Assembly: GCA_964468875.1 (NCBI GenBank) | Contig: CAYXWV010000011.1 | Location: 303-64,302 of the forward strand | Direction: 5' to 3' | DNA: 64,000 nt | From: an uncultured Anaerolinea sp. | Lineage (GTDB): Bacteria; Chloroflexota; Anaerolineae; Anaerolineales; Anaerolineaceae | Shown here: positions 1-64,000 of the stretch, piece by piece | Layout of the letters: each line of letters begins with the position of its first letter | Position numbering within the stretch: the stretch's first letter is position 1 | Position numbers and translations under genes: made by a program | The notes under the pieces: generated by a model | Databases searched by the model: none | Seen by the model: only the letters and a program-made list of their open reading frames with translations | Told to the model about the DNA's origin: nothing

Positions 1-117
1 ACAGATTATAAAATCATTGTTCGTAATTCAGCAGAAGAAATTCGAGACGCCTTTTTAGAATACCAACGGTCTATTCACAGCACATTATCTATCATCACCA
101 CAGGAAAAGAGGGATAA
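1..117 (+). CDS. flbD: FlbD-like flagellar protein, C-terminal fragment (5' end outside window)
   Basis: Frame 1 is open from base 1 and ends ...YKIIVRNSAEEIRDAFLEYQRSIHS...KEG. Its TAA overlaps the motA ATG (TAATG at 115-119). The pattern and the position directly upstream of motA match FlbD of Bacillus/spirochaete-type operons. Confidence 0.45.
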   Translation, partial: TDYKIIVRNSAEEIRDAFLEYQRSIHSTLSIITTGKEG

Positions 118-917
118 TGGACCTTTCAACCATTCTCGGTTTTGTTGTCGGTTTTGCGACTGTAGTTGTGGTTTTGATTTTGGATGGTGGACATCCTGGA
201 GAGCTATTTGCTGTTCCTCAAGCCATCATGCTCATTTTCGTTGGATCTATGTCCGCAACGGCAATATCAGTTGGAACAAAAGTATTTGCCACCCTTCCTA
301 AACTAGTCTCAGAAACAATTAAACAGAAAAAAAACAATCCTTCTGAAGCGATTGAACTATTAACCAAAATGGCTGACAAAGCCCGCCGTGAAGGTCTGCT
401 TGCACTGGAAGAGGAAAGTAAAAAAATTCAGGATCCCTTTCTGCAAAAAGGAATCATGTTGGTGGTCGATGGTGTGGATCCTGCCCAGGTTCGAGCAATT
501 CTTGAAACGAACATAGAAAATTTGCGTTCCAGACATAAGAAAGGAGCAGGCGCTTTCGCTGCTGCAGGAGGGTTCTCTCCTACATTTGGGATTATTGGTA
601 CTGTTATGGGGCTGATGAATGCATTAAAAATGTTAGATGACCCGCAAAAATTGGCAGAGGCTATCGCAGGAGCATTTTTAGCCACTTTATGGGGTCTATT
701 ATTTGCGAATCTGATCTTCATCCCTCTTGGTAATAATCTTAAAGCTAAAAGCGAGCAAGAGGTTCATTATCGTTATCTATTAACTGAAGGTATTCTTGCA
801 CTTCAGGCAGGCGAAAATCCTCGCATCGTAAGAGAAAAACTAAATGCATTTCTGGCACCAAAAGAAGCAAAGACTGAAGAAGGCAAAAAGAAATCGCCTT
901 CCTCTTCTCAGGCATAG
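117..917 (+). CDS. motA: Flagellar stator protein MotA
   Basis: 266 aa with four hydrophobic segments. GIIGTVMGLMNAL and AGAFLATLWGLLFANLIFIPL match the MotA/TolQ/ExbB channel signature. motB follows directly. Confidence 0.9.
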   Translation: MDLSTILGFVVGFATVVVVLILDGGHPGELFAVPQAIMLIFVGSMSATAISVGTKVFATLPKLVSETIKQKKNNPSEAIELLTKMADKARREGLLALEEESKKIQDPFLQKGIMLVVDGVDPAQVRAILETNIENLRSRHKKGAGAFAAAGGFSPTFGIIGTVMGLMNALKMLDDPQKLAEAIAGAFLATLWGLLFANLIFIPLGNNLKAKSEQEVHYRYLLTEGILALQAGENPRIVREKLNAFLAPKEAKTEEGKKKSPSSSQA

Positions 918-934
918 ATGGGAGTAAATAGTAA

Positions 935-1711
935 ATGAGTGGTCATGGTGGCGGTGGGCACGAAGAAGAACATGCTGGCGGAGATGAACGGTGGTTGGTG
1001 AGTTATTCAGACTTCATCACATTGTTGTTTGTTCTTTTTGTGGTGCTATATTCAATCAGCCAGGTGGATGTTACAAAGTATAAGATATTGGCAGAAAGCA
1101 TGAGAGCTGCCTTTTCGACTGGTACTGGTGGAAATGCCGGTGTAATAAATAGCTCTATTGGTACTGGTGGAGGCGGAACTGATCCGAACAGTCAAACAGA
1201 TCCAATTGTTGTTCCTGGTATGCCCCAAAAGGCACCAGACTCAGAATCAGTGGCTGATCAACTTTCACAAATGCTTAAATCTATGAATGTTGTTCCGGGT
1301 ATTAGTGTTCAAAACAATATTGAGGGAGAACTTATCTCATTAAGTGAAAGCATCGTTTTTACCCCGGGAACGACATCATTACAACCTCAAGCATATCCCG
1401 TTCTTGATAACATCATGGTTTTTTTGAATACCATACCTAATGAAATAAGAATCGTAGGTCATACTGATGATACTCTTTCATCAGACCCTAAATACTCTAA
1501 TGATATTGAACTTTCGGTTGGTAGGGCAATAGTAGTAGCAGATTATCTGATCAATGCGGGTTTGGATCCTTCAAGAGTATCTATCTCTGGTAAGGGCCAG
1601 TATGACCCAATTTTTTCAAATGATTCTGAAGAACATAGAGTATTAAACGGTCGTACTGACATTGTCGTTATATATCCTGATTCCACAAGTCTGGTAACAA
1701 CTACTCAATAG
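935..1711 (+). CDS. motB: Flagellar stator protein MotB (OmpA-like C-terminal domain)
   Basis: N-terminal TM WLVSYSDFITLLFVLFVVL carries the conserved Asp. The C-terminal OmpA-like peptidoglycan-binding region has IRIVGHTDD, LSVGRAIVVADYL and NGRTDIVV. Confidence 0.9.
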   Translation: MSGHGGGGHEEEHAGGDERWLVSYSDFITLLFVLFVVLYSISQVDVTKYKILAESMRAAFSTGTGGNAGVINSSIGTGGGGTDPNSQTDPIVVPGMPQKAPDSESVADQLSQMLKSMNVVPGISVQNNIEGELISLSESIVFTPGTTSLQPQAYPVLDNIMVFLNTIPNEIRIVGHTDDTLSSDPKYSNDIELSVGRAIVVADYLINAGLDPSRVSISGKGQYDPIFSNDSEEHRVLNGRTDIVVIYPDSTSLVTTTQ

Positions 1712-1727
1712 TAAGAAAAGGGTCATT

Positions 1728-2351
1728 ATGGAAAATCCAAAAAAATCAATTTTGCCTGCTATTTTAAAAACCGTTGGACTAGTTTTTTTGGCGATTTTCT
1801 CCATCGCCGGAGCAGCGTCCGCTTATATTGTTTTCGCACCAGACAATTTACCCAAACCGTTTTATCTTCAATATATCTACCCAGGACAAGTTTTACCAGA
1901 TGGCAGTATGGTACAACCACAATCGATGCCGCAGCCTCAGCCTCAGCCCCAGGTTCAATCTACATATGTACAAGAAGACCACGAGTTTGTATCTGGCGAA
2001 GGGATCATGATCGATACCGGAACTAAAATTGTAAATCTCGCTGACCTGTCCGGAAAAAAATTTATCAAAATCAAAATTGTAATTGAAGTTGCACCTTCAA
2101 ATGCTGAATATAACTCTTTACCTGAAGAAGAAAAGACCGCTTACATCACAGAATTTACAAATGAAATTACAAATAAATTGCCTCTCATTGAAGATGCAAT
2201 CATCACACACATTTCCACAAAAACTTACGATCAAATCTTCACTTCTGACGGCAAAGAAGGGTTGCGCCAGGAATTATCAAGTTTAATTACCCAGAGATTG
2301 CCAGAATATCACATTCTGTCTGTCCTTTTCACTGAATTCGTCGTTGAGTAA
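1728..2351 (+). CDS. fliL: Flagellar basal-body-associated protein FliL
   Basis: Single N-terminal TM. The C-terminal region FIKIKIVIEV...LPLIEDAIITHISTKTYDQI...GKEGLRQEL is typical of FliL. It lies between motB and fliM. Confidence 0.75.
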   Translation: MENPKKSILPAILKTVGLVFLAIFSIAGAASAYIVFAPDNLPKPFYLQYIYPGQVLPDGSMVQPQSMPQPQPQPQVQSTYVQEDHEFVSGEGIMIDTGTKIVNLADLSGKKFIKIKIVIEVAPSNAEYNSLPEEEKTAYITEFTNEITNKLPLIEDAIITHISTKTYDQIFTSDGKEGLRQELSSLITQRLPEYHILSVLFTEFVVE

Positions 2352-2362
2352 TCTGGAGCAAT

Positions 2363-3397
2363 ATGCTTAGTCAATCAGAAATTGATGCCCTACTAAAGGG
2401 TGCAATTGAAATAGAAGAAAAAGATGGTGGCGGAAGCGTAAACCTTGCTGAAATCATTGGTCAGCCTACTTCATCAACGCCCACAGCCGCAAAAACTGGA
2501 GGAGAATCCTCCAAGAAAATTCAGGCATACAATTTTTGGTCGCCTGAAAGGTTTTCAAAGGAACAAATACGGGCGGTTGAATTAGTTCACGAAGATCTGG
2601 CTGAGAGACTTGCGACTTCTCTTCCGACATTTATCAGAACCAGTCTCAGACCTAGGCTGGTTCACACCGAACAAGGTCGTTTTCACGATTTTCTCAAAGA
2701 TTTGCCTGATCAAAGTCTGTTTCATTTAATCACCCTCGCCCCATTGCCCGGACAAATGATTTTGACCATCAGCCCAAATGTTTGTCACGTGATCCTCGAA
2801 CAACGATTGGGTGGGAAAATGGAGGGTGAACCAGTCGTCAGATCTTTAACTGACATTGATCAGTCACTATTGCGCGGATTGGTTGAAGTAATGCTAAATG
2901 ATTTAAAAAGCGCATGGAGCAAAGTCGCTTCAATTGAACCACAATTGGATGATAGTACGATCAATCAGCATTGGGTTCAAATGCTTATGGGTAATGAACG
3001 TGTCTTGTTGCTTACCTTCGAGCTTTCAATAAATATGATCACTGGAACAATGAATGTATACATTCCCTTTAGTTCATTAAAGCCAATTGCAGCGAACCTG
3101 AACCCTGCAGTTTGGGTTACAGGTCGAAAAGAAAAGCAAACAACCCAGGCAACACGCCAATTGACACTTGATTTGTTGTATCCAGTAAAATTACCTGTCC
3201 GTGTTACCCTCGGAAAATCAAAATTATCATTAGGCGAAGTTGCTGGTCTTGCAATAGGTGACGTGATTCAACTCAACACAACAGTCAACAGCAATTTGAT
3301 CATGCGTGTGGCAAACGAAGACCTGTTTAATGTTCAGATTGGAAAAGTTGGCAAAAATATTGCAGTTCAGGTAGTTTCAGTGAACCGTGAAGAATAA
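2363..3397 (+). CDS. fliM: Flagellar motor switch protein FliM
   Basis: N-terminal CheY-P-binding motif LSQSEIDALL, FliM middle domain and C-terminal SpoA-like domain. Confidence 0.9.
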   Translation: MLSQSEIDALLKGAIEIEEKDGGGSVNLAEIIGQPTSSTPTAAKTGGESSKKIQAYNFWSPERFSKEQIRAVELVHEDLAERLATSLPTFIRTSLRPRLVHTEQGRFHDFLKDLPDQSLFHLITLAPLPGQMILTISPNVCHVILEQRLGGKMEGEPVVRSLTDIDQSLLRGLVEVMLNDLKSAWSKVASIEPQLDDSTINQHWVQMLMGNERVLLLTFELSINMITGTMNVYIPFSSLKPIAANLNPAVWVTGRKEKQTTQATRQLTLDLLYPVKLPVRVTLGKSKLSLGEVAGLAIGDVIQLNTTVNSNLIMRVANEDLFNVQIGKVGKNIAVQVVSVNREE

Positions 3398-3420
3398 TTG
3401 TTTTTAGAAAAGGAATCGCT

Positions 3421-3756
3421 ATGGAAAACAATCCTCCTACTACTACCGCTCCAACACAAACTACTTCACCGTCCGGAGATGGATTTCAAGCTAATATTGA
3501 CATGTTGCTTGATGTGCCTTTGACAGTAACCATCGAATTGGGTCGTACCGAAATGACATTAAAACAAGCTCTCGAACTTCAACAAGGTTCAGTTGTCGAG
3601 TTGAGCCGCCTGGCTGGCGATCCAATTGATGTTTTCGTAAACGAAAGACTAATTGCCAAAGGTGAAGTAGTCGTTGTGGATGATAAATTTGCCGTTCGCG
3701 TGACTGAGCTACTATCTTCACCAGCAAAGGGCAACAATTCACAAGGCGAGAAATAA
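3421..3756 (+). CDS. fliN: Flagellar motor switch protein FliN
   Basis: 111 aa. SpoA domain LLDVPLTVTIELGRTEMTLKQALELQQGSVVELSRLAGDPIDVFVNERLIAKGEVVVVDDKFAVRVTEL. Confidence 0.9.
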   Translation: MENNPPTTTAPTQTTSPSGDGFQANIDMLLDVPLTVTIELGRTEMTLKQALELQQGSVVELSRLAGDPIDVFVNERLIAKGEVVVVDDKFAVRVTELLSSPAKGNNSQGEK

Positions 3757-4257
3757 ATGAATAACCACAGCAACGAACGGATAATGGCAATTCTCGCCAG
3801 TTTGAGACGTCTGCCTCGTTGGGCGCTGATTCTGATTACCCTTGGTGTTTTCATCGTTCTAGGGTTCGCCATGTTTCTGCTTCTTCCAGAAGCACACCCT
3901 CAACAAGCAGAATCAGCACTGGATAATGCAACAAATCTGGCCTTTAGCGTTTTTCTTAAACTCGGTGTTGTGGTAATCTTGCTTATTGGGTTGGCAATAA
4001 TTCTTAGACGTTGGCAGACCAAAGCCCAAACAAATCAAAACAAACAGATTGAAATCATTGAAACAGTTCACCTGTCTCCTCACCGTACGTTATATCTAAT
4101 AAAAATAGATGATAAAAAGATTCTTTTAGGTGCGACAGATCAAACCGTAACAAATTTATCAACAATTACATTACCTCCTAATTTCGAACAGGAAGCTCAC
4201 GAAGAGAATTTTTCAAAAATATTATCGAGCTTTTCTTCATCAGATAAATCTAAATAG
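3757..4257 (+). CDS. fliO: FliO/FliZ-like flagellar export assembly protein
   Basis: Hydrophobic segments followed by IEIIETVHLSPHRTLYLIKIDDKKILLGATDQTV, the FliO core pattern. It lies between fliN and fliP, with its ATG abutting the fliN stop. Confidence 0.6.
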   Translation: MNNHSNERIMAILASLRRLPRWALILITLGVFIVLGFAMFLLLPEAHPQQAESALDNATNLAFSVFLKLGVVVILLIGLAIILRRWQTKAQTNQNKQIEIIETVHLSPHRTLYLIKIDDKKILLGATDQTVTNLSTITLPPNFEQEAHEENFSKILSSFSSSDKSK

Positions 4258-4266
4258 CGCAAAATC

Positions 4267-5037
4267 ATGATAAAAAACACGAAAAAATTATTCATAATTC
4301 TACTCGCGACTGGTTTACTTTTCTTGCTTACTTCTTGTGATACAAATTCCGCAATAAGCGCACCAGGCGTAACTTTTTCAGTTACTTCAAATGATGATCC
4401 TACCCAGGTTACAACCGGTGTTCAATTATTAGTCTTATTAACTGTTTTATCTCTTGCCCCATCAATTTTGATTTTGGGAACATCATTCACGCGCATCGTA
4501 ATCGTCTTGTCAATGATTCGCAATGCCATTGGCACTCCTTCCATCCCCCCGAATCAAGTAGTAATCGGACTCTCATTACTGCTGACTTTTTTTGTGATGG
4601 CTCCTACCTATACGCAAATTAACAATGAAGCTCTTCAACCATTCCTGAACCGACAGATTGATCAAAAAACAGCCCTTAACAATGCCATTGAACCGGTTAG
4701 AGAGTTTATGTTCAATCAAACGCGCGAAAAAGACATTCAGTTATTCATGGAAATGCGTGGCGACACTCGGCCTGCGACACTTGAAGATATTCCAACTTCC
4801 GCGTTATTCCCCGCATTTGTAATCAGTGAATTAAAAACAGCGCTTACGATGGGTTTTCTCTTATATGTTCCATTCTTGATTATTGATCTGGTTGTCTCGA
4901 GCATCCTGCTATCTTTGGGTATGATGATGCTTCCTCCCTCATTAGTCTCTTTACCTTTTAAGTTGCTTCTTTTTGTGATGGTTGATGGTTGGTATCTCAT
5001 TACGCGATCATTGATGCTCAGCTTTGGGGGTGTGTGA
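4267..5037 (+). CDS. fliP: Flagellar type III export protein FliP
   Basis: Signal-like N-terminus, then FTRIVIVLSMIRNAIGTPSIPPNQV and LLYVPFLIIDLVVSSILLSLGMMMLPP, characteristic of FliP/EscR. Confidence 0.92.
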   Translation: MIKNTKKLFIILLATGLLFLLTSCDTNSAISAPGVTFSVTSNDDPTQVTTGVQLLVLLTVLSLAPSILILGTSFTRIVIVLSMIRNAIGTPSIPPNQVVIGLSLLLTFFVMAPTYTQINNEALQPFLNRQIDQKTALNNAIEPVREFMFNQTREKDIQLFMEMRGDTRPATLEDIPTSALFPAFVISELKTALTMGFLLYVPFLIIDLVVSSILLSLGMMMLPPSLVSLPFKLLLFVMVDGWYLITRSLMLSFGGV

Positions 5038-5039
5038 TT

Positions 5040-5309
5040 ATGGACGAAGCTTATTTAATCACCCTCTCCCAAAACGCAATAACCGTTATGTTGGTTGTTG
5101 CTGGGCCAATTTTGCTAATCAGTTTGTTGATTGGTACTATAATTAGTCTAATTCAAGCGGCTACTCAGGTAAATGAAGTAACGATGACCTTCATTCCAAA
5201 GATTGTCGGTATTGGGTTGGTGTTAATCCTTTTGGGTTCATGGATGATGCAACAAATTTTGGTTTTTACAATTGGAATATTTAACAGCCTGCCTAACTTT
5301 GTGAAATAA
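5040..5309 (+). CDS. fliQ: Flagellar type III export protein FliQ
   Basis: 89 aa counted from the ATG at 5040, which is 3 nt after the fliP stop. The track ORF starts at 4989 inside fliP. Two TM segments with GPILLISLLIGTIISLIQAATQVNEVTMTFIPK. Confidence 0.9.
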   Translation: MDEAYLITLSQNAITVMLVVAGPILLISLLIGTIISLIQAATQVNEVTMTFIPKIVGIGLVLILLGSWMMQQILVFTIGIFNSLPNFVK

Positions 5310-5337
5310 TCAATTCTTTGAAAATCCGGGTGAAAAA

Positions 5338-6174
5338 ATGGTACCGACCAAAGTTGACATGATCATTCGAACTGTAGATAATTTGCGCCCAATGCCAACA
5401 AGCATCACTCGTGCTCTTAGGGCTATTGAAGATTCTAGCGCCACATCCTCTGAAATTTCTGAAATCATCGGACTTGATCAGGCTCTTTCAGCTTCCATCC
5501 TTCAATCAGCCAATTCAGTTGCAATGGGTTTTTCTACGGACTGCTCCAAGCTCTCTGAGGCAGTCATGCGTCTTGGCTTTAAGCGCTTAAAAGGTTTGAT
5601 TCTTGGAATTGCCGCTGTGGGGCCTTTTAATCAAAGTTTAAAAGGCTATCGTTTTGGAGCTGGCGAATTGTGGAATCATTCAATTGCCACTGCTGTTTCT
5701 GCTGAATGGATTGCCCGAGAACTCCGCTATCCAGATCCTGAAGAAGCTTATACAGCCGGCTTACTTCACGATATGGGAAAGTTATTTCTCGATCAATATG
5801 TTTTCTCTGATTACACCAGAATTGTTGACTTAATGTTGAAATACAAGCTCACCCTCTATCAGGCTGAAGAGCAATTACTAGGCATTGATCATGCCAAAGT
5901 GGGTGGTCTAATTGCTGAGAAATGGAATTTTCCTTTGGTTTTGGTTGAAGCGATTCGACATCACCATACCCCCTCTTCAACCCAAATCGCAAAAAACAAA
6001 TTACCCGCCATCATTAATATCGCTAATTCATATTTTGAAAATACTGGAAATCAAAACGCCCTTTTCTTTGAACGATCTATCCATCCAGATACCTATCAGT
6101 TATTGAATATCAATCAAGATCAGATTGATAGAATGCATTCGCAGCTAACCAATTACATGTTATCTTCTGGATAG
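5338..6174 (+). CDS. HDOD-domain signalling protein
   Basis: 278 aa. LRPMPTSITRALRAIEDSSAT...IIGLDQALSASILQSANS...LGFKRLKGLILG and WNHSIATA...GLLHDMGKL...HAKVG fit the HDOD (degenerate HD-GYP-related) domain. Confidence 0.75.
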   Translation: MVPTKVDMIIRTVDNLRPMPTSITRALRAIEDSSATSSEISEIIGLDQALSASILQSANSVAMGFSTDCSKLSEAVMRLGFKRLKGLILGIAAVGPFNQSLKGYRFGAGELWNHSIATAVSAEWIARELRYPDPEEAYTAGLLHDMGKLFLDQYVFSDYTRIVDLMLKYKLTLYQAEEQLLGIDHAKVGGLIAEKWNFPLVLVEAIRHHHTPSSTQIAKNKLPAIINIANSYFENTGNQNALFFERSIHPDTYQLLNINQDQIDRMHSQLTNYMLSSG

Positions 6175-6175
6175 T

Positions 6176-6556
6176 ATGACTGAAAATCCCAAACCCATTA
6201 TCTTGGTCGTTGAACCTGATCCGGTCCAACGTGATCTAATTCAAATAACATTGCAAAGAATAGGATGTGAGGTAGTAACCACTCGAGACCCGCAACACGT
6301 AGCCGTTCTCGTTGCTAAATTGTATCCATCCTTACTCCTCTTAGATACATTTATTCCTGGTTCAAGTGGCATTGAAATCCTTCAGGATTTGAAACAGAAG
6401 AAACTTTTGAAAAACAGATTTGTTGTTTTCATTTCATCTTATGGTTTTCCTGAAGTTATTGAGCAGGCAAAAGAAGCTGGAGCACAAGAATTTTTGATTA
6501 AACCTTTGGATTTTGACGCCCTAGCCATCCGAATTAAAAGTTTGCTAAAAATTTAA
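6176..6556 (+). CDS. Single-domain response regulator receiver (CheY-like)
   Basis: 126 aa. Acidic pocket ILVVEPDP, phospho-acceptor LLLLDTFIPG, FISS at the T87 position, and Lys in FLIKPL with an aromatic residue two positions upstream. Confidence 0.85.
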   Translation: MTENPKPIILVVEPDPVQRDLIQITLQRIGCEVVTTRDPQHVAVLVAKLYPSLLLLDTFIPGSSGIEILQDLKQKKLLKNRFVVFISSYGFPEVIEQAKEAGAQEFLIKPLDFDALAIRIKSLLKI

Positions 6557-6658
6557 TATTTTCGGTCACATTTCGAATTACTTTAGCCCTTTTTACGAAT
6601 TCTTTAGATTCACTTCATCCCCCCTTTACTGACAAAAATAGACTGTGCGATTATCCTC

Positions 6659-7447
6659 ATGGTAGAGGAAATCATTGGATTAATCATGGCAATATCAATA
6701 GCACAGGCTCAGGTCTTCTTCTTGGTATTTACCCGCATGATGGCGGTTATCATTCATATTCCTAATTTAGGCGGGCAAACCATTCCAAATCAAGTTCGGA
6801 TTGCGCTTGGATTACTGCTATCGGTTTTGCTTGTCCCCTGGACACCTCTGCCAGAAACTGCCGAAAGCATGCCCTTATTGTCATTTGCGGTTTCAATTCT
6901 TGAACAAATTATTATTGGCACGTTGATCGGCTATGCCGCCATCTTAACATTCGGAGCGGTTTCAATTGCCGGTGAAGTGATGGGGCTTGGTAGCGGGTTT
7001 AGTTCTGATCGAATTTTCAATCCTGCTATGGAACAATCAGTAACACCAATGGGACAACTCTTTGTGGTTGCTGCAATGATGTTGTTCATGATCATGGATG
7101 GTCATCATATTGCCCTTTTTGCCTTACAGAAATCCTTCACGCTGCTTCCGATCAATACACCTCTTCCAAATTTTTCTGTTGAGACTCTCCTACGCGTTAC
7201 TGCGCAATTAATCGTTGTTGGAATCCAGATGGCATTCCCAATATACGCAGCCTTATTGATTGCTGATATTTCTTTGGGGCTTATTTCACGTGTTGCCCCT
7301 CAGGTTCAAGTCTATTTTCTTGGTTTGCCCTTGAAAATTGGATTAAGTATGTTTGCTTTTGGAGTGACAATCACGATCATGTTTCCAATACTTCGTGACA
7401 TTTTTTCGAATATTGGTGATCGAATGTTGAGAATGGTAGCTCATTAG
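6659..7447 (+). CDS. fliR: Flagellar type III export protein FliR
   Basis: 262 aa polytopic membrane protein with FliR/EscT-like sequence. flhB follows. An alternative start exists at 6686 (MAISIAQAQ). Confidence 0.88.
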   Translation: MVEEIIGLIMAISIAQAQVFFLVFTRMMAVIIHIPNLGGQTIPNQVRIALGLLLSVLLVPWTPLPETAESMPLLSFAVSILEQIIIGTLIGYAAILTFGAVSIAGEVMGLGSGFSSDRIFNPAMEQSVTPMGQLFVVAAMMLFMIMDGHHIALFALQKSFTLLPINTPLPNFSVETLLRVTAQLIVVGIQMAFPIYAALLIADISLGLISRVAPQVQVYFLGLPLKIGLSMFAFGVTITIMFPILRDIFSNIGDRMLRMVAH

Positions 7448-7452
7448 GAACC

Positions 7453-8541
7453 ATGTCTGATAAAACTGAAGCCCCAACTCCCCGAAGGTTAGAGGATGCA
7501 CGCAACGAAGGTCGTGTAGCCCGCAGTATTGAATTAAATTCTGCGGCAATATTGATGCTAACTCCAATTCTTCTCATGGGTCCGGGCAAAAATCTATTTA
7601 GTTGGATTCGAGAATATCTTTCTGAAACGGTCCTCAGTATAGCTACAATCAGCTCTGATTTAACAGGAATTGCTTTACGTGATATGTTTTTAGGCATCGC
7701 CATCAACTTACTTCCGAAACTAGGGGCTCTCCTGGCTATAGTATTACTTGTTGGGTTAATCGTTACGATGGTTCAAACAAAATTTTTATGGGCATCTAAA
7801 CGAAAGAAATTTGATTTTCAAAAGGTAAACCCACTTGAAGGATTCAAACGTTTATTTTCCGGTCAAGGTCTGGTTGAATTAGGAAAAGCCCTTCTTAAGA
7901 TTGTTTTGGTCGGCTGGGTAGCCTATTCATTCTTAAGTAGCAAAGTAAATGATTTCTTATGGCTGGGCAATACTGATTTGGGATCAGGAATCCTCTCCTT
8001 CTTAGAACTATCAAAAACCCTTGCTGTCAGAATTGGCGTGGTTTACCTGATTCTTGCGATTGCCGATTATGCTTATCAACGTTATCGCTTCATGAAATCG
8101 ATGAAAATGTCAAAACAAGAAGTTAAAGAAGATTTCAAACGATCTGAAGGCGATCCGTTCTTACGTAACAGAATTCGTTCACAACAACGCGCCATTGCAC
8201 GTAACAGAATGATGTCGAACGTGCCAAAAGCGTCAGTAGTAATTACCAACCCAACCCACCTGGCAATTGCCATTGAATACGCCCCCGACAAAATGTCAGC
8301 TCCAAAAGTTGTGGCAAAAGGCGCTTTTGAAATTGCCCAACGAATCGTAAAAATTGCTAACGAAAATAACATCCCTGTTGTTCAAAATATACCGCTGGCT
8401 AGAGCAATATTCAAAACAGTTGAAGTTGAACAACAAATTCCGCCTGATCTGTATATCGCAGTAGCTGAAGTATTGGCATACATCTACAGGCTCAAAAAAC
8501 AAAAGGCTCGCCCGGTCGCTCGTGCGCAGGCACAGGCATAG
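7453..8541 (+). CDS. flhB: Flagellar type III export switch protein FlhB
   Basis: N-terminus KTEAPTPRRLEDARNEGRVARS, four TM segments, autocleavage motif NPTH in VVITNPTHLAIAIEY, and a C-terminal PPDLYIAVAEVLAYIY. Confidence 0.93.
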   Translation: MSDKTEAPTPRRLEDARNEGRVARSIELNSAAILMLTPILLMGPGKNLFSWIREYLSETVLSIATISSDLTGIALRDMFLGIAINLLPKLGALLAIVLLVGLIVTMVQTKFLWASKRKKFDFQKVNPLEGFKRLFSGQGLVELGKALLKIVLVGWVAYSFLSSKVNDFLWLGNTDLGSGILSFLELSKTLAVRIGVVYLILAIADYAYQRYRFMKSMKMSKQEVKEDFKRSEGDPFLRNRIRSQQRAIARNRMMSNVPKASVVITNPTHLAIAIEYAPDKMSAPKVVAKGAFEIAQRIVKIANENNIPVVQNIPLARAIFKTVEVEQQIPPDLYIAVAEVLAYIYRLKKQKARPVARAQAQA

Positions 8542-8561
8542 GTTAGAGAGAAGGACTTGGT

Positions 8562-10643
8562 ATGACAACAACATCACAAACTTCGTCAACTACATTTAGC
8601 TTGAGAAAACTACTGGGTCGCAAAGACATGGCATTGGCTATTGGTCTTGTCATGATAGTCGCTCTCCTTTTAGTTCCCCTTCCTGCCAGTCTGGTAAATG
8701 TGTTGGTTGTGGTGAATCTAGCGATCTCAATTGGTATTCTTCTTTTGACCATGTATATCAAGCAACCGATGGAATTTTCAGTTTTTCCAACAGTCTTGCT
8801 TTTGGTAACCCTCTTCAGGCTTGGAATTAACATTCGTGCAAGTTATTTGATTTTGCTTGAGGGCAATGCAGGTTCAGTCATATCCACTTTTGGCAATCTG
8901 ATTGTTGGTGGAAACTATGTGGTTGGCGTTGTAATCTTCTTGATCTTGATGATCGTCCAATTCGTTGTAATCAACAGCGGCGCAGGTCGCGTAGCAGAAG
9001 TATCAGCAAGGTTTACTCTTGATGCTATGCCAGGTAAACAACTTTCTATTGATGCAGATTTGAACGCAGGATTAATTGATGAAACCCAAGCACGGGCCCG
9101 CCGCCGTGCAATTGAATCAGAAGCTGATTTTTATGGAGCTATGGATGGTGCCTCAAAGTTCGTCAAAGGAGATTCCATTGCTTCAATTATCATCTTGGTG
9201 GTCAACTTGCTGGGTGGCTTCGTAATTGGTATGCTTCAAAAGAACATGGATGCCATGACTGCGCTCCAAAACTACGCCCTTGTTACCATCGGTGCTGGTT
9301 TGGCAGTTCAAATTCCTGCCCTTCTTGTTTCGGCAGCATCTGCTTTGATTGTCACCAGATCAACTTCCGAAGAATCTCTTGGTACAGATCTCTTTAAGCA
9401 GCTTTCCAATTTCAGTGCTTTAACTGTTGGTGCAGTAATCATGGGCGTCTTGGTTTTCGTTCCCGGAATGCCAAAACTGCCATTTATCATTGTTGGTGGA
9501 GGACTTGGAGCGGCAGCATATTATGTTGGTCTAATAAAGAAAAAAGAACAAGCCTTAATTGCTGCTCCTGAAGTAATTCCGACAACAGAGGCCGAAACAC
9601 CTGAAGATATGCTTGAAATGATTATTATTGATGCCATGGAACTTGAAATCGGGTATAGTCTGATTCCGCTTATCGATGATGAGATGCCTGACAATCTTCT
9701 GAAACGAATTACAGGAATCAGACGTCAGATGATGGCAGAAATTGGTCTTGTATTACCTGTTGTTCGCATTCGTGATAATCTACGCCTCCAACCCCAGGCT
9801 TACCGTATAAAAATCAGAGGTCAAGAAGTTGCTCATGGTGAATTAATGCTTGACCGATTGTTAGCAATTCCCGGCTCAGAAACGGATGAAGAACTCAAAG
9901 GTCTTCAGACAACAGAGCCTGCTTTTGGTTTACCAGCTTTATGGGTAACAGAAGGAGAACGTGGCAGAGCTGAATTGATGGGTTACACAGTTGTCAACCC
10001 GGTCTCTGTCTTATCCACTCACCTGACTGAAGTTGTCCGCTCCCATGCTGCCGAGCTTCTCAACCGTCAAATGGTTCAGGAAATGCTCAATCAACTTAAA
10101 GCCAAGAGCCCTGCATCAGTTGATGGTGTCGTTCCGGATATGATCAGCTTGAGCGAGGTGTTGTCTGTTTTGCGTAACTTGCTTAAAGAGCGTATTCCCA
10201 TTCGTGATTTGGGTGGCATTCTTGAAGTGCTGGCAAACAATGCCAACATCACCCGAGATCCCTCAATTTTGGCAGAAGCAGTTCGCCAGTCGCTGGCAAA
10301 TACGATTTCGAGCTTATACCGCGATGAGACCAATACACTTCATGTCTTTACTTTGTCTCCACAGCTTGAATCTGCTTTACGAAGTTCTCTGGGTTCAAAT
10401 GAAAATGGCGTAGGGTTCCAGATTGATGCTTCTTTAGCCCAACAGATTCTAAACAAAACCGGTGAACAAATGGAAAAAATGGCTGGCGAAGGCAAAATTC
10501 CAGTCTTGTTATGCCCAAGAGAGCTACGGCTGGCATTCCACAAACTTGTTGATTTATCACTTCCTAATCTTATTTGCATGGCATTCTCAGAAGTAAGCGC
10601 AGGAACACGTGTCAAAGCACATGGAATGGTTGAAATAAGCTAA
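8562..10643 (+). CDS. flhA: Flagellar type III export gate protein FlhA
   Basis: 693 aa. TM domain with the FHIPEP-type region (GAGRVAEVSARFTLDAMPGKQLSIDADL) and a large cytoplasmic domain. Confidence 0.95.
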   Translation: MTTTSQTSSTTFSLRKLLGRKDMALAIGLVMIVALLLVPLPASLVNVLVVVNLAISIGILLLTMYIKQPMEFSVFPTVLLLVTLFRLGINIRASYLILLEGNAGSVISTFGNLIVGGNYVVGVVIFLILMIVQFVVINSGAGRVAEVSARFTLDAMPGKQLSIDADLNAGLIDETQARARRRAIESEADFYGAMDGASKFVKGDSIASIIILVVNLLGGFVIGMLQKNMDAMTALQNYALVTIGAGLAVQIPALLVSAASALIVTRSTSEESLGTDLFKQLSNFSALTVGAVIMGVLVFVPGMPKLPFIIVGGGLGAAAYYVGLIKKKEQALIAAPEVIPTTEAETPEDMLEMIIIDAMELEIGYSLIPLIDDEMPDNLLKRITGIRRQMMAEIGLVLPVVRIRDNLRLQPQAYRIKIRGQEVAHGELMLDRLLAIPGSETDEELKGLQTTEPAFGLPALWVTEGERGRAELMGYTVVNPVSVLSTHLTEVVRSHAAELLNRQMVQEMLNQLKAKSPASVDGVVPDMISLSEVLSVLRNLLKERIPIRDLGGILEVLANNANITRDPSILAEAVRQSLANTISSLYRDETNTLHVFTLSPQLESALRSSLGSNENGVGFQIDASLAQQILNKTGEQMEKMAGEGKIPVLLCPRELRLAFHKLVDLSLPNLICMAFSEVSAGTRVKAHGMVEIS

Positions 10644-10653
10644 GGAAAACAAT

Positions 10654-11940
10654 ATGTTTACGAAAACGTTTCGCGCTCCAAATATGTTAACTGCTCTTCA
10701 AAATGTACGCGCCGAATTTGGTTCCGACGCAATGATTATCTCCATGAGAGAAATTCCATCAGGTTCAATCTGGGCCGCATGGAGAAAGCCTGGCGTTGAA
10801 GTAATTGCTTCTAAAGCTGATCACTCTGAAGTAAACCAAGAAGTCACAAAAACAATACCTAGAACATATAAGCCCAATTCTGATGAGTTGAAACAAGAAA
10901 TTGAAAATCTAAAAACACTTATTGCTGGTCAGAAACCTGATTTCAATACTAAATCCAAGACACATATTCCTAATGGGAAGGAACAAATCAATTCGGTTGG
11001 CGAAGAAAGCCATTTTGATATGGCTGATTTCAAAGAAATAAAGGATCCGTTCCAACTCCTTCAAGAGAACACTGAGAGTAATCATCCTAAATCAGTTGCA
11101 AAACCAATATCAGAGCTTAAGCAAAATAAAAATAACGCCGATCTTCCACAACGATTACTAGAAATAAAACAACGACTTGTTTCACAGGGTGTCAATATAG
11201 ATTTTATTGAAAGAATGATCAACACCAATATCGAAGCATTAAGCCCTTCAATCTTGAATGATTATGTTCGTCTTGAGCGGTTTATTAAACATCAATTAAG
11301 TGCTTCTCTCCCGTCATACCGAAAATCTCTTGCCTTTGTGCCAAGTAGAATAATGGCATTAACCGGTATGAGTGGCAGTGGAAAAACTTCCTGTTGCGCA
11401 AAAATTGCGTCGTTTTATATGATCAAGCTGGGGAAAAAAGTGGTCTGGATTGAAGCTGATACTGTTAGAACATCGGCAATCTCAGAAGCAAGAACTTATA
11501 CAGAAACTCTAGGTATCCCTCTTTTCCTGGCCTATACGCCACAAGAATTATCAGAATTGATCGAATCACAGAAAGACGCCGATTTAATTCTCATTGACAC
11601 AGCTAGCTGTAACCCCCGAAATGAAGACTCAGTTGTAGAGTTGGGTTCATATTTATCGCAGATTCCCTCGGGCAGTATTTATTTTGTTGCCTCTGCAACT
11701 ACTAAAGAACAAGACCTTATTCAAGCAGAAAAGACATTTAAACAGTTCGGTATGAAAGGCATCATTCTTACAAAAATGGATGAAACCGGAACATTTGGTG
11801 ATGCTTACAATCTTCTCTGCCAATCCAAACTGCCGCTTCACTTTTTTACCACTGGGAACAAAATCTTTGGAAATCTCAAACCCGGAACACCTGAATTGAT
11901 GGCTGAAGCAGTCATGTCTGGTGAATTTCTTACTGACTAG
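10654..11940 (+). CDS. flhF: Flagellar biosynthesis SRP-type GTPase FlhF
   Basis: C-terminal NG domain with GMSGSGKTS (G1), LIDTAS (G3) and LTKMDET (G4). It lies directly after flhA. Confidence 0.85.
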   Translation: MFTKTFRAPNMLTALQNVRAEFGSDAMIISMREIPSGSIWAAWRKPGVEVIASKADHSEVNQEVTKTIPRTYKPNSDELKQEIENLKTLIAGQKPDFNTKSKTHIPNGKEQINSVGEESHFDMADFKEIKDPFQLLQENTESNHPKSVAKPISELKQNKNNADLPQRLLEIKQRLVSQGVNIDFIERMINTNIEALSPSILNDYVRLERFIKHQLSASLPSYRKSLAFVPSRIMALTGMSGSGKTSCCAKIASFYMIKLGKKVVWIEADTVRTSAISEARTYTETLGIPLFLAYTPQELSELIESQKDADLILIDTASCNPRNEDSVVELGSYLSQIPSGSIYFVASATTKEQDLIQAEKTFKQFGMKGIILTKMDETGTFGDAYNLLCQSKLPLHFFTTGNKIFGNLKPGTPELMAEAVMSGEFLTD

Positions 11941-11950
11941 GATGTAAAAA

Positions 11951-12277
11951 ATGCCTAAAAATTCATCTCATCCTCAAGTGCACAATCTACATAGGAATGG
12001 AAACTTACCAGTTCTAATGGAGTCGGTTTTTACGTTAACTAAATTGACTGTTGCTCTTGTAGGCATTATCGTAATGATAATCACTTTTCTTAATGGCAAT
12101 CCATATTGGGTAGCCATGTTGCGTGGAGGCATTACTGTCCTTTCTTTGGGTTTATTAGGCTGGTTTATTTCATGGTTTACATCAAAAGGAGTAATACAAT
12201 CAGCCCGTGAAATGCTAAAGGAAGCCGAAGAAAACGAAGCTGAATTTACCGGAAACTCAATGGATGCTGAAGTCTGA
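11951..12277 (+). CDS. Hypothetical small membrane protein (two TM segments, acidic tail)
   Basis: 108 aa. Hydrophobic segments LTVALVGIIVMIITFL and ITVLSLGLLGWFISWF. Its stop overlaps the fliA start (TGATG). No family recognised. It occupies the slot usually held by flhG. Confidence 0.45.
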   Translation: MPKNSSHPQVHNLHRNGNLPVLMESVFTLTKLTVALVGIIVMIITFLNGNPYWVAMLRGGITVLSLGLLGWFISWFTSKGVIQSAREMLKEAEENEAEFTGNSMDAEV

Positions 12278-13044
12278 TGGATATAATAAGTACAAACACC
12301 AAACAAGCTCAAGATATTGATTTGTTGAATCAATTTCTTTCAACAAGATCTCCCGCAATTCGTGAAGAACTTGTCTTGAGACATGTTTCCTTAATCCACT
12401 ATGTTTTAGGAAGGCTTGGCGTCTCTACAGAAATAGGAATGGATTATGAAGACCTTGTTCATCAGGGGCTGTTAGGGCTAATAGATGCCATAGATCGCTA
12501 CAACCCTGAATTTGGTACGCAATTCTCAACATACGCCACAGTACGTATTCGCGGTAAAGTACTTGATTATTTACGTTCAATGGATTGGCTTTCACGAACA
12601 GCACGACATCGCTCAAAAAGCATTCAAAAAGCAATTCAGTCACTGACCAAACAAACCAATATTCCCCCTAATGAAAAAGAGATATCAGAATATCTTGGAA
12701 TTGATATAGACAAGGTTCATCAAGGTTTGTTGGATTCCAACAAAATGATTGTTTCACTTGATGCCTTAATTAATAATGATGAAGAGAATGAAAATTCACT
12801 TTACGACACACTGGCAGATGATAGCCAGGCAGATCCCGCTGACATCACGACTGAAAATGACATGAAAGCCCGTCTACTAACCAGTTTAAAAAAGTTGCCC
12901 GAACGAGATCAATTGGTTTTATCACTTTATTACTTTGAGGAATTGACATTGAAAGAGATAGGCAAAGTATTGGAGGTTTCAGAATCCAGAGCATGCCAAA
13001 TTCATGCCCAGGCAATTCTGAACCTTCAAGCCCTTCTATCTTAA
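12277..13044 (+). CDS. fliA: Flagellar sigma factor FliA (sigma-28)
   Basis: 255 aa. Region 2 (FSTYATVRIRGKVLDYLR) and region 4 HTH (LTLKEIGKVLEVSESRACQIHAQA). Position is downstream of flhF. Confidence 0.9.
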   Translation: MDIISTNTKQAQDIDLLNQFLSTRSPAIREELVLRHVSLIHYVLGRLGVSTEIGMDYEDLVHQGLLGLIDAIDRYNPEFGTQFSTYATVRIRGKVLDYLRSMDWLSRTARHRSKSIQKAIQSLTKQTNIPPNEKEISEYLGIDIDKVHQGLLDSNKMIVSLDALINNDEENENSLYDTLADDSQADPADITTENDMKARLLTSLKKLPERDQLVLSLYYFEELTLKEIGKVLEVSESRACQIHAQAILNLQALLS

Positions 13045-13053
13045 GGAGAGAAT

Positions 13054-13479
13054 ATGACTAACTCTATCCCCGGCTTACTTAACGATACTCTAAACCTTGT
13101 CTCTCTGGCTCGTGAAACAGCGCTGGTTATGGGCAAGAATACACAGGCTCAAAAACTAACACCAGTAGTTGAAGAGTTAAGAACCGCAGTAACAACAGCA
13201 AAAAACCCTAATACAGTAGAAAAAAATGCCATTCCAACAGGCATGATGGCTCAAAATGACTTTCAGACTCTCCTTTCTGCCGCAAAAAATACTGCTCCTG
13301 CTGAAAGAACAATCCCTAATTTGGCTATCAATGAAAGAAATTCAATTGTACGAGCAATGGCTGCAGGAAATATGACTGATGTCGATATTGCCAGACAATT
13401 AGGCATGACCCGTGACGAAGTTGGTTTGGTTTTAAACATAAGCAACGCTTCTTCTACAAATGTGGAGGTGAAAAAATGA
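13054..13479 (+). CDS. Hypothetical protein with C-terminal HTH-like segment
   Basis: 141 aa. The C-terminus has MTDVDIARQLGMTRDEVGLVL. The stop overlaps the next gene's start (ATGA at 13476). No family recognised. Confidence 0.4.
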   Translation: MTNSIPGLLNDTLNLVSLARETALVMGKNTQAQKLTPVVEELRTAVTTAKNPNTVEKNAIPTGMMAQNDFQTLLSAAKNTAPAERTIPNLAINERNSIVRAMAAGNMTDVDIARQLGMTRDEVGLVLNISNASSTNVEVKK

Positions 13480-14231
13480 TCAAGGGCTTATATTCAGCAG
13501 CTTCTGCTATGATTACTGGTGTTTATAGACAACAAGCAGTTGCCCATGATATTGCAAACATAGACACCCCCGGGTTCAAACAAATTCTGACCTCATTGGA
13601 AGACTTTGACGAAACCTATTCATTTACCCAACAGATGTCGAATTCAAATAATTCGCCTTCCTATTTAGGCATTCTTGGTCTTGGAGTCATGGCATCACAA
13701 GAAACCAATGATTTCAGCCAAGGCAATTTGAAATTAACTGAAAGCGACTTGGACTTTGCCATTGACGGTCAAGGTTTTTTCAAAATCCAAACTCCAGATG
13801 GTGTTCGATATACCAGAGATGGACGTTTCAGCAAAGACGCCTCAGGTCAATTGGTTAATGTTGATGGTTACTTTGTTCTTTCTGATGGAAATCAAAAAAT
13901 TACACTTCCAGAAGGCGAAATAAATGTGTCAGATGATGGCACCATATACGTTAATGGAGCTTCCTCTGCCAAAATCGGTTTGGCGACCTTTACCGACCTA
14001 ACCACTCTCACCCGCAGCGGAGATAATTCATTTATTTCAACGTCCACACCGGCTACTACAGGCGGAGGAATAGTGTTGCAGAACACACTGGAACAATCCA
14101 ATGTTGATAGTGCAAGATTAATGACCCAAATGATTGAAATTTCACGTTCCTATCAAGCCGCACAACAGATGGTTCAAAACCAGGATGAACTCCTCGGGAA
14201 AACAATAGCAACTCTTGGTAGAGTAAGTTAA
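13476..14231 (+). CDS. flgF: Flagellar basal-body rod protein (FlgF/FlhO-like)
   Basis: N-terminus MIKGLYSAASAMITGVYRQQAVAHDIANIDTPGFK and C-terminus LEQSNVDSARLMTQMIEISRSYQAAQQMV are typical rod-family termini. Confidence 0.8.
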   Translation: MIKGLYSAASAMITGVYRQQAVAHDIANIDTPGFKQILTSLEDFDETYSFTQQMSNSNNSPSYLGILGLGVMASQETNDFSQGNLKLTESDLDFAIDGQGFFKIQTPDGVRYTRDGRFSKDASGQLVNVDGYFVLSDGNQKITLPEGEINVSDDGTIYVNGASSAKIGLATFTDLTTLTRSGDNSFISTSTPATTGGGIVLQNTLEQSNVDSARLMTQMIEISRSYQAAQQMVQNQDELLGKTIATLGRVS

Positions 14232-14248
14232 TAAGAAAGCGAGAAGAT

Positions 14249-14989
14249 ATGTCCCCTTCCCTGTTTCAAGTTCTAAACATTTCAAGCCAGGATATGAATT
14301 CACGTGTTGAAGACCTTGGCAACTCAAGCAATGCTCTGGCAAACACCAAAACAACCGGATACAAAACTTCAAGGTTGAATTTTCAGGAGCTATTGGAAGA
14401 CGCTGATCGATCTGGATGTAAAACAAGCTCTTCACAGATCATTTCTACTCAGGGAAAACTTGAATCTACCGGAATCCCTACTGATGTTGCGATTAATGGT
14501 GATGGTTTTTTCTCCGTTACACTCCCTGATGGAAAAATAGGTTATACCCGAGACGGCTCCTTTACATTGGATGTCAGTCGAAAATTGCTCACATCTGGTG
14601 GTTACTCGGTCGTTTTCCAAGGGACGATTCCACCAACAGCCTCAGAAGTTACAATTGACAATTATGGCACGATATCTGCATTGGTTGATAATACCTGGGT
14701 GAAAGCTGGAACGATCCAGCTTTCAAGATTTACTAACCCGGGTGGTTTATCTAACATCGGTAACAACCTTTATACAGAAAGTGCCAACTCTGGTAAAGCA
14801 CAGGTCGGCAATCCTGGTGCTATAAATTTTGGCGTTTTGGTGCCAAGTACACTGGAGAGTTCCAATGTGAACATTGCTGATGAAATGACGCATATGATTG
14901 TTATTCAAAGGTCATTTCAAATGGCTTCAAGGGCATTTTCAACCACAGCTGAGATGATTGATAGTGCAATCCGTCTTAGAAAAGGTTAA
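14249..14989 (+). CDS. flgG: Flagellar distal rod protein FlgG
   Basis: NALANTKTTGYKTSRLNFQELL at the N-terminus, FTNPGGLSNIGNNLY, and C-terminal LESSNVNIADEMTHMIVIQRSFQMASRAF. Confidence 0.85.
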   Translation: MSPSLFQVLNISSQDMNSRVEDLGNSSNALANTKTTGYKTSRLNFQELLEDADRSGCKTSSSQIISTQGKLESTGIPTDVAINGDGFFSVTLPDGKIGYTRDGSFTLDVSRKLLTSGGYSVVFQGTIPPTASEVTIDNYGTISALVDNTWVKAGTIQLSRFTNPGGLSNIGNNLYTESANSGKAQVGNPGAINFGVLVPSTLESSNVNIADEMTHMIVIQRSFQMASRAFSTTAEMIDSAIRLRKG

Positions 14990-15013
14990 AGTTCTACAAA
15001 AAGGTGCCGATGA
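14986..15013 (+). promoter_or_regulatory. Sigma-28-type promoter upstream of flgM
   Basis: TTAAAG-N14-GCCGATGA. The -35 element overlaps the flgG stop codon. The -10 element ends 50 nt before the flgM ATG. The same motif recurs at three minus-strand sites. Confidence 0.55.
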
Positions 15014-15062
15014 TAAGAGTACAGGTTGATGTAAATTTGCCCTTAAAGTCGGAGGTAGTGAA

Positions 15063-15362
15063 ATGAAAATAGAAAACAACAATATTAATAGTGCTTCATT
15101 CAATAAAGCAGAAGGCGCCCAAAAGGTTGAAAAACTTCAATCTTCTGCTGTAGAGAACAATGCCTCTGTAAATAAGAAAGATAAAGCAGAACTCTCAGAC
15201 CAGGCGCGATTGCTTTCCAAAGCCCGCGCAGCTATGGACGGGGTTTCTGATATCGATCAAGCCAAGGTTGACGAAATTAAAGCCAAGGTTGACAAGGGAG
15301 AATACAAAATTCCCTTTGAGCAACTAGCAAACAATCTACTTTCCAAACTTGGCCTGAATTAA
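15063..15362 (+). CDS. flgM: Anti-sigma-28 factor FlgM
   Basis: 99 aa. The C-terminus KVDEIKAKVDKGEYKIPFEQLANNLL is the FlgM signature. The RBS is GGAGG. Confidence 0.85.
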   Translation: MKIENNNINSASFNKAEGAQKVEKLQSSAVENNASVNKKDKAELSDQARLLSKARAAMDGVSDIDQAKVDEIKAKVDKGEYKIPFEQLANNLLSKLGLN

Positions 15363-15389
15363 TCAACCTGTGATGATTAGGATGGGCAA

Positions 15390-15911
15390 ATGGACCACAA
15401 CCCGCAAGTACAAGATCTCCTAAATTCATTGGAGAATGTCTTAGTTCAAGAATTTCGCACTTTACAATCGCTGATTGTCGCAACAAAACAGGAAAGGGTT
15501 CTTCTCAATAAAAAGGATCCTGATTCTATCATGCTGATTGTTGAAGAAAAAGAAGGGCTTCTCGATCAGTTTGGTCTTCTTGAAGAAAAACGCAGAACTC
15601 TGATTTCATCCATTGCCAGCGATTTAAACATTAAACTTTCCAAAGCCACAATCAATGAGCTATTTGTCGGTCTTGATTCTATTGAATCAGACCGTTTACA
15701 GCGATTAATAGATGGAATATCCATGCTTGTTCAACAAGCAAAAGACCTTAATTATGGAAACCAGGCTTTAGCCAGAACAGCATTGGATTGGTTAATTTCA
15801 GCACAATCATTTTTGCTAAATTTGACCGCTCCTTCAGAAGAATATGCACCGCCAGGGGCAAAACCTTCACTGGAGCGAATGCCCTATAGTGACCTCGGTA
15901 TGAAAGTATAA
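15390..15911 (+). CDS. flgN: FlgN-like flagellar export chaperone
   Basis: 173 aa helical protein. The N-terminal LLNSLENVLVQEFRTLQSLIVATKQERVLL pattern and its position between flgM and flgK support the call. Confidence 0.6.
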   Translation: MDHNPQVQDLLNSLENVLVQEFRTLQSLIVATKQERVLLNKKDPDSIMLIVEEKEGLLDQFGLLEEKRRTLISSIASDLNIKLSKATINELFVGLDSIESDRLQRLIDGISMLVQQAKDLNYGNQALARTALDWLISAQSFLLNLTAPSEEYAPPGAKPSLERMPYSDLGMKV

Positions 15912-15919
15912 AGTTTACT

Positions 15920-17317
15920 ATGACCAATTTGCTTTCAAGCATAAACGTAGCATTAAGTGCCCTACTAAGTCATTCGCAGGCGACTACGATTTATGAGCAT
16001 AATGTTGCAAATGTTAACACAGAAGGATATCACCGACAGCAAGCGGTGGTATCAGCAGGACCAGCAGTTTCATTATCCAATTCTTATTATGGCACTGGTG
16101 TTGGCCAAATGGGATCTGGTGTTTACGTAACCTCAATTAAGCGCTACGCCGTTGATTTTTATAACATCAGATATCGAGCTGAAAATCAGGAATCTTCTAA
16201 ATACTCTACACAAGCTACTATTTTAGCTGAACTTGAAGCTACACTTGCAGAGACCAGTACCAATGGCTTGCTTCCAAAATTGGATGATTTCTTCGTTCAA
16301 TGGGGTGAGGCTGCCAGCAACCCTACCGATTTAAGTGTCAGAAGAGAATTGCTTGATAGGTCAAAAGCATTGGCAAGTGCCTTTAACTCACGTTACGAAC
16401 AAATTTACGCTATCCGATCAGAGCAAGATTTATCCATTAGTCAAAAAGTCGAAGAAATAAATATTTTGGCTGACAAAATCTCCAACCTAAACCGAGAAAT
16501 TTCACGGATTTTATCAGTTGGTGATTCGCCAAACGACCTATTGGATGCAAGAGATCAGGCTTTAGATAGGTTGTCTGAATTAGCAGGCGCATCTTCGTAT
16601 AAAGAACTTAATGGAGAAGTAAGTGTTTCCATCGGCGGTCATATTTTGGTTGGTGGTCATGAGAGTTATCCGCTTCACACAGAAATAGATACATCAAATA
16701 ACAATCTGACAAAAATTGTATGGTCAGATGGAAAACCAATGACACCCACATCTGGAGAAATTGCCGGAGTCATGGCAGCACGAGATGTTTTCCAATCTCA
16801 ACTTGATGGATTAAACAGTTTGGCAGTTAATCTACGCGATTCTGTCAACACAATACATCTTACTGGTTTTGGGCTTGATGGTACAACCAATGAAAACTTT
16901 TTCGTTGGAACTGATGCTGGTAATTTTGCTGTAAATATTGTTTTGGATGATGTTGAGAAAATTGGTTTATCTTCAGTTACTGGTGAAGCAGGCAATTCAG
17001 ATATTGCAACTTCCCTATTCGATTTGCGCAATTCGAAAACAATGAACTCAAATACGTCCACTTTTTACCAATACTACAATGATCAAGTTGCTCAACTTGG
17101 TTTGTCAGTAAAGAGAGCTCAATCAGACTCCAAAAATCACCAACTCGTTGCCGAAGCTTTACTGACACAGCGTGATTCAGTATCTGGTGTAAATCTGAAT
17201 GAAGAAGCAGCTAACATTGTAAAGTCTCAAAAAGCATACGAGGCAGCTGCCAGGTTGGTGAGTACAATTGATGAAATGCTAGATACCGTCATTAACCGTA
17301 TGGGTGCCGGTAGATAG
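15920..17317 (+). CDS. flgK: Hook-associated protein 1 FlgK
   Basis: N-terminus LSSINVALSALLSHSQATTIYEHNVANVNTEGY and C-terminus VSGVNLNEEAANIVKSQKAYEAAARLV. Confidence 0.9.
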   Translation: MTNLLSSINVALSALLSHSQATTIYEHNVANVNTEGYHRQQAVVSAGPAVSLSNSYYGTGVGQMGSGVYVTSIKRYAVDFYNIRYRAENQESSKYSTQATILAELEATLAETSTNGLLPKLDDFFVQWGEAASNPTDLSVRRELLDRSKALASAFNSRYEQIYAIRSEQDLSISQKVEEINILADKISNLNREISRILSVGDSPNDLLDARDQALDRLSELAGASSYKELNGEVSVSIGGHILVGGHESYPLHTEIDTSNNNLTKIVWSDGKPMTPTSGEIAGVMAARDVFQSQLDGLNSLAVNLRDSVNTIHLTGFGLDGTTNENFFVGTDAGNFAVNIVLDDVEKIGLSSVTGEAGNSDIATSLFDLRNSKTMNSNTSTFYQYYNDQVAQLGLSVKRAQSDSKNHQLVAEALLTQRDSVSGVNLNEEAANIVKSQKAYEAAARLVSTIDEMLDTVINRMGAGR

Positions 17318-17329
17318 GACAGGTGAATT

Positions 17330-18220
17330 ATGAGAGTTCCAGACAGTGTCAGTTACCGCACGGCTATACGCTATATGGAAGAAGCCAAGTATCAACTTGA
17401 TAAACTTGGTGAAAGAGTCTCAAGTAAAAAGAATTTCTCAAAATCTTCTGATGACCCCAGTTTGGTATCTTCTTCTCTTGTTTTACGATCTAGCATCAAT
17501 GCGAGTAATGCATACATTTCATCAAGTGAAAAAGCCCAATCATGGATGCAAGAAACCGAGAGTGCATTCAGCTTGATGAACGATCTGATTACAAAGGCAA
17601 ACACAATCATGTTACAAGGTATCACTGATACCACTGATGCAGATCAAAGGGTAAACGATTACGCGGTTCAGATTGGACAAATTATTAACCAAGCGATTAC
17701 TGTCGCAAATACTTCTTACCAAGATAATTACATCTTTGCAGGTACCAATATTCAAACGAAACCATTTGCTTTGGCAGCGGATGGCAGCGCAATTAATGCT
17801 GATATTGATACTACTGGAGGAATGAACCGAACAATTGCTCCCGGTGTTACCGTCAAGATCAATACCGATGGTGTAGCAGCTTTTGATCAATTCTTCGATG
17901 CACTCATCCTTGCAAAACATGGTTTGGAAAATAATGATTACACTGAGATGAACTCAGCTCTTGCGAACATTCAATCGTCCTTATCTACCATGAATCAATT
18001 TCGAACGAACAACGCAGCAATTCTCAAACAACTAGATACCAACATCGAACACCTTGAGACAACTCAATATGAATTAAAAGGCTTGTTGTCAATCAAGGAA
18101 GATGCCAATATGGCAGAAGCAATTTCAATGTATAATCTTCAACAGACTACTTATCAGACTGTTCTTGATGTCAGCGCGAGGGCTGTTTCAGCTCTGAATT
18201 TGTTTGATGTCTTATCATAA
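17330..18220 (+). CDS. flgL: Hook-associated protein 3 FlgL
   Basis: 296 aa flagellin-like termini (RVPDSVSYRTAIRYM...; ...AEAISMYNLQQTTYQTVLDVSARAV). It follows flgK. Confidence 0.85.
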   Translation: MRVPDSVSYRTAIRYMEEAKYQLDKLGERVSSKKNFSKSSDDPSLVSSSLVLRSSINASNAYISSSEKAQSWMQETESAFSLMNDLITKANTIMLQGITDTTDADQRVNDYAVQIGQIINQAITVANTSYQDNYIFAGTNIQTKPFALAADGSAINADIDTTGGMNRTIAPGVTVKINTDGVAAFDQFFDALILAKHGLENNDYTEMNSALANIQSSLSTMNQFRTNNAAILKQLDTNIEHLETTQYELKGLLSIKEDANMAEAISMYNLQQTTYQTVLDVSARAVSALNLFDVLS

Positions 18221-18233
18221 AGGTTAACCCATT

Positions 18234-18539
18234 ATGCTGGTATTATCACGCCGGGCAAATGAAAGAATCAATATAGGTGATGACATCTTCATTACCGTTC
18301 TTGGCGTTGAGGGCGACAAAGTCAAAATTGGAATTTCAGCCCCAAAAGAAATTACTATCCTTCGAGGAGAGATTTTTGATGCAGTCCGAGAACAAGAAAA
18401 AGTAAAAGCCCTGCTCTCGCAGGGAATTGAACCTGATTCATTTAAAGATTTACGAGAGTTGTTGTCTTCTGAATATCAAACGGAAGAACCTATTTTTCTT
18501 GAGCCTTCAACCGCAGATACGCCTGTTCAGACAAAATGA
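18234..18539 (+). CDS. csrA: Carbon storage/translation regulator CsrA with long C-terminal extension
   Basis: MLVLSRRANERINIGDDIFITVLGVEGDKVKIGISAPKEITILRGEI is the canonical CsrA core. The ORF continues to 101 aa. Confidence 0.9.
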   Translation: MLVLSRRANERINIGDDIFITVLGVEGDKVKIGISAPKEITILRGEIFDAVREQEKVKALLSQGIEPDSFKDLRELLSSEYQTEEPIFLEPSTADTPVQTK

Positions 18540-18834
18540 ATTGATACGGAATCTTCTTAACCACTAAAAACATTGCAGCATGTTCCCCAGTAATCCGCAC
18601 AATTCTTCCTAAAACTTCAATGTTCTTTTCATCGTGTAATTTAACCACAGCGTGAAATAAATCTCCTGGCAATTTCACGTTTTCTTTTATTTTAAATCGA
18701 AGACCTGTTTCACTTAAATCCAAAACATCATATTCAATATTCCTGATTAGCAATACAGGATGATACTCTTGAGGATACATTACACGATAGCTTTGTCTTC
18801 GGTCCAGGTTAGGTTTATTTGAATTATTGATCAT
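18490..18834 (-). CDS. PilZ-domain (c-di-GMP-binding) protein
   Basis: 114 aa with both PilZ motifs: RRQSYR (RRxxxR) and DLSETG (DxSxxG). It is the last gene of the minus-strand flagellar operon. Confidence 0.8.
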   Translation of the reverse strand: MINNSNKPNLDRRQSYRVMYPQEYHPVLLIRNIEYDVLDLSETGLRFKIKENVKLPGDLFHAVVKLHDEKNIEVLGRIVRITGEHAAMFLVVKKIPYQFILSEQAYLRLKAQEK

Positions 18835-18836
18835 GA

Positions 18837-19139
18837 TTATGTCTTTTTAACTGTCTTTTTCTGAATTCGATATATATAAGATAGAACTTCTGCAACAACT
18901 TTATATAACTCAGGTGGTATAGTTCGATTAATATCAATTTCCATTAGAGCTGATGTTAAGATTGGATCATCCTGAATTGGAATACCATTTTGCTTTGCAA
19001 TAGTGATAATCTGTTCTGCAATTTTTCCTTTGCCCGATGCCAGTACCTTCGGGGCATCGTCTTTATTAGGATCATATCCAAGTGCTACAGCCTTAGGAGT
19101 AACTTCTTCTTTCTTCGCTTGAATGTAGAAAGAAGTCAT
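18837..19139 (-). CDS. FlhB C-terminal-domain-like protein (YlqH/COG2257-type)
   Basis: 100 aa. AVALGYDPNKDDAPKVLASGKGKIAEQIITIAKQNGIPIQDDP...IPPELYKVVAEVLSYIYRIQK is clearly paralogous to FlhB residues after NPTH. It has no TM domain and no NPTH motif. Confidence 0.85.
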   Translation of the reverse strand: MTSFYIQAKKEEVTPKAVALGYDPNKDDAPKVLASGKGKIAEQIITIAKQNGIPIQDDPILTSALMEIDINRTIPPELYKVVAEVLSYIYRIQKKTVKKT

Positions 19140-19140
19140 A

Positions 19141-20541
19141 TTACACCCCTAAATCAATTGATGAGATTGTTCGATTTGATAATTCTGGTTTCTCAAATCC
19201 AAGTTCCATTTTTGATTTATCTACTTCTACCCTGCTTGTTTTTAAAGTATATCCTATATTTGATAATCCAGTTTGAAAATCATCCATCTCCTCAGAAGCG
19301 AAATAACAAATTTCATCATTTGAACCTGTTATTTCAGCACCAACCATATTGGATACAATTGAAAGATCAACTTTTATTAATTCTTCCGGGTCCAAATCAA
19401 CCTGAATAATCAATCTTGTATAATTTGGGTTGATCACAGTTCCGGTTTCCTCAACATCTTGATGGGCAACTTTGATTAGTAAATTATGAATACTATCCCG
19501 TTCATCAAATGAGCTGTTATTCATCCCAAAACTAATTGGAAGGTCAAGTTGTGTCCAATGGTCTTTTACCATAGGTTGATCTGGCTCTGAGTTGACAAAA
19601 TGCATCCATCTCATCCCTTGAATAAAATTATCAATTGATGAATTTAATCGTGCTGAGATTGTATTACCCGATTCATGCGGTAAATTTGCCAGCGAAAATA
19701 ACACATTCCCCATTTTTGAATCTACCTTGTCGCCACCTTTTTTTTGAAGACTTTGCCCAATAATGTTTTCGATTGACGCCCCAAGGTTTTTTATTGACCC
19801 GGAAAGGTTCTTTTCTAATATTTCAGCAGGTGATTCACCATGAATAAGTACTCTGTTTAACGTATTAAGTACATCTCTCAATATATTGAGTGTTTGGGGA
19901 GGAAGATTTTGCCTTGTACTTTCAGTTTGTAATTGTTCATAGATTGAAATGAAGTTTTGTTTGATATCTTTTACTGCATTCTTTGCTAATAAGAAACTTT
20001 GTTCAGTTATCGGCAGACCAGCCGCCCTCATAGCCACGGCTAATTTCACATCTTGTGCTTTCCACTCTGGTAATGTGTCAAGTACTTTTTTAATATCGTT
20101 AAGAAGTTCGGGAGTTATTTTTAACCCCTGATTCAGAGCCGTTTGTACGATTTGCATATTTTCGGGCTCTGCCGGCACACCCAACTGCTGTAAGATCGTC
20201 TGACTTAATGAATCTCTGACCGCGAGTTGCTTTTGAGCAGCTTTGTTTTGCTCGTTATTGATCAACTGCAAGGTAACTTGATTATTGGATATGTCTTTTA
20301 CAACAAAATAGGCATATCTTCGATCCATCATCATGGCAAGTTGCTCAGATGATGTCATTTTTGCTACAATCTGGATGCCGTTTACAGAGACTACCACTTG
20401 TTCGTTTGATATGTTGATGATTTCGCCGGCGAAACGTTGATTTACTTTCAGAAACTGTTCTACATTGTCCTGAATGGGTTGTAAACTAGATTGAATCGGG
20501 CCGGTTATGTTCATCATGGCAATAACAGGGCTCTCTACCAT
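19141..20541 (-). CDS. Hypothetical flagellar-locus protein with FliK-like (Flg_hook-like) C-terminus
   Basis: 466 aa. The C-terminus RLIIQVDLDPEELIKVDLSIVSNMVGAEITGSNDEICYFASEEMDDFQTGLSNIGYTLKTSRVEV follows the L.PEELG.+D+.+ pattern of the FliK C-terminal domain. It appears translationally coupled to the FlhB-C-like gene. Confidence 0.45.
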   Translation of the reverse strand: MVESPVIAMMNITGPIQSSLQPIQDNVEQFLKVNQRFAGEIINISNEQVVVSVNGIQIVAKMTSSEQLAMMMDRRYAYFVVKDISNNQVTLQLINNEQNKAAQKQLAVRDSLSQTILQQLGVPAEPENMQIVQTALNQGLKITPELLNDIKKVLDTLPEWKAQDVKLAVAMRAAGLPITEQSFLLAKNAVKDIKQNFISIYEQLQTESTRQNLPPQTLNILRDVLNTLNRVLIHGESPAEILEKNLSGSIKNLGASIENIIGQSLQKKGGDKVDSKMGNVLFSLANLPHESGNTISARLNSSIDNFIQGMRWMHFVNSEPDQPMVKDHWTQLDLPISFGMNNSSFDERDSIHNLLIKVAHQDVEETGTVINPNYTRLIIQVDLDPEELIKVDLSIVSNMVGAEITGSNDEICYFASEEMDDFQTGLSNIGYTLKTSRVEVDKSKMELGFEKPELSNRTISSIDLGV

Positions 20542-20543
20542 CT

Positions 20544-20577
20544 CAGGCAGGTCTGCATAATTATGCAGACCTGCCTG
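20544..20577 (-). other. Perfect 14-bp GC-rich hairpin between flgE and the next gene
   Basis: CAGGCAGGTCTGCA-TAATTA-TGCAGACCTGCCTG. On the mRNA strand it ends 2 nt before the ATG at 20541. No U-tract follows it. Confidence 0.5.
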
Positions 20578-20586
20578 ATTTTCTCA

Positions 20587-21876
20587 TTATCGTTTTAGAT
20601 TTACCAATTCTTGCAAAACCTCATCAGATGTCGTGATAACACGAGTGGATGCCTGGAAGCTGCGTTGTGCCAGGATCATGTTAGTGAATTCCTGCGCCAT
20701 ATCCACATTGGATGCTTCCAAATAACCGGAGGTAATTGCTCCACGACCACCTGTGTTTGCAGTACCAACCTGAGGTTCACCTGAGTTCAACCCAATCTTG
20801 AATTGGTTTGAACCTGCCCGAATCAAGCCTGAAGGATTGGTGAAATGTGCCAATGCAAGTTGACCCACCAACTGTTTCAAGCCATTGGAGTAAACCAGAT
20901 ACATTTCTCCAGTATTGGGGGCACCATAAAGTTCAGATACTGAACCAGCCGCAAGTCCATCTTGACTGCGTGGTGCCAGGGTAGTCTGTGATGAAAGCAT
21001 TGTCAAGCTTGACATATCAAGATTATCCAGTGCTACGCTATTGGCACCAGCAGAACCTGGGATAACTACAGTATCTGTTCCAGTTGCTGATGTGAATAAC
21101 CCATCACTTGAAAAAGTGATTGTTCCGTTTCCAGTTGATCCACTAGGCGCGCTAACAGCCCAATTCCAAACCAGTGGGTTGGTAGTACGCGTGAAGGTAA
21201 TTGTGGGGGTGTGAGAGTCACCCAGTGAGTCATACACTGCAATTGTTGTAGCAACTGAACCACCTGGAACAGCCGCGGCTGTTTCATCTTCAGGTGTTGC
21301 AGGATCATCCACAACAGCATCCGCGGCTAATGTCAAATCAGAATCAAGGTTCCCACCCAGTGATGCATTCCTAGTTTCGCGTGCAATTGTAGCATCTAAT
21401 GATATTTTCATTGTTGTTGTGGGCTCGTTTGTATCAATGGTCGTAGAACTACTACCAACCATCCAGCCAGTAATGCGCAGGCCTGTAGAGTTGTTTACCA
21501 AGTACCCATCTGCATCAATTTCAAGTGATCCTTCACGTGAATATGTAGTTTCTTGTCCATTTGAGTAAATAAAAAAGCCATTTCCTTGAACTGCTAGGTC
21601 AGTGCTTCTACCAGTTGACTGCATCATGCCCTGTGTAAAAGTAGGCGAAATATAGCCTAATTTCACACCCAAACCAACTTCTGTAGGATTAATGCCACCA
21701 ACATCACCAATAGGTGCTGCACCAGAACTCATTACCTGAGCAAATTGATCTTGAAAAATCACCCGGCTCGATTTAAATCCAACAGTGTTTGAGTTGGCTA
21801 AATTGTCAGAAATTACATCAAGAAATGTTTGATTTAAGTTTAACGAACTGATTGCTGTAAACATTGAGCGTATCAT
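20587..21876 (-). CDS. flgE: Flagellar hook protein FlgE
   Basis: Start taken at the ATG at 21876 (MIRSMFTAISSLN), with RBS AGGAGAG 5 nt upstream. The C-terminus is GYLEASNVDMAQEFTNMILAQRSFQASTRV. Confidence 0.9.
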   Translation of the reverse strand: MIRSMFTAISSLNLNQTFLDVISDNLANSNTVGFKSSRVIFQDQFAQVMSSGAAPIGDVGGINPTEVGLGVKLGYISPTFTQGMMQSTGRSTDLAVQGNGFFIYSNGQETTYSREGSLEIDADGYLVNNSTGLRITGWMVGSSSTTIDTNEPTTTMKISLDATIARETRNASLGGNLDSDLTLAADAVVDDPATPEDETAAAVPGGSVATTIAVYDSLGDSHTPTITFTRTTNPLVWNWAVSAPSGSTGNGTITFSSDGLFTSATGTDTVVIPGSAGANSVALDNLDMSSLTMLSSQTTLAPRSQDGLAAGSVSELYGAPNTGEMYLVYSNGLKQLVGQLALAHFTNPSGLIRAGSNQFKIGLNSGEPQVGTANTGGRGAITSGYLEASNVDMAQEFTNMILAQRSFQASTRVITTSDEVLQELVNLKR

Positions 21877-21940
21877 TTTACTCTCCTGTAGGTTAGAGCA
21901 GGCTTCCTCCAAGAGGGCCAGCCTGCAATTGATTTATTAT

Positions 21941-22372
21941 TTATTGTTTAATATTCACAGTGCTGCTTTGATCATTATCGGATGGATCAGCAAAAACCAC
22001 ACTATCAATCTGTGTGAAAACACCTTCTCCACGATTTTTTGAATCAAGAGCAGTTACCACAAGTCGGTCACGTACATTCACGATGAATGCCATGTCGTCC
22101 ACCATTACCAAAGATTCTTTGCCTCCTCGTTTTTCGGCTTTGTCAACTGCATTGGCTAAACGGTTGATCCCATCATCAGAGAGATTGATATTTCGTGATT
22201 CCAGCCTTTTTTGAGCGTGGTTAGAGAATCTCAAATTTTGAGTCTGTGCTAACGTTTCGGCAAAACTTGTTTCAGTTGACTTGGTTGTCTTTGAAACGTT
22301 ACTGCCTGTTGAGCCAGTACTCTGAGGTGGGATGATTCCCGGGTTTGAGTGAATGGTCAAATCATCTGTCAT
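21941..22372 (-). CDS. Flagellar operon protein (TIGR02530-like, between flgD and flgE)
   Basis: 143 aa. LRFSNHAQKRLESRNINLSDDGINRLANAVDKAEKRGGKESLVMVDDMAFIVNVRDRLVVTA matches my memory of this small family found between flgD and flgE in Firmicutes and spirochaetes. Confidence 0.6.
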   Translation of the reverse strand: MTDDLTIHSNPGIIPPQSTGSTGSNVSKTTKSTETSFAETLAQTQNLRFSNHAQKRLESRNINLSDDGINRLANAVDKAEKRGGKESLVMVDDMAFIVNVRDRLVVTALDSKNRGEGVFTQIDSVVFADPSDNDQSSTVNIKQ

Positions 22373-22377
22373 AATTA

Positions 22378-22806
22378 CTAATCGCTTTCCACTGCAACTA
22401 TTGAATCCAGTGCGACATCCTTTCCATCAACTTGTACGGTTGTTTTACCATCAACTGTCAACATAGATGTGACTTTTCCGGTAATCACCGTGGATGTATC
22501 ATTCTGGTCAGGAATTGCAGTGATTGTTTTACCCAAGAGACTGCAAGCATAGCTTAACTCTTGTGACTTTGTCATCTCAGTAATGCTCTCTTTAATTGAA
22601 ATCAAAGCATTCAATGAATTTAATTGAGCGAGTTGAGACATCATCTCAGTGCTGTCCATTGGGTTTAACGGATCTTGATATTGTAACTGTGCCAACAAAA
22701 GTGTCATAAACTCTTCACTGTCAGTTTTCTTTTTGCTTTCACTAATCGTGGTAGCTTCTGAAGATTTGCTGGTCGCCATTACGGATGTAATACTACTGCT
22801 TGCCAT
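22378..22806 (-). CDS. flgD: Hook capping/assembly protein FlgD
   Basis: FMTLLLAQLQYQDPLNPMD signature, with a C-terminal beta-rich domain. Confidence 0.9.
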   Translation of the reverse strand: MASSSITSVMATSKSSEATTISESKKKTDSEEFMTLLLAQLQYQDPLNPMDSTEMMSQLAQLNSLNALISIKESITEMTKSQELSYACSLLGKTITAIPDQNDTSTVITGKVTSMLTVDGKTTVQVDGKDVALDSIVAVESD

Positions 22807-22817
22807 TTTGCTTTATC

Positions 22818-24209
22818 CTATATCCGGTAATCAACTGCGGTGGTCTGCAATTGAACCTTTTTATCGGTTTGTATGGAATTGTTAGCAGAAACATAAGTGT
22901 GCTGATATGCAAAATTATCAAACATTTGACGATCTTCATAATTTTGTTGTTTGTTTGAATTCTGACCTTGCCCAATGTTCAGATCACTAAGTTCAATACC
23001 AGCCTGTTGCATATTCTGCTTTAACGAATTCATTTCCGATTTTAATGCGTTTTGAGTATTCGCATTGTCAGCAACCATCGTCACACCAATGCCGGCTTTG
23101 GTAGACACTATCTTGATGTCAATATGACCCAACTCTTCAGGATATAGCTGCATCCTCACTGAAGACCGATTAGTTTTCACCATTTGGTCCAGCTGATTAG
23201 CTATCTGAGAGATGACTTCGTTTCTGGGAGCTTCCGCCAAGCGGGCCGGCTCATTGAGTGTTGAAGTCTGTGTGACGATTTGGTTTGCGTTGACTGCTGC
23301 ATTCTCCGTCACTTTTGGAGTATCTGGTGGAGCAGCATCCTTCGTGACCTTTACTTCAATCTCTTTTTCACTGACGCCAGTCTCCATTTTGATTTGTGTT
23401 GACCCTGATTTTTGATCCTGCTTTGTAACATATCCGTTGATCTCTTGTTGCTTGGACTGGTTTGATTCTGTATTATTAACTTTTTCTTGATTTGCATTAC
23501 CCGCTTCTTGAGCAACGACCTTTTCAGGTTGTTCATAGATCACTTTATCTTGTAAAGAAACCGCTTTTTCATTAACAGGAAGTTGTTCTTTAATCGATTC
23601 TACTTTAGGCAAATCACCTTTTACACCTGCTTCAGGTTTTTGGGTATCAGTGACTTTTGTTTCCACATCAATCACCTGTTTCGCAGCTTCTTCATTTTTT
23701 AATGCAGCTTTTTCTGGCATGGTAGAGAACCCAGCCTTGTTCTGATTTTCAGCAGCAACCACTTCAACTGTAGAAGGGTCTATGACTTCTATTGTTTCTT
23801 GTCCTTTTGTTTCAGTAATCAAAGGCTCAACTGAAACGAATTGCTGCCTCATAGCCACTGCATCAGCCTTAACTGTTGTCTCTTCTACCTCAGATGTTGT
23901 GCTTTTTTCTTCATCTTTGGCTTTTTCAGTATTTTGTTCGTTTTTTGCTTCTTTTACCTCTTTCTTTTCTTGGGTTGATCTAACTTTTGCTTGATCTGAA
24001 GGACCTTGCACTTTTTGTGCGTCAGAATAATCTGATCCCTCAGTTGTTTTAACGTCGTTACGGTCGTTTTCAACAAACCGTTCAGACGTCTTTTGAAAGA
24101 TCAATTCAAATGATTCTTGAATTGATGCCGGTGCCGCTTGGACATCGGGCTTGGTTGAAGCAATCACGTTTGGTGGTGATGTGCTTGCAACAGCAACAAC
24201 ATTTTGCAT
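22818..24209 (-). CDS. fliK: Hook-length control protein FliK
   Basis: 463 aa. A low-complexity K/E/Q/T-rich central region is followed by a C-terminal Flg_hook domain: VRMQLYPEELGHIDIKIVSTKAGIGVTMVADNANTQNALKSEMNSLKQNMQQAGIELSDLNI. Confidence 0.8.
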   Translation of the reverse strand: MQNVVAVASTSPPNVIASTKPDVQAAPASIQESFELIFQKTSERFVENDRNDVKTTEGSDYSDAQKVQGPSDQAKVRSTQEKKEVKEAKNEQNTEKAKDEEKSTTSEVEETTVKADAVAMRQQFVSVEPLITETKGQETIEVIDPSTVEVVAAENQNKAGFSTMPEKAALKNEEAAKQVIDVETKVTDTQKPEAGVKGDLPKVESIKEQLPVNEKAVSLQDKVIYEQPEKVVAQEAGNANQEKVNNTESNQSKQQEINGYVTKQDQKSGSTQIKMETGVSEKEIEVKVTKDAAPPDTPKVTENAAVNANQIVTQTSTLNEPARLAEAPRNEVISQIANQLDQMVKTNRSSVRMQLYPEELGHIDIKIVSTKAGIGVTMVADNANTQNALKSEMNSLKQNMQQAGIELSDLNIGQGQNSNKQQNYEDRQMFDNFAYQHTYVSANNSIQTDKKVQLQTTAVDYRI

Positions 24210-24210
24210 C

Positions 24211-24621
24211 TTAGCCTCCTTGAGCTATAGATTTCAACAGGAGCAGCTTGCTGCTGATCCCCTGACTGATTGCCGAATAACGTAAATTTGTTTCTGACAT
24301 GTCAAGTAGCTCTGTATCAATATCAACATTGTTGCCGTCTTCTCGATACGTGCCACCTGATCGACTTGTTGTGGATAATAAATTCGTTACCCATGACTCA
24401 GAATCCATGTGTCGGCCGCTAGTCTTTGCCAACGATACTTTCATTGTACTTTGATCAAGGGTTCTTTTTAATGTGGTTTCAAAGTCAACTTGTTTGGCAG
24501 TATAGCCTGGAGTATCCACATTAGCGATATTGTTACTAATGACTTGATGCCTTGCAGATAATCCATTGAGTGCTAGTTTTGCGGCTTGTAACGCATCATT
24601 TGTAAACAAAGAAGAACTCAT
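24211..24621 (-). CDS. flgB: Proximal rod protein FlgB
   Basis: LSARHQVISNNIANVDTPGYTAKQVDFE and REDGNNVDIDTELLDMSETNLRYSAISQ are canonical FlgB segments. Confidence 0.88.
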   Translation of the reverse strand: MSSSLFTNDALQAAKLALNGLSARHQVISNNIANVDTPGYTAKQVDFETTLKRTLDQSTMKVSLAKTSGRHMDSESWVTNLLSTTSRSGGTYREDGNNVDIDTELLDMSETNLRYSAISQGISSKLLLLKSIAQGG

Positions 24622-24632
24622 TTCACTCTCCT

Positions 24633-25139
24633 TTAGTTCTGGTCATTATAATAACCAATGACACGAGAGACATAGGCTTGGGTTTCCTGATATGGCGGTA
24701 TTCCTTCATATCGATCAACAGCTCCCGGGCCTGCATTGTAAGCAGCTAAAGCTAGCTCTACATTACCTCCATATCGGTTCAATAAACCTTTTAGATACAA
24801 TGTGCCTCCGTTAATGTTTTGCTCAGGATTATAAGAATCCATTACACCCAAATCAGATGCTGTACCTGGCATCAATTGCATGAGCCCAACTGCACCAGCA
24901 GCAGAAATAGCTTTCTCATTAAAATTTGATTCAGCTTTAATAACTGACTCAATCAAATCTGCATCCACACCGTATTTATCCGAAGCCTTATTGATCAGTT
25001 CTGAAAATCTTGTGTTTGCGCTGACTTTACCACTCGAGCCACCTGTGTCGTCCGCGTTATCAGTCTGTTTCTCTAAAAGTTTCATAATCAAATTAAGCAT
25101 CATCATTTGCATGCTGCTGTTAAATGAATTATCAATCAC
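24633..25139 (-). CDS. Flagellum-associated lytic transglycosylase (SLT domain, FlgJ-like role)
   Basis: 168 aa. SLT catalytic region IKAESNFNEKAISAAGAVGLMQLMPGTASDLG...AAYNAGPGAV. The N-terminus MQMMMLNLIMKLLEK resembles a rod-binding segment. There is no signal peptide. Confidence 0.75.
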   Translation of the reverse strand: MIDNSFNSSMQMMMLNLIMKLLEKQTDNADDTGGSSGKVSANTRFSELINKASDKYGVDADLIESVIKAESNFNEKAISAAGAVGLMQLMPGTASDLGVMDSYNPEQNINGGTLYLKGLLNRYGGNVELALAAYNAGPGAVDRYEGIPPYQETQAYVSRVIGYYNDQN

Positions 25140-25596
25140 GATGCAACTCTACTTCCTGACGTTTTTGAAAATTTCTGGCAATATAAACGTCATCCTGCTC
25201 TTTATTTTCATGAGCCTGCTCAAGCTCTTTATACCGTTTTACTTCTTTTTTCTTCAAAATATCAAGGGTTTCTTCTGCCTGACGCGCGGCTACTAGTTGT
25301 CTCCGTTTGTTTTCAATTTCTATCTGAAGACTAGCTAGAGCAAGATGACAGTTGTCAATGGCTGTCATATGTTGATTAATATTCGCCCGCATGTGCGCCA
25401 CGACAAATAAATCCATTTCTCCAATCATCTGTTCATGAAGTTTTGCCATTAAGTTTTCTTTATTAATTTCAAGTTTTTCAATTTCATGAAAAATTAGTTG
25501 TTCACGCGCAATTAATTTACTGAATTCAACCTCTAGTGCCTCAGCTCGACTATGTCTTACATCTAAAACTGTTTGTAAAGAGAATTTTGGTGGCAT
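25132..25596 (-). CDS. fliJ: Flagellar export chaperone/stalk protein FliJ
   Basis: Start taken at the ATG at 25596 (MPPKFSLQTVLDVRHSRAEALE). The RBS GGAGG lies in the fliI 3' end. It is a coiled-coil protein of 154 aa located after fliI. Confidence 0.7.
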   Translation of the reverse strand: MPPKFSLQTVLDVRHSRAEALEVEFSKLIAREQLIFHEIEKLEINKENLMAKLHEQMIGEMDLFVVAHMRANINQHMTAIDNCHLALASLQIEIENKRRQLVAARQAEETLDILKKKEVKRYKELEQAHENKEQDDVYIARNFQKRQEVELHRD

Positions 25597-25597
25597 T

Positions 25598-26929
25598 TTA
25601 TGCCTCCTTTTCCTGTTGCTCCATAACCAATAAAGCTTCAAGTGTTTGTTCGAAGGGGGTAACATCGTGCATGTTTTGCTGCAAGAAGCCTGTTAATGCC
25701 GGCATAACTTTCAATGCACCATCAATTTCTGGATCAGAACCTCCAACGTACGCACCAATATTGATTAAATCTCTGGCTTTTTCGTAAGTGGCCAAATGCT
25801 TTCTGGCTGTCGCGGCTGCATGAATATGATCTCGAGAGGTAACTGCTGGCATAACACGACTTACACTATTTAAAACATCAATAGCAGGGTAATGGTTACG
25901 TGCAGCAAGTTCACGGGATAAAATGATATGCCCATCTAGAATACCACGAGCAGCATCACATATCGGCTCATTAAAGTCATCGCCTTCTACCAAAACAGTA
26001 AAAAATCCGGTTATGGTTCCTTTCTTTCCTGCACCTGCTCGTTCCAAAAGTCTGGGCAATAACGCAAACACTGATGGTGTGTATCCCTTTGATGCTGGAG
26101 GTTCACCAATTGCTAATCCAATTTCACGCTGTGCCATGGCATAACGAGTTACTGAGTCCATTAAGAAAGTTACATCCATTCCCATATCACGAAAAGATTC
26201 TGCTATGGTCATTGCAATTGAAGCAGCTTTGAGGCGAACCAATGCTGGTTGATCTGAAGTGGAGACTACCACAACAGAACGCGCCAAACCTTCTGGCCCA
26301 AGGTCCCGTTCAAGAAATTCTCTCACTTCTCTGCCTCGTTCTCCAACTAATGCGATCACACTTACGTCAGATCGTGAACTTCTTGCCAACGCACCTAATA
26401 ATGTACTCTTGCCAACACCAGAACCGGCAAAAATGCCCATCCGCTGACCTTTTCCACATGTTAATAACCCATCTATAACTCTTACACCTGTTACTAAAGG
26501 ACTCGTAATTGGTGCTCGCTCCAGTGGATGTGGAGGAATATTGTATGTAGAGATCTTTTTTACATTATCTAAAGAAGGACCAGAGTCCATTGGTTTTCCC
26601 AATCCGTCTAAAACCCTGCCTAAAAGATGTGTTCCAACCGGAGCCCTGAAAGTCTTATAAATCGGAAAAACCGTGCTTCCGGGTTGAATTCCCTGCATAT
26701 CACCTAAAGGCATTAAAAGAATTCTTTCTTCTTTGAAACCAATGACCTCAGACATAATATTGATGCCCAAACTTGTCGTAATCATGCAAACTTCACCGAT
26801 TTGACAATCAAGACCAATTGCTTCGATTGTTAATCCCAATACTTGAACAACCTTGCCTGAGTTTCGAGTGGTTGAAACTTCATTCAAAGCAGACGAATAT
26901 CGAGAAAGATCGGGCAGTTCTATTTGCAT
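25598..26929 (-). CDS. fliI: Flagellum-specific ATPase FliI
   Basis: Walker A GSGVGKSTLL, Walker B VTFLMDSVTR, F1-beta-like fold. Confidence 0.95.
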   Translation of the reverse strand: MQIELPDLSRYSSALNEVSTTRNSGKVVQVLGLTIEAIGLDCQIGEVCMITTSLGINIMSEVIGFKEERILLMPLGDMQGIQPGSTVFPIYKTFRAPVGTHLLGRVLDGLGKPMDSGPSLDNVKKISTYNIPPHPLERAPITSPLVTGVRVIDGLLTCGKGQRMGIFAGSGVGKSTLLGALARSSRSDVSVIALVGERGREVREFLERDLGPEGLARSVVVVSTSDQPALVRLKAASIAMTIAESFRDMGMDVTFLMDSVTRYAMAQREIGLAIGEPPASKGYTPSVFALLPRLLERAGAGKKGTITGFFTVLVEGDDFNEPICDAARGILDGHIILSRELAARNHYPAIDVLNSVSRVMPAVTSRDHIHAAATARKHLATYEKARDLINIGAYVGGSDPEIDGALKVMPALTGFLQQNMHDVTPFEQTLEALLVMEQQEKEA

Positions 26930-27792
26930 TATTCCTCTTCCAGATCAGGCTGCTCAGCTTCAGACAGTTGATTAAGGATTGCATTTAACTGTGTCTCGAC
27001 CAAAGCATCGGCGGTTCCCCACTCACCTTGAATATAACAACCACCTCGTTTTATAGAATCATTAGAAATAATTTCTACTTTATGTCCCAAGAGTGAAACC
27101 TGATATTCTCTCCAATCTGGTCCAAGTGCAAGAACGTCGTCTGGATGCATGTATATACGCAAATCGTCTAAAGATCTGGCTGATTCAAGCACAGAAGAAA
27201 AATGTTGCTGCAAAGTTATTGGGTCCAATGCTACCCCTTCACCGAACATCTTTTGTGCCATCTTTTTGACCAGATCCATAATCATGGGTTCGGCCTGGCT
27301 CATCATATCTGATCGCCATTCACGAGCTACATTGATAACAGAAACTGCTGCTTGCAATGTTTCACGCATCTCGTTTTTTGCGTTGTCTAAACCTTCTTGC
27401 AGAGCTTCTTGACGAATCTTTTTTGCTGAATCTTGTGCTTCGGCGATAATCTCATCTGCTCTGCTTTTAGCTTCAGCAATAATTCGATCAACTTCTAATT
27501 GCGGATCAGGTTGTTCAACAACTTCATTAACCGGAAGAAAAGTCTTTTTTTCAGGCTGCACTTCAACTTCAGAAGGTATCCACGATTGAGCTTCATTCAA
27601 TCCTTCCGCTGCCTTGATCAATCTTGAATTAACAATCTTTTTTCGTGGATCATTATCAAGTTGAAACATGCTTAAATTATTTCGTACTTGATCCATTCGA
27701 GAATACTCTGTCTTGGCAATTTCCAGCGGCGTCCAGGATTCTATTTGATTCGTGCTTTCTGTTGACCGGATAAGATTATTGAATGATTTCAT
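26929..27792 (-). CDS. fliH: Flagellar export protein FliH
   Basis: Start taken at the ATG at 27792 (MKSFNNL), with RBS GGAGGAG upstream. It has a coiled-coil region and a C-terminal FliH domain (IYMHPDD...GGCYIQGEWGTADALVETQL). Confidence 0.8.
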   Translation of the reverse strand: MKSFNNLIRSTESTNQIESWTPLEIAKTEYSRMDQVRNNLSMFQLDNDPRKKIVNSRLIKAAEGLNEAQSWIPSEVEVQPEKKTFLPVNEVVEQPDPQLEVDRIIAEAKSRADEIIAEAQDSAKKIRQEALQEGLDNAKNEMRETLQAAVSVINVAREWRSDMMSQAEPMIMDLVKKMAQKMFGEGVALDPITLQQHFSSVLESARSLDDLRIYMHPDDVLALGPDWREYQVSLLGHKVEIISNDSIKRGGCYIQGEWGTADALVETQLNAILNQLSEAEQPDLEEE

Positions 27793-28792
27793 AATCTTCT
27801 CCTCCTCCGGCAAGCACAATTTCTCCTGCCTCTTCCAGTGCTCTTACAGCATCAACCAAGCGGCGCTGTGAAGCATAGACATTTTTCGCCAACTGCGGAC
27901 CAAGAATTTCAATTTCTTCTTGCAAATTTTCTCGTGCCCGTTCGGATAAACATCTGAAGATTAAATCTTTTAGTTTGTCTGTTGATGACTTTAAAGCCAA
28001 CGCAAGGTCAGATTTTGATACATCCCTCAATACACGCTGCATTGTCTTTTCATCCAATTTACTCAAATCGTCAAAAGTAAACATATTAGAGTGAATTTCT
28101 TCAACTAACTTTGGATTCGTTGAATCAAGTGCTTCAAAGATAGTCTTTTGAACTCCACGGTCGACTTGATTTAACATTTTTACCAGGAACGAAACACCAC
28201 CAGTAGCTCTAAAATCAGCTTCAGTCATTACACCAGATAATTTGTTCTTCAAATCTCTCTCAACAACCTGTACAACTTGTGGTGATACCCGATCCATAAC
28301 CGCTAGTCGAAGAACAACTTCTATCTGTAAATCTTTTGTCATCGAGGTTAGAATATCTGCAGCAACCTTCGCTTCTAGGTAAGACAATACCAGTGCTATA
28401 GTCTGCGGCATTTCATCTTCCAATAAGGTGGCGACCTGCGCTGGATCAGCACTTCTCAACATCTCAAATGATGATAGTGTTTGATGAGCCGAAATTCTCT
28501 CCAGGATTTCTGCTCCACGACGCGGCCCAACCGCTCTTGCAAGTAACTGTCTGCTATACTCTACTCCACCGCCATGCAAGCCTGAACCAGTCTGAGTAAT
28601 CTCATAAGCTTCTTGTAATGCAAGACTATGAATCTCAGGAGGAATTGTGGCTGCTTTTGATAAGGCCATTAATACTCGTTCAATTTCCCCTTCCCCCAAA
28701 TATTGCAGGACTTTGGAAGAGTTGTCGACGCCAAGACTTAACAATAGCGTTGATGCCTTATCAAGACCGGTTGCAGTAGTGTAATTACTCAT
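27776..28792 (-). CDS. fliG: Flagellar motor switch protein FliG
   Basis: 338 aa. ...MFTFDDL... and the C-terminal torque helix region RARENLQEEIEILGP...VYASQRRLVDAVRALEEAGEI. Confidence 0.93.
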   Translation of the reverse strand: MSNYTTATGLDKASTLLLSLGVDNSSKVLQYLGEGEIERVLMALSKAATIPPEIHSLALQEAYEITQTGSGLHGGGVEYSRQLLARAVGPRRGAEILERISAHQTLSSFEMLRSADPAQVATLLEDEMPQTIALVLSYLEAKVAADILTSMTKDLQIEVVLRLAVMDRVSPQVVQVVERDLKNKLSGVMTEADFRATGGVSFLVKMLNQVDRGVQKTIFEALDSTNPKLVEEIHSNMFTFDDLSKLDEKTMQRVLRDVSKSDLALALKSSTDKLKDLIFRCLSERARENLQEEIEILGPQLAKNVYASQRRLVDAVRALEEAGEIVLAGGGEDYEIIQ

Positions 28793-28794
28793 AA

Positions 28795-30438
28795 TTATTT
28801 TTCATCCTCAGACAACCAAAGTTGAATGATTTCAGCAACTGTAGCAGGTGATTCTTCACTTAATCGAGTTAATACCTTCTGCATCTGTTCATCTTCTGCA
28901 GATATCGACTGTCGTTTTGGAAGTTCTACCTGAACAGGTGGCGCTACTGGTTCTGGTGTTGGAATGGTCTGCACTGGAGCAGGGATGGTTGGATTAATCA
29001 TCGGGGCAACAGCCGGCGATTGAAGAGCATTATCAGAAACGCTTTTCATCACTGGAACCCAAGCATCACTAGATGCCAATTTTAGGTTCTTTAAGAGCTT
29101 TTGCACGTATAAAAGCAAAATCACAAACAGGAGTACTGCTCCACCGATTTTCGCGTATTGGATGATCGAACTGGTTTTAACAGCAGCTTCCATTTCTGCT
29201 GCTTGATCGGCGTAATATGTCCGATCAAAAACAATCGATTCAACGGATAAAGAATCACCACGGTTCTGGTCTATGCCCACTGCTGCTGCTACTGCATTTC
29301 TTAACACATTTATTTGTGTTGGATCAGTGACCGAATCAACTAGAACCGAAACAGTTATTTGCTTTATCTGTCCAGGTTGAATAATCTCATGAGATTGAGT
29401 GGTAGTGATTTCATAGTTGGTAGTGGTATCTGTTTTCATATAACTGGTGGTGCCAGTAGTGCTACCTGTTGTTGATGGAACTGCGGTAGGTAAATTGCTG
29501 GCTGCCCCAGGAACACCGCCTGTTGTGGTTCCATTTGTCACATAAGACTCAGAAATAACTGAAGATGATCGGATAGCCGCCGGTGTGGGCTCAAATGTAT
29601 TCGATGTTACTTCTCTTTGTGTCCAATCAAGTGTCACATTTGCTTGAACGATTGCTTTGTCAGGACCCAATACAGAATCCAGCATTTGTTGAGCTTTATT
29701 TTGGATTTCTCTTGCGGCCGCAACCTCAGCAGCACGTCTTTCGTCAGAAATAGCAGCTGCTGCACCGTCTGCTCCACTTGAAGCTCCAGACGCCAACATT
29801 GTTCCGTCACTATCGACAACAACTACGTTTTCTGCTGTCAACCCTTCAATACTACTTGCTACCAGATGAGTGATCGCTTTGACCTGACCGATATCCAGTG
29901 AAGTTCCAGATTTTGTCTTTACCATAATCGAGGCAGATGGGGCTTTTTGTTCTGAAGTTAATAAGGTTTCTTCAGGAATAACAATATGAACTCTGACTGC
30001 TTCGATGGCATTTAAACTGGCTATGGTCCTTTCCAATTCTCCTTCAATTGCCCGTTGATAATTTACTTTCTGTGTAAACTCGGTCATGCCAAGCGAACTC
30101 TGACTGAAAATCTCATAACCAACTGTTGATCCTGAAGAAGGTAAACCAGCGCTGGCCATTTTTAGTCGCACATCATATACCCGATCTGATGGAACCAAAA
30201 TCGTAGAAGAACCCTCCAAACGATAATCAATTCCTTGTGTGGTAAGTTCTTCCACTACGGCAGCCGCATCAGATTCACTGAGTCCGCTGAATGCAACTGC
30301 ATACGTTGTTTTGGTTGCCCAAGTAATTAATACAGGAATAAGAATCAGACAAGCCAAGACCAATGTAATCATGGTAATTTTCTGACTTGTCTTTTGTTTT
30401 TTCCAAAAAGCGAGAAACTGCTGTTGAAGAGCTAACAT
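28795..30438 (-). CDS. fliF: MS-ring protein FliF
   Basis: 547 aa. N-terminal TM, YscJ/FliF ring domains (VAFSGLSESDAAAVVEELTTQGIDYRL), a second TM, and a C-terminal FliG-binding tail. Confidence 0.92.
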   Translation of the reverse strand: MLALQQQFLAFWKKQKTSQKITMITLVLACLILIPVLITWATKTTYAVAFSGLSESDAAAVVEELTTQGIDYRLEGSSTILVPSDRVYDVRLKMASAGLPSSGSTVGYEIFSQSSLGMTEFTQKVNYQRAIEGELERTIASLNAIEAVRVHIVIPEETLLTSEQKAPSASIMVKTKSGTSLDIGQVKAITHLVASSIEGLTAENVVVVDSDGTMLASGASSGADGAAAAISDERRAAEVAAAREIQNKAQQMLDSVLGPDKAIVQANVTLDWTQREVTSNTFEPTPAAIRSSSVISESYVTNGTTTGGVPGAASNLPTAVPSTTGSTTGTTSYMKTDTTTNYEITTTQSHEIIQPGQIKQITVSVLVDSVTDPTQINVLRNAVAAAVGIDQNRGDSLSVESIVFDRTYYADQAAEMEAAVKTSSIIQYAKIGGAVLLFVILLLYVQKLLKNLKLASSDAWVPVMKSVSDNALQSPAVAPMINPTIPAPVQTIPTPEPVAPPVQVELPKRQSISAEDEQMQKVLTRLSEESPATVAEIIQLWLSEDEK

Positions 30439-30464
30439 TGATTATTTCCTTGATGTACTTAATC

Positions 30465-30773
30465 CTAAACGCTCATTCTCATGATTTCACGATATGCATC
30501 AACCAACTTATCCCTAATTGCCATGGCTACACGGAAATTGACATCGTTTTCAGTTGAAGCAATCATTACATCAGCTATATCAACATCTTCACCGCTGGCC
30601 AGCTTTGTAAGCATGGCGTCTGCGGTTTGTGAAGATTCATTTAGCGAATTCAAGACATCACCGAACGATTTTCCAACACTTCCGGCTGAATCAGCAATTG
30701 TATTCGCTTTGCTGCTTTGTGCAGCTCCTTTGATGCCGTTTGAATAAACTGAAGATACCGAAGAAATATCCAT
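30465..30773 (-). CDS. fliE: Hook-basal body complex protein FliE
   Basis: 102 aa. FGDVLNSLNESSQTAD...DVMIASTENDVNFRVAMAIRDKLVDAYREIMRM. Confidence 0.88.
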   Translation of the reverse strand: MDISSVSSVYSNGIKGAAQSSKANTIADSAGSVGKSFGDVLNSLNESSQTADAMLTKLASGEDVDIADVMIASTENDVNFRVAMAIRDKLVDAYREIMRMSV

Positions 30774-30788
30774 AACGTATCCTTATCT

Positions 30789-31244
30789 CTATCTTCCAAT
30801 GTTGAGTGCTTTAAGCGCCATATTTTTACTGGCATCCACAACTGCTAAATTTGCCTCATAAGATCTGGTGGCTGAAAGCATATTTGTCATTTCTGTGACA
30901 ATATCCACGTTTGGATAGGTGACATACCCACTGTCATCAGCATCTGGATGACTTGGATCGTAAACCTTTGTGCCCTCAGAATCATCTGTGAAAATTTTAG
31001 CAACCTGAACACCCTGTTCGCTTCCACCAAGGGGAATGGAATTTCCCAAACGATTGGCAATAAAATCAGGAATTCCTGCCTGCGTGTTTGCAGCTGTAAA
31101 CACTACTTCCTGCCTCTTGTACGGTCCACCATCATCGGTTTTTGTAGTCTGGGCATTGGCAATATTATTGGAAATAATATCCAGCCTTAACCGTTGCGCT
31201 GAAAGCGCACTGGCACTGACTCTCAAATTACTCCAAAAACTCAT
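30789..31244 (-). CDS. flgC: Proximal rod protein FlgC
   Basis: LRVSASALSAQRLRLDIISNNIANAQTT...GGPYKRQEVVF and C-terminal YVTYPNVDIVTEMTNMLSATRSYEANL. Confidence 0.92.
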   Translation of the reverse strand: MSFWSNLRVSASALSAQRLRLDIISNNIANAQTTKTDDGGPYKRQEVVFTAANTQAGIPDFIANRLGNSIPLGGSEQGVQVAKIFTDDSEGTKVYDPSHPDADDSGYVTYPNVDIVTEMTNMLSATRSYEANLAVVDASKNMALKALNIGR

Positions 31245-31299
31245 ATTTACTCCTTAACCAATTATGGTTTTCTCTGGAGTAATCGTAACATGAGTGACT

Positions 31300-31328
31300 A
31301 TTCTATTCTGTAAAGGGGGGGTGAACAA
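31300..31328 (-). promoter_or_regulatory. Candidate sigma-70-type promoter for the flgC operon with a C7 tract in the spacer
   Basis: On the minus strand: TTGTTC (31328-31323), a 17-nt spacer that includes C7 (G7 on the plus strand at 31315-31321), then TAGAAT (31305-31300). It lies about 55 nt upstream of the flgC ATG. The -35 element is weak. Confidence 0.3.
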
Positions 31329-31412
31329 TAAATAAAAAAAGCGTGAAACCAGTTAAATTTCAAGTTGGGCACCCACTAATGGACACCCATATACTTGAAT
31401 ATGTTATTTATT

Positions 31413-31781
31413 CTATGCCGGTGTTTCGATCGCGATACGTGAAGACTGAAGTGGCATAGCAGTAAGCGGTGTAACTTTCTTTTCTGTTTGAACCCATGCG
31501 TTTCGCAATTCTGATAATGCGTTCTTCGCGCTGTTGTAATCACCTTGTCGAATACAATCCAGGCACCATTGATATACTCTGAACAATCCCAATGCAACAT
31601 CTTGATATTCGAAGTTTAAGGCATCTCGTAATACGCTAATGGATCTGGTTGCTTTTTCAAAATCTTTGCGTTCGCAAGATTGAATAGCCAAATCGTACGC
31701 CATTACCACTAAACGAAGAGGACTAGCTCCGAGAACATCTTGTTGTCGATATTCTTGACTTCTGTAGGGTTGTTGATACAT
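31413..31781 (-). CDS. fliS: Flagellin-specific export chaperone FliS
   Basis: 122 aa. ASPLRLVVMAYDLAIQSCERKDFEKATRSISVLRDALNFE is the typical FliS four-helix pattern. Confidence 0.88.
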   Translation of the reverse strand: MYQQPYRSQEYRQQDVLGASPLRLVVMAYDLAIQSCERKDFEKATRSISVLRDALNFEYQDVALGLFRVYQWCLDCIRQGDYNSAKNALSELRNAWVQTEKKVTPLTAMPLQSSRIAIETPA

Positions 31782-31821
31782 GCTAATTCTCCTGATTCAA
31801 TTCTGTTGTCATCATATTTTT

Positions 31822-31850
31822 AATATCGGTTTTTTTGACAACATCTTTAG
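31822..31850 (-). promoter_or_regulatory. Sigma-28-type promoter upstream of fliS
   Basis: On the minus strand: CTAAAG-N14-ACCGATAT. The -10 element ends about 40 nt before the fliS ATG. Confidence 0.45.
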
Positions 31851-31883
31851 CGAATCATAGTTAATTGTTCGTTAATTTGTGTA

Positions 31884-32207
31884 TTAAGCAAAAATCGAAA
31901 CAAGGTCACCGCGGGAAAGGTTCTTCAACTCGTCAGATGGAATCGTGCGAATGATCTGGCGGCTGGCTTTGTCAAGAACCAAAACGGTAACGTCGTTTGT
32001 TTTCGAATCAACGACAAACTTCAGACGAACATCTCCATTCAGCACAGGAGCTGCTTGAGACTCTGAAGATTTGGATGTAGCAGCACTATCTTGCGATGAG
32101 GCAGCTTCCATCGGCGATGATGTTTCGACTGGATTTGGCGCGTCTACCTGTACAACTCCTGCGCCGTAATCCACTTGCCCTACTTTACTTACTCTATTTA
32201 TTGTCAT
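31884..32207 (-). CDS. flaG: FlaG-family flagellar protein
   Basis: Start taken at the ATG at 32207 with RBS GGAGGG. The C-terminus VRLKFVVDSKTNDVTVLVLDKASRQIIRTIPSDELKNL is the FlaG signature. Confidence 0.8.
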   Translation of the reverse strand: MTINRVSKVGQVDYGAGVVQVDAPNPVETSSPMEAASSQDSAATSKSSESQAAPVLNGDVRLKFVVDSKTNDVTVLVLDKASRQIIRTIPSDELKNLSRGDLVSIFA

Positions 32208-32280
32208 TTTTCCCTCCGGCATCATGCCTGAGATCTTGAATCTGACTTTTCAATAAACCAGTTCCTTCTGGTTTTCACAC

Positions 32281-33990
32281 TTAAGAATAAATATTAAGCG
32301 ATGAAATCCACGATGAATTCGTTGATTGTTGATAGCTTAGAAGCGTCATCTGCGATTGAACTTCAACATATTGCTTTGTCAGGTAAGCTCTTTTTTGATC
32401 GAGCCTTGTGTTCCACTTTTCGATCTGATCAGTAACATTTTCAGTTTGGTCTTCTGTCGCACTGATCATCTGATCAACATATGCAGTTTTTCCTGAAAAT
32501 TTGGACAGTGAATCTGTCATACTCTTCATTACGCGGTCAAATATCGCGGTTACCTCAGAATATCGGGTTGTCAGGGCTGTGGTCAGATCGCTATCATTTG
32601 TAATACCAAGGGTAGTGCTGTCAACAGCCGTAATACCAATCTCACGCATGGATTTATAGATACCGCCTGTGGCATCATATTTTGTGAATAAATTCATCAA
32701 GTTATAGCGTAATGAAGACAGCGATTGATCTCCAGATAACTGCCCGCGGGTATAGGTGTCATCTGCGTTCTTCGTGACTGCCATTTTTCCAGTTAGATAG
32801 CTCTGAAGAGCGTTGAAATTCGTAACAAAACTATTGACTGCAGACTTCATGGCGGTGGAATCAGCCTTAATATTAATGGTTGCTGTTTGACCTTCTGCGT
32901 CTGATGCCAGGTTAAGGGTTACACCAGCGATCACATCTGAGAGGCCGGTGTTATTTGATCTGGTGACTGACATTCCTTCCACTTTGAAACTGGCATCTCC
33001 AGCGGTTTGCATCACATTCTTGAAACTTGAGCCTGACAAAATTCCAAGATCTTCCAAAATAGTTCCACTTGCCATGATGCTGTGTGCGCTGCCCGTGTTT
33101 TTAGCACTGATGATCAATTGTTTGTTAATAATAGTGGCTGACACTTCATTCCCAGAGCCATAGACACCGTTGTTAATTGCGTCTGCGATATCCACCAAAG
33201 ACATATCGCTGGTCACATTGATTTCGGCACCTTTTGCGGTGTAACTCACACTTTCAGCCCCGGAGGATTTTGTGGCTGCCACGTAGGTGTCTGGATTACT
33301 TCCAAATTCAATGGTTAATCCTCTTCCGGTATCATAAGAACCGCCGCCGGTAGGGATGTTTTGCCAATTTACTGAGTATGTATTCTCACCAGTTTTGGTT
33401 TTTACAGCATTTCCTTCGCCGTCTACAAGCCTGAACTGCCATTCTCCGGATGTGTTTTTGCGAGTCTCAACATAATAAGTACCGGTTCCAAGTTCTTTCT
33501 GACCCAGTTCTATACTAGGAGTAGTACCAAAATTGATTTCTCCAGATGTATTTTTCACGAATGCCCGTTCAGATGCCCCTCCTATAATGAAGGTTCCGGT
33601 TTTGGATAGGGCTTGATCAGAATATTCCTGCACATCTGACCTTACTTTATGGTTTTTTGCCAGAACTATGTTGCTGATTGTATAAGATCCAGCCACCGCA
33701 GCACTTGATACGCTTGCACTGGCAACTGTCTTTTCACTATCTCCAGGTGTAATGGATATGCTTTTTCCTTCTTTTAAGGCATAAAAAGGGTCCGAGCTCA
33801 ACAAAGCTTTTGATGAAGATTTTAGTGATTCAAGTTTGATCTTGAGGTCTGCATAGACTGCTTTCATTGTATTCAACTCAGTCTTTTTATCCTCAAGCCT
33901 GGTTAAAGGTTGACTTTCCAATTGGATTTGATAATTAATCAAATTGGTATATGTTGAACTCAATGTTGTGGTGGCACTTGTGTCGGCCAT
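32281..33990 (-). CDS. fliD: Filament cap protein FliD
   Basis: 569 aa. N-terminus LINYQIQLESQPLTRLEDKKTELNTMKAVYADLK and a C-terminal FliD_C region (LDQKRAYLTKQYVEVQSQMTLLSYQ). Confidence 0.9.
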   Translation of the reverse strand: MADTSATTTLSSTYTNLINYQIQLESQPLTRLEDKKTELNTMKAVYADLKIKLESLKSSSKALLSSDPFYALKEGKSISITPGDSEKTVASASVSSAAVAGSYTISNIVLAKNHKVRSDVQEYSDQALSKTGTFIIGGASERAFVKNTSGEINFGTTPSIELGQKELGTGTYYVETRKNTSGEWQFRLVDGEGNAVKTKTGENTYSVNWQNIPTGGGSYDTGRGLTIEFGSNPDTYVAATKSSGAESVSYTAKGAEINVTSDMSLVDIADAINNGVYGSGNEVSATIINKQLIISAKNTGSAHSIMASGTILEDLGILSGSSFKNVMQTAGDASFKVEGMSVTRSNNTGLSDVIAGVTLNLASDAEGQTATINIKADSTAMKSAVNSFVTNFNALQSYLTGKMAVTKNADDTYTRGQLSGDQSLSSLRYNLMNLFTKYDATGGIYKSMREIGITAVDSTTLGITNDSDLTTALTTRYSEVTAIFDRVMKSMTDSLSKFSGKTAYVDQMISATEDQTENVTDQIEKWNTRLDQKRAYLTKQYVEVQSQMTLLSYQQSTNSSWISSLNIYS

Positions 33991-34065
33991 ACTTCACCTC
34001 TTCGTTCCTGCAAAAACCTTAACCAATGGTAAAACAAAAAAATCTTTCTATCGTCCTTATACTCA

Positions 34066-34093
34066 TTAACGGCATCTTTTCAAAAAACTTAAG
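34066..34093 (-). promoter_or_regulatory. Sigma-28-type promoter upstream of fliD
   Basis: On the minus strand: CTTAAG-N14-GCCGTTAA. It is nearly identical to the fliC promoter and lies about 75 nt upstream of the fliD ATG. Confidence 0.5.
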
Positions 34094-34129
34094 TAAAAAT
34101 AGACACCAATTTCAAAATAGGTACTAAAT

Positions 34130-34162
34130 AACAAAACTGGCCCGGATGACCGGGCCAGTTTT
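34130..34162 (-). terminator. Rho-independent terminator after fliC (bidirectional in form)
   Basis: Stem CTGGCCCGG-ATGA-CCGGGCCAG (9 bp, GC-rich), flanked by A4 and T4. On the minus strand it is followed by TTTTGTTATTT. Confidence 0.7.
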
Positions 34163-34178
34163 AGACCTACTTGAAAGA

Positions 34179-35414
34179 TTATTGGAACAGAGAGAGCAAG
34201 AACTGAGGAGCGGCGTTTGCCTGGGCCAACATCGCGGTGGATGTCTGCTGCAGGATTTGCAGCTTGCTTGCGTTCACTTGTTCTTCTGCCATATCAGCGT
34301 TCATAATTCGGTTGTAAGAAGCCTGAACGTTGATGCGGGCAGCCGAGATCTGGTCTTCCTTGAAGGTGAAGGACCCGGTCATGGCGCCGATCTTGGAAAG
34401 TTGACCGTTCACCGTGTCAATTGCAGTTCCAACTTTGGTCATGTATGCAGAGAAAGTGGCAGCGTCTACAAGAGTGTTAAGATTCGCTGATCCTTCTTTT
34501 GTATACTGGATTGATTGGTCAGCGTGAACTCCAACAAGTGAAGCACTGTTGATGGCGATGCTCAACCCATTTCCCAAAGTGATTGTGGTAGAACCAGTAT
34601 TTGCAATCGTAACCGTACGAGTTCCAGCCTTCGCTCCACCAGCAACACCGTCTGAGTCAAGTTCAATAACTTCACCAGCAGAATCACGTAGTTGAACGGT
34701 GGCACTAACAGAAGAGTGCATTTCAACAGAAACTGTGTAATCTCCCGTTTCAAGCTCACTGAATCCAGCCAGAACTGTAGTCGATGACGCTGAAGCGTTT
34801 GTGATTGCGGATGAAGCTAAAGCAGTGTCACCAGCAGCAGAGAATGTTCCTGAAACGCTGGAAGTTGCTGCGACATTGACCAATCCCAACTGTCCAGCAC
34901 TAAGATTAACCAATCCAGATAATTCAGTGGTCTCGCCTTCATCAGCACCAGTCTGGAAGACAAGTTTACCAGTGTTATATGTACCGTCGATCAACTTATT
35001 GCCATTCCATTTGGTTTGGTTGACAATATCATTAATCTGAGAGGCATAGGAGAGCATTTGCTCGCGGATGATGCCACGTTCGGTTGAGCCCATGGTATCA
35101 GAAGCCGCAGCTTCAGCCTTGTTGCGCATCTGGATGAGGATGTCGTTCAAGCGGCCCAAGCCAGATTCGGCAACTGCCAACAGGTTCTTGGCATCACCAA
35201 TATTCTCGAGAGCGACTTTCAAACCTTCGCTGCGGGATAACATTTTCGTGGAAATTGACAAACCCGCGGGATCGTCAGCAGCGCTGTTTAAGCGTTTACC
35301 AGTAGCCAGACGGGTCGTATGAACAGACAATTGTTTGTTGATGTTATTCAACGAATACAGCGCGTTCATAGCGCCAATGTTACCAGCAATTCTAGTTACA
35401 TCACTATCAGCCAT
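34179..35414 (-). CDS. fliC: Flagellin
   Basis: 411 aa. Conserved N-terminus (LATGKRLNSAADDPAGLSISTKM) and C-terminus (RIMNADMAEEQVNASKLQILQQTSTAMLAQANAAPQ). The central domain is Ser/Thr/Ala-rich. Confidence 0.95.
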   Translation of the reverse strand: MADSDVTRIAGNIGAMNALYSLNNINKQLSVHTTRLATGKRLNSAADDPAGLSISTKMLSRSEGLKVALENIGDAKNLLAVAESGLGRLNDILIQMRNKAEAAASDTMGSTERGIIREQMLSYASQINDIVNQTKWNGNKLIDGTYNTGKLVFQTGADEGETTELSGLVNLSAGQLGLVNVAATSSVSGTFSAAGDTALASSAITNASASSTTVLAGFSELETGDYTVSVEMHSSVSATVQLRDSAGEVIELDSDGVAGGAKAGTRTVTIANTGSTTITLGNGLSIAINSASLVGVHADQSIQYTKEGSANLNTLVDAATFSAYMTKVGTAIDTVNGQLSKIGAMTGSFTFKEDQISAARINVQASYNRIMNADMAEEQVNASKLQILQQTSTAMLAQANAAPQFLLSLFQ

Positions 35415-35593
35415 TTCAAACCTCCATGTTTGAATAAAAATTTGGGGATCCTTCCCCTTTTTGTGTGAGCTGAGGTCTTGCGGTATCGGGGTTCAGCTCC
35501 GGGGTTCCGATACTCTTTTTGTTGTTGCTCATCCAATAATCTTCTTCGATATGCCCTCGCTTCATACTTTCAGAGTTATTGTTTCTAGTTACA
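35415..35593 (-). promoter_or_regulatory. Long fliC 5' leader with GGA-motif hairpins (putative CsrA sites)
   Basis: On the mRNA strand: GGGGAAGGAUCCCC (35457-35444), with GGA inside the AAGGAU loop; AUGGAGG over the SD (35421-35427); and a GUAUCGG...CCGAUAC stem enclosing CGGAG. Confidence 0.5.
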
Positions 35594-35621
35594 TTAACGG
35601 CACCTGTTCCTAAAACTTAAG
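35594..35621 (-). promoter_or_regulatory. Sigma-28-type promoter of fliC
   Basis: On the minus strand: CTTAAG-N14-GCCGTTAA. It lies about 180 nt upstream of the fliC ATG. Confidence 0.55.
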
Positions 35622-35703
35622 CAGTTTTTTTGATTAATCTTTCTTAATAAAACTAGTGTTATTCATCAATTAGTTCGATTTACTCTTGAATAGCTTTTAT
35701 TAC

Positions 35704-35751
35704 CAGAAAAAGAAAATCCTCTAGAGCTATTGGTTGATAACTTCAGAGGAT
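35704..35751 (-). terminator. Putative terminator after the methyltransferase gene
   Basis: Stem ATCCTCT/AGAGGAT with a roughly 22-nt loop. On the minus strand it is followed by TTTTCTTTTTC. Confidence 0.45.
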
Positions 35752-35779
35752 TTGTTCTAATAAATATTGCGAATCTAAA

Positions 35780-36499
35780 TTAATGATCACAAATAATTAC
35801 AATAGTATCCAATAATAAAGGCTTGCTTTTAATATTTTTCTCGACTTCTGGTCCTGTAATAATGCTTTTTGAAGTCTCATACAGACACATTTTCAAATCA
35901 ATCATCTTTAATCCAGCTTGAAAAGCTACCTTCAATAAAGTAAAAGGAGTGAACCAATACTTGTGATCAGAATTCACCTCCTCCTTGCCATTATTATATG
36001 CATTTAAAAGAAATGGTAAGCCAAATGCGTTTGGAACTGTAATAACCAGTTTATCAAAACTATCACCGTAATTCTGAACAATCTTTTTTAGGAAATCTAC
36101 TGGATTTTCAACATGTTCAAGAATTTCACCTAACAGTAGAAAGTCATAATGATCTTCTTCAATTTCTTTTATACCTGGTAAAGTGATATCGCCATAAAAA
36201 ACATTTGTAATTCCCTTATGTTTTATATATTTCAGAGCTTCTTTATTAATATCTATTCCGATACATTTTGATGATACATATGTGAGAAGGCTATGCAAAT
36301 AATTACCGGCATTCATTTTCATTTGAATAATCTCAACATGATCTGTACACCCTAAGTGAATTATTTTTTTTTCTGAAACTAAATCTAGTAAATAATCTGG
36401 GCGAAGACTCAGGGATTGGTATGGTTCGAACTGCAAAGAAACCATTAATTCGCCTGAACCATCAATAGCTTTTTTTACGACTTCTAAATCTTTTATCAT
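35780..36499 (-). CDS. Class I SAM-dependent methyltransferase
   Basis: 239 aa. Motif I-like IIHLGCTD, then CIGIDINKEAL and FDFLLLGEILEHVENPVDFLKKI. Confidence 0.65.
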   Translation of the reverse strand: MIKDLEVVKKAIDGSGELMVSLQFEPYQSLSLRPDYLLDLVSEKKIIHLGCTDHVEIIQMKMNAGNYLHSLLTYVSSKCIGIDINKEALKYIKHKGITNVFYGDITLPGIKEIEEDHYDFLLLGEILEHVENPVDFLKKIVQNYGDSFDKLVITVPNAFGLPFLLNAYNNGKEEVNSDHKYWFTPFTLLKVAFQAGLKMIDLKMCLYETSKSIITGPEVEKNIKSKPLLLDTIVIICDH

Positions 36500-36515
36500 G
36501 TTATCATCCCGTCGC

Positions 36516-38123
36516 TTATTTACTTATCGAATAAAAAAAGTCTTCAATATTCTGAACAATATGTTCAAAACTAAACTTCTTTGCAGTTTGTAAACCATTC
36601 TCTGAAAGTAACTTCCTTGCGGATTCATTCTGCATTAAAAACAAAATTGATTCAGCAAAGGTATTAACATCCCCTTGATCAATTATGAGACAGTTTTCAC
36701 CTGTTTTACCATATGTATTTATTCCTCCGCAATCTGTTGAGATTACTGGCGTGCCAGATGCCATTGCTTCAATGGGTGGCATAGGAAATGATTCATATAC
36801 AGATGTGAAAATGAAAATATCCGAAGTTCTGTATAATTTTGCTAGTTCCGCTTGTGAAACCATCTCAAAGAATTCAACAGGAAAACCCAAACCAGAAATA
36901 GAAGGTTTTACTTGACCTGCCCACTTCACCGTAAATCTTCCGCCCAAAGCCCACACTTTATTGAGAACATCAAACGCAAAAGGAAAATTTTTAAAACCCA
37001 ACTCGGGATTGCCAACAAGTAGTATTGTATTGGTAAACTTTTTTTCAATTTCCGGCTTGTAAAAATTTAAATCAATTCCGTTATACAAGATTGTTGATTC
37101 AATATTGTATCTTGCTTGAAGAATATCAGAAACAATATCAGCTACAGCTAGATAATGGGCATTAGTGTGATATAGGTCATTGTATTTCTTTCGAATTTCA
37201 TTACTACTAGAAATTAACGCTCCATAATCACCATATAATAATTCATATCCTTGCTCCCAATAAACAAGAGGAATCTTCGATTTTAGATAACTAGGGATGA
37301 GGCTAATAAAACCGCAAAGTAAGACATCCACCTTTTGGTTTAATCGATAAACATCCTCAAGTGAAGTAACAATAATTTGTCCATTAATATCATGATCTAA
37401 ATTAATATCACTCCAACCAGGTATTGCATTATCACCTTTTTTACCTTGATAAATTGCATAAACTTCATGCCCTCTCTTGTGTAATTGTCTCATCTGTTCT
37501 AAGAGACATTTAAGTCCTCCAGTAAGCTTGTGGTGTGGCAAAATATACCCAATTCTTAGTTTCTCTTTCTTTTCTGAATATGGTTTTACAAATTTTTTCT
37601 TGTTCTCAAGACTAATTAACTGAGGGAAAAAACTATAGAATTGAATTTGGCCATAAATAGTCTTTTCAACAGAAAAATTGAAATCAAAATCTTTGAATAA
37701 AGTCGGATGATATACACGTGTCAGGTGCTTTTCTGAATCAGCTTGGTTGATGGTTAACAATGGAGTAATAATAAGAAGTGATTTAAGCACGTGTCTTAGA
37801 AGCACCTCAATTAATTCAATGGTTGCATCTTGAGCCAGATATTCAATAACATCTGTTACTAGAATGCAGTCATAGTTCTGTAATGTTTCGTCATCAATTA
37901 AGGCATTTTTCGAGTATATTTTTTGACCTTCGTAATCGATATCTTCGTGACCATCCATCGGGAGTTTATCAATAGAGATAGTCTTTTTGTTTTCTTTTAG
38001 AATGTCTTGGAGAAACTTTACAAATTTACTTGTCGATTGACCAATGACTAAAACTGAATTTGGTCTTTCTGAAAGAATAAACTTTTTAATAGTTGGAACA
38101 ATTTCATAAAAACTTATATACAT
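36516..38123 (-). CDS. Methyltransferase-like N-domain fused to a GT4-family glycosyltransferase
   Basis: 535 aa. The N-terminus has VLVIGQS...CILVTDVIEYLAQD. The C-terminus has FIFTSVYESFPMPPIEAMASGTPVISTDCGGI (GT-B / GT4 EX7E region). Confidence 0.75.
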   Translation of the reverse strand: MYISFYEIVPTIKKFILSERPNSVLVIGQSTSKFVKFLQDILKENKKTISIDKLPMDGHEDIDYEGQKIYSKNALIDDETLQNYDCILVTDVIEYLAQDATIELIEVLLRHVLKSLLIITPLLTINQADSEKHLTRVYHPTLFKDFDFNFSVEKTIYGQIQFYSFFPQLISLENKKKFVKPYSEKKEKLRIGYILPHHKLTGGLKCLLEQMRQLHKRGHEVYAIYQGKKGDNAIPGWSDINLDHDINGQIIVTSLEDVYRLNQKVDVLLCGFISLIPSYLKSKIPLVYWEQGYELLYGDYGALISSSNEIRKKYNDLYHTNAHYLAVADIVSDILQARYNIESTILYNGIDLNFYKPEIEKKFTNTILLVGNPELGFKNFPFAFDVLNKVWALGGRFTVKWAGQVKPSISGLGFPVEFFEMVSQAELAKLYRTSDIFIFTSVYESFPMPPIEAMASGTPVISTDCGGINTYGKTGENCLIIDQGDVNTFAESILFLMQNESARKLLSENGLQTAKKFSFEHIVQNIEDFFYSISK

Positions 38124-38194
38124 AAAAAATCCCTCTTTCTGTACTTTCTTTGTAATTGAGATTATTGAATGTGCTGATTAGATCTCTAATAAGC

Positions 38195-40171
38195 TCAATC
38201 TTTAATGTTGGAATAAATGAGGTTAAATACTTCTTCATCTTCTGGTTGAAATTTCAAATAGGTGGCAAGAGCAAAAAGGCCTTCTTTTTGTTGACCTCTT
38301 TCTATCCATCCTTTTCCGATTTTTTTTAATGCTTCAACAGGAGTAAGATTCATTAATTTAGCGATATTTTCAACATTACTTTGATATATTGAATTTTGAG
38401 GTTCTGTGATGAAGGCTTTTATAATTTTTTCAAGCGCTTCATCATTATTCTTTTCTGCAACTGCAATTATTGATTCAATATTATATGCTTCCGCAGAGTC
38501 TGAATTTATCATTTTTGCTTCATTAACTAAAAACCGAGCGAATTTAGTCTTCCCCAATTCTATTTGACAAACAGCAAGGTCATAATAATCCTGAAGACAG
38601 ATTTTGCTGACCGCTACTGAACTGATTATTGTCTCATATGAAGATTGCCACATCTTCTTATTTTTATATTTTTTTGCTAACTCTCTTAATGAGTCGCCTG
38701 ATTCAGATCTTCTTAATAATTCTTCTCCGATTGTATCCTCAGAATTTTTAGTATTTGTTTGCTTTTCTTTTACTCCAAGTTTTTTTTCTTGCAACCATTT
38801 ATATCTTGCTTTTTTTGCTTGAGAGTATTCTTTTTGAACAGCATAAACTTCCATCAGGTGAAAAAGACTATTTTCCTTAGAATAATTATTAGGCGGTAAT
38901 ACGTCGAAGAATATTTTGCTCTCATCATTTCGATTTGATACCCAATTAAAAAGTCTTTCTGCCTTCTGAAAATCAGCAAACTCATATAAATAAAATTCGG
39001 CTACAAATTGCATCATGCTAGAAATGCCATAAAAATCAATTTGTGAATCTATCAAAACTTTCTTAAGCTTTAAAAGATCGTCCTTTTCTTTGTAATAGTT
39101 CAATAGATAATAATAGGCTAATCCAAGATATCGCATACCTAACGCATCATCTGGAAGTGTATTTAATGTTTCCTCAAACTCACTAATTGCACCTTTAATA
39201 TTATTAAAATGTAATAAGGAAACACCCTTAATCAATTTAACATAATAATCATTTTGATGAAGAGCAAGATAATCATCACAAATCTTAATATTTCGTGTTA
39301 CTTTCGAATCCCATTCATTTTTATCAAGATTATCGTATCCAGTATGTTTGAATTGGATATTCGTGATACATTGTGTAATTCCTAGTTTATTTGCACTAGG
39401 CGTTAGTGTTTCATGAATTGGAAAGTCATATTTTAATCCGAGGTGATTCTTGATTAATCTCTGATTATCAGCAACATGATGACCATCATCACTACTAACA
39501 GTCGGACACACATAAATATCAGCTAAACCGCAAGTTACAGCATGCAATAACTTCGGTTTTTCATCATCCTCTATATATTCATCCGCATCTGTCCTTAAAA
39601 TCCAATCACAAGTCGCATATTTTAGACTCTCGTTTCGCGCTTCAGAAAAATCATTTGTCCATGCAAAATACACAACCCTTGCTCCGAAAGACTTCGCGAT
39701 TTCAACTGTTTTATCGGTAGATCCGGTATCTACAACAATTATTTCTTGAACAATGTCTTTATAAGAATTAAGGCACTTTTGTAAGTTGGCTTCTTCATTT
39801 TTTACTATCAGTACGAGAGAAATTGAAGGTACTTTATCAGGTTTAGTTTTATGGTGGAAATTTGCATTTATCGTTTTTCCATTAATTTTAATATTCTCTT
39901 TAACCAATTCTTTAAATGCAACGGTATTTGACGGATCGAGTAGAAGCTCATTATACAAATATAATCTTGCCAACCTGTTTTGGTTCATGTTTGTATAACA
40001 TAATCCAATTAGTAATTGAAGGTTTTTTACAGATGTACCCCTATTGTGTATTTCAATAAAAATGTCGTTCGCTTTAGAAAAATCACCACTGTTAAAATAA
40101 TTTAATCCTGTCTTCAATAATTTCTGTTCACTTGAGTCTAATCCTTTGTAATCCACCAAAAGCTTTCCCAT
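38195..40171 (-). CDS. TPR-flanked GT2-family glycosyltransferase
   Basis: 658 aa. GT-A core ISLVLIVKNEEANLQKCL...IIVVDTGSTDKTVEIA...NDFSEARNESLKYATCDWILRTDADE. TPR-like repeats sit on both sides of the core. Confidence 0.8.
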   Translation of the reverse strand: MGKLLVDYKGLDSSEQKLLKTGLNYFNSGDFSKANDIFIEIHNRGTSVKNLQLLIGLCYTNMNQNRLARLYLYNELLLDPSNTVAFKELVKENIKINGKTINANFHHKTKPDKVPSISLVLIVKNEEANLQKCLNSYKDIVQEIIVVDTGSTDKTVEIAKSFGARVVYFAWTNDFSEARNESLKYATCDWILRTDADEYIEDDEKPKLLHAVTCGLADIYVCPTVSSDDGHHVADNQRLIKNHLGLKYDFPIHETLTPSANKLGITQCITNIQFKHTGYDNLDKNEWDSKVTRNIKICDDYLALHQNDYYVKLIKGVSLLHFNNIKGAISEFEETLNTLPDDALGMRYLGLAYYYLLNYYKEKDDLLKLKKVLIDSQIDFYGISSMMQFVAEFYLYEFADFQKAERLFNWVSNRNDESKIFFDVLPPNNYSKENSLFHLMEVYAVQKEYSQAKKARYKWLQEKKLGVKEKQTNTKNSEDTIGEELLRRSESGDSLRELAKKYKNKKMWQSSYETIISSVAVSKICLQDYYDLAVCQIELGKTKFARFLVNEAKMINSDSAEAYNIESIIAVAEKNNDEALEKIIKAFITEPQNSIYQSNVENIAKLMNLTPVEALKKIGKGWIERGQQKEGLFALATYLKFQPEDEEVFNLIYSNIKD

Positions 40172-40304
40172 TTTATTTCATTCCTTAAAGAGTAGATAAT
40201 TACATCCTATCATGAAGACTGTACTTAAGTCTATTACAAAACCAGTATATCGGTCATTGTGATGATCCAATATAAAAATAAGATTAATAATATCAACTCA
40301 ACCC

Positions 40305-40332
40305 TTGTGATACAATGATACTATGATACAAT
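40305..40332 (+). promoter_or_regulatory. Candidate sigma-70 promoter for the CPBP gene, within three tandem GATACWAT octamers
   Basis: TTGTGA (40305-40310), a 16-nt spacer, then TACAAT (40327-40332). The octamers GATACAAT, GATACTAT and GATACAAT are tandem at 40309-40332. Confidence 0.3.
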
Positions 40333-40368
40333 TATTCAATCGAACCAATCATCTAGTAAAGGAAAAGA

Positions 40369-41463
40369 ATGAACGCTAATAATACAATTCCGTTGTCAGT
40401 TTCAAATGATGTTGAAAATAAAAAGAAAGTCAATTGGAAACAAGTTGGGCTGTTTGTCGGTTTAACCTTCTTGTTGACCTGGTCGCTTGACCTGGTGCTC
40501 TACCTGAACGGCGGACTCACCTGCCCCGCTGTCTCAATCGGGCTTCAACTTCAAATGCTGCTGCCGGCGTTTTCAGCCATGACGCTGCAATCATTTTTCT
40601 GTAAAGACAGTAAGTTATTCTTCAAAACCAACCGCTCCACCTCGCGATGGTTCGTGTGGTACTTCCTGGCATTCACTGTCGCTTACATTGCTGCATTTTT
40701 CGTGGCACTGGTCAAACCGTACAATATCCCTCAAATTTCTTCAATCATGCTGGTTCCTGGTGTTCTGGGTGTGGTGCTGGCAATTGTGCTGCGCCTGATC
40801 GGCGGAAAGGAATCCCTTTCCAGTTCTGGTCTTGGTGGTGGAAAACCTAAATACTGGATCCTTCTGGGCGTTGCTCTGATTGCATTTCTTGGGCTGCAAA
40901 CTCTGCTGAATTGGGTGTTTAAACTGGGCCAACCCGTTGACAACAGCCTCCTTGCCAACCAGGCTGCTATGATGGGGGTTCCATTTTCTGTGTTGATGGC
41001 TTTGGTGAGCGTTCAAACCATCATTCTTGGACCCTTCCTCGGGCTGCTCATTACCCTGGGTGAAGAGTATGGCTGGCGAGGTTTCTTGCAGCCTGCTTTA
41101 TCTGGCATTGGTCGTAAGTGGGCAGCCATCCTGGTCGGTGTGATTTGGGGTGCCTGGCATTGGCCTGTGATTTGGATGGGCTATAACTATCCGGGTCATC
41201 CCGTTCTGGGTTCAATTCTGTTTGTTTTCTACTGCATCATTTTGGCGGTTTTTCTCGCTTTCGCAATGTACAAGGCGAAAGGTGTTTGGATCGCCGCGTT
41301 TCTGCACGCCCTCCTCAACCAAACCGGCAGCTTTTTCATGGGCATTATTTACACACCCAATGATATGGCTTTTTCATTCGGCATTGGCATTTGGACCTTG
41401 CTGCTGTCCATCCCATTTGTGCTTTGGATTTTCCGCGACCCCGTTTGGAAAGAAACAGACTGA
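40369..41463 (+). CDS. CPBP-family intramembrane glutamic endopeptidase (CAAX protease/Abi)
   Basis: Polytopic protein with motifs EEYGWRGFLQP, GAWHWP and FLHALLNQ. Confidence 0.85.
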   Translation: MNANNTIPLSVSNDVENKKKVNWKQVGLFVGLTFLLTWSLDLVLYLNGGLTCPAVSIGLQLQMLLPAFSAMTLQSFFCKDSKLFFKTNRSTSRWFVWYFLAFTVAYIAAFFVALVKPYNIPQISSIMLVPGVLGVVLAIVLRLIGGKESLSSSGLGGGKPKYWILLGVALIAFLGLQTLLNWVFKLGQPVDNSLLANQAAMMGVPFSVLMALVSVQTIILGPFLGLLITLGEEYGWRGFLQPALSGIGRKWAAILVGVIWGAWHWPVIWMGYNYPGHPVLGSILFVFYCIILAVFLAFAMYKAKGVWIAAFLHALLNQTGSFFMGIIYTPNDMAFSFGIGIWTLLLSIPFVLWIFRDPVWKETD

Positions 41464-41472
41464 CCGATATTC

Positions 41473-41504
41473 AACAGGGGCACTTGATTTGAAGTGCCCC
41501 TGTT
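41473..41504. terminator. Bidirectional hairpin terminator between convergent genes
   Basis: AACAGGGGCACTT-GATTTG-AAGTGCCCCTGTT, a 13-bp stem lying between the CPBP stop and the glpD stop. Confidence 0.6.
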
Positions 41505-41522
41505 CTTATTACCTTTTTGCTC

Positions 41523-43184
41523 TTAAGCTTTCAGATATTGCTTTGCACTTTCCATTTCTTCTTTCTTTTTGCCGCTATTCCAATTTAGTTCTTTTGCCAT
41601 GATATCGGCGAACTCTTCCACGACTTCATCGGACGCATTCCCCAACCAGCCAATTGTTGACCTTCGGATAAACACATCAATCAGGTGCACCGGTTTCTCG
41701 GTTCTCACGAGATATACCAGTTCTGATGTATTCCAGTGAGCGATAGAAGACATGGGTTTTCCATGATTATTCTGGATGAATTCAGCAATCATGGCGGCAC
41801 GAGTGCCGTAGCGAGTAAGCAGTTCACTGCAGTATTCTTCCGCCAAAACAGATTTCGCCGCCAGTTTTCGGCAGTACTCTGCTTTATCATTCTTGGTCAG
41901 CGGTAGGTCTTTACCTCCCCGAAGCGGAAGTGCAGCGGTGCTGGCTTTTCTGCCTTTTGACAAGACACTCATGACTCTATCTGCCATTTGTTCAGAAAAA
42001 GCTCTAAAACTGGTCCATTTTCCACCAACCAGGCTGTAAACAGGTAAGCCGTTGACAGTATCTTCTTTAATACTGTGATCCCGGGTAATCTGCCCGGTTG
42101 TCTTGGCTTTCATGTATTCCAACGGTCTGACGCCTGAGAATCGGAAAACAATTTGGTCTCTGGTGATTTTGATGGTCGGGAACACACGGTCCACCAGCTC
42201 AATAAAATATTCTTCTTCTTCTGGGGTGCATTTTGCATCGTCAGGATGTTCAATGGGCAAGTCAGAAGTTCCGATGATCACCTTGTCAAAGAACGGCAGG
42301 CAAAGAACAATTCGACCGTCTTTGTTCTCAAAGAAGAATTCAGATTCGCCAACCGCCTTGCGTAACTCATCATTTTTGATAACAAGGTGTGATCCTTTGG
42401 TTCCACCGATGTATTTCGTTTCCAGTTTTGCCCGCTCATTGACCAGATCAATCCAGGGACCGGCAGCATTGATAATGATTTTCGGATTGACTTTAATCAT
42501 TGATCCAGATTCCTGGTCCTTAATTAATGCACTCTTTCCATCCATGCCTTCATATGATGCATAGTTCAATGCTTTGGCATGTTCGCCTTCATCTTCACCA
42601 TCGAGAATGACTTCAACTGTCATGCGTTCCGGGGAAAGAAGTTGACCGTCAAAATACAACGCGGTGTATTTGATCTTTTCGTTTAAATAGGGATACCTGG
42701 ACAATGCTTCCTGTTTTCCAAAGAACTTATGTCGGGGTACCGTCTTTTGCTTCCGCGTAAATGAATCATAGAATATTAACCCGATTTTGATCACCAACGC
42801 TCCGCGCTCTGAAGGTCTATCTAAAAGGTTCAGAAACTTCAGCGGTGCATTCAAAAGCCCAGAGAACACTTTAAAAATCGGGATCACGGTTGGTAAAGGC
42901 TGAACCAGGTGAGGCGCATTTTCAATCATGCGATTTCGTTCAGCAACGGCTTCTTCCACCAGGCGAAACTCGCCATTTTCAAGATAGCGTATGCCCCCAT
43001 GAGCCATGTGAGAAGAAGTTGCGGAAGTTCCGGAGCAGAAATCGTTCCGATCCACAATCAGGGTGTTTACCCCGTTGAGCGCCAGATCTCGATAAACCCC
43101 CGCACCGTTGATTCCCGCGCCAATAATGAGCACATCAACTTCTGGATTTTTTTGCAGTGATTCAATGATTGATTGACGGTCCAT
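41523..43184 (-). CDS. glpD: FAD-dependent glycerol-3-phosphate dehydrogenase
   Basis: N-terminal dinucleotide fold VDVLIIGAGINGAGVYRDLALNG, followed by SGTSATSSHMAHGGIRYLE. Confidence 0.85.
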   Translation of the reverse strand: MDRQSIIESLQKNPEVDVLIIGAGINGAGVYRDLALNGVNTLIVDRNDFCSGTSATSSHMAHGGIRYLENGEFRLVEEAVAERNRMIENAPHLVQPLPTVIPIFKVFSGLLNAPLKFLNLLDRPSERGALVIKIGLIFYDSFTRKQKTVPRHKFFGKQEALSRYPYLNEKIKYTALYFDGQLLSPERMTVEVILDGEDEGEHAKALNYASYEGMDGKSALIKDQESGSMIKVNPKIIINAAGPWIDLVNERAKLETKYIGGTKGSHLVIKNDELRKAVGESEFFFENKDGRIVLCLPFFDKVIIGTSDLPIEHPDDAKCTPEEEEYFIELVDRVFPTIKITRDQIVFRFSGVRPLEYMKAKTTGQITRDHSIKEDTVNGLPVYSLVGGKWTSFRAFSEQMADRVMSVLSKGRKASTAALPLRGGKDLPLTKNDKAEYCRKLAAKSVLAEEYCSELLTRYGTRAAMIAEFIQNNHGKPMSSIAHWNTSELVYLVRTEKPVHLIDVFIRRSTIGWLGNASDEVVEEFADIMAKELNWNSGKKKEEMESAKQYLKA

Positions 43185-43242
43185 AATACTCCTCGTTTGA
43201 TGGAATTAGTATTGAATCTACCTACACGAATCATTTCATTTT

Positions 43243-44097
43243 TTATTCCGACTTGTTAATATCCTCAACCACCTTTTTGGCTTTTCCTTTGCCAAGTTCA
43301 ATGGATCTTTCATATGCCGCCCAAATCGCGCGTGAAATCGCTGTGCGGAAACCGGCTTTTTCGAGATAATATAAAGCTTCGGCTGTGGTACCGCCAGGAG
43401 AGGTCACGTCGTTCCGAAGCCGGGCTGGATGTTCATGGTTCTGGCGGTAAAATTCAGTGCTTCCGCGTAAGGTCTCAACGACCAGTTTTTCGGCGATCCG
43501 CCGCGGAAATCCCATATGGACGCCGGCTTCAATCATGGCTTCCATAAAGAGAAACACATAAGCCGGACCGGTGCCAGAAAGAGCGGTGGCCATATCAAGA
43601 TAGCCCTCATCATCCACGAACACTTCTTCGCCCAGAGATTGAATGATCTCGCAGGCCAATATCTTTTTCTCTTCACTAACCTGGTCAGTAGCAACCCACA
43701 CGGTAATTCCCATGCCAATTTGCGCCGGTGTGTTGGGCATGGCGCGGATAATTTGCTCAATATTTAGTTTTTCTTTTAAAGTAGCAAGCGAGACGCCCGC
43801 CATAATGGAAATCACCAGGGCATCCGTTTTTATGTTGCCTTTGATGGCTTTAGCTGCCAGGTTCAACCCTTGCGGCTTTACTGCCAGGATCACAATATCT
43901 GCCTGCCCAACCACATCGCTGCTATCCACATGACCGTTTATCCCAAAGGAATTTTTTAACTCGTCAAGACGGTCAGGGGTGGGTTCAACTACAATCAGGT
44001 TTTTTGCATTCACCTTGCCGGTGCCAATCAAACTGGACACAATCGCCTTGCCCATGACACCAAAACCAATCACCGCGATCTTTAATTGATCCAACAT
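43243..44097 (-). CDS. proC: Pyrroline-5-carboxylate reductase
   Basis: Start taken at the ATG at 44097 with RBS GGAGAG. IAVIGFGVMGKAI, MPNTPAQIG and VTSPGGTTAEAL motifs are present. Confidence 0.9.
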   Translation of the reverse strand: MLDQLKIAVIGFGVMGKAIVSSLIGTGKVNAKNLIVVEPTPDRLDELKNSFGINGHVDSSDVVGQADIVILAVKPQGLNLAAKAIKGNIKTDALVISIMAGVSLATLKEKLNIEQIIRAMPNTPAQIGMGITVWVATDQVSEEKKILACEIIQSLGEEVFVDDEGYLDMATALSGTGPAYVFLFMEAMIEAGVHMGFPRRIAEKLVVETLRGSTEFYRQNHEHPARLRNDVTSPGGTTAEALYYLEKAGFRTAISRAIWAAYERSIELGKGKAKKVVEDINKSE

Positions 44098-44148
44098 AAT
44101 TACTCTCCACACTCAATGATTGGATAATTATACAGACAGGATGGATTT

Positions 44149-44784
44149 TTAGACAACCATTCGCCGTAACTTCATGGGGTCAACGGCAACTGGTTCCGCC
44201 ATTTGCCGGGCTGGATAGGGGCTTAACATGGTTTGTAGCTCTGCAACCGGTTTGTCTTCGAGCCACTGCCAGCAGGTGGATGAATCGAAAATCACCGGCA
44301 TGCGGTTATGATAATCCGCCAGCAATTCATTCGGCTCTGTGGTAATGATGGTGCAGGAATACAATTCATTCCCCTGGTTGTCCTGCCAGTACTCCCACAA
44401 CCCGGCAAAAGTGAACATTTTCTCTTCAGCCAGTTGAAAGAGGTAGGGTTGTTTGCGGGACCCTTCCTGCCGCCATTCATAGAATCCGCTGGCAGGAATC
44501 AGGCAGCGCCGACGAATAAAGGCGTTACGGAAGGAGGGTTTCTCAATCAGAGTTTCAGCCCGGGCATTGATCAGTTTATTGCCAATCGAAATATCTTTCG
44601 CCCAACCGGGTACCAACCCCCAACGGAATATATCAACACTGCGCTTGAGCCCGTTGGTCACCACCGGCACCCCCTCGCCGGGAGAGATATTCTCATTAGG
44701 AGCCAGTTCTGACGGCACTTCTGCCAGCCCCAGCAAATCTTTCATTTCTTCCGGGTCGTACATGATTGAAAACCGGCCGCACAT
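44149..44784 (-). CDS. yedK: SOS response-associated peptidase (SRAP/YedK family, abasic-site sensor)
   Basis: Start taken at the ATG at 44784 so that the product begins MCGRFS (catalytic Cys2). INARAETL, GFYEW and HNRMPVI motifs are present. Confidence 0.88.
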   Translation of the reverse strand: MCGRFSIMYDPEEMKDLLGLAEVPSELAPNENISPGEGVPVVTNGLKRSVDIFRWGLVPGWAKDISIGNKLINARAETLIEKPSFRNAFIRRRCLIPASGFYEWRQEGSRKQPYLFQLAEEKMFTFAGLWEYWQDNQGNELYSCTIITTEPNELLADYHNRMPVIFDSSTCWQWLEDKPVAELQTMLSPYPARQMAEPVAVDPMKLRRMVV

Positions 44785-47008
44785 CGGGCACCTGCCTTTC
44801 AAATTTCAGTGGTAACTCAATTGTAGCGGAGTGAGCCCATTGTTTCAAATCATCCACTTCAATGCCAAATGGATATAAAATGCTGGATGCCGCGCGGGCA
44901 AGCAGCTCGACATATTTTTCCACATCCAACAATGCGGGGTCAATCCTCTCCGGCACTTCCCACGGGCGCACATCCGGGTCGCCGCGCGTGTAGACGAAAC
45001 GCATCTTCTGCCCCGGGCGAATTCGTCTGCCGGTCTGCTGCAGCAGTTGAAATGCCGCTCTCACCGCCGGGGTTGGAGACTTGTATCCTTCCAACTCATG
45101 GGTGATACGTGAGGTGACCACCAACTTCTCCACCGGCACCCTGCCCTCCCGCACCGCTTTGAGCTCATTTTTGAAAATCGAGAAAGCTTCCGCCACCCTG
45201 GCAGGGAGCATTCCCATGGTATAAGCCTCAGCCAGCGTATCCAACATGCGGGTCTGCGTGTCGCCCACCCAGGGAGGCGTGTCGCGGCGGCGAACCTCAA
45301 TGCCGCGCACTTTCAACGATCCATCCTGAAAAACGCCGAAATAGCGGTTGGCGACCGGCACCCGGCTGTCTGCCCTCGAAGGCAAAAAAGCCACCCAACG
45401 GTAAACCCCGTCCAGTGAGATGCCCAGCCCGGTGCGATCCTGAATTTTCTCAAGCACTTCCTGAAAATCCTGTTTGGTGGTGGCGCCCTCTTTCTTGAGC
45501 CAGAGCGCGTCCACAAACAGGTGCAGCACTTCAAACCCCAGTGATTCGGCGGTTTCTTTGCCACGTAAAAGCACCTCGCGTCCGCCCCGGGTAACCGCCT
45601 CATGCGCCTCGATGCGTCCAAAGCGGGCATTTTTGTAGCCCAGGAAGCCAAAACATACCACCAGCAGCCATTTCAACGCCGAGGCACGCGCCTTGTCACG
45701 CTTGACAATCGGGTCATCCTTTGCCAGGTTTGCCTGATTCATCTTGAGTGCCACGCGCTTGTCGTAGAGGGGTTTCAAGGTTAGCGGCACCACCCCCAGT
45801 TCCTCACTTGCAGGGGTGATGCCGTCAGGCAGGGGCACCTCTGGAGAGATGTTGCCTTTGATGATGACCGCCGGGTACATGGAGATAAAATCCACCTGCC
45901 CCACGTTGGCATGCACCCCTACTATGGGCTGGTAGATCAACCCGCCGCGGTCGCGCTGAATGAGGTCCACGCCGTTTTTGAAAGCCTCCACCTGCTGCTT
46001 GTGCCACGGCACCAGAATCTGATGTTCCAGCGCGGTCAGCATCTGCATGGCGGAGATGCCCGACCCCGGAGAGACCCGCGCAGCACGTTCAATGGATTGG
46101 GCGGTGACACGAGCCGATTCAAGCACCCCATCCAGACCGTAATCCTTCCACATCATGGCGTTGCGCTGGTCAATATGACAGCGCCCAAACAGGTGCGCCT
46201 CCTCTGCACGATAAATGATCTGCCCGTAAGAGAAGTAGGTCAGTTCTTTTTGCCAGTGCACATCGCGCGAACGGTCGCGGTTTAGATGCAACTCCATGCC
46301 GGCTTCACCAGCCAGCCGCAAGAGGGTCGGGATGACCCAGTTGTCGCCCCACTGGGTAAGGATGAAATCGGGGTCAATCTGATCAAGCATTTCATTTAAA
46401 TGAGAGATCAGTTCGGCCGGGTGGTCAAGGCAAAGCGAGCGCTGGCGCTGCTGATATTTCACGCGCACGGTTTTGGGCGTGCCGCGGGTGGGATCGCAAT
46501 CCGGCTCGATCTGTAATTTGCGAAAAACCGGCAGCAGAGGCGCCAGATCCCAGCGGGTATTGAGCACACGCAGCGATTGAATGATGGAACGCTCATCCGT
46601 CTCGATATCGCAAAACGCCATCGGAAAGGTGCCGAATTGAGCCGAATGGCGGGTAGTCACCGCAATGTCAGAATCATAGTAGGTTAAATGCGGAAACTGG
46701 CGCTGCACCTCACGAAACAGGCGGGTCTGTCGCACCGGGTTGTCAATGACCGCCTGAAGCACCGGGATGGGCTCCGCGAGGAACACATCGCGGCGCATTT
46801 CGCGGCTGAGTGAAATGATTCCCTGTTGACGGCGCAGCATTTTCCACAAGGCGCGAAGCTGTTCAGGTTCGCCCGCCGCATAAAAGGTGACCGGCATGGG
46901 CTGGCGCAGGCAGAGTCGTTCGCCCTCTTCGGTTATGAACCACATACGCACGCCGTCTTCGGCGTCTTCGTAGAGATCAAGCATCCAGCCGCGGATTATC
47001 GCGCACAC
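44696..47008 (-). CDS. Family B DNA polymerase (Pol-epsilon-like motifs)
   Basis: Exo I FCDIETDE, motif A VDFISMYPAV, motif B KWLLVVCFGFLGYKNARFG, motif C LHLFVDALW. The GTG at 47008 abuts the upstream stop. The ATG at 46984 gives the MLDLYEDAEDG N-terminus typical of PolB. Confidence 0.85.
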   Translation of the reverse strand: MCAIIRGWMLDLYEDAEDGVRMWFITEEGERLCLRQPMPVTFYAAGEPEQLRALWKMLRRQQGIISLSREMRRDVFLAEPIPVLQAVIDNPVRQTRLFREVQRQFPHLTYYDSDIAVTTRHSAQFGTFPMAFCDIETDERSIIQSLRVLNTRWDLAPLLPVFRKLQIEPDCDPTRGTPKTVRVKYQQRQRSLCLDHPAELISHLNEMLDQIDPDFILTQWGDNWVIPTLLRLAGEAGMELHLNRDRSRDVHWQKELTYFSYGQIIYRAEEAHLFGRCHIDQRNAMMWKDYGLDGVLESARVTAQSIERAARVSPGSGISAMQMLTALEHQILVPWHKQQVEAFKNGVDLIQRDRGGLIYQPIVGVHANVGQVDFISMYPAVIIKGNISPEVPLPDGITPASEELGVVPLTLKPLYDKRVALKMNQANLAKDDPIVKRDKARASALKWLLVVCFGFLGYKNARFGRIEAHEAVTRGGREVLLRGKETAESLGFEVLHLFVDALWLKKEGATTKQDFQEVLEKIQDRTGLGISLDGVYRWVAFLPSRADSRVPVANRYFGVFQDGSLKVRGIEVRRRDTPPWVGDTQTRMLDTLAEAYTMGMLPARVAEAFSIFKNELKAVREGRVPVEKLVVTSRITHELEGYKSPTPAVRAAFQLLQQTGRRIRPGQKMRFVYTRGDPDVRPWEVPERIDPALLDVEKYVELLARAASSILYPFGIEVDDLKQWAHSATIELPLKFERQVPDVRPVFNHVRPGRNERFAGAGRSAVRTGS

Positions 47009-47419
47009 TTACGCACCTTCCTGCAAATCCACGTACACGGCCGGGCCGTTCTCGTCTGAAGGCAGATCAGGCGCGGCGGCTTCCTCCTCCGCTGCGGGTT
47101 CATCCTGAGTAACCAGTTCAAGCAGCGAGGTGATGCCGCGCACGGCGGGTCCATCCTGCACGGGCAGCACGCCGTTCTCTTCCAGTTTCAACTCCAGCGC
47201 CTTGACCTTCTTGTAAAGCTCAAGCAGCATTGAAACCAGGTAAATATCCATCGGGTAGAGATTGCTGGCATAAGAAGCTTCAGCCACATGAGAATGCGAA
47301 AGGGCGATCAGTTCTTCAATTAACACCTTGTCGCTCTTGCGCAGGGCGCGCGTGAAGCGGCTGAGCGCCTGCTCTTCTTCAACCCAGGTCTGCGTCGCAG
47401 ATTGAATTGTTCTACCCAT
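47009..47419 (-). CDS. Hypothetical 136-aa protein of the polymerase cassette
   Basis: Helical N-terminal part and an acidic, Ala/Pro-rich tail (DEPAAEEEAAAPDLPSDENG). Its start overlaps the upstream stop by 1 nt (TAATG). No family recognised. Confidence 0.5.
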   Translation of the reverse strand: MGRTIQSATQTWVEEEQALSRFTRALRKSDKVLIEELIALSHSHVAEASYASNLYPMDIYLVSMLLELYKKVKALELKLEENGVLPVQDGPAVRGITSLLELVTQDEPAAEEEAAAPDLPSDENGPAVYVDLQEGA

Positions 47420-48015
47420 TAACTCCTCCCGGTTTCTGCCAGACCGGCACCAGTAAATAAAGAAGGCTGAACCGCGTTTTCAGCGGGCGGCAGCAGCGAT
47501 GTTTCCTCCCAAATCTGGGTGGCCTGACGTTTCAACTGCGCCAGCAAAACCAGACGAGGGCTTGAAATGGAAAGCAAAGGTTTGGCACTGGCCACCACGG
47601 GCGCCACCCGGCTGGCGCTCTTGATGCAGCGCAGGGTCTTCTCAAAGATCATCAGACTCTCATCAAGCTGCACGCTTTCATCCATGAAGGTGCTCAACAG
47701 ATCAAGGATCAGCACCGGAACCCCCGCCTCGGGTACAAGCTTCTCAAGCAAGGAATGGACCTGATAACAGGTAAAGGCGCGTGAAAGGCGGATGTTCTTG
47801 AGCATGCCAGCCGGGTCCGCGGTCAAACCGCGCAGCGACTTGGCCACGTAATACATGTTGCTGCGATTGCCGCAGTCGAGGATGTAAAGAGGACCACGCA
47901 AGGCAAGACGGGCAGACAGGTCGAGCATGCGGGCGCCGCCGGCATGCGGGCCAAACACCACAAAGAGTTCATTGGGCAGCGGCAACACCAGTTCAGAAGT
48001 CAGGTTTTGTTCCAT
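47419..48015 (-). CDS. RecA-fold protein with degenerate Walker A (ImuA/SulA-like by analogy)
   Basis: LFVVFGPHAGGARMLDLSARLA aligns by eye with RecA [21 protein letters not shown], with the Lys-Thr pair replaced by Ala-Arg. VPVLILDLLSTF resembles Walker B. Confidence 0.5.
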   Translation of the reverse strand: MEQNLTSELVLPLPNELFVVFGPHAGGARMLDLSARLALRGPLYILDCGNRSNMYYVAKSLRGLTADPAGMLKNIRLSRAFTCYQVHSLLEKLVPEAGVPVLILDLLSTFMDESVQLDESLMIFEKTLRCIKSASRVAPVVASAKPLLSISSPRLVLLAQLKRQATQIWEETSLLPPAENAVQPSLFTGAGLAETGRS

Positions 48016-48021
48016 ATCTTA

Positions 48022-48049
48022 ATTATATAGAACATTTGTTCTTTGTCAA
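48022..48049 (-). promoter_or_regulatory. Consensus promoter with a LexA (Cheo-type) box in the spacer; leaderless geometry
   Basis: On the minus strand: TTGACA (48049-48044), a 16-nt spacer containing AGAACAAATGTTCT (48042-48029), then TATAAT (48027-48022), then 6 nt (TAAGAT), then the ATG at 48015. Confidence 0.6.
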
Positions 48050-48200
48050 GCGGTGTCAGAGCGGAGTGATTCGTATCCTTTTTGAGTTGGGAACGAAGAA
48101 AACGAATAATCAAGTTCAAAATATCGGCTTTTTTCTTTGGTTTTGATTCGTTTTGATTTTTATCCCCATCCTCCACAATTTAATCGAGAACTCTGGCGCC

Positions 48201-48229
48201 TTTATAGTTCTTTTGTTCTATTTTGTCAA
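48201..48229 (-). promoter_or_regulatory. Second, degenerate copy of the promoter/box module
   Basis: On the minus strand: TTGACA (48229-48224), a 17-nt spacer containing AGAACAAAAGAACT (half-palindrome only), then TATAAA (48206-48201). Confidence 0.3.
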
Positions 48230-48252
48230 GGGTGATTTATCCTTGATTTCGA

Positions 48253-49743
48253 TTATTTGAAATACTCTTGTTGAATAGCGCTTGTGATATCGTTCGGATT
48301 TGTGACCATTTTTTGCAAAAAGCTTTCCCAGGTCGCAACAGAAGATTGATGATGTGTTACGTAATCAGTGAGACCGTTAAAAAATGCCTCATCCCCCAGC
48401 GCATTCCGCAGTTTGTGCAGAAACGACGCCCCCTGAAGATAAACCGCGTTGATATAAGCTCGCAAATCAGACTTGTCGTAAATGGTCAAATTCACTTTTC
48501 CCGCCGGCTGGTATTCGGCGATGCGGTACTGCCACCACCAATCCGTCAGTTCAGTGTGATATCGTTCGATAAACAGGTATTCACTGTATGTCGCCAAGGC
48601 TTCATCGAGCCAGGGTTCCAATGCCTGATCGCTCCCGATCAGCCCAAACCACCATTGGTGAGCCGTTTCATGCACGGAAAGCAGCGACAAGTAGTTCTGA
48701 AAACTGCCGTCATACTGCTTAAAATAATAGCCACTCAGGTAATACAAGCCGTCATACTCCATTCCATCCGGGAATGCGCTCTCAACAATCGTCATGGTGT
48801 CATGCGGATAATGCAGCCCGAACTTCTCCCCAAAGTAAAGCAGCGCATTGCCCGTGTTCTCAACCGCTGCCCACCCGCTATCCGTATCATCCTTAAAAAT
48901 AAACGCCCGAACGGTGATACCCCCAAAATCTTTCTGCAGCACCTGGTATTGATCGCTGACTGAAAAGGTAAGATTTCGTGAACCCGGTTGAACCAATTGG
49001 TAGCGGTTCACAGCCAGCGGCACGGCTTCCGTGCTGCCTGCGACGATCAACCCCTGCGGGTTTACCAGTGTGAGATCCATGGAAAAATCAGCCAGATCGT
49101 AAACCAGATACTCCCCCACTTCAGCAGGGCTGTGAATGACCCAGCCATTCTCCTGATCAAAAGGAGGTACAAATGGATACCAATCGGAAAGATTCATTTG
49201 CTCAACCGTATAGCCCAAGATGCCACCGTTGATCTTCAAATCAAGTTGATATTTAAGAACCATTGTCAATTGATCGCCATGCGCAAGCACTGAAGGGAGT
49301 GTAATGATTAGCTGGACGTCCTCCAGGCGATAGAGGATGGGTTCATCCAGCCCATTAACTTGAAGTTCCGACAAATTGAAGACCCGCTTTTCATGATTTG
49401 GAGGGACAACCAGGCAGATTCCGGTCAGCGGGCTGCCGGTATCGTTTATATAATTAATGGTTTCGACCACATCAAGGGTATGCTTGTTATAATCAAGCAC
49501 AACCTGAAAGGAATACTGCTCCAGCTTTTTTTCACTGCCCAACTCAGGCTGACTTGTTGTCTCCGGTGTGAACGGCGTTGGAGAAACAGTTGCCGCAGCG
49601 GTATCTGTGATCAAATTAACAGTTGGAGAAGCCATGATCGAAATTGACGTGCTCTCCACGAATGGGATGCAGCCTGACAGGAACATGATCAAAGAGATTA
49701 TTGTGACTACGCGCAATATACAATTTTTATTTAACAAACTCAT
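48253..49743 (-). CDS. M1-family zinc metallopeptidase lipoprotein
   Basis: Lipobox LSGC, zinc site HETAHQWWFG, and the downstream Glu in WLDEALATYSEY. Confidence 0.8.
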   Translation of the reverse strand: MSLLNKNCILRVVTIISLIMFLSGCIPFVESTSISIMASPTVNLITDTAAATVSPTPFTPETTSQPELGSEKKLEQYSFQVVLDYNKHTLDVVETINYINDTGSPLTGICLVVPPNHEKRVFNLSELQVNGLDEPILYRLEDVQLIITLPSVLAHGDQLTMVLKYQLDLKINGGILGYTVEQMNLSDWYPFVPPFDQENGWVIHSPAEVGEYLVYDLADFSMDLTLVNPQGLIVAGSTEAVPLAVNRYQLVQPGSRNLTFSVSDQYQVLQKDFGGITVRAFIFKDDTDSGWAAVENTGNALLYFGEKFGLHYPHDTMTIVESAFPDGMEYDGLYYLSGYYFKQYDGSFQNYLSLLSVHETAHQWWFGLIGSDQALEPWLDEALATYSEYLFIERYHTELTDWWWQYRIAEYQPAGKVNLTIYDKSDLRAYINAVYLQGASFLHKLRNALGDEAFFNGLTDYVTHHQSSVATWESFLQKMVTNPNDITSAIQQEYFK

Positions 49744-49766
49744 GCCATCCTCGACATCGGATTCCC

Positions 49767-50732
49767 ATGCTTAATCATACCTCACCTGCTTTTGTGATCG
49801 GTTCAATTCCAATATTTGGCTGCATAATTTTAGCCCCGATGGACGGTTATACCGACGCGCCGTTTCGAGGCATTGCAAGGGAGTTTGGATCAGCCCTCTC
49901 CATTTCTGAATTTATCAACGGGATAGACGTAAAACAAGGCCACCCCCACTTGCGCAACAAACTCACTTTTTCAGAGATGGAACGACCTTTTGCCTACCAG
50001 ATTTTTGATGATAAGCCCGACCGGATGCTGTTTGCCGCCAAGAAGTTGATGGCAAACAACCCCGATTATATTGATATCAATATGGGCTGCTCGGCGCGTA
50101 ATGTTTCAAACCGCGGAGCGGGCGCCGGCTTGCTCAAACATCCGCGCAAGATTGCACAGATCGTCGAGGACCTGGTTAAAAACCTGCCTGTGCCGGTAAC
50201 TGCCAAGATCAGGCTGGGATGGGATGACCAATCGCTCAATTATCTTGAAGTGGCTCATATCATCCAGGAGAGCGGCGCGTCAGCCATTACCGTACACGGG
50301 CGCACGCGCAAGCAGGAGTATTCAGGCCAGGCGAACTGGCAAGCCATTGCCGAGGTCAAAAGCCAGCTTACGATACCGGTAATCGGCAACGGCGATGTTA
50401 AAAGCCTTGAAGACGCCGAACGTATGATGCGTGAAACAGGCTGCGACGCGGTAATGATTGGCAGGGCTGCCATCGGCAACCCGTGGGTATTTCAGGGCTC
50501 CCAACGAGAAGAACAGCCCACCAACGAATTGATGCGGGTGATCAAGCTGCATCTATCCGCGATTATCAAACAATACGGAGAACGCATTGGTGTCGTGCTT
50601 TTCAGAAAACACCTCACCCGATACCTGTTTGGCTACTTAACCTCCCCTGAAATCCGAAAAGAAATCTACTCACATACGTTTGAAGCGGATTTAATCCCTG
50701 CCATTGAAGAGTTATTAAAACAAAGACCCTGA
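49767..50732 (+). CDS. dus: tRNA-dihydrouridine synthase
   Basis: ILAPMDGYTDAPFR, DINMGC, TVHGRTR and the C-terminal helical domain are present. Confidence 0.9.
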   Translation: MLNHTSPAFVIGSIPIFGCIILAPMDGYTDAPFRGIAREFGSALSISEFINGIDVKQGHPHLRNKLTFSEMERPFAYQIFDDKPDRMLFAAKKLMANNPDYIDINMGCSARNVSNRGAGAGLLKHPRKIAQIVEDLVKNLPVPVTAKIRLGWDDQSLNYLEVAHIIQESGASAITVHGRTRKQEYSGQANWQAIAEVKSQLTIPVIGNGDVKSLEDAERMMRETGCDAVMIGRAAIGNPWVFQGSQREEQPTNELMRVIKLHLSAIIKQYGERIGVVLFRKHLTRYLFGYLTSPEIRKEIYSHTFEADLIPAIEELLKQRP

Positions 50733-50748
50733 ACAAAGGAGAACTGAC

Positions 50749-51444
50749 ATGAACAAACCAGATTATTTGAAAGAAGCGCCCTGCTCCATAACGATCTGCG
50801 ACACGGAAGGCATTGTGCTGGAGATGAACGATAAAAGCTCCAATACCTTCGCAAAGAACGGCGGCCGAGAGTTGATCGGCAAGTCAATCATGGGCTGCCA
50901 CAATCAAAAAGACCAGGATAAGATTTCCGGGATGATTGCCAAACAGGAAGTAAACGTTTATACCATCGAAAAAGAAGGCAAGAGGAAAATGATCTATCAA
51001 TGCCCGTGGTTTGAAGACGGCAAACTCGGCGGGTTGGTTGAAATTTCGATGGTAATTCCCGAAGTCATCCCACATTTTTCCCGCAACGCCGCTTTTATCT
51101 TCCACATCACCAGCCAGGCAAGATGGGCTCAAGCCCAAGAGAGAGGTTTTTTTCTTCCGGAAGCCTATGAACAGGATGGTTTCATTCACTGCTCCAAGAA
51201 AGAACAACTGGAATGCGTTGGTGAGCGCTATTATGCCGGTCAAAGCGGATTGATTTTACTGATGATTAAAGCCGATAAGGTCACCTCAAAAATCGTCTAT
51301 GAGAACCTGACCGGCGGCGACGATCTGTTCCCCCACATCTACGGACAACTATCTCTTGATGCCGTGGCATTCACGGGACCATTTGAACAAAACGCCGAAG
51401 GTAAATTCGAGCTTCCAAAGAAATGGGAACCCTTCAGCAAGTAA
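50749..51444 (+). CDS. PAS-like domain fused to DUF952
   Basis: The N-terminus ITICDTEGIVLEMNDKSSNTF...GKSIMGCHN is PAS-like. The C-terminus IFHITSQARW...DGFIHCS...LFPHIYGQLSLDAV is DUF952-like. Confidence 0.6.
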   Translation: MNKPDYLKEAPCSITICDTEGIVLEMNDKSSNTFAKNGGRELIGKSIMGCHNQKDQDKISGMIAKQEVNVYTIEKEGKRKMIYQCPWFEDGKLGGLVEISMVIPEVIPHFSRNAAFIFHITSQARWAQAQERGFFLPEAYEQDGFIHCSKKEQLECVGERYYAGQSGLILLMIKADKVTSKIVYENLTGGDDLFPHIYGQLSLDAVAFTGPFEQNAEGKFELPKKWEPFSK

Positions 51445-51504
51445 GTTGAAACCTGTTTCCCTTTTCTGCGTATATGATCATGAATCAATAAACGCGAGGA
51501 AAAA

Positions 51505-51768
51505 ATGGAAACCGAGAATACGGATCAACGAAAATACGAAGAATTCAAAGTGGACGGCGACAGCCTGCTTTCGAAGATCAAAGAGATCATTCACGAAGGC
51601 AACGTGCGCCGCATCATCATCAAAGATGATAAAGGCAACACCTACATTGAGATTCCGCTGACAGTGGGCATTGTCGGCGTGGTACTGCTGCCTGTATGGG
51701 CAGCCATTGGCGCCATCGCCGCACTGGCCGCCAACTTCACCATCTTGGTGGAACGCGCAGTCGAGTAA
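51505..51768 (+). CDS. DUF4342-like small membrane-anchored protein
   Basis: EEFKVDGDSLLSKIKEIIHEGNVRRIIIKDDKGNTYIEIPLTVG followed by a hydrophobic tail. Confidence 0.6.
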   Translation: METENTDQRKYEEFKVDGDSLLSKIKEIIHEGNVRRIIIKDDKGNTYIEIPLTVGIVGVVLLPVWAAIGAIAALAANFTILVERAVE

Positions 51769-51813
51769 ATATAACGGGCGAACCGCCGAATCTCTGGTAA
51801 AATAAAGCGGTTC

Positions 51814-51885
51814 GTCCCCGTAGCGCAATGGATAGCGTAACGGCCTCCGAAGCCGTTGGTGTGGGTTCGAGTCCCACCGGGGACA
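51814..51885 (+). tRNA. tRNA-Arg (anticodon CCG)
   Basis: 72-nt cloverleaf folded by hand. Acceptor stem GTCCCCG/CGGGGAC, D arm GCGC-AATGGATA-GCGT, anticodon arm ACGGC-CTCCGAA-GCCGT, and T arm GTGGG-TTCGAGT-CCCAC. No CCA is encoded. Confidence 0.9.
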
Positions 51886-51989
51886 CCTTCTCTCGGTTTA
51901 TTCCATGCAAAAACCGCTCAACGCTGCGGCTTTTTTTATTATCAAAGATGTGATTATGATATATGATTATTACCAGAGGGTAATCAATC

Positions 51990-53597
51990 ATGAATATTAT
52001 TTTTTTTCACAAGATAATTACTAAAACAAAGAGTTGGCTCCCGTTTCTTCTACTATTTATTTTTGGGGTCGCATTCTCTTTATTCTTTATTTTTTCCGGA
52101 AAAACAATTGACGAGGGTGACAACTTTTCTGTCGGTTGGTTGTTGTCTGAGGGAAAAATCTTATATAAAGACATTTTCAGCCACCATTTTCCTTTTCCAT
52201 ATTTTTATGTTTCAACTTTTTTCTCACTTTTCACTCCATCCGTTTTTGTCGCAAGATTATCACTGCTTCTATTTGAATTGCTTTCCTTTTTATTACTCTT
52301 CTTTTTAACTAAAAAGTATGTTCAGGTCAGTGTTACTTATTTAATTTGGTGTATTATCGCAAGATTTTTCTTGGGAAACCTTGTTTTGTATTATTCTTTT
52401 TCTGGTATTTCAGTTTTTGTAATTTTTGTTTTGACGATATATTTAGTGAATGGAGATCACCACACTCGAAGGGATAGATTTACTTTTGTTTATGTTGTAG
52501 TTTATTCATTCTATAGTGTAATTTCAATCCTCAGCGATCCCACATCTATATTACCTTTATCAATTTCTTTATTAGGATTACTCTATTTTACAAAGAATAA
52601 TCGGAAAATGGCTTATTTAATAATTACAATCCTTTTGTTTATAATTCCCTTTATTATTTACCTCTTTTCGTATAATGCTATTTCAAATTTTGTAAATAGT
52701 GCTTTAATTTTTAACTATGGGTACTACCTAAACTACAACTCAGGATCTGTAAAAATACTCTCGACTATTCTCACCTTCCTGAAAAATTTCAATCCCTTTA
52801 GTCGTTTATTTTGGTTAGACCCTGGAGGATTACCAAGAAATATTCGAGACGCGGAATATCTTGTTCAATGGTTTTTTGGAGGATTCTATTACCGAATAAT
52901 ATTAATCGTTTTCTCAATAGTGATTGGCAACAAAAGGAATTGGAAATTCACTATTCTGATATTACTGTTCTTCGTTTCCCTTTTTTTTAGAAGTGAGGTT
53001 TTTTTTCATCCTATTGGAATGATATTGATATCAATCTATTGTTCGATTCATTTAATTCCACTTTTATTTAGACATATTTTTAGAACCAAACTATCTCTCA
53101 CCTTTGGTATTATTGTTAAATTTGGTATTTCTAACCTTTGTCTAATTATGATTGTTTTCTATTTTTCTTCAATGACTTTTTTTTCAATTCGTGATTATTT
53201 TTATTCTCCTGATCAAATTCAATATTCCACATACTTTGGACATTATATGGATAAAGCAGTAAGAATTTCCGAACTAACATGTGATAAGGTAGATGTAAAA
53301 ATTGCTTTTTATCCAAGTGATCCTTATATATACTTTTTTTCAAAAAAAGAGCCACTTGAAGGTTTTCTTTTCATGTATCCTTGGATAGTGGAAGTCGCCA
53401 AAGAAAGAATTCTGACATCCATAAGTATTGAAAAACCAACAAATACGTTGATTTTGATTGACAAAGATGGGAGTTTTTGGGGAGCCAAAAATTCAGATTA
53501 CTTATCAGATTACATTAATTATTTAAATACTTATTATTATCAAACTGAAGATGGTTTTTATGTTTCTCCAAATCTACACTCCCTCTGTCCATTTTAG
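51990..53597 (+). CDS. Polytopic membrane protein, possibly a GT-C-fold (ArnT/PMT-like) glycosyltransferase
   Basis: 535 aa with more than 10 hydrophobic segments. A DEGD sequence sits in the first loop (KTIDEGDNFSVGW). The C-terminal domain is soluble. GC content is very low. Confidence 0.4.
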   Translation: MNIIFFHKIITKTKSWLPFLLLFIFGVAFSLFFIFSGKTIDEGDNFSVGWLLSEGKILYKDIFSHHFPFPYFYVSTFFSLFTPSVFVARLSLLLFELLSFLLLFFLTKKYVQVSVTYLIWCIIARFFLGNLVLYYSFSGISVFVIFVLTIYLVNGDHHTRRDRFTFVYVVVYSFYSVISILSDPTSILPLSISLLGLLYFTKNNRKMAYLIITILLFIIPFIIYLFSYNAISNFVNSALIFNYGYYLNYNSGSVKILSTILTFLKNFNPFSRLFWLDPGGLPRNIRDAEYLVQWFFGGFYYRIILIVFSIVIGNKRNWKFTILILLFFVSLFFRSEVFFHPIGMILISIYCSIHLIPLLFRHIFRTKLSLTFGIIVKFGISNLCLIMIVFYFSSMTFFSIRDYFYSPDQIQYSTYFGHYMDKAVRISELTCDKVDVKIAFYPSDPYIYFFSKKEPLEGFLFMYPWIVEVAKERILTSISIEKPTNTLILIDKDGSFWGAKNSDYLSDYINYLNTYYYQTEDGFYVSPNLHSLCPF

Positions 53598-53700
53598 TTT
53601 ATCACAATCGTTTTTTTATACTTTGTTGATATTTCATTAATACAATCTCCATATCAAAATGCTAGAATGAAAAGAATAGTGAAGCAATAAGGAGTGAAAA

Positions 53701-54408
53701 ATGTATCTCGGTGGATATGGACTCTATCTGCTATTCAGCCTGCCAGCCCTTTTATTGGGGTTATGGGCGCAGGCAAAAGTAAAATCTGCCTTTTCCAAGT
53801 ATTCAAAAGTGGGTACCACCACCGGCCTAACCGGTGCGGAAGTTGCCCGGCGCATGCTTGACAGCAATGGACTGCGCAATGTGGGCATTGAAGAAACCAG
53901 CGGCACACTCAGCGACCATTACGATCCATCAAAAAAGGTGCTGCGTTTGAGTTCAGGGGTCTACCGCAGCCCAAGCGTGGCAGCGGCAGGGGTGGCAGCT
54001 CATGAAAGCGGGCACGCCATTCAAGACCTTGAAAAATACGGTCCCCTGAAGATCAGATCACTTATGGTGCCTTCCGTTCAAATTGGAAGCTGGCTGGGGC
54101 CGATTATCTTCATGATTGGCATGTTCATGTCCTCTCAAACCGGCACCACCATCGCGTGGATCGGTCTGGCGTTGTTCACAGCCACCGCAGTCTTTGCCTT
54201 AATCACCCTGCCGGTTGAGATTGATGCCAGCAACCGCGCCAAAGCCTGGCTGGCTGGTTCAGGAATCGTTTATTCCGCAGAAAATGAAGGTGTAAGCAAG
54301 GTGCTGGATGCCGCCGCTTGGACTTACGTTGCCGGCGCCGCGCAGGCTGTGAGCACAGTTCTTTATTATGCGTTTCTTTTGATGGGAAGGTCTTCAAGAA
54401 GAGACTAA
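53701..54408 (+). CDS. YugP-like membrane zinc metallopeptidase (PF04298-type)
   Basis: LSDHYDPSKKVLRLS and AAHESGHAIQ (HExxH), with flanking TM segments. Confidence 0.8.
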   Translation: MYLGGYGLYLLFSLPALLLGLWAQAKVKSAFSKYSKVGTTTGLTGAEVARRMLDSNGLRNVGIEETSGTLSDHYDPSKKVLRLSSGVYRSPSVAAAGVAAHESGHAIQDLEKYGPLKIRSLMVPSVQIGSWLGPIIFMIGMFMSSQTGTTIAWIGLALFTATAVFALITLPVEIDASNRAKAWLAGSGIVYSAENEGVSKVLDAAAWTYVAGAAQAVSTVLYYAFLLMGRSSRRD

Positions 54409-54433
54409 AGCATGAAAGACCATGATTAAACGA

Positions 54434-54469
54434 ATCTCCGGAAGTATGATTTCTTCCGGAGATTTTTTT
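54434..54469 (+). terminator. Rho-independent terminator (also usable for convergent mreB)
   Basis: ATCTCCGGAAG-TATGATTT-CTTCCGGAGAT, an 11-bp stem followed by T7. The T-run overlaps the mreB stop codon. Confidence 0.7.
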
Positions 54470-55475
54470 AAGAGGTTGCCAGACTGCGTTTAAGCAGGTC
54501 TTTCATTTCGAAAGCTTTAACCGCCCCTTCGACCGTGCAGGTTAACGGATTATCCACCATGTACACGGGGATGCCAATGGAACGCGTCAGGAACTTATCA
54601 ATTCCTCTCAGCAAAGAACCGCCGCCGCACAAAGCGCCGCCCCGGTCTATAATGTCAGAGACCAGTTCAGGGGGCGTTTTTTCAAGCACCCGCCGAATGA
54701 CTTTCACCAGGTCGGTCAAGGGTTCCTGCACGGCTTCCACGATATCATCCGTGGTCAGCACAACAGGACGAGGCAGGCTGGTGACCTGATCCTGCCCCTG
54801 CACCTCGATGGAAAGCTGTTGATCTTGCGGGATGGCAGCACCGACAGTGATTTTGGCATGTTCAGCGGTTGCCGGACCGATAATAATTCCAAAGCGTTTG
54901 CGAACATAATTAACGATGGCTTCGTCAAGGTCCATGCCGCCAGTTCTGGCGGCTTCACCTGAGACAATGCCGTTCAGGCTGACAATTGCCACCTGGTTGA
55001 CCCCGCCCCCCAGGCAAATAACCATGTTTCCTGATGGGGTTCCAATCGGCAGGTCTACGCCCAGCGCCGCAGCCAGAGGCTGAGGCACAAGATATACTTC
55101 GCGGCTTCCGGCGCCAATGCCTGCTTCGTGCACCGCGCGGCCTTCCACGCTGGTGACGCCGTATGGAATGGTGATCATCATTCTGGGCCTGAACATACGC
55201 ATGGGGCCGACCACTTTCTTGGTCAGATATGCCAAAAGTGTCTCGGTGATCTCATATTCAGCAATCACGCCATGCCTTAACGGTCTGACAACTTCAATGC
55301 TGTCTGGCACACGGCCTTCCATGTTCTTGGCGGCTTGCCCCCATTCGACCATTTTGTCTTCATCTATTACGATGGCAACCATGGTAGGTTCTTGTAACAG
55401 AATCTGATTTCCCTCAGCGAATATCGTATTTGTGGTACCTAGGTCAATGCCTAAATCCCTGGTTAATCCTGGCAT
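54468..55475 (-). CDS. mreB: Rod-shape-determining actin homologue MreB
   Basis: DLGIDLGTTNT phosphate-1 motif and an overall MreB pattern (VVRPLRHGVIAEYE, GGGVNQVAIVSL). Confidence 0.93.
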   Translation of the reverse strand: MPGLTRDLGIDLGTTNTIFAEGNQILLQEPTMVAIVIDEDKMVEWGQAAKNMEGRVPDSIEVVRPLRHGVIAEYEITETLLAYLTKKVVGPMRMFRPRMMITIPYGVTSVEGRAVHEAGIGAGSREVYLVPQPLAAALGVDLPIGTPSGNMVICLGGGVNQVAIVSLNGIVSGEAARTGGMDLDEAIVNYVRKRFGIIIGPATAEHAKITVGAAIPQDQQLSIEVQGQDQVTSLPRPVVLTTDDIVEAVQEPLTDLVKVIRRVLEKTPPELVSDIIDRGGALCGGGSLLRGIDKFLTRSIGIPVYMVDNPLTCTVEGAVKAFEMKDLLKRSLATS

Positions 55476-55489
55476 GCTTTGTTTTTTCC

Positions 55490-55924
55490 TTAATGTAATT
55501 CTTTATTCTTGAAATCGGCTCTATATTTATTGACAGCTTGCAACCGTAAATTTGAACGTTTTAATGCAGACAGCATCACCATGTAACGGTCTTTATCAAC
55601 CTGCTGAACTTCTTTCAGGCGTTCTTCAGCCCTTTGTCTGGCAAGGGAGGCTCTCTCAACGTCAATTTCTTCCACGTTTTCAGCCGCGTCAGCCAGCACG
55701 GTTACCTGATCGGGCTGCACTTCTGCTACGCCGCCAGCGACAGTGAAATGTTCTTCCCGGCCGCCTCGCTTTACCGTGATGATGCCATAATTGAGCACTG
55801 TCAACACCGGCGAATGATGCGGCAAGATTCCCATTTCACCAGCAGCTCCTGGCAAATCTACCATATCCACGTCACCCTGATAAACAATCCGGTCTTGTGA
55901 GACAATTTCGCATCTGATGGTCAT
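55490..55924 (-). CDS. atpC: F1 ATP synthase epsilon subunit
   Basis: 144 aa. The N-terminal beta-sandwich IVSQDRIVYQGDVDMVDLPGAAGEMGILPHHSPVLT is present. It lies downstream of atpD. Confidence 0.9.
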   Translation of the reverse strand: MTIRCEIVSQDRIVYQGDVDMVDLPGAAGEMGILPHHSPVLTVLNYGIITVKRGGREEHFTVAGGVAEVQPDQVTVLADAAENVEEIDVERASLARQRAEERLKEVQQVDKDRYMVMLSALKRSNLRLQAVNKYRADFKNKELH

Positions 55925-55934
55925 TTAAACCTCA

Positions 55935-57350
<1,416 letters not shown>

Positions 57351-57363
57351 TCACGTGTAAAGA

Positions 57364-58248
57364 TTAATTTCCAGTTTGCGCGGATGCCCCGCCCACGATA
57401 TCCAACATGTCATTGGTGATACCCTGCTGACGAGCTTTGTTATATTCCAATTGCAGTACACTGCTCAGTTCATTGGCATTTTCAGTGGCGTTTGACATCG
57501 CAATCATTCTTGCAGCGTGTTCAGATGCCTGTGAAGATAACACCGCCTGATATATCTGCATGGCAGTGAACCGTGGAATGATTTCATCCAGCAGTTCTTT
57601 TTGGTCAGGTTCATAACTGAATACAGAATTACCGATACTATGCGTGGCATTCGGTCCCTTGCCAGTGAAGTCAACTTCAAGGGGTAGAATTTTTCTGATA
57701 ACCGTGTTTTGCTTCGACATTGAGACGAATTCAGTATACGAAAGGAAAAACTGATCGTATTCCTGATTCAAAAAATCATCAACCACAAGTCGACCAATAG
57801 GAGAGATTTCAAGAAAGGTAGCCGGGTTGGATAAGTCTGTGAATTCAGCAATCACTCTTGCCTGCCGCCGAAGTAACAAGTCACGACCCTTTTTTCCGAC
57901 GCAGACGTAATCGACTGGTTGAGAAAACTCGTCAAAGGTCATTAAAGTATTTCGTAAAATGTTGACGTTATAAGATCCTGCCAACCCACGATCACCAGAG
58001 ATCATAATCACCATCACTTTGCGCACACTCGGACGCTCTCGTAATAGTGGATGCAGATTGTTGTGTCCGGGTTGTCTAGCGAGGTGAAGCAATACCTTCC
58101 AGGCTTTTTCTGAATAGGCTTTTGATGCCTGGTTGGCTTGAACAGCTTTTCTCACCTTGCTGGCGCTGACAGTTTCGAGCGCACGGGTAACCTGCGCCAA
58201 AGACTTGACGCTTTTGATTCTTAACCGCATTTCGCGTATGGATGCCAT
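57364..58248 (-). CDS. atpG: F1 ATP synthase gamma subunit
   Basis: The N-terminus IREMRLRIKSVKSLAQVTRALETVSASK and the C-terminus LQLEYNKARQQGITNDMLDIVGG are canonical. Confidence 0.93.
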   Translation of the reverse strand: MASIREMRLRIKSVKSLAQVTRALETVSASKVRKAVQANQASKAYSEKAWKVLLHLARQPGHNNLHPLLRERPSVRKVMVIMISGDRGLAGSYNVNILRNTLMTFDEFSQPVDYVCVGKKGRDLLLRRQARVIAEFTDLSNPATFLEISPIGRLVVDDFLNQEYDQFFLSYTEFVSMSKQNTVIRKILPLEVDFTGKGPNATHSIGNSVFSYEPDQKELLDEIIPRFTAMQIYQAVLSSQASEHAARMIAMSNATENANELSSVLQLEYNKARQQGITNDMLDIVGGASAQTGN

Positions 58249-58266
58249 ATCTTGGTTATCCTCGGC

Positions 58267-59928
58267 TTACTTCCATGAAGCGGTGAACATTTCCATAGCC
58301 TTTTTCAAGGTCTCTTCAGTTTCGGTGGTGATGCGTTTTTCTTGTGCGATGGATTTTTTTACAGCCGGGAAAGAAGTATCAAAGAAACGCTGTAATTCAA
58401 CCTGCCAGTCTTTGATTCGATCGAGGGCAACTGAATCTGCGTAACCATTAGTGCCAGCATACAAAACGATCACTTGATCTTCGAGAGGGACAGGCTGATA
58501 TTGCGGCTGTTTCAAAATTTCCTGCAATCTTAAGCCGCGATTCAATTGACTTAAGGTGGCTTTATCCAGATCGGAGCCGAATTGGGCGAATGAAGCCAAT
58601 TCTCTGAAGCTGGCCATATCAAGGCGAAGACGGCCGGCCACCTGCTTCATGGCTTTCGTTTGAGCAGAACCACCTACGCGGGAAACTGAAATGCCCACGT
58701 TAACTGCCGGGCGAATGCCTGCGTTAAAAAGGTTCCCTTCCAGGTATATCTGCCCATCGGTGATCGAAATCACGTTGGTCGGAATGTAAGCCGAGACATC
58801 ACCCAGCAGTGTCTCAATGATGGGCAGTGCGGTTAAGGAACCTCCGCTGCCTTTCACCTTTACGATCTTCTTTTTGTCTTGATCGGTAAGAGTTTTCAAT
58901 TTCTCTTTTGCATCATACATTGACATTGGACCCTTGAAAATTTCTTCGGGTTTTAGTGTGTCAGGATCAACCATTTCCTGATCAAAAGATGCGTCCACAA
59001 TGGCAAATTCATTCGCCAGGGCTGCGGCTCGTTCAAGCAGTCTGGAATGCAGATAGAACACATCGCCGGGGTAGGCTTCACGACCGGGCGGACGTCTCAG
59101 CAGTAAGGATAACGCACGATAAGCCCACGCGTGTTTTGACAGATCATCATAAACCACCAGCGCGTCATATCCGCGCTGCATAAAATCTTCACCAATGGCA
59201 CAGCCTGCGTATGGCGCAATGTAGAGCATGGCTGCAGATTCATCTGCTGAAGCTGAGACCACGATGGTGTGATCCATGGCGCCGTGGCGTTCCAGCAGGG
59301 CAACAGTTCGCGCGATGGCAGCTTTTTTTTGCCCGATTGCAACATAAATACAGATCAGGTTCTTACCCTTTTGATTAATGATCGTATCAATTGCAATGGC
59401 AGTCTTGCCTGTTTGGCGGTCACCAATGATTAACTCTCGTTGACCGCGACCCACGGGAATCATGGCGTCAATGGATTTGATACCAGTTTGTACGGGGCTG
59501 TCAACATCTTTTCGATCAATCACGCCAGGAGCGATTTTTTCAAGAGGCTGATAACGGGAGGTCTTGATTTCGCCTTTTCCATCGATAGGCTCGCCGAGGG
59601 CATTCACCACCCGTCCGATCAGTTTTTCACCAACAGGAACGGAAGCAATACGCCCGGTGGTCTCGACTTTCATTCCCTCATAGACGGAAGCATAATCGCC
59701 CAGAATAATGATACCAACTCGTTCTTTCTCCAGGTTAAAAGCAATTCCCATGGTGCCATTTTCAAAACGAACCAATTCTTGAGAACGAACATCGGTCAAC
59801 CCTTCAACTTGGGCAATGCCATCACCTGCTTCAAAAACAGTGCCAATATTTCTGATCTGGTACTGATTTTCAAATGTACCAATTTTGTTGGATAAACTAT
59901 CGGTGAATTGTTGAAGAGTTTCGGCCAT
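58267..59928 (-). CDS. atpA: F1 ATP synthase alpha subunit with an internal insertion
   Basis: Start taken at the ATG at 59928 with [17 protein letters not shown] Walker A is present. About 60 aa separate LLERAA from GSLTALP. Confidence 0.95.
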
Positions 59929-60020
59929 TAATCCTCCATTAACAAACAATTGTTAATAATTCTTGAAAACTAATTTTACTTCATTCCGTCATTTAACGCG
60001 TATTATTCCGGTTAGCTTGT

Positions 60021-60593
60021 TTATGAAAAATATTGCAGCGCCAAACGGATGCGTGTTTCAAGATCATCAGGTGCGTCTTTCGGAATCATTTGCAGTGCGG
60101 ACTGAGCTTCAACAACGCTGTAACCGAGGCTGGTTAACGCAGAAATAACATCTCCATCAACATCTTTCATAATCACATTTGCAGCAACTGACCCCTTTTG
60201 AACCTTGCCCTGCAATTGTAGAATGATGCTCTGGGCTGTTTTCTTTCCGACACCTGAAACCCGGCTGAACACGTCAGCCTTTTCCTGAATCACCGCGTTG
60301 ATGATGATATCCAGCGACAAGGTTGAAAGGATTGCCAGCGCCGTTCTGGGTCCCACGCCGCTGGTTGCCAGCAACATTGTGAACATTTCACGTTCGTCAA
60401 CGGATTCGAAGCCAAAAAGGGTTAAGGCATCTTCTCTAACGACCAAATATGTGTGCAGTGCGAGGATTTTGTGCATTTCGGCAGTGCGCAGCACGTTTGC
60501 GGGGACAAACACCTTAAACCCAATGCCTGAAACATTAATGACTACGCTGTCATCATCAATATGCAGTACATTTCCTTCAATTGAAGCGATCAT
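60021..60593 (-). CDS. ruvA: Holliday junction helicase subunit RuvA
   Basis: MIASIEGNV...GIGFKVFVP OB-fold region and HhH motifs (LLATSGVGPRTALAIL; RVSGVGKKTAQSII). Confidence 0.92.
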   Translation of the reverse strand: MIASIEGNVLHIDDDSVVINVSGIGFKVFVPANVLRTAEMHKILALHTYLVVREDALTLFGFESVDEREMFTMLLATSGVGPRTALAILSTLSLDIIINAVIQEKADVFSRVSGVGKKTAQSIILQLQGKVQKGSVAANVIMKDVDGDVISALTSLGYSVVEAQSALQMIPKDAPDDLETRIRLALQYFS

Positions 60594-60601
60594 GTTAACC
60601 C

Positions 60602-61402
60602 CTATCGGTGAATAAGTTCAAGCTGAGAAGCAATCTGATAGAGCACAATTGATGAAGCCACAGCCAGATTTAATGAGTCTGCAGATCCCATCATTGGAAT
60701 GGATACCATTGAATCGCAAATTTCGGTCAATTCTTGAGGAAGCCCTTCCCTTTCACTACCCATTAATAAAACCATGTTTGGTTGATAGGCGCAAGCCCGA
60801 AAATCCATTTTGGCTGTATCTGAAGTACCGATGGTTTTAACCCTGCTCTTCTTTATCCATGAAACAAATTCATTAACTGTCAGTTTAACCAGCTTCTTGC
60901 TGAATATTGTGCCCATGCTGGCTCGAATGGCAGATGGATCGAACGGATCAGTACAGTGATCCAGAAGAATAACACCTTTCCCGCTCATGCCGTCCAGTGT
61001 TCGTAGTATGGTTCCCAGGTTGCCGGGGTCAGCCACCTGGTAGAGCGCAATCCAAACACCCTGACTTAACACTGTGATATCGTTTGCGTCGAGCCATTTT
61101 TGCCTTGCCACAGCCGCCAGCCCTTGAGGTCCATCCTTGCCAGAAATGGATTCAAACACCTCTTTAGAAACTTCAAGAATCGGAATGCCTTTTTTTGAGG
61201 CGTTGCTTACTTCTTCAATCGCTTTTGGATTATCCAACAAGTCAGGGGCGACGATCAACTCCGCAACAGAATCGGTCGTACCCAGCGCTTCGATTACAAT
61301 CCGGATACCTTCCAGGAAGAATAAACCGGTTTCGGTTCGAAACTTTTTATCCTTCAGTTTTCGGATTTCTTTTATTTTGGCGTTTGAAGTGCTGGTTATC
61401 AT
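60602..61402 (-). CDS. TrmH/SpoU-family RNA 2'-O-methyltransferase
   Basis: The N-terminal substrate-binding domain is followed by SPOUT motifs DPGNLGTILRT, LLMGSEREGL and IPMMGSADSLNLAVASSIVLYQ. Confidence 0.85.
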   Translation of the reverse strand: MITSTSNAKIKEIRKLKDKKFRTETGLFFLEGIRIVIEALGTTDSVAELIVAPDLLDNPKAIEEVSNASKKGIPILEVSKEVFESISGKDGPQGLAAVARQKWLDANDITVLSQGVWIALYQVADPGNLGTILRTLDGMSGKGVILLDHCTDPFDPSAIRASMGTIFSKKLVKLTVNEFVSWIKKSRVKTIGTSDTAKMDFRACAYQPNMVLLMGSEREGLPQELTEICDSMVSIPMMGSADSLNLAVASSIVLYQIASQLELIHR

Positions 61403-61409
61403 GACCAGA

Positions 61410-61904
61410 TTAACCCTTTATGGCGTTGCGATACCCAATCGCATGCAAATGACAGATGGCAATCGCCAGGGCATCCGCCGCATCATCCGGTTTTGGGATT
61501 TCTTCCAGATCCAACATGGTTTTCACCATAATCTGAATCTGCTTTTTATCGGCTGCGCCGTAACCGGTCACAGCTTGCTTAACTTCCTGTGGAGAATACT
61601 CCATTATTTCGATTCCGGCATTGACCATGGCGAGCAAGATCACTCCCCGTGCTTGTCCAACGGCAATGGCATTGGTGACATTGCGCTGAAAAAAAAGCTT
61701 CTCCACCGCACCTGTAACAGGACGGTGGAGAGCGATCAGTTCTTTCATTTCATTGTAAATTATCTGAAGTCGTTGTTCCGGGGTTAATGTACGACTGGTT
61801 TTAATGACACCATATTGAATGGGATGCAGGTTTCCTTTTTCATCTTCATCAACAAACGCAAACCCAGTCGTCTCTGTACCCGGATCAACACCCAAAGCCA
61901 GCAT
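61410..61904 (-). CDS. ruvC: Holliday junction resolvase RuvC
   Basis: LALGVDPGTETTGFAFV, VEKLFFQRN and the C-terminal DAADALAIAICH. Confidence 0.92.
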   Translation of the reverse strand: MLALGVDPGTETTGFAFVDEDEKGNLHPIQYGVIKTSRTLTPEQRLQIIYNEMKELIALHRPVTGAVEKLFFQRNVTNAIAVGQARGVILLAMVNAGIEIMEYSPQEVKQAVTGYGAADKKQIQIMVKTMLDLEEIPKPDDAADALAIAICHLHAIGYRNAIKG

Positions 61905-61909
61905 GAAGG

Positions 61910-62665
61910 CTACTCAGACTCGAGTGCCGCCATTGCCGCTTCAGAAATCTTGAGATTGGAATACACATTCTGAACATCATCCAACTCTTCAAGACCTTCA
62001 ATGGTGCGAACGACCTGCAACGTGTCTTCGACACCCAATTCCATTTCGGTGTTGGGGAGCATGCTCAACCCGGCTTCATCCGGAAGCATATTTGCGGCTC
62101 TAAAACGATCGCTCAGGGTTTTGAATGATTCCACCGGAGCGACCACATTAATTTCACCATCGTCTTCAGTGACGTCATCTGCGCCACCTTCAACTGCCAG
62201 TTCAAATACTTTTTCGAAATCGTACTTGGAGGCATCAAACGAGAAAGTAGCTGCGCGTTTAAACTGCCAACTCACTGAACCCAGTTCTCCCATGTTGCCG
62301 CCTGAACGAGTTAACAAATGACGAACTTCTGCAACGGTTCTATTTCTGTTTTCAGTAACGCATTCGATGATCACTGCAATTCCATTCGGGGCATATCCTT
62401 CGTACATTACTTCTTCGTAGACTTCGCCTTCTTTGCCTTCACCAGTGGCACGTTTGATCGCGCGATCAATGTTTTCTTTGGGCATGCTTTGAGCCCTGGC
62501 TTTATCAACGGCTAACCGCAACCTGAAGTTGCTATCTGGGTCAGCCCCACCTTCTCTGGCAGACATTACGATTTCACGAGTCAGTCTGGTAAACAACTGA
62601 CCTCTTTTGGCGTCAGCTGCGCCTTTCTTTCTTTTAATAGTTGCCCATTTGGAATGCCCGGACAT
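61910..62665 (-). CDS. yebC: YebC/PmpR-family transcriptional regulator
   Basis: MSGHSKWATIKRKKGAADAKRGQLFTRL is the canonical N-terminus. Confidence 0.93.
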   Translation of the reverse strand: MSGHSKWATIKRKKGAADAKRGQLFTRLTREIVMSAREGGADPDSNFRLRLAVDKARAQSMPKENIDRAIKRATGEGKEGEVYEEVMYEGYAPNGIAVIIECVTENRNRTVAEVRHLLTRSGGNMGELGSVSWQFKRAATFSFDASKYDFEKVFELAVEGGADDVTEDDGEINVVAPVESFKTLSDRFRAANMLPDEAGLSMLPNTEMELGVEDTLQVVRTIEGLEELDDVQNVYSNLKISEAAMAALESE

Positions 62666-62736
62666 ATATTCTCCTTAAGAGATACAGTTTAGAATAATTT
62701 TGCATTATACCATGTAATAATTCGCCATATAACTTT

Positions 62737-63477
62737 TTATTGATAGGGCCTTGCAACAATAATAAGCCGATGTGTATTTGATTTTTGAGGCCAACAGGTT
62801 ACCAGAGTCAATCTTTCATCATCCGTTTCACCCAGCCACTCAGCATTTGCTGTTCTTACATCGACAGGTTGCCCTTTTTCCAACAAGATCATTTTGTTTG
62901 CAACAATATAGGGGTACTTCTTCCCTTTTGTATAAATATAAATCATATCGCCAGATTCAAGGTTAACCAGTTTTCCAAAAACTTTTCCAAACTCATTGTG
63001 GTGACCGTTAATCACGGTGTTTCCGAATTGACCGATTAAGGCAGAATTAGGATGCCAGGCAGCGGCAAATTCTGAGGGGGCGATCCATTGCCCGAAGGTT
63101 TCTCCCTCAAGATCAGTGAAATTGAAATCGGCAATCTTAATCGGCGCGATCAGTTCGATGGATGGAATTTCAATCTTGTCTGGGATTAATGGCACTTCAA
63201 GAAGGCGATTAATTTGAGGATGGATGAAATAAGAAACCTGTTCCACCGAATTGCGTAAAAATGAGTTTCTTGTAAGTTCTGTTTCCTGTTCAACGCTGTC
63301 TGGAATTTCAGTTAGCTGCTCAACGCTTTGAATCTTTTGTACAAATCGAAAGGCACCGGTTTCAATAGATTGCTTTTCTAGCATTGTTAAAACATTACCA
63401 CCCAATCCAAACACCATAAGCAGAACTCCCAACCCGAAATAGAGCAGATTCCGTTTTTCGCCAATTTTTTGCATCAT
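62737..63477 (-). CDS. Sortase-family transpeptidase
   Basis: N-terminal TM anchor, catalytic His (TVINGHHN), TLVTCWP (TLxTC Cys) and RLIIVARP (Arg). Confidence 0.85.
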   Translation of the reverse strand: MMQKIGEKRNLLYFGLGVLLMVFGLGGNVLTMLEKQSIETGAFRFVQKIQSVEQLTEIPDSVEQETELTRNSFLRNSVEQVSYFIHPQINRLLEVPLIPDKIEIPSIELIAPIKIADFNFTDLEGETFGQWIAPSEFAAAWHPNSALIGQFGNTVINGHHNEFGKVFGKLVNLESGDMIYIYTKGKKYPYIVANKMILLEKGQPVDVRTANAEWLGETDDERLTLVTCWPQKSNTHRLIIVARPYQ

Positions 63478-63495
63478 GTTTTCGATAGAAATTAA

Positions 63496-63528
63496 TCTCG
63501 GGCACGTTTCACAGAAACGTACCCGAGA
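63496..63528 (-). terminator. Hairpin after the surface-protein gene (weak terminator)
   Basis: TCTCGGGCACGTTTC-ACA-GAAACGTACCCGAGA (15 positions, one mismatch). On the minus strand it is followed by ATTAATTTCTAT. Confidence 0.35.
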
Positions 63529-63545
63529 ATCCTTTTCTCAAAATC

Positions 63546-64000
63546 TTATTTCTTCTTCTTGAACCCTTGCAGCACCAAACCCAGACCGATAAACCCGAAA
63601 CCAAAATTCATCATTAGTTTTGAGGTTCGGGTGAACCCGTTGTTGGTTATGTCGGCACCTGTTACAGGAATCAACAGGTTTTGATTTCCGCCAGTCACCG
63701 GGATGGGCAACGTTGGAACCACGGTGGGAGTCGGCGCGTTTGTTGCAGTGTTGGTAGGCGTAAATGTAGCAGTAGGTGTAAATGTATTCGTCGGCGTGTT
63801 TGTAATGGTTGGCGTATTCGTAATCGTAGGCGTGTTCGTAATGGTCGGCGTGTTGGTTACAGTCGGTGTAGGTGTATTGGTTGCCGTATTTGTTGGCGTA
63901 GGCGTGAAATATGTTCCAGTCGGTGTAGGTGTGGTTGGTGTATTGGTAGGTGTAGGTGTGGTCGGAGTGTTACTCGGAGTAGGTGTGGTCGGAGTGTTGC
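63546..64000 (-). CDS. Cell-surface protein, C-terminal fragment with Thr/Pro-rich linker and sortase sorting signal (not in ORF track; 5' end outside window)
   Basis: Hand translation of the minus strand gives ...[103 protein letters not shown]. This contains an LPxTG-like motif, a hydrophobic segment and a Lys tail. Confidence 0.7.
63700..64000 (-). repeat. Imperfect tandem coding repeats (about 18-nt units) encoding T-N-T-P-T-I/T-P-T-P-T
   Basis: Units such as GGCGTGTTCGTAATGGTC, GGCGTATTCGTAATCGTA and GGTGTAGGTGTGGTCGGAGTGTT recur in frame. Confidence 0.6.

Follow-up and report, generated by a model that had tools for sequence, protein, structure and literature searches.

The window, a 64,000-nucleotide stretch of DNA from an uncultured Anaerolinea sp. 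that was analysed as a whole, contains four minus-strand genes with coupled junctions behind one promoter, in the order iRadA, PPB2, PolB2 and SRAP:

47419..48015, minus strand: gene 1, iRadA, 198 aa, ATG start
47009..47419, minus strand: gene 2, PPB2, 136 aa
44696..47008, minus strand: gene 3, PolB2, 770 aa, GTG start
44149..44784, minus strand: gene 4, SRAP, 211 aa from MCGRF, conserved ATG at 44784
47455..47469, minus strand: QPSLF in the disordered C-terminal tail of iRadA, a motif of the beta-clamp-binding type
47408-47419, minus strand: MGRT arm at the N-terminus of PPB2, a PPB2 hallmark
45509..45517, minus strand: motif C of PolB2, FVD against the canonical DTD; loss of the first catalytic Asp is a PolB2 hallmark

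A preliminary description of this DNA had reported coupled, co-directional genes, and the ORF coordinates and junctions agree. Base 47419 is common to genes 1 and 2 at their TAATG junction, the TAA of gene 2 is followed by the GTG of gene 3 (from 47008) with nothing between, and the polB/SRAP overlap measures 89 nt, out of frame. Although the longest SRAP ORF begins with the TTG at 44802, it is the ATG at 44784 that is conserved as a start. Gene order was compared across 80 genome loci, out of 310 loci found in total, and genes 1, 2 and 3 follow one another in all 80 wherever the contig permits. Regarding the linkage across genomes implied by a four-gene cassette, that of the 198-aa and 136-aa genes with PolB is conserved, whereas SRAP is present only in one Anaerolineae clade.

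Gene 1 is a catalytically inactive RadA/Rad51-core protein, iRadA. It had been read as a RecA-superfamily pseudo-ATPase whose Walker A lacks Lys-Thr, and this part of the reading holds: the motif is GPHAGGAR, and the Lys-Thr positions are not conserved. The top 50 Foldseek matches of the AlphaFold model (pLDDT 83) in the PDB are all RadA, Rad51, DMC1 or Rad51 paralogues, with E-values of ~1e-7 to 1e-6. Its nearest kin are therefore archaeal RadA and eukaryotic Rad51 rather than bacterial RecA or ImuA, which corrects the first reading. In the C-terminal tail (pLDDT <50) Q183 is invariant, and a Q[LP]x[LF][FL] motif, of the beta-clamp-binding class described for bacterial iRadA (PMC11791011), ends the protein in nearly all 80 loci.

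Gene 2, initially thought to have no recognisable family, is PPB2 (arCOG07300, Pfam DUF8156), a small helical subunit. The assignment comes from its MGRT start, kept in 78/80 loci, and from precomputed PF26485 matches on homologues and on the identical protein. The monomer model, of moderate confidence (pLDDT ~75-80 in the helices), has three helices (residues 5-25, 28-50 and 54-81), and its Foldseek search returned no significant match.

The identification of gene 3 as a family B polymerase is borne out by Pfam DNA_pol_B (1.5e-21) and by archaeal PolB as the best PDB matches (4.6e-37; E. coli Pol II, 3e-4). It is 79% identical to the PolB2 of Chloroflexi bacterium HGW-Chloroflexi-4, a 76-79% identical relative whose genome is in the published PolB2 catalogue. 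Judged by its sequence, it is a bacterial PolB2 (group G2 of family B) with a decayed exonuclease site and is predicted to be proofreading-dead: the ExoII Asp is lost in all relatives and the ExoIII region is missing from the alignment. Since motif C has also lost its first Asp in 65/65 aligned relatives, PolB2 could be a catalytically dead scaffold in a complex that regulates replication or the restart of stalled forks without DNA synthesis. Inactivation and a scaffold role were indeed the original 2014 proposal for the PolB2 group (PMC4104785). We regard this as improbable: strict conservation extends to motif A (DFxSMYP), to the Lys of motif B and to the second Asp of motif C, and archaeal Dpo2, whose motif C likewise has one Asp (IID), is active as a TLS extender, one that damage-induced mutagenesis requires. 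Bacterial PolB2 would, on these grounds, retain polymerase activity.

Gene 4 had been called a canonical SRAP, and it is one: it matches Pfam SRAP at 7.5e-69 and SRAP structures in the PDB (2f20, 3e-32; HMCES, 2.8e-21; YedK, 3.7e-16), and it carries MCGRF and HNRMP, as expected of a YedK-type abasic-site shielding protein. SRAP does not belong to the conserved operon core and is attached at its 3' end in one Anaerolineae clade. It follows polB directly and on the same strand in all 30 clade loci whose contig extends past polB, and in 28 of these 30 it overlaps polB by 65-143 nt in a constant frame relation; the two loci excluded from this count (L014 and L033) have an interrupted polB frame. 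One further element lies within the polB2 codons:

44820..44848, minus strand: candidate internal promoter, TTGAAA, 17-nt spacer, TACAAT; 10/12 match

This site, 36 nt upstream of the start codon of SRAP, may give the gene a promoter of its own. Its hexamers are kept in the closest ~20 loci, but they fall in conserved codons (LKQWAHSATIE), which makes their conservation weak evidence for a promoter. It is quite possible, if on balance doubtful, that SRAP is a mere neighbour, a separately expressed housekeeping protector of abasic sites that came to lie beside the operon in one clade, with no functional tie to the other three proteins. None of the ~40 Anaerolineae PolB2 loci that are more distant has it; it occurs in 134 of ~1,800 catalogued PolB2 neighbourhoods (PMC11791011), and has a GC3 of 0.60, intermediate between cassette and flanks, in addition to the promoter-like site. 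The invariable adjacency to polB in the clade and the recurrent overlap speak instead for a functional tie, and no terminator-like site was found between polB and SRAP.

No other part of the window is as GC-rich as the cassette, with 2-kb bins of 54.5-57.3% against ~31-51% elsewhere. The spot value of ~62% first given is a little high (500-nt maximum, 58.6%). Elevated GC (~57% against ~47% in the flanks) and GC3 (0.64-0.68 against 0.46-0.56) could mark a mobile island recently acquired from a phage, plasmid or ICE. We consider such an origin very improbable: the same GC excess recurs in 70/71 related loci, the flanking dus, M1 peptidase, proC and glpD-like genes are syntenic in close relatives, and no integrase, transposase or repeats were found at the cassette borders. 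The low-GC patches hold two 535-aa ORFs, which are not related to one another.

Three features lie upstream of iRadA:

48022..48049, minus strand: sigma-70-type promoter, TTGACA (48049-48044), 16-nt spacer, TATAAT (48027-48022)
48030..48041, no strand assigned: GAACAAATGTTC palindrome (GAAC-N4-GTTC) inside the promoter spacer, putative LexA operator
48203..48230, minus strand: degenerate second promoter and box copy (TTGACA..GAACAAAAGAAC..TATAAA), direct repeats D1 and D3

The promoter with a box in its spacer, also noted previously, matches the consensus at 12/12 hexamer positions and is the sole 12/12 site in the region. The palindrome occurs once in the window against 0.85 expected, which is not beyond chance within the window alone, so that comparison of orthologous loci decides whether the box is more than chance. 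The box is exact in 50/79 orthologous upstream regions and one mismatch off in 27/79, against a background, over 808 kb of the same loci outside upstream regions, of 4 exact boxes; within the window no other intergenic match exists, even if one mismatch is allowed. The module TTGACA-N2-3-GAACN4GTTC-TATATAAT precedes iRadA in 77/79 Anaerolineae loci. In 9/9 close loci the promoter is invariant while the remaining intergenic region is unalignable, a phylogenetic footprint. The iRadA ATG lies 6 nt past the -10 hexamer and exactly 14 nt past the box in 57/79 loci, and likewise 6 nt past the hexamer in the window, a spacing from which a leaderless operon mRNA is predicted. The degenerate copy sits ~180 nt upstream of the functional-looking promoter, and one other locus (L008) carries a similar distal promoter copy whose box has one mismatch.

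We infer that the box is a LexA operator, in which case LexA would bind it and DNA damage would induce the operon. The LexA box of Dehalococcoides, a member of the Chloroflexi, is reportedly GAAC-N4-GTTC as well (Fernandez de Henestrosa et al. 2002, J Bacteriol). In Gram-positive bacteria this sequence is established as the LexA box (PMC3323433), and in other bacteria lexA lies inside PolB2 operons (PMC4104785). The window and the flanks of the loci contain neither lexA nor recA. When metagenomes were scanned for the promoter-plus-box module, 120 stretches came back, in which the genes behind the module include lexA (2), Y-family polymerases (9) and a RecA-family gene followed by a Y-family gene (3), along with iRadA or GerE-iRadA operons. 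One of the module-bearing lexA contigs comes from a Smithellaceae/Syntrophales-like lineage, not from Chloroflexota.

The palindrome might instead be the operator of another regulator, such as a small GerE/LuxR-type protein, whose gene is the first behind the same module in many related PolB2 operons. A 135-aa GerE-family protein is the commonest gene behind the module in the scan (29/120) and often leads GerE-iRadA-PPB2-PolB2 operons, an arrangement also seen at locus L070. GerE ranks 7th by frequency among the neighbour families of the published table (PMC11791011), and proteins of this family bind palindromes as HTH dimers. Yet no GerE gene adjoins the operon in the window or in the 80 genome loci, which keep the box; the box is identical to an experimentally established LexA box; and the module is carried by lexA, Y-family polymerase and RecA-like genes, the classic content of an SOS regulon. 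Where a GerE gene stands behind the box, it could as easily be a LexA target as a self-regulator, and control by a non-LexA protein seems unlikely to us.

With LexA control as the preferred reading, we think it probable that the locus is a bacterial PolB2 mutasome operon, iRadA-PPB2-PolB2, with SRAP at its 3' end in this Anaerolineae clade, and that it works broadly as follows. In the undamaged cell, LexA on the palindrome would block RNA polymerase; upon DNA damage, RecA-stimulated self-cleavage of LexA would free the promoter, giving a leaderless mRNA. PolB2, as the catalytic subunit without proofreading, would assemble with a single iRadA and a trimer of PPB2, the MGRT arm of PPB2 inserting near the PolB2 active site and the QPSLF tail of iRadA docking the complex on the beta clamp. 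By analogy with archaeal Dpo2, which is damage-inducible and serves as a TLS extender (PMC8764526, according to the summary in PMC13324097), the complex would extend mismatched or lesion-distorted primer ends, with mutations as the price, and co-expressed SRAP would covalently shield ssDNA abasic sites at the same stalled forks.

The preliminary description knew of no characterised system of this composition. The gene set was, however, described computationally in 2014 and 2025, which makes this a known kind of operon. Makarova, Krupovic & Koonin (2014) reported PolB2 with arCOG07300 and an inactivated RadA, with lexA in bacterial operons (PMC4104785), and Timinskas, Timinskas & Venclovas (2025) proposed, as a model prediction, a heteropentameric ‘PolB2 mutasome’ (PMC11791011). 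The latter work gives SRAP and lexA as enriched neighbours, and its supplement lists the HGW-Chloroflexi-4 relative as iRadA-PPB2-PolB2-SRAP. The published operons share with our locus the three core genes in the sole order seen in bacteria (iRadA-PPB2-PolB2), the MGRT arm, an SRAP neighbour, an iRadA with a beta-clamp motif and without Walker A or N-terminal domain, the single-Asp motif C and the dead exonuclease; there is no difference in kind. Some have lexA adjacent, whereas in this lineage it is not adjacent, and the promoter box points to LexA control.

Sulfolobus (Saccharolobus) islandicus Dpo2 belongs to the orthologous group, is damage-inducible, lacks proofreading and lies beside iRadA and PPB2. 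Its motif C reads IID against FVD here, it is under Orc1-2 rather than LexA control and pairs with PCNA rather than the beta clamp, and it is an experimentally tested TLS extender, a role that is predicted for the bacterial enzyme. The Pol V mutasome of E. coli (UmuD'2C-RecA-ATP), a parallel drawn in PMC11791011, is likewise LexA-controlled and clamp-binding, combines a polymerase with a RecA-family subunit, and has a small-subunit N-terminal arm that reaches the active site. However, its catalytic subunit is family Y rather than B, its RecA is the cell's active recombinase, borrowed, rather than a dedicated dead paralogue, and its small subunit is a dimer of a fold unrelated to PPB2. The parallel first drawn, with ImuA-ImuB-DnaE2, captures the damage-response logic of a cassette under LexA control in which a RecA-superfamily pseudo-ATPase and a small adaptor accompany a specialised polymerase; among the metagenome stretches, the same promoter module also stands before cassettes of RecA-like plus Y-family genes. 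It is an analogy of logic only: the locus has neither a Y-family component (an inactive ImuB) nor a C-family one (DnaE2), and its iRadA resembles RadA/Rad51 rather than ImuA. E. coli DNA polymerase II (PolB, group G1) is also a family B, SOS-regulated, clamp-using accessory polymerase, but it is a single subunit with active proofreading and, by the E-values above, remote from gene 3. SRAP itself has the full-length domain, N-terminal Cys2 (MCGRF) and HNRMP motif of YedK/HMCES, but here its gene closes a PolB2 operon and begins within the polymerase gene.

The published work offers no promoter or operator analysis, and in PMC11791011 sections 3.1-3.3 and the Discussion are silent on the out-of-frame SRAP/polB overlap and on a leaderless start. 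To a known kind of operon, the present work adds a conserved promoter-box module, a predicted leaderless start, the targets of that module in metagenomes, and the clade limit of SRAP with its out-of-frame overlap.

The four minus-strand open reading frames reported in the preliminary description were recovered as described; the family names of the first two are taken from the literature and from precomputed annotation.

Genes of the cassette
47419-48015, minus strand: iRadA (g1), 198 aa
47009-47419, minus strand: PPB2 (g2), 136 aa; the g1/g2 junction is TAATG
44696-47008, minus strand: PolB2 (g3), 770 aa; its GTG start abuts the TAA of g2 and is preceded by GGAAGG
Conserved start ATG at 44784, minus strand: SRAP (g4), 211 aa, beginning MCGRF; the longest open reading frame starts at TTG 44802

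In the window, iRadA, PPB2 and PolB2 are adjacent and co-directional, in that order, and polB and the SRAP gene overlap out of frame by 89 nt. The cassette had been put forward as a system of previously uncharacterized composition, a claim that does not stand, since the same operon is published. PolB2 was found linked to arCOG07300 and to a RadA that is inactivated, in archaea as well as several bacteria, some of whose operons include lexA (Makarova et al. 2014, PMC4104785). Kazlauskas et al. 2020 nested the bacterial G2 polymerases in archaeal B2 and described them as lacking ExoIII, with an unconserved ExoI and a single Asp in motif C. In Timinskas et al. 2025 (PMC11791011), the partners are named iRadA and PPB2, the bacterial gene order is solely iRadA-PPB2-PolB2, and lexA, SRAP and DUF72 are enriched neighbors. 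The supplement of that study lists Chloroflexi bacterium HGW-Chloroflexi-4 as operon type 1a, with the row ‘iRadA PPB2 PolB2 SRAP’ and the motif HLFVDALWL (PMC11791011); our locus L005, from this genome (PHBW01), is 76% identical to the window in iRadA and 79% in PolB2. The window cassette is an orthologue of this already catalogued operon type, and the locus adds no new kind of system. The function first proposed for it, a damage-inducible mutagenic polymerase complex, essentially matches the published reading. In a 2026 survey G2 is still a ‘proposed’ mutasome, and a 2026 review states that the mutasome prediction awaits experimental verification (PMC13324097).

A genome scan returned 310 loci with an iRadA relative, of which 80, all from Anaerolineae (Chloroflexota), were kept. 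The order g1-g2-g3 is retained in 80/80 of these where the contig allows. The expected conserved linkage thus holds for the tie of iRadA and PPB2 to PolB, whereas the tie to SRAP is confined to the closest clade. When lexA, DUF72 and GerE genes were sought as recurrent neighbors in the 80 genome loci, the flanks contained just syntenic housekeeping genes. Interrupted iRadA, PPB2 or PolB2 frames occur in several loci (L038, L043 (MAG MFD03899.bin.2.129), L014, L033, L057 and L067), and one MAG carries two operon copies; the interruptions reflect either misassembly of long-read MAGs or copies in decay.

As first described, GC content within the window is highest in the cassette. Third-position GC over 44785-48015 is 0.64-0.68, versus 0.46-0.56 in proC, the glpD-like gene, the M1 peptidase gene and dus, and iRadA-PPB2-PolB2 lies ~8 GC points above its flanks in 70/71 related loci. 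Given the conserved synteny, the GC excess reflects a persistent difference in codon usage, not a fresh island; synteny and the recurrence of the same excess in 70/71 loci led us to reject a mobile island. A composite transposon was also rejected, as the two 535-aa ORFs flanking the cassette are unrelated (one a GT4 glycosyltransferase, the other without a family). The window also holds two low-GC patches (~30-33% GC): 35780-40171 encodes a methyltransferase and GT4 and GT2 glycosyltransferases, and 51990-53597 encodes the 535-aa ORF without a family, which looks hydrophobic.

The iRadA protein has no Pfam or NCBIfam match. Its profile retrieves RadA first among PDB sequences, but weakly (E = 0.16), so structure prediction was needed. 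The AlphaFold model (36 homologues) has a pLDDT of 83 and a core that begins at residue 17, and its best 50 Foldseek matches in the PDB are all RadA, Rad51, DMC1 or Rad51 paralogues (E ~1e-7 to 1e-6, TM 0.50-0.64). The RecA-type fold proposed for the 198-aa protein is thereby borne out, and the model identifies it as the RadA/Rad51 ATPase core alone, without the N-terminal helical domain. Its Walker A region reads GPHAGGAR, and the Lys and Thr positions vary across the 36 homologues; judged from the alignment, the ATP-binding residues are lost. The disordered C-terminus carries QPSLF with an invariant Gln, a beta-clamp-type motif common to nearly all relatives. A C-terminal clamp-binding motif is frequent in iRadA, not obligatory.

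Pfam and NCBIfam searches with PPB2 likewise gave no match; precomputed matches to PF26485 (DUF8156) are recorded for a protein identical to g2 and for 120/120 homologues listed. The N-terminus is MGRTIQSATQ, and its MGRT is invariant in alignment A2 (the PPB2 alignment) and kept in 78/80 loci. The structural model, which is of an isolated subunit of a predicted trimer, has helices at 5-25, 28-50 and 54-81 followed by a disordered tail. Foldseek with this monomer found no significant match, and the published similarity to a sigma-factor N-terminal domain was not reproduced. Within the disordered tail (window 47009-47170, residues ~84-136), alignment A2 and 79 locus sequences contain two conserved short motifs, one around residues 97-103 ([ST]LL[ED]LV, LPSLVxLV or FLxLLN) and one at the C-terminus (YxD[FL][QE][ED][GA][AP]). 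These may be docking sites for some partner.

The polymerase appears to belong with archaeal PolB and not with Pol II-like enzymes: it matches archaeal PolB at E = 4.6e-37 versus E = 3e-4 for Pol II of E. coli, and its best NCBIfam models are the archaeal-type PRK05761. Motif C is FVD where P. abyssi PolB has DTD in the alignment, and the first Asp is lost in 65/65 aligned relatives. That PolB2 is a dead scaffold is nevertheless unlikely, because motifs A and B and the remaining motif C Asp are strictly conserved across these relatives and Dpo2, the Sulfolobus PolB2, is active. The 3'-5' exonuclease site, by the same alignments, appears inactivated. FD of ExoII is replaced by W[LV] in every listed variant (the 12 commonest patterns of the 65 relatives), ExoI is variable, the P. 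abyssi stretch with ExoIII is unaligned in the window protein, and the Pfam exonuclease domain reaches E = 0.16. A DIE tripeptide lies at the ExoI position (window 46600-46620, residues 133-137). An active exonuclease, considered because of this tripeptide, was rejected: relatives do not conserve DIE, and none of the listed patterns retains the ExoII Asp. The tripeptide looks like a chance retention in the window protein. The PolB2-specific D(K/R) motif was not located in the window's PolB2, and an ‘NRD’ loop considered for it was rejected given that canonical archaeal PolB has GRD there.

The cassette had been likened to imuA-imuB-dnaE2. The logic is alike, but membership is not: ImuA-ImuB-DnaE2 has an inactive Y-family ImuB and a C-family DnaE2, whereas the polymerase here is of family B, and Pfam and NCBIfam searches of the cassette found no IMS or PolIII-alpha domain.

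The fourth gene encodes a full-length SRAP domain (PF02586, E 7.5e-69; score 232 bits, curated cut-off 27.1) that matches YedK and HMCES in the PDB and has the motifs MCGRF, in which Cys2 directly follows the initiator Met, and HNRMPVI. An M/V/L-CGR[FY] start is found in 30/30 loci. Public gene calls start the protein at Met14 (198 aa), which would remove the catalytic Cys2. SRAP lies directly 3' of polB in 30/30 closest-clade loci whose contig extends past polB, and is absent from the ~40 more distant loci. In 28/30 loci the SRAP start falls within polB, giving overlaps of 65-143 nt whose lengths are all 2 mod 3; the other two (L014 and L033) fall outside this count, their polB frame being interrupted. 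A PolB2-SRAP fusion by +1 frameshift seems unlikely, as the catalytic N-terminal Cys would be buried and nothing speaks in its favor. Where polB2 reads into SRAP (window 44696-44784), PolB2 has an extra Arg/Gly-rich tail, which may be mere read-through after SRAP attachment. One further feature lies within polB2:

44848-44820, minus strand: promoter-like TTGAAA-17-TACAAT, 36 nt upstream of the SRAP ATG

The hexamers of this site are kept in the closest ~20 loci, but within conserved polB2 codons.

So, is SRAP in this Anaerolineae clade a working fourth component of the PolB2 mutasome, or a passenger? A functional tie is favored by the fixed attachment to polB, by the lack of a terminator between the two genes, and by the independent enrichment of SRAP near mutagenic polymerases; confinement to one clade and the possible promoter of its own (TTGAAA-17-TACAAT) count against it. 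We regard a working role in the mutasome as improbable. Were SRAP such a component, its start inside polB2 on the same SOS transcript would mean joint production of the two proteins. The clamp-tethered PolB2 complex may then be specialized for extension past the cross-link of SRAP to an abasic site, or past the peptide remnant of that cross-link, or SRAP may instead gate mutasome access to abasic sites, and the arrangement may be a bacterial counterpart of the eukaryotic HMCES / Pol zeta interplay. No terminator-like site was found after SRAP (window 44097-44156). The downstream proC probably starts at an ATG near 44096 (MLDQLK), and its own TTGTCT-18-TATAAT site overlaps the SRAP stop.

Upstream of iRadA, a consensus promoter encloses a palindrome.

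48049-48022, minus strand: promoter TTGACA-16 nt-TATAAT, matching the consensus at 12/12 positions, more than any other site in the region
48030-48041, in the 16-nt promoter spacer: box GAACAAATGTTC, palindrome GAAC-N4-GTTC

The palindrome count in the window (1 found, 0.85 expected) is not significant alone, and the significance of the box comes from comparison across loci. The module cTTGACA-N2-3-GAACnnnnGTTC-TATATAAT lies upstream of iRadA in 77/79 loci, with the box exact in 50 and carrying one mismatch in 27. Outside the iRadA upstream regions, an exact box occurs only 4 times in 808 kb; three of these are inside atpD codons and the fourth is in an identical promoter module before a GerE-type gene (L070). 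Across nine close loci, one of them the window, the 38 nt leading up to the ATG hardly vary: differences fall at one base of the spacer and at four of the last six bases ahead of the ATG. The remaining intergenic region is unalignable. The ATG lies exactly 14 nt past the box, which is 6 nt past the -10 hexamer, in 57/79 loci. Neither a 5' UTR nor a Shine-Dalgarno sequence fits into this spacing, so the iRadA message is predicted to be leaderless.

Several other elements occur in the same upstream region. At window 48203-48230, ~180 nt upstream of the intact copy, the promoter and box recur in degenerate form (TTGACA..GAACAAAAGAAC..TATAAA); a comparable distal copy, its box carrying one mismatch, is present in L008. 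The sequences AAAACGAAT and ATTCGTTTT form an exact inverted pair (window 48099-48107 and 48146-48154; see also the upstream regions of L003, L004, L007 and L008). An octamer, AAACGAAT/ATTCGTTT, is ~17-fold enriched at -330 to -80 from iRadA across loci (0.88 vs 0.05 per kb).

We scanned metagenome contigs for the whole promoter-plus-box module and obtained at least 120 stretches.

Genes behind the module in the metagenome scan
GerE-type protein, at least 29; many head GerE-iRadA-PPB2-PolB2 operons
iRadA, at least 14
Y-family polymerase, at least 9
HTH_17 protein, at least 4
RecA-family protein of 256 aa, at least 3; followed by a Y-family gene in both sufficiently long contigs
LexA, at least 2; Peptidase_S24 at 1e-29, with one of the two also matching LexA_DNA_bind at 5e-6
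SSB-like protein, at least 1
DUF6504 protein, at least 1

This is the content of an SOS regulon, including a self-regulated lexA. In Dehalococcoides, also Chloroflexi, the LexA box is GAAC-N4-GTTC. The same sequence is the established LexA box of Gram-positive bacteria (PMC3323433). Comparative evidence of this kind supports LexA control of the operon well, by inference. That another regulator binds the box, for example the GerE-type protein, is unlikely, given that the box is kept where no GerE gene is near and that lexA itself carries the module. The lexA contig L123 was rejected as a Chloroflexi control: its LexA is Smithellaceae/Syntrophales-like, so it supports the operator class and not this lineage specifically. 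No lexA or recA was found in the window or the locus flanks, with B. subtilis LexA as the lexA query.

Among the matches listed, the GerE/LuxR-type gene (~135 aa) is the commonest behind the module. The variant operon in which it precedes iRadA-PPB2-PolB2 was seen at L070:4660-5108 and in the metagenome loci L081, L118, L122, L139, L158, L159 and L192. An identical module also precedes the 256-aa RecA-family gene and then a Y-family polymerase, an imuA/imuB-like arrangement (L176, L185, L131), as well as a stand-alone ~392-aa Y-family gene (L084, L095, L119, L150 and others).

Combining these observations with published work, a working model can be outlined. By analogy with established SOS biology, LexA would repress the operon and derepression would be RecA-dependent. 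Orthologue models, which include other Anaerolineae, describe a PolB2:iRadA:PPB2(3) complex whose MGRT arm inserts close to the active site, and in the same study it is mostly iRadA that carries the beta-clamp motifs (PMC11791011). The window proteins would similarly form a 1:1:3 PolB2:iRadA:PPB2 complex that positions the PPB2 arm close to the active site and docks to the clamp via iRadA. Error-prone translesion extender activity is known solely for archaeal Dpo2 (PMC13324097), and on the strength of those experiments the complex would extend mismatched or lesion-distorted primer ends, with a mutagenic outcome. SRAP, from YedK and HMCES biochemistry, would shield abasic sites in single-stranded DNA.

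What remains of interest at this locus is a conserved, probably leaderless LexA-box promoter, a clade-specific overlapped SRAP gene, and a bacterial mutasome that is still a prediction. Should the SRAP attachment be functional, it would tie the shielding of abasic sites to a bacterial extender polymerase. To our knowledge, the PolB2 mutasome is the sole predicted multi-subunit family B translesion polymerase of prokaryotes. New here is the sharply defined module, a consensus promoter with GAAC-N4-GTTC in its spacer and an ATG 6 nt past the -10 hexamer, conserved across Anaerolineae. With it, cultivated carriers such as Flexilinea flocculi TC1 (NZ_DF968181, locus L061) allow a direct test of both SOS control and leaderless expression. 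Because anaerobic digesters and sediments harbor Anaerolineae in abundance, the operon is probably a main route of damage-induced mutagenesis in these environments.
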